A stretch of 20,000 nucleotides of DNA from Catajapyx aquilonaris (GCA_000934665.2 JYFJ02001568.1:56447-76446); one strand, 5' to 3'. Shown: positions 1 to 20,000, counted from the first letter of the stretch. Notes: generated by a model from the letters alone, not told the origin. Numbers and translations are program-made.

Positions 1-53
1 GGTCCGACGGGAGGCAGCTTGGACTTGAGAAGATTCTTTTCCAAGGCGGACAT
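1..53 (-). CDS. Possible N-terminus of a divergently transcribed gene running off the left edge (MSALEKNLLKSKLPPVG...)
   Basis: Minus-strand ATG at 53-51 in an insect-like Kozak context (CAAAG-ATG), open to the window edge with coding-like composition. Too short to identify. Confidence 0.35.
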   Translation of the reverse strand, partial: MSALEKNLLKSKLPPVG

Positions 54-135
54 CTTTGAACCGCGTTCGGACCCACGCTCATCAGAACCGACCTTTTTTT
101 GATCACAACAGCGATACGAACGCACCAAAACAACA

Positions 136-148
136 GTAACCAGGTAAC
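136..148. promoter_or_regulatory. RFX X-box motif GTAACCAGGTAAC
   Basis: Exact match to the RFX consensus GTNRCC-N(0-3)-RGYAAC. It lies about 85 bp upstream of the putative minus-strand ATG and about 745 bp upstream of the plus-strand ATG at 892. Confidence 0.5.
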
Positions 149-891
149 AATACGAAATATTTTTTTAAACAAATCATCCGAAAATACAAGTAGAGTACGG
201 CAGAGTGTACCGGATTTCCACAGATGCACAGGACAGCCAAGTAGTAACCGCGATAAGGTGACAATGGTGGGGAGGACAAAGAATTAAGTGTGTCTTACCA
301 GACCACGGTGATGGCATTGGACATGACTTTTGGCCACTTGGTTTGGGCAGAGCTTCCCGACAAACTACTGACATGCTACGATATATTGATTAACTTACGC
401 CCATTAACCCTGCAGGGGATATGGCCTAAGGGCAATTGATGGACGCATGGCATATGTATATTGGGAGGGGAAGGCTTAATTGCTACTGTAATTACTAACC
501 GATTATTTTTGGAGTGAAGGTCAGTGGGCTGGGATGTCTAGTGTCATCCTGCACTTCAGATGCTGTCCGCAAAGCTATAAAGTGACAACTAAAGGGGGTA
601 ATAACACTCTAATGCTAATTAATCTGATTTCAAACCTTCATAAATATTTATCCGCAAAGAAACAAGAGGCCAAAAATATTAATTAAAGTTTCGGGGATTT
701 GTGACTATCTCTTCCCGAAGAAATATTGTTATGCAAAATCATTCATGTCATATTTTCAGTTTGAACTTTTCGTTCTTTTCAGCTTCAGTTTTCAATAATT
801 GTACTTGGTACAGTACATTGCAACGTTTGAAGTCAGAGTGATTGAATAATTCGCAGAAACACCATTGCGATTTAATTTTTCAGGCTTCATC

Positions 892-940
892 ATGAGTAGC
901 ACACGTGACTCTATCACTTCCACGGAGTCCACAAATTTGG
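892..940 (+). CDS. CatSper-zeta-like gene, coding exon 1 (MSSTRDSITSTESTNL)
   Basis: Acceptor ttttcag ends at 883 and ATG is at 892. Phase-1 donor GT at 941 is weak, and the following 102-nt intron is itself open and in frame. Confidence 0.5.
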
Positions 941-2403
941 GTCTATTGAACTGGCTGTTATCAGCATTGCATATCAGTATGTCACCACATTTTTGGCATC
1001 TTACAATAAGTAGATGTGTCATTATTGCATTGCTTCTTGCAGAAAGGTCCAAGCCGAAAGTGAGAAGAAATCTTCATGATTTTCTCGGTACTGGGTTATT
1101 GGGCGATGGTGGACTTGACATACCTGACAAGCTCTTTGAAAAGATTGTTGGACCAGGCGCCGCAACTGATCCGAGGAGGTCTGAGAGCGACTACAATAAA
1201 TCCGAAGGAACCACACAAAGTTCCGTAGATATTTCCAGTCTTTCGGACATGAGCAGAAAGACAACCTTTTATATGCCAGTAGTCAAAAAGGTTATTGGTA
1301 ACATTAGCATTGAAATCAACGTTAAAGCAGTTAATGACTCTTGGTTTTTACTCACAGAATTTCACTATGGATTGGACAGGAAGGTACCGAAGTCCTGGGC
1401 CAGATTGCACGTCCTTTCAGCGGTACACTGAGATTATTCGTGCTAAAGACGAAATAGAGGAGGAAGAGATGCACAAGTACGGCCTGACATTGGGATATGA
1501 ATTATTATGCATTGATTTCCTGTAGAATTTATAGGAGTTCCATCACATTATTTAGTTCCTGCAAATGCCATTGACTCGCTGATTTTTTGTTTGTTTTTTA
1601 GACTGAAAGCTCGCTCTTTGATCCCGGCACCAGCTGAAGGATATTTTCAGGATTGGCTACCACAGCAACACGATGGAGAACCTGTAAGTCATTGTCTCCT
1701 TTTGCACTTCAGTTCGTATCCCGGCTTGGGAAATGGTCAAGTCAACAATCATCTGGCTATACTTACTATAGTAGTCCATTGCAACAATGCAACAAAGGAA
1801 GTAACCTATATTTCAGCTGAAGCGTCGTATGAGGCGATTCTCCGCGATCTATCGCGCAGCTGCAAAGAGGAAATCACGCCAGCACAAGACAAAAGGTGAT
1901 AGCAAGGACCACGAAGAAGTGGAGGAGTACAGCGACTCTGACATCCCGCGACGCACGTCGATCTTAGACGACGAACCCATCGAGAAGCTAATTGAAGATG
2001 TCACGCACCCAGCAATCTTTCGAGGAATTGGGATGTCCCAGGTGAGATTGAACACGAAACTTAACCTAACCTAGACCGGGTCTTGAAAATAACCCCTGAC
2101 ATGACCTTTGACACAACCAGCTTCTTTTATTGACAGAATCACCACACTGACAAACTGATCCACCTGAAGAAGGTAGCAGAAGACAAAGAACACTTTGCGT
2201 TCTTACGCGACTTCGACGTGGCCCTGTCTGAAGACGTGCCGATTCCAGCCATGACACAGGTTTGCAAGGAATGCATACCAGTACTGGAGTCTGTTGTGTC
2301 GTACTACAAGAGAAACTTTGGCTCAGATCATCGTGTAACTCTCGAGGCGATGACCCGCCTTGAGGTTATCCAGGAGGAACTGGATGATTTGAAATCGTGT
2401 TAA
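892..2403 (+). CDS. Six-exon gene, about 329 aa, uncharacterised protein with a CatSper-zeta (TEX40)-like C-terminal domain
   Basis: Exons 892-940, 1043-1290, 1358-1476, 1602-1683, 1817-2041 and 2137-2403 total 990 nt. All five introns are GT..AG (102, 67, 125, 133, 95 nt) with compatible phases (1,0,2,0,0), joining five separate ORF-track fragments into one frame that ends in TAA at 2401-2403. The C-terminus DVPIPAMTQVCKECIPVLESVVSYYKRNFGSDHRVTLEAMTRLEVIQEE resembles the CATSPERZ C-terminus. The first exon and start codon are the least certain part (weak donor G|GTCTAT; acceptor TTTTCAG at 883 implies an upstream exon). Confidence 0.8.
1043..1290 (+). CDS. CatSper-zeta-like gene, coding exon 2
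   Basis: Acceptor cttcttgcag ends at 1042; donor AAG|GTTATT at 1291. Encodes ERSKPKVRRNLHDF...FYMPVVKK. Confidence 0.7.
1358..1476 (+). CDS. CatSper-zeta-like gene, coding exon 3
   Basis: Acceptor tttttactcacag ends at 1357; donor AA|GTACGG at 1477. Encodes NFTMDWTGRY...EEEEMH. Confidence 0.7.
1602..1683 (+). CDS. CatSper-zeta-like gene, coding exon 4
   Basis: Acceptor tgttttttag ends at 1601; strong donor CCT|GTAAGT at 1684. Confidence 0.75.
1817..2041 (+). CDS. CatSper-zeta-like gene, coding exon 5
   Basis: Acceptor atatttcag ends at 1816; donor CAG|GTGAGA at 2042. Encodes LKRRMRRFSAIY...GIGMSQ. Confidence 0.8.
2137..2403 (+). CDS. CatSper-zeta-like gene, terminal coding exon containing the conserved domain
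   Basis: Acceptor cttcttttattgacag ends at 2136. Encodes NHHTDKLIHLKK...ELDDLKSC* with TAA at 2401-2403. Confidence 0.8.
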   Translation, partial: NHHTDKLIHLKKVAEDKEHFAFLRDFDVALSEDVPIPAMTQVCKECIPVLESVVSYYKRNFGSDHRVTLEAMTRLEVIQEELDDLKSC

Positions 2404-4186
2404 CATGCTGACTGTGATTTGAATTATATCATTAGACCATCACTGTTTGAACACTGTCAAAATGACATTTTTTTGTAGTACATCCCAGATCATATCCTTG
2501 TGCCACAAGTGACTTACTTGTGTGCTATGTTACGGATAGCCCAAGGAGGAAATGGGTTTCCATTGACCAAGCACAAGTTCCGCTTATCGAGCGAGTTCAA
2601 GCTCCGGATGTGATATTTGGCCCCACAGTTACATTTCCTGCCAAATAAGCAGCAAGAGATGTGCAGTGTGTGTACAGATCGGCAAGTTGAATGAACATTT
2701 CAACGATAAATATTCATAAACTGTATAGCTAACTGTAGCTATAGGGTCGACGTTAAAAAAAACCATTCGATTCAATTTTCTCTGGAATCAACCTTGCTAT
2801 CACACTGTTGTCTCCAGATAAGATCATCTCAACAATCTATCATTTCGCAGAAGTTATATCCCATGAATCAGATGAAGAAATGAACGCAATATAATGCATA
2901 TCCATCTGTCGGTTTTATTCGCATAGTTAGACAACCGTAAGAACATCACATGAATTGGACGTGTATTTTTTGCTCCTTTTTATGAAAGAAGTAGACTGCT
3001 GGGAGGGTGCAAGGTATCTTTTAGTTACGCCCCAGAGAGCGTGACTTATGTTGGGGGCTGTTGGGTGCCGGCGTCATTTCATGTTGGTTGATGCGGCGCC
3101 AACTTCTGCAGACTATTGCAAAAGGAACCTGAAACTACCAGACCATGTTTGATGGCCTCCTACCACGAAAAGGTACACGAGGCCTGAATGGTGGCCGATG
3201 TGAAAAATGGCGGCCAACTTCTGACAGATATAAGCTCTTCCTGTTTGCATAACCAGTTATCATTTTTGCGGTTTTCCTACCGCGGTTGACACAAGCTGGT
3301 TTTTTTTTTACAGAATGCTACCGTGGCCATTAGTCTGGTCCTGCTTAGTTACCTGCTAATGTACTGTTGACACACGAGTAGTTGCTGCCAGTAAAACTGC
3401 GCAGTGTACAACACACTTCATGTTGTTTTCAGTCAGTTTTAATTATTCACACTGAGAGTTTCATAGCTTTTTCTTTTTAGTAAAACTTCATGGTTGAACC
3501 GAACTAATGTTGCGGCGAAAAATGGCGAAAATAATATTACTGATCACAAATTGTGAATGTGCAGTACATTTGTGTGTATTTTCTCTGGACAATCAGTTGC
3601 GCACCATATATGAGTGGTCAAGAGGTCACTTGAGGTGAAGAGCATTAACACTGCTATGTGTAGCAAGGGATGCACGCTCTGGTGGCCTGAAGGCTTCCAG
3701 ATAACGAGGAAGGTGTTAATGGGGGAACCCTATAGAACCGTCTATGGAACACTGGTCATGCTTCATCCTGGTAATTCAGGAAGAGATTTTTGGGGCCACC
3801 AACATAAAGCTATTTTAAAACCGCTTTTAAGAGAAAGTGTGTATGTACCACACACACAGATAGGGCCACTCAGAGAAAGCCATGCCCCGAACCCTATTGG
3901 CACTCTAATCACGAACCAACATGACCATGTATGGTGGCGGCTTCACCACATACTAACATTACCTACCGAGATGGAATCGCAGGGTTTGTGGCCCCGTTTT
4001 CTACCCCTTTTCCCACCCTAGTTTGGCTCTATCAGAGGCGTAGGCGAAATATTCGCGCATCTGCGAAGGTGACATGCAGCAACCTCGTGTGACGTCATTT
4101 CAGAGGAATTCACGCACTGACCTTGGTGTACTTGCATCAACGACCGCACAATCGCACATTGGCACTGGTGCGTCTTAATAGTCATA

Positions 4187-4346
4187 CAGGGTGGCAAATA
4201 ACTGAATTCAAGCACCGGTTTGGCCCAGGGTGTGGACTATTAACGGGTAATTTTTTTTGGCGTGAAAACCTTCGTGCGAAACGTGTCTAATTTTTGCGAA
4301 CACGACCTCATTTGACAGCAGGAAATTTGGCCAATGTACCACCCTG
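4187..4346. mobile_element. Possible mariner-like MITE with CAGGGTGG termini
   Basis: TA|CAGGGTGG at 4185-4194 and CCACCCTG|TC at 4339-4348. The inverted match is short and the right TA is degenerate. Confidence 0.3.
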
Positions 4347-5030
4347 TCTGAAATTTTTTTTTCTTCGGTCAATCTCATAACGATAATGGCCTGCCGTTTA
4401 TGACCAACCATAACTTGACACCTGTTCTAAAAAGCGGCGATACGAGTCGATTGCGGTCGTTACGCAAAAGGTACTGGTAACTGTAGGTGTAAATAAATGA
4501 CGTACCGGCGAATTATGATCAGCCCGCAGGCAATTGCCAATCATGCAAACTAACGGCTTCGTTATTTTCGCGACAGCTACTTGGCATCCTTGACCCAAAT
4601 GGCCGTGTTTGGGAGTCCCAGGTTTCGGGGACTTCAGGCTTTCACCGTTCATTTTATCCCGTCTTTTAGGAGCCTTCAGGACACCAGCCCTAACCCTACA
4701 CCACATCTGGTTCCCAATTTAGCGAATCATGCCGGAAGGTATCAGATGGCAACTAAGGCAACATCTGTCTAACAGCACTTCCCCAGAAATTATTTGTGTA
4801 CTTACAGGATGGTGACGATTGTAAAAAAAATGTCCCATACAAATCCTCTTCAAAAGGTACTATATTGACCACCTGCGGAGTTCCTCAGATTGTCTTTCTC
4901 AACCTCCAGTGGAGTGTTCCACATTCAGGGATGGACATGACTTTCTAGGAACATTTATTATGACGACGTACGGCGCCTTCCCTATTGTCATAGCCAGACC
5001 CAAATGTGGCAAAAATTACATATTTTTGTT

Positions 5031-5059
5031 CNNNNNNNNCCCCCCCCCCCCCCCCCCCC
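5031..5059. other. Poly-C homopolymer with an assembly gap (N at 5032-5039)
   Basis: 8 Ns followed by 20 Cs. A similar gap (N 16779-16787) lies in the SINE poly-C tract. Confidence 0.9.
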
Positions 5060-8000
5060 ATCATGATAATCCGGCCATTGTTTTCACATTGTACTGTACT
5101 TGGACTCTGGCCAAAAAGGCAAAGCAGCGAGACCCAAGATAGCAGTATAAGGGAGATGACCGATTTGACATTGGTGCGTGTCATAGCCTCCATCATCTAA
5201 GTTTTCCCCCCATCAAAAATGTATATTCACTTACATCTCATCCCATTATCTGTATGTTGTTGATCAACCTCAGGTAGCGAAAACATACTTTCACTTGCTG
5301 CCTGCTCCGAGGGAAATGTCGGTTCGGATTAGACTAACAAGATATCAAAGAGCTAAAATATGAGCAGGATTTAATTAAGGGAGAAGGTGGGTCGCACGTG
5401 ACGTGATGTGTGAATCGACTAATCCGAACGGTACATAACTGGCACATGTCACGAGAGCGTCGTACCTTTTCACTTCGTATATGGACTAACAATTTGGCTA
5501 TATGGAATAGTGCGCACCCACACTCGCGCAGCTCTATTGATAATGCCGATGCACGTTTTTAAACAATCATTTCTAGCAAGATTAACACCTGGCTAGAGTG
5601 CTGATAATCCGCGTCAAAGGTGACTTTATACAGGAACAATTTTCTCTTTCTGTGCAACCTCAATGGGAACTACGACCGGTGTGCCCAATAAGGTCGCACG
5701 TTTTTATAGTCGGCGACTTTAGCAATGCGATTTTGTCACGTGTGAGTGTCCACCCCCTGCGGTGTGTACTTATTGACGCCGTTGCAACACAGCCCAATGA
5801 CCTGTAAATGAGCATATCTACGCATGTAAAATTGCTAAATGTACGGTTAGATAAACCTGAGTTGGCAGGTCGATAGTAGTACGTGCAATACCAGTTGTTA
5901 TTGATATCGATTGTTTTCACATCAGATCCAATTGTGACTGCCAGTTGGACGCTGAGTTGTGCAGTCGGAGCCAATTCAAACGAGTCAAAGGCATGTTGGG
6001 AGATAGATAGAACCGGATCGCAGTGTTGCCATGTTTGATTCAGGAATTTTATTATGAAGAGAGAGAAAAAAACTATGCACAATTTGGACGTCACATCGTT
6101 GACGCTCAGCCGGAATTTCGCATTGTTTTCTAGATGCCATTGTGTCAAACTTTCACGCGCAGATTTTTTTTTGCATCCATATCGCGCAAAATATTGGCTT
6201 TCTCCCATTTCAGTACACGCGGAAAAAAAACTGGTCAGATCAAGTGACAAAATCTCACTTCCTGGTGCATGACAGCACAAAATGTAATACTGTCGCTGTT
6301 TACATTACACCGCGTGTGTGGTTGAATTAATTGGACATGTTCCAACACTTCTGACTCATTATTTATAAATTGGACTCTCCATATTACAGTAGCTTCATCA
6401 ACTATTTAAAAAAAAATTAATTTACAGGAAGTATTTTTTTTGACACAACGATACAGTTTGTCCCATACATTTTTCAAAAAAAGTGCAGACCCTTGTGACT
6501 TTTTTGTGCAATTTTTTTGGGAGAGCCAGACACTTTTTTGTGACAAATTCCCAAGAGGGGCGTAATGAGACAGACGTGGGGTGGGGTAGGGTGGGATCGG
6601 ATGTTTTTGTGAGTCAGAGGAAAAGCACCGTACATGATAGAAGGGGACTGGAGTTGGCGGGGGTGATACTGATTGCAAGAGGCAGACATCGATCCCCAGC
6701 GTTTCCAAATGGGCGCATGCATCCTCATTTGCTGTCCATATTGCTAAATGATGAACTCTAAGCGGCTTTCAAAGGTTAAGGGTCTACTGACAGGTATAAA
6801 AATAATTAATCGCGTTTCAAGATAAGGCCACCTTATTGCCTATCAGTCATTAATATTGTTATCATTACTTGATAATGTGGATAAATACACTACCTATGGA
6901 TTCGATGACACCAAATAGATCCATAGGGTTCAAGATTTATTATGCAGTGTAATTGGCGTGACTAACAATAGCGTGATAATTAATTAAGCAATGAGGCAGT
7001 GTTCAGTAGTGAGAGCCAAATATTTGGACTCATCATGCCAACATTGCTGCTCACATTCTGAATATGATGCCAGGATGTCCTTCTTTCCATGTTATTAATT
7101 TGCATCAAGATGTCACAGTTACTTGAACTCCAATTGGTCTGTTCCGTGTTATATTCCTTGTGATTTTCTAATTGAAAAAAAAACAACCGATATGCTGAAT
7201 TTTGTAACATCACTGTGCATAATTATTAGAGCTCATGTACTGCAGTACTACTACGACATCAGGCAATGTATCACAGTACCGTAACACTACCGGGCTGCTA
7301 ATTAGCATCTGATAACGTGCCACGATGCGAATTGGATAATACGTTATGAATATTTACCATCGCGCGTTTATTAACCGCAACACTCTGTAACCAACCCCAG
7401 GCAAACCCCCATATCAAAATATTCAAAACGTAAATAGTGCACACCATTTAAGCTGTACACTACACCTGCTCAGTTTGAGTGCAGGTCAGTGCTCATTATT
7501 ACAATTTTCCCGATCCAAAATGTCACAAAATTGAAAATTGGACCAATCAGCTCCCTCCGATTTGAATCGATTTACCAAAAAAATATAAAAAACGCTCAAA
7601 ACTTTTTTTTATTTTTTTATTACAAAAAAGGTGCAGTGGGGGTGCGGCAACTGCTACGAAGTGGGTGATTCGGGGGTGCTTTTGTGAGTCATCAACCCAC
7701 CACCCCTCCCGCCCCCCCGTAGCAACCGCCTCCTTTCTCCTCCTCCTCCTCCCCATCCAAACCCCACGCGCCCCCCTCTTATTTTCCCCCGGCTTGTGTT
7801 AGTAGCGAGAGCGACGTGGCCGAGTGGAGACCTCAGGGTTTTTTCCATATAAGTGGCCGGCGTTTTTCTTAGTGCCCCAGCTACCCCCCAAGCCTTGTGT
7901 AAGTACAACTTGACAGGTGCGTATGACCCGCACCTGTTCACAAAAACCAGGTGCCCGGAAATTAGGTAGAGGGGGGGTGTTCGCATATGTGGATGACTGT

Positions 8001-8368
8001 ACCCATGGCGACAAGATGTCCGCTGAACCAGTTTTTTGACCAGTCTCCGCGGACCAAGTTTGGCAACGTAACTGTGCATGCTAGCTGTAGAGGCCTTTGT
8101 CCCAGCCGCGATAGACGCGACTATAGGCATGCCGACTATAGATCCGGCCTTCAACTTGAACCAAAGTCCGCGTCTGTGAGTCAGGAGGAAAAAAAAAACT
8201 TCGATAAGCTGACTTCATCCTGTCACACCCAAACGATAGCATATAGAAGTGGCTATGTGACTCTGTCCTATCATGAAGAATTGGCTAGGTGTCTGTCCAG
8301 GCGTTGACTCGGGGTGGGCTGGGCAGTGTTGCCTAATTTTGGCAACGGGTTCACTGCTTGTCTAGCCT

Positions 8369-8488
8369 TTCGGTTATAACATACTCGAAAGGCCGGTCCC
8401 GTCATACTTCCATATATGACGTATGTATTCGGCTATAACAGACGGATTTCCGCAGTCCCCTGAAGTCTGTTATATCCGGATTCAACTG
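8369..8488. mobile_element. Truncated pogo/Tigger-like (Tc1-mariner superfamily) MITE end
   Basis: Ends GTTATATCCGGATTCAACTG|TA (a CAGT-type TIR plus TA), with subterminal repeats TTCGG(T/C)TATAACA at 8369 and about 8429. No matching left TIR found. Confidence 0.55.
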
Positions 8489-11068
8489 TATTTTCATTAA
8501 TTTAAGGATGCACCGCCACTACGCTAACCGAGGCGTGATGCCCACCTCAGATGAGTTCGTGTCTTTTAGGGATATTGTGTGATTTTTTAAAAGTACAGTA
8601 GCTGACTGCGAATGGATTTGACTGGATGACCACACCTTCTGGGTCGAGGTCATTTGACTGCCTCCGCGCGCACATCCTTTTTTAGCAGTTGTAACGGTGT
8701 TTTCCCCTCGTTTCTTTTTGGGTGTACCTTCTTTTGGAGTGTGCCCACCACATTGCGGTTCTGTCGCGTTTTTGTTACAGGGCAGTGAACAGGGCTTGCA
8801 TTGTCAGGGACAAGTGGGTCATACTAATAGGTTTACATCTGAACCGGATAAGGGCCATCCGATGCGCGTCAGCTGGTTTTATATTGAATTCGCGAATCGT
8901 CTATCCGTTAATTTTAGGTGACCCGTTTTGCTATACGGTCACGGTCAGGTTTGCAATAAGGCAACATTCGAGCCACGTGCTGTTCATTAGATACCTGTCA
9001 AGGATCTGTGGTTTCTCATAATTACTTAATTATATGCATCGCCGCCGGATATTATGGCGAAATTATTATGACGTCACTGGAATGTAAACGACGCACTTCC
9101 ACTTATTTACATCTCTAAATACATTAAGGGATGAGTAGACAATAACCAAAGCTGGCTGTTGGTTCGGCATGCTTTTAGGCCAGACTTTTTTTTTCTTCGT
9201 CTTCAACCACCCCTCTTCTTCCATCCGGTAAAGCAGCTGTTCACATATTCATGAGGTTGCCTGGTTGCCATTCTTCTAATCGAGTGAATGGTGAATTGAC
9301 CGAATCTCGTGTGACATGGTTGCTCTCATTCGCCAATTTTGGCAATGAAAAAGTAGGATGAGCATATTCGGCCACAACCCGGATGCGAAAAAAATTCCGC
9401 AATGAAATTTTCCTGCTGCGTATTGGCATTATTCGATGAGGAAGATATTTGAAGGCGTGGTAAAAATGTCCTCGACCTTCACTGGAGTCTGCAGACATAC
9501 CCAAGGACAACACCTTGACCTTCTCAAAATTTACGCTCCGAGGACAGAATTAAACGAGGCATTTCAAGAGCAATCCGGTGTAACTTTGAGGCCAATTCCC
9601 CATCCACGATTAGATGAATGGCGTCACGTACAGGAATGTGGACGGAGGCCGATATGGGAAGATTGATTTCCTGTGGGGAGGGGTTTTTCATTTCAAATAT
9701 TTTCGACGCCATTGCCAGGTTGTGCAGATACGACTTTTTTTTGCTGCGGATCCCAATATAATGCGTCTGAAGGATTAATTTCTGTGCCGGAAATGCAATT
9801 GGGTGGTATATGTTGAGAGGGGTCGGAGGTCCTTCCTCCCAGCTTCCCCACACAGATCGATTCCTGTAGGAGAGTTGGCAATGGCGGTAGGGAGAAAGAG
9901 GGAACGCGTAGGTTGGACCCCCAAGTTGAATAGAAAGCAAATGGAGGAGTCTGAAACTACTCTCCCTTTTCTCTTTTAGGGATTCCTATAGAGATGGGCA
10001 AATTACACGAGACTAATGAATCGGAGGGTGCATATTTTTCGTTAATGACATATGCGTTGTTGCCAAATGTACCGTATTCAAAGAGGTCCAGTTGTTGTTG
10101 ACCCAGAAGCACAAAATGTAGTTTAGGTCTAAGAATAGCGCCCAATTAGGTTCATCTTGACCGGATGTTGTGTACTGGTTTGATGCTCACCTTTTCCATG
10201 AACCCGACACGGGTCGTCGACCCTTCCCTGCTGCATTCGGAAGGGGACAGGCGGTACAGAATCGGCCAGACACGTGTCCTGCATATATGGCCCACACAGT
10301 GCAGAACCCGATTCTATCACACCCCAGTCTTAAAATTGAACCATGATTGCAGCCCAGGAGGAAACCCACATCCTGTCTACAACTTACCCCGTTCCGCTCC
10401 AATCGCGTCTTTATGAGAGCTGAAGACCTTCAGGTATAAAAATGGCTGAAGACACGCCAGATGGACACAACAATTTTTGCAGAAATTAGCTCGTTTGCTA
10501 GGACCATTGTTGTAGCATTTATTTACAATGTACAATGGTGCTGGAAAGAGAGGGACCGAAGTCTTTTGTGGCTGAGAGGTCGGTGGCCCGCCGTGACCAT
10601 GAAAGGATCGGGCTGATATTCACACAGCCTTAGGAGAAGATATAGAAGGCAAAGTGTTGACCCTCAGACCCACATTCGCTATTAGAAAGTGCTTTAAAAA
10701 AAATTGCAGAATGAATGGACCGTTTTACTCAAATGTGTTGCATAAGGAAGATTGCAGGACAGATTGGTTCTATCAATACATGCAGGGGGAAATAACATGT
10801 TAAGGTGGCTTCCAGTTGGCAAGGTCTCTGTACCCAAAACCATTCTTTATATGGGAAATTAAGGGGGGAAGAAACCTGTTTGACCACCTAGGTGAATTAT
10901 ATTCGGCTGAAGAAAAGGCATGGAAATACTTGAAAAGTTATCCACCTCAATCTGCACTCATGTAATGTCACACGAGAAAACTTTTTTAAATGTGTAGGAT
11001 AATGATATATTCTCCCTTATTTTCAGACGTGGCCTTTTGTTCTAGTCTGAACTTAACTGCACAACGAG

Positions 11069-11210
11069 ATGTCTTGCGGACCTCTGAGCCCATCCCTCAA
11101 AGACCTGCCCAAAGTGGCTCCGGATCTGAAGACCCAGCTGGAAGGATTCAATCCGGATAACATGAAGAAGGCGGCCACCCAGGAGAAGATTATTCTCCCA
11201 ACGGCTGAAG
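11069..11210 (+). CDS. cib: Beta-thymosin coding exon 1
   Basis: ATG at 11069; donor GAAG|GTGAGC at 11211. Confidence 0.95.
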
Positions 11211-14200
11211 GTGAGCCGCTCTTATACATGTTGGAGGATCTGTGTTGGTCCAGTACCCTGCACTTAATCCGATACATTTCAAACCCATAAATGTCAGTTT
11301 ATGGTAGTTTGTTGCACAGTCTGTGCAGTGTGCATGAATAGTCCTTGACAAAAAGGAAGCCAGAGAGGATGTGATAAGAGAGTTTCCTGCCTTCTTGGAA
11401 CTTGCCTTCTTGTGCTTACTTTTCAACTTGCATTCCTGACACGTATCAAAGTTTTTGGTTATTGATGTGAAAATGCCACGCAGCATTGGTTGCGTACACA
11501 CCATTGTTCTTACACATGAATGGTATTTTTACATCATCCATTGATTGCCTTCTGTGTGTATGCAGACCCTGAGACTTTTCTGGTTTTGCATGAGAATGAG
11601 ATTTCTGGTGGTTGTTAGCAAGGGTGGAGTAGTTAAGGGTGGAGTCCACATGGGTAATCAGTGTAGAAGAGGGGTGGGGATATCAGTGTTTCTTCTAGAT
11701 TTGTGTAATTTGAATTTGGACCCATTTCATTTGCATAAGATCTTAGGATTTTACATGTAGCACATACAATCACCTGTCCCAGGCACTTTGCATGTTTGTC
11801 TAGCCTCTTTGCCTGCCACGGCCCCCCCATTCTTCTTCTGATCCCTGTAGATGTGAAGCAGGAGAAGCAGCACAATGAGCTCATTCAGGGTGTGGAGACC
11901 TTTAAGCCTGAGAGGTTAAAGCGCACCTCCACCCAGGAAAAAATCGTGCTTCCCAATGCTGAAGGTAAGGCCGCCAAAACTAAAAAGAGTTAAGAACTCA
12001 CAAGTTTCCGGCAGTTCACCAAAATGGGGGTTGGTGCTATTTGATACCCTAACTTATACCTTCCTCTGCTTCGACGCTTTGGATATGGGCATGAAGCATG
12101 CGCATGTTAACTTATCAGTGGGGCTGGCCTTGTTTGTTTTGTGTGGCATTTGCCTTATTTCAATTTGTGAATTTGCAGATGTGGCCCAGGAGAAGAGCCA
12201 GCAGGCTCTGTTGAAGGGTGTGGAGGCTTTCGATTCAACCAAGTTGAAACATACTGAAACCAACGAGAAGAATCCCCTCCCTGACAAAGAAGGTGAGGTT
12301 CAAGTTCAATGCTCACCTTCAAGGATCTTCCCACATGTGCACTTGTGCAGATGCGTGGCAATATTTTATATTGGCATTGAGTTGAAATGCATGTTCTTTT
12401 TTGCAGCAATTGAAGTGGAGAAAGGTCAGCAGAAGCTGATTGCAGGCATCGAGGCTTTTGACCCTGCAAAGCTGAAGCATGCACAGACTGCGGAGAAGAA
12501 CACACTGCCTACTAAGGAAGGTATGCTCTAAGGATGATAAACAGTTCTCAGAATCAGCATAGAGGCATATTTACTGTAATTCAAGTCAGCCATGCAGAGT
12601 ACTACGTCTCTGATGAGGGTATTCAAGTGCAATGTACTCATGGAGATTTTTTTTGCAGGAGTCTTGACATATCAAGTACTTGCATTTCATGACTCATTAT
12701 TATTTTTGCCCTAGCATGTGGAGTGGAATACTAGGTTGCAACATGTAAACTGCAACATATGCAGGGTGAGTCAGAACTTCAGGACATCTCTAACAGTAAA
12801 CAAGGTGAAAGTGTATAGGAATAACATGGCAAGAAACGAGCTGTTAATTACACAGATGACAATGAATGTTTGGATATCTTGCTTTAGATGCATGTGGCAA
12901 CCAATGTTCAACCCTATCATGGAATGTATGCAATGCTAAGCACACAATCACAGCCCAAGTCATAAGTTTTTGTCATTGTCATCTATGTTGTTACCAGTTG
13001 ATGTCTTGACATATCTTACTCCTACATTTCATACTTGTTTTGGTCAAATCTAGCCACTGGTAGCTGGTTCACCTGGAGTTCCAACTCATCCTGTATAAAC
13101 TCTCAAATACCTGTCAAAACCCTGAAAGGGTTAAACCTGACCATAATTAGTTTTCATGGTGCATTCCACAACCCACTAGTGGGCCACAAGGACCCTCCAG
13201 GTTGGCAGTGATTTAAAAATCCAAGTCCTCATAGAATTATATTGGCTAATGACAAATATGAGGATAAGTGGTGAAAGTGGGCTGTAGGATTTTTTGACCA
13301 GGTCCACATCTGACAACAGACTAATTTTATGAGTAAATTTTGGTGTTGAGAGATTGATTTAGATTTTTCAACATGGATTGTGATGTGGTATAGTATTTGC
13401 ATGATGTAAATTAGAGCTTAGTGTGTTTACTTGTGCAAATGCGCCCTTGACACTTTAGTGTTGATGAACTTGGTTTCATTGCTCACTACCCTTTCCTAGG
13501 GCAATATCAAGGTGGGTTGTTTATTTTGCACAGGTGTTTGTTTGCAACAAAAGTAAATTGCTAATCCTCCGCAGGGATCAAGCAAGTTTAGTTGTGGATA
13601 AGTTTGTTGCATCTAGAGTTCATTAGTTGTTTAAATAGCAAGCTGAGGCTATGCCTGTGTCGCAAGGAATCAAGAAACTGCTTGAAATCTGATAAACAGT
13701 ACTGTTCAGTGCATAAAATTTTAGCGTTGCAGAAAGATTTTTTTTTTTAAGCTCATTTTATTGGGGAAAACTTTGATTTTTGTTTTGTTACTGAGGTCAC
13801 TGATATCATTGGATTTTGCATTTTTTTTTAAAACCTATGTTTTTACCACGGATAACTCGATTAAGGAATTTTTATATTTTAAATCAGCCTGGTTTAGTGA
13901 GTGGCAAGAAGGTCACTTGCTTTGTTTTAATTTGTTACACTTCAGGTTTGTCCTCAGCAGTGGGTCTAATGAAAACTTATGTTAAATAACTTTTATCGCA
14001 GTGCTTAAAATTGGTGCAATACTTGTCGGACAACTACTGTACTTGGTCTCAGTGACTGAGGAAATTACTGCAGAAGTCTGCTGTTGCAATGTTTAGGTCC
14101 TACTGTACAATCTTTGCACATCTTTTGAAGATCCCCCCAGAAAAGCAGGCATGACTGACTGTCGCAGGCTCATTTTCTAGACTTTTGGCTAATAATATTT

Positions 14201-14703
14201 GGGGTTATTAAGCAAAGTCAGAAGTAACTTGATAATTGAGTTTCTGGAATAGTTTGATCATTTGCAGGAAAAGATTATTTCCCAAAAAGGCATTTTTCCC
14301 AATTCCCCCCTCCCTCACAATTGGATAGATTGTTTATGCTTTGCATAGGCTACAGTATATTTCCACCCAAAAAAATGTCATAGAGTTGTACGGTAAATTT
14401 CCACATGTCGTATTGAAAATAACAAACCTGCCCACGTGAGGAACAGAATAGTGCTACATGAGTGTTCTTAAAAAGTGCATGTATCAGTATGATTTAAAAT
14501 TGAGAAATTTAGCCTGTAGATGTGTCTTGATCTCTTGAAGGTACCATACATACATTTAATGTGTGGCTGACTTTCTGCAATTAGTGTGCACTACTTTTAT
14601 ATCAAGGCTTTTTTTATCTGCTTTTATCTTGTGTCTTGTGGTGGAAACTTGACTGACACTACTATTTGCCATTTCAGTGATTGCCCAGGAGAAGACTGCA
14701 TGA
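11069..14703 (+). CDS. cib: Multi-repeat beta-thymosin / WH2 actin-binding protein (ciboulot ortholog), 169 aa, four repeats
   Basis: Exons 11069-11210, 11851-11964, 12179-12292, 12407-12520 and 14678-14703 total 510 nt; all introns are GT..AG, phase 1. Protein: MSCGPLSPSLKDLPKVAPDLKTQLEGFNPDNMKKAATQEKIILPTAE/DVKQEKQHNELIQGVETFKPERLKRTSTQEKIVLPNAE/DVAQEKSQQALLKGVEAFDSTKLKHTETNEKNPLPDKE/AIEVEKGQQKLIAGIEAFDPAKLKHAQTAEKNTLPTKE/VIAQEKTA*. It has the hallmark LKHTETNEKNPLP thymosin motif and the ciboulot N-terminus LKDLPKVA. An in-frame TGA at 11048 upstream of the ATG and an acceptor at 11026 imply a non-coding first exon upstream. Confidence 0.96.
11851..11964 (+). CDS. cib: Beta-thymosin coding exon 2 (114 nt, extra repeat, likely cassette)
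   Basis: Acceptor ccctgtag ends at 11850; donor GAAG|GTAAGG at 11965; contains LKRTSTQEKIVLP. Confidence 0.92.
12179..12292 (+). CDS. cib: Beta-thymosin coding exon 3 (114 nt)
   Basis: Acceptor tttgcag ends at 12178; donor GAAG|GTGAGG at 12293; contains LKHTETNEKNPLP. Confidence 0.95.
12407..12520 (+). CDS. cib: Beta-thymosin coding exon 4 (114 nt)
   Basis: Acceptor ttttttgcag ends at 12406; donor GAAG|GTATGC at 12521; contains LKHAQTAEKNTLP. Confidence 0.95.
14678..14703 (+). CDS. cib: Beta-thymosin terminal coding exon (VIAQEKTA*)
   Basis: Branch-like ctgac and acceptor atttcag ending at 14677. Matches the typical ciboulot C-terminus VIxxEKxA; TGA at 14701-14703. Confidence 0.9.
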
Positions 14704-15857
14704 AACCCATACATCTTGCAACAAGTCTCAAACTGCAGCCAAGAGGAGTCTAACTTATTGCGCTGCGCAGTTGGGAGGGGTAAAAAGCACAAAAAAATGG
14801 ACGAAAACATACAAAACTATAGCTCTCCTTCATGACCAAAACACAACAAAAAAAAAGTTTTCCAAGAGTAAAAGTGATAAAAAGGAAGATTTCCATTCCA
14901 GATGCTGAGGAAATGTTTTTTGTACTTTCATACAGTCCTGATATTGGAAACTACTTCCATTTTCTTGTGTGCCGAAATTTGAACTGTATCTCTACAATCA
15001 TGATTATTGCTCAGCTAGGTTTTGGAGAGCCTGCAAAAAAAAATTATACCTACTGTTCCACGCACTTTATTTTCCTCGCTCATTCCATGTGCGTAATCTG
15101 TGCTTCAATGTGTCCTGGATTTTATTTCAAATATGTTAATTGGTGTGTACAGCGAATCTTGGTATAGCAGTATGTTACAGTACACTAACAATAGCCCTCC
15201 ATTATTTTTCCACCCTTATAGTGATGAGTGTGAGTTATAAGTGAAAGTGGAAAAATTCTTCCATAAGAAAGGTACTTACAGATACATAAGTTGCTTTTGG
15301 ACCAATTTTTGCAAGAATACAGATGTTTTTTGTACACTATTCAAGTACTGATTTCGGTCACTTTATAGGACCCAATGCCAAGTGTATGAACTAACTGTGC
15401 GGCTTTATAAGAGCTTATTAAAACTCCCTCAAAATGTCATCCCTGAAGTTATTTGATTAATTTTCAGCAAGGGATATTTTACTTTGAATGCTGCTCCTGA
15501 AGATGAAAATTAAATCATCATCATTAACTGCATGGATGCAATCCATTCCGGAAATGGCATCAAAGCCTGCCGAGTAAATCCTCTCAAGGTATAGTTTAAT
15601 GAATTTAAAATCTGGATATGACAGTGTGCCCCTGGGCCCTTCTTTAAAAATACAGAATAATGATCCAAGGAAAATACAGTGGTAGTGGACATTATGAAAG
15701 CAAGTTGAAATTGTGTACTGGTGAAATTATTAGAAGTGCTATTTCCCTCATCCTAAAACTGGTTGCTAAGGGCAGGGCTGACGCCCCATGCAAAAATCCT
15801 CTGTGTGTGGTTTTTATCATTTCGAGATAATCGCATTTGAAGTTCGCATGCCTGCCT

Positions 15858-15880
15858 TACATACATATACATACATACAT
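15858..15880 (+). repeat. Imperfect (TACA)n microsatellite
   Basis: tacatacatatacatacatacat. Confidence 0.6.
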
Positions 15881-16090
15881 GGTTTTACTCTGTCCCTAAC
15901 TTTGCAAAGGAGGCTCGTAGAGAAACGAGGTTTCTACCATTACGTGGGCCGCATAAAGGGGAGTGAAGTGGTATGCTTAGCTGAACATACATTGTTTTTG
16001 CTTGGGGGTCGGAGGGATTCTCTGATGTCTCAAGAAAAGTATTGCCAATTCGTACCAAAAATAATTGGTGAAAACTGTTATTCTGCGGTT

Positions 16091-16273
16091 TGGCATTTCT
16101 CAACCTTTTTAACCTTGCAGAACCCTTGAAATAATATTCATGTCTCAGGGAACCCTACATAAAAATTAGTGAACTCGTATTATTGACCTATCAGTTAATG
16201 ACTCAAAAATACATTTACATATGATTAGCCGTTTCACCACTGTTTCTCGCAGAACTGTGGTTGATAAATACTG
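16091..16273. mobile_element. Old hAT/Charlie-like MITE
   Basis: Imperfect TIRs TGGCATTTCTCAACC ... GGTTGATAAATACTG (11/15 match) with internal GAACCC repeats typical of such MITEs. No recognisable 8-bp TSD. Confidence 0.5.
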
Positions 16274-16566
16274 CATCAATGTCAGCAGATCCTAAGTATG
16301 ATTATTTTCTACACAATCAAGTGGCAGATAGATTAATATCAGAAATGAATTGAATTATTTCTCCCTCATAGTTGCTAATTATTTGTGCTGCTGTAAGATT
16401 GGTTCATCTTCACAATACTAGAGTAAGAGTGATAACAGCTGGGTGTTTCAATAGTTTAGCTCATGTATGAGGTATCAGCAGAAGTCACTTGCACACTCAA
16501 ATCCATCCTGTGCTACAAGGGAGGTTAAAGTAAGAGAGAGTTACAATATGTGAGTGCACCTTCTAT

Positions 16567-16934
16567 GAGGAGGTGCCGTGGCCGAGCTGGTAAAGGCTCG
16601 GCTTGCTGATTGAAAGGTCCCGGGTTCGATCCCAGCCCGGGATTTCCCTTTCGTCTGCGTCGGGAGGGTCTCTGACCCGCGCATTGGAGGTGTCTGGCAA
16701 CCTAACATCCTGGGGGACTGCACATGCCCCTGTTTGAGACATTGCACTTGCACTCGTATCCCTTCCCCAAAAATCCCCNNNNNNNNNCCCCCCCCCCCCC
16801 CCCATGTCCTTTCATCCTTGCACGGAGCCGAAGAAAATCAAGAAAATGGAAAACAATGGTGGTGTTCCACCCCACTAACAGAGTGATGACCTCTCAATGG
16901 TGTAAAATAAAATAAATAAAAATAAAATAAAATA
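16567..16934 (+). mobile_element. Full-length tRNA-derived SINE with 22-bp target-site duplication
   Basis: Pol III A box TGGCCGAGCTGG (16579-16590) and B box GGTTCGATCCC (16623-16633), an unrelated body with an internal poly-C/N gap, and a (TAAAA)n tail at about 16903-16934. Flanked by AATATGTGAGTG(C/G)ACCTTCTAT at 16545-16566 and 16935-16956 (one mismatch). Confidence 0.93.
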
Positions 16935-18095
16935 AATATGTGAGTGGACCTTCTATTCTTCAGACATCCTCATATTATTTTTTAGCGTGTAGACTCAGTC
17001 ACAGCCTCACAGGAGTAACAACATGGTGCATGGATCTACCAACTTCTCCAATAAGGACATGAGCTAAATTCTGGTATGTCTGGTCACATGTTGCAAATCT
17101 CAAATGATAGAAGCAGTGTGTACAGCACATCACGTACAAAATTATGTCACTATAAATCTGAACCAGAACACATTTTCCTTTATGAGTTTTGAAATACATG
17201 GCACATTACTGAATGCATTATTTTGAGCATACATTGCATTACCGTTGATTCCAAACAAATACGTACCAACATTCTTCCACAGGAAGCAACCTGACTAGAA
17301 TATCAGTGATATCTTGGCTAGAACAGCAGTAGGCCTACTGCAGTCTGTGGAACCAAGAGCTTGTGGAAGTCACATTTTTCACGACCTGTAGGCCTCCTGC
17401 ACATTTGCATTACAGCACACATGTCACCGCCTTTCTGGTGAACTCAAAGTTGTACAAAATTCGTTAAAGGCACATTTTTTTCCAATTAAAAAAAAAAACC
17501 TCTTGGGAAACTGATTTTTTATGTAAAGAGCCAGATGATTTCAAGCACTGTTTGACTTTTACGTCCATTATAAATTTACTATTGACTTCGTCTGAAAGCT
17601 CAAAATCTGTCATCAACAAAAACATTATTTACTTAGGAAAAAATACCTGCAAGTAGATGGTTGCGTATGATACAACGAGGATTCTTGAAGGAGGGATACA
17701 AATATTGTACAGTAACTGACTAACTGTACAGTACATGGCCCAGTCATTAACAATCAGCAAGATTACTGCAGGGATTCAGTGATTGGGTCCGAGACCCATC
17801 AATTGTCAGTTGAGTAACAAATCGAAGAAATATTTTGATGACATGGATAAAAAATTATGACCATAACAGTTATTCAAGTCAAGTTATCATGATTGTGTCA
17901 TACTCATACAGCTGCAGAGGATATTAAACAGACTAATTAATTACAGTCTCCACTAAATGATATGTATTATGTAATTCACAATACACTGCCCTCTCCTGAA
18001 TATTGTCTTTTGATTTGCTTATCCGCCTGCAGCAAGTGCAGGGCGACAGTTTTCTACATGTTACAGTAATTCTTGCAGGCCTTCGATATGGCAGC

Positions 18096-18100
18096 AAAAA
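18096..18100 (-). terminator. Pol III T5 terminator of the 5S gene
   Basis: AAAAA on + (TTTTT on -) immediately after the 5S 3' end. Confidence 0.75.
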
Positions 18101-18101
18101 G

Positions 18102-18221
18102 ATGCCAAGTGCACCCGGCATTCCTAGGCGGTCACCCATCCAAGTACTACCCGGGCCCGACGTTGCTTAACTTCGGGGATCGGACGAGAACCGGTGCTTT
18201 CAACGTGGTATGGCCCTTGGC
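18102..18221 (-). rRNA. 5S: 5S rRNA gene, solitary, variant or possibly pseudogenic copy
   Basis: The reverse complement reads GCCAAGGGCCATACCACGTTGAAAGCACCGGTTCTCGTCCGATCCCCGAAGTTAAGCAACGTCGGGCCCGGGTAGTACTTGGATGGGTGACCGCCTAGGAATGCCGGGTGCACTTGGCAT (120 nt). The internal control region is intact (AGTTAAGC, GTGACCGC) and the gene is followed by CTTTTT. Confidence 0.93.
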
Positions 18222-19044
18222 GAAAGAGTGAGTGGATTGTGGGGGTACTTGGATCCAGCATGTGTGGGTATGTGTACTGCACAGTACGTATGACGACCGT
18301 CCACTGACACATTACATTAACTACAATCAATAGTGTTATTCCGCCCTCTCTGAAAGTCTCTCTGAGAAGTCTGAAGGTGCATCAGCCAGAGCTAATGACC
18401 AGATCCACATGCTTGGCGCACCATCAGGGATCAGGGTGTGGGGAGACAGCGAACTTTTCGCAAAATCTCACATTTGCAATTGTTTTCGGCTTCTCATTCA
18501 AATTTATGCATTTTAAACTTAACAGATGGAAAGAGATGCGACTCTTGTTGGATGAAGCATCCATGGTTTTACACTCAATATATGATGAAAATGTCTACGA
18601 TGATTCACAGCGTGCGTTGAGGGGATCGAGCACGTCCAGTCCCGCATAGGTCTGGGCGCCTTTTGCGAGCTGAAATTCATACTCTGGTTCCTCTTCAATC
18701 CTCGTGTAAATCTTTCGCCTTTTACTAAAGATTTCCGTGGAGAGGTACACTGTGAGTCTTATGTAATTTCTTGTCGCCTAGCAGGCGGATAAACAAATCG
18801 AAAGACAATACTCAAAGCTACGCAGGCGACACGGCAGGCGGACCACAAATGATTGGTCGGTGTGACTGCTCCAAGCTGCCGTGATACGTGCTCTGCGTCT
18901 CACGGTCTCAGGCCTCAGGTGGCACTTTAATTTGCTGTAATAATCACAATATACGAAATGGTTCTGTGCCATTTCCACACATGAAGTTGCTTGACTATAG
19001 TGCTTGTGGGGTCTACCCAGTCACCCACATAGATAACAAATTAA

Positions 19045-19200
19045 TTTTTAAATTTTTTTTAAATTTTAAATTTTATATTTAAAGCTCTAAGGTTCACCCC
19101 GGTGGGTTATACGTCCCTAGATCTCTTCTGGCTATGAGACCTGCCATGTGGCCGTGGATTCTATAGATATTGCTGGAACCTTCAATTCTAAACAATATAC
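19045..19200 (-). mobile_element. Possible short 3' fragment of a non-LTR retroelement with a (TTTAAAA)n tail
   Basis: The minus strand ends ...GAACCTTAGAGCTTTAAATATAAAATTTAAAATTTAAAAAAAATTTAAAAA. An imperfect flanking repeat AGATAA(C/AT)AAATT lies at about 19031 and 19202. Confidence 0.3.
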
Positions 19201-19412
19201 GAGATAAATAAATTTCCCTGTACGTATATCAATAATTTTGTCTGTACGGGCATTAAAATCATTTGAGATTGTGGGAATGATTTATTGATGATTTTGTTTC
19301 CGCATTTTCGTTTAAAGGTACTGTACTATTAAAATTCATGTTGATAGATTTTATAAACAGGAGAAGTCATTTATTGGATCCGCACAATATGATGCCCATG
19401 TTTAATTATTTA

Positions 19413-20000
19413 CTAGCAGGATACCCGGCGTTGCTCGGGTTATGAAATACTTTTCCATAGGAGTGACCCATTGATTTGGTAGTAATCTTTGCAATAATTA
19501 TGGCTATACAATGTCGGCATACCTGTAACATGGAGCATTGCATGTATACATGAAGTCCAAGCAACACACTAAGGATGTCATATTGTAAGAAAATACACAA
19601 TGCACCTCCAAAATCCAGCAAAAGTATGTAATGAAAAATTGAAGGTTGTGCAGTAAATGTAGAATGTAGAAGCTCCAGCATGGTAGCTTACAATCTGACA
19701 TCCATTGTGTGTTTCTTGGAATTGATGCACATGCACATGGTATGGCCAATTACGTTCATAATTGCATAGATGAACCGTGTTGTCTCGAAGCTTCAACACA
19801 ATATCCCTCTTATTACCATGCTCCTGACCACTCATGATGACAGCAATCTCATTGCAAGAAGGTTGATTGAATCGACCACGATGCTCGCCTTGTGGTCGCT
19901 TATTTGTCTGCATCGATGACCAAGTCAAATTCCAGAGGAGGAGGACTCTCAAGTGCTAGTTTGAAGCTCTTGACATGAGTGGACTGGATCATCTCCTGAA
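19413..20000 (-). mobile_element. Helitron 3' portion, non-autonomous and internally deleted, extending past the right edge
   Basis: The minus strand ends ...ACCCGAGCAACGCCGGGT-ATCCTG-CTAG|T: a subterminal hairpin (19423-19440), a CTAG terminus (19416-19413) and a following T. Upstream is the degenerate RepHel N-terminal peptide QEMIQSTHVKSFKLALE...LVIDADK / KRPQGEHRGRFNQPSCNEIAVIMSGQEHGNKRDIVLKLRDN. Confidence 0.9.
19775..19998 (-). pseudogene. Helitron RepHel N-terminal fragment with a frameshift/stop
   Basis: The motif RPxGEHxxRFNxPxxNEIAV...RDIVL is typical of the region preceding the Rep domain in animal Helitrons. The frame breaks at about 19897-19905 (GAC AAA TAA GCG). Confidence 0.75.

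Follow-up and report, generated by a model that had tools for sequence, protein, structure and literature searches.

According to the available sections of the papers cited here, mammalian CatSper-zeta (CATSPERZ, TEX40) is a small, soluble, cytosolic protein whose conservation is confined to the C-terminal region (PMC5362262; PMC8147001), and it is an IQ-like site in this region that binds EFCAB9, a calmodulin-like, pH-tuned Ca2+ sensor (bioRxiv 10.1101/459487; PMC8147001). In the mouse protein, the IQ-like pair L174/Q175 is required for EFCAB9 binding (PMC8147001). Zeta, EFCAB9 and ARMH2 constitute a ternary module beneath the CATSPER1-4 pore, which determines how sensitive the channel is to pH and Ca2+ and how continuous the flagellar nanodomains are (PMC5362262; bioRxiv 10.1101/459487; PMC8147001; PMC12638846). 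Co-folding values of ipTM >0.75 are reported for other species in PMC12638846.

Zeta is described as mammal-only in the portions available of three of these sources (PMC5362262; bioRxiv 10.1101/459487; PMC8147001), and the original prediction for the locus considered below, namely that it encodes an arthropod homologue of zeta, was right in giving the subunit this status. The search basis in the section available of PMC5362262 was phmmer at E<1e-10 across 17 eukaryotes, and PMC10652287 lists the Ciona zeta as 'not found'. In several papers, evolutionary arguments start from the statement that zeta arose recently and in mammals only. The only report of a non-mammalian zeta that literature searches brought up is one sentence in the Methods of a paper of November 2025, in which an HMM search is stated to have found non-mammalian CATSPER-zeta missed by BLAST (PMC12638846, Supplementary Fig. 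2b; available in part); because this report already exists, the novelty of the present locus carries less weight. In the source table for Fig. 3 of the same paper, which was built from OrthoDB v11 and is represented here by part 9 and single rows, zeta is filled for mouse and empty in the non-mammal rows examined.

The distribution of CatSper in arthropods is patchy, as is also reported in PMC6660944. Within the available part of PMC12638846, CatSper genes are absent in all of the listed winged insects and in the decapods, Daphnia, tick, mite, spider and scorpion listed with them, near-complete sets are recorded for Folsomia and Orchesella, both springtails, while diplurans have partial sets, as do barnacles, the centipede Strigamia and Limulus.

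The window analysed here is a stretch of 20,000 nucleotides, and the locus in question lies on its plus strand at positions 892-2403. The claim that this region holds a six-exon, phase-consistent gene was borne out when the exons were joined in silico from the window, giving a CDS of 1026 nt that runs from ATG to TAA in one frame without an internal stop and encodes a protein of 341 aa. The five introns (66, 67, 125, 133 and 95 nt) are all of the GT...AG type and have pyrimidine-rich acceptors. Exon 1 (892..976, 85 nt) begins with the ATG at 892-894, which is the first in the open frame 850-1431, and ends at the donor ATATCA/gtatgt; since intron 1 is 66 nt long and in frame, read-through is also possible. 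Exon 2 (1043..1290, 248 nt), bounded by the acceptor cttcttgcag/ and the donor AAAAAG/gttatt, is Ser-rich and charged in composition and is predicted to be disordered. Exon 3 (1358..1476, 119 nt) has the acceptor ttactcacag/ and the donor GCACAA/gtacgg, and other splice sites would break its frame. Exon 4 (1602..1683, 82 nt) lies between the acceptor ttgttttttag/ and the donor GAACCT/gtaagt. Exon 5 (1817..2041, 225 nt) encodes a basic stretch followed by an acidic one and contains sites resembling those of basophilic kinases (RRFS, KRKS and RRTS, at model residues 184, 195 and 223). All six exons are on the plus strand; the five minus-strand ORFs beneath and around the gene gave no Pfam family.

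Exon 6 (2137..2403, 267 nt including the TAA stop at 2401-2403) carries the conserved C-terminal module. Its coding part, 2137-2400, specifies 88 aa, and the conserved domain, as delimited by the family alignment and the AlphaFold2 model described below, occupies 2191..2400 on the plus strand (exon-6 residues 19-88), with a P-x-P-x-M turn at 2239-2253. The peptide quoted in the original prediction is indeed encoded in this last exon, its core at 2233-2382 corresponding to exon-6 residues 33-82. The Ser-rich, acidic and basic region said to precede it agrees in composition (residues 1-253 are 32% charged and 17% Ser/Thr), although it is not of extreme low complexity. The Kyte-Doolittle maximum over 19 residues is 1.01, no transmembrane segment is predicted, and the 341-aa protein is accordingly expected to be soluble. 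Pfam searches with the five exon pieces returned no significant family. By its frame and splice sites, 892-2403 is very probably a real protein-coding gene.

When searched by itself, the exon-6 tail gave results in which tetratricopeptide repeat (TPR) proteins predominate. A HMMER scan of 1.84 billion representative proteins returned 207 matches at E<=1e-3, 150 of which were listed; most of the 207 are long proteins with 2-13 matched stretches, to exon residues ∼44-86, and TPR_10/TPR_12 were present in seven of the ten matches that were scanned, at E-values from 1e-29 to 1e-126. With Pfam, the exon matched TPR_12 as one unit at 12.7 bits (E 0.16), under a gathering cut-off of 30.1 bits, and in the ESM Atlas the rows at 0.77-0.78 are TPR_12 clusters. 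These exon-alone matches, taken by themselves, favour a kinesin-light-chain-like helix-turn-helix, and residues 44-86 do resemble one TPR_10/TPR_12 unit with its G-x-[DE]-H-x-x-T turn, although proteins with these domains contain tandem repeats whereas the window protein has a single unit. The top ESM Atlas cluster is unnamed, mostly chordate and of 104 members (0.83 for exon 6 and 0.84 for the tail of the hemichordate protein introduced below); neither query reached a score of 0.9 or found a named zeta cluster, and the chordate cluster is no more than a lead. A word-index protein search with exon 6 yielded 74 candidates, none at E<=0.01. Searches of the PDB covered 177,635 distinct sequences with rows recorded to E<=10, and within these limits exon 6 alone retrieved no CATSPERZ chain, its best rows being coiled coils of NEMO (E 0.04-0.13).

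Two of the proteins retrieved in the HMMER scan are of a different kind. P0024 is an uncharacterized protein of 379 aa from the hemichordate Ptychodera flava, matched at E 2.9e-9 with exon residues 5-82 on its residues 295-372, and P0122 is a hypothetical protein of 235 aa (LSAT2_014690) from the annelid tubeworm Lamellibrachia satsuma, in which exon residues 10-83 fall on 157-230. With a P0024 match at this E-value against 1.84 billion proteins, the last exon is not an open frame that arose by chance. Over the ∼75-78 residues of the module, identity to the window protein is 40% for P0024 and 32% for P0122, and each of them matches in one stretch that lies at its very C-terminus, the place that the module also occupies in the window protein. 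An alignment of the three tails (window exon 6, P0024 and P0122; hereafter A1) has 14 invariant columns, L10, D16, H19, P35, P37, K44, E45, P48, V54, Y57, G62, T68, E70 and D83, all of which are intact in exon 6. With A1 as profile, P0024 and P0122 were the only proteins among the 150 listed HMMER matches to span the family-specific half of the module, the next reaching 7.6 bits, and they were likewise the two that passed among 2614 candidates in a word-index protein search. A metagenome scan with A1 gave 399 pattern matches and no confirmed relative.

Only the last ∼75 residues of the three proteins align. The N-terminal parts of P0024 and P0122 are, like that of the window protein, disordered and acidic or Ser-rich, and comparison with them revealed no homology to exons 1-5. 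The combination of unalignable N-terminal parts and conserved tails indicates an architecture common to the three proteins, in keeping with the claim that a variable, charged N-terminus precedes a conserved C-terminus. An I-R-K-W motif stands directly before the module in P0024 and P0122, whereas the window protein is without it. Pfam found no TPR match at E<=10 in either relative, so that the TPR flavour is peculiar to the window sequence and is not a trait of the family. These alignments place the C-terminal module in a small family of invertebrate proteins, whose other members to date come from a hemichordate and an annelid tubeworm.

Searched against the PDB, the A1 profile placed CATSPERZ at ranks 1 and 2 (9ubw_K at E 1.2e-5 and 7eeb_K at 1.5e-5), with rank 3 at E 0.11 and 17 rows in total. 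The alignment is gap-free, with profile positions 30-86 on mouse residues 127-183, and scores 28 bits. P0024 alone also retrieved CATSPERZ, as the top two of three rows (E 0.018 and 0.024), and P0122 alone had it as the first of 11 rows (E 0.11), with CYP2C9 next at 0.16. The combined profile of P0024 and P0122 (A2) had CATSPERZ first at E 2.5e-5, as did the profile of window and P0122 (A3) at E 0.0022, 50-fold better than P0122 alone. CATSPERZ was thus ranked first in five of six PDB searches, the exception being the window exon alone. Its E-value drops as members of the family are joined, as would be expected if the homology is real, and the comparison of 0.0022 with 0.11 indicates that the window sequence itself improves the CATSPERZ score. 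Because exon 6 alone is without a CATSPERZ match, its membership in the zeta group would be transitive, by way of its match to P0024.

The mouse chain displays, without gaps, the same P-x-P-x-M ... Y ... G-x-[DN]-H-x-x-T-x-E pattern, so that the P-x-P-x-M turn and the helix junction Y...G-x-[ND]-H-x-x-T-x-E are common to CATSPERZ and the family. In a count by eye, the window protein shares ∼12 of 46 aligned residues with mouse CATSPERZ, about one quarter, including P-x-P-x-M, Y, G, H, T and E. The shallow family of three sequences and the score of 28 bits count against the link; homology of the tail to the zeta C-terminus (mouse ∼127-183) is nonetheless likely. The proposal of a CatSper-zeta homologue therefore stands with regard to a related C-terminal module, for which the profile E-value is 1.2e-5, but the single exon does not by itself match CATSPERZ. 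The check that was named for it, whether searches find TPR or kinesin-light-chain repeats only, likewise gave a divided outcome that leans towards the proposal: the exon alone mainly finds TPR_10/TPR_12, whereas the family profile has CATSPERZ first and no TPR or KLC chain at E<=10.

In an AlphaFold2 model (pLDDT 73 on average and 87-91 over residues 41-80), long helices at exon-6 residues 36-61 and 66-87 follow the P-x-P turn. Foldseek with this model against the PDB gave no match at E<=0.001, the best being at E 0.79, and the matches were generic helical bundles. VIA-align gave a similar picture: in the wide search 13 of 48,161 chains had Z>=8 (best Z 8.6) and were helical bundles, in a second look at 720 chains the best (Z 9.0) was a designed protein, and no zeta chain was listed in any of these fold searches, so that the structure weighs neither for nor against a zeta-like fold.

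Several other readings of the tail have to be weighed against homology to zeta. It could be a lone TPR_10/TPR_12-like helix-turn-helix of kinesin-light-chain type whose likeness to CATSPERZ arose by chance or convergence; the exon-alone matches described above speak for this, most of them to multi-stretch long proteins in which TPR_10 and TPR_12 recur. It nevertheless seems unlikely, given that the TPR_12 score falls far short of the Pfam cut-off, that only one of the three family members has a TPR match (Pfam, E<=10), and that the six PDB searches, in five of which CATSPERZ came first, contained no TPR or KLC chain at E<=10. In addition, the P-x-P turn and the helix that precedes it lie outside the TPR-like stretch and inside the CATSPERZ alignment. 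A coiled coil of the NEMO/optineurin UBAN type, binding ubiquitin chains, would account for 11 of the 13 PDB rows obtained at E<=10 with the exon alone, which are NEMO (IKK-gamma) CoZi/UBAN chains with weak local likeness to exon residues 38-86. The defining UBAN motif is D-F-x-x-E-R, where the window protein has N-F-G-S-D-H; moreover, the E-values (0.041-0.13) are not significant and with the family profiles no NEMO row is found at E<=10. With a best E-value of 0.041 and rows that vanish with the family profile, an identity with NEMO/UBAN is scarcely credible and was rejected.

A third reading concerns the locus as a whole, which might be a decaying or never-transcribed copy in which exon 6 alone reflects an ancestral coding sequence. 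The lack of homology in exons 1-5 would fit such a copy, as would the absence of the window protein from the protein collections searched and of any AATAAA or ATTAAA in the 1 kb that follows the stop codon. Against it stand the single frame kept over six exons, with five canonical introns and no stop, and the 14 of 14 invariant A1 columns intact in exon 6, and it is accordingly regarded as quite improbable. In a fourth reading, the module is related to the zeta C-terminus while its CatSper role was lost or never held; the helical protein would then act as adaptor for a different EF-hand protein of calmodulin-like type, or for a flagellar or cytoskeletal partner. The IQ-like Leu-Gln pair is not retained: mouse L174/Q175, in the region of CATSPERZ that holds the EFCAB9-binding IQ-like site according to the available text (PMC8147001), aligns with Ala-Met in the window protein, Val-Gln in P0024 and Ser-Ala in P0122. 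The motif has been defined in mammals only, so that the mismatch lowers the claim to identity with zeta without excluding it. A different task would also be in keeping with the length of the protein (341 aa, compared with 194 aa for the mouse CATSPERZ chain), with its unrelated N-terminal part, and with the insect-like character of the adjacent thymosin-beta gene, given the lack of CatSper genes in the winged insects listed in the available part of PMC12638846. The same portion of that source, on the other hand, records CatSper sets in other species of the relatives' phyla, given as Saccoglossus and Lingula, and CatSper genes in non-pterygote hexapods, barnacles, a centipede and Limulus, so that an arthropod host would be compatible with CatSper; an adaptor with another job is therefore considered rather unlikely.

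Under the preferred reading, that of a zeta subunit, the window protein resembles the described CATSPERZ chains (7eeb_K, 9lwo, 9ubw_K and 9ubx) in being small and soluble with a variable N-terminus and a conserved helical tail. The 341-aa protein would be a zeta-type adaptor of the sperm CatSper channel, in which the C-terminal helical hairpin may clamp EFCAB9 of the same species, together with ARMH2, onto the channel from its cytosolic side, and the variable N-terminus could provide lineage-specific regulation, for instance by phosphorylation at RRxS-type sites. That the protein works as a CatSper-zeta subunit in the host is, on sequence grounds, favoured to a modest degree. No CatSper gene is present within the window.

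The host gene and its hemichordate and annelid relatives would extend the zeta family to invertebrates, and the gene is probably the first arthropod zeta candidate. A broader proposal, for and against which the chances are about even, is that zeta, far from being an invention of mammals, dates back to the bilaterian ancestor or earlier, evolves too fast for BLAST and has been kept in the hemichordate, annelid and host lineages, such that the Ca2+/pH gate formed by EFCAB9 and zeta, perhaps with ARMH2, would be part of the ancient CatSper core and the present gene the first arthropod zeta. Zeta tails in these three lineages would shift the origin of the cytosolic gate to early animals and would provide invertebrate sperm physiology with a candidate EFCAB9 partner.

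If the zeta-subunit reading is right, the host should belong to an arthropod lineage that has kept CatSper. The suggestion of a fuller CatSper complex in 'insect sperm' is doubtful in the strict sense, since the winged insects listed in the part available of PMC12638846 are without CatSper genes, and a winged-insect host would be predicted to lack them too. An arthropod host, perhaps a hexapod or another pancrustacean, is plausible from a multi-repeat thymosin-beta gene on the plus strand at ∼11087-12528, the sole protein-coding signal in the window besides the gene at 892-2403. Its 16 named database neighbours comprise 14 insect proteins and two rows of one bivalve, and identity of the first repeat to the N-termini of insect thymosin-beta is 68-77%, compared with 34-37% for the bivalve.

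The C-terminal module encoded by exon 6 of the zeta-like gene (window 892-2403, + strand) and the corresponding tail of P0024, a 379-aa protein from the hemichordate Ptychodera flava, retrieve the same top cluster in the ESM Atlas, with scores of 0.83 and 0.84, respectively. This cluster is unnamed, comprises 104 mostly chordate members, has a 462-aa representative and is assigned no Pfam family; it may represent non-mammalian vertebrate relatives of the module. Approximately 20 residues N-terminal to the conserved module, P0024 and P0122 (a 235-aa protein from the annelid Lamellibrachia satsuma) both contain the motif I-R-K-W, at residues 286-289 and 143-146, respectively, which is absent from the window protein in an alignment of the three tails. 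A similar sequence, I-R-K-Y, is found in the mouse zeta chain and was aligned by HMMER to the I-R-K-W of these relatives, with a negative score (-3.3 bits).

Intron 1 of the zeta-like gene (window 977-1042), located between exon 1 (892-976) and exon 2 (1043-1290), is 66 nt in length, a multiple of three, and contains no stop codon, such that the reading frame is intact whether the intron is spliced or retained. Retention in the transcript would add 22 residues that include a hydrophobic stretch, for which the maximum 19-residue hydropathy is 1.42.

Further downstream on the + strand is a multi-repeat thymosin-beta (ciboulot-like) gene (window 11087-12528). Its repeat exons number four or more (approximately 11087-11209, 11850-11975, 12178-12306 and 12409-12528) and match Pfam PF01290 with E-values down to 1e-20; the closest named proteins are in most cases from insects, and the gene is the sole pointer to the taxon of the host. 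An antisense ORF (11193-11528, - strand) lies inside the thymosin gene region and shows a weak match, under the cut-off (E 3.3e-4), to a CxC5 cysteine cluster of the type linked to KDZ transposases.

At about 5032 and about 16779 the window contains short stretches of N, totalling 17 N. Each adjoins a tract that translates as poly-Pro or poly-Gly, and both appear to be gaps in the assembly at homopolymers. The window also contains full-length genes for 5S rRNA (18103-18221, - strand; 100.9 bits) and U5 snRNA (18679-18789, + strand; 75.4 bits), which lie on opposite strands with 457 bases between them. Several genomes of invertebrates and fish are known to show comparable linkage of 5S and snRNA genes.
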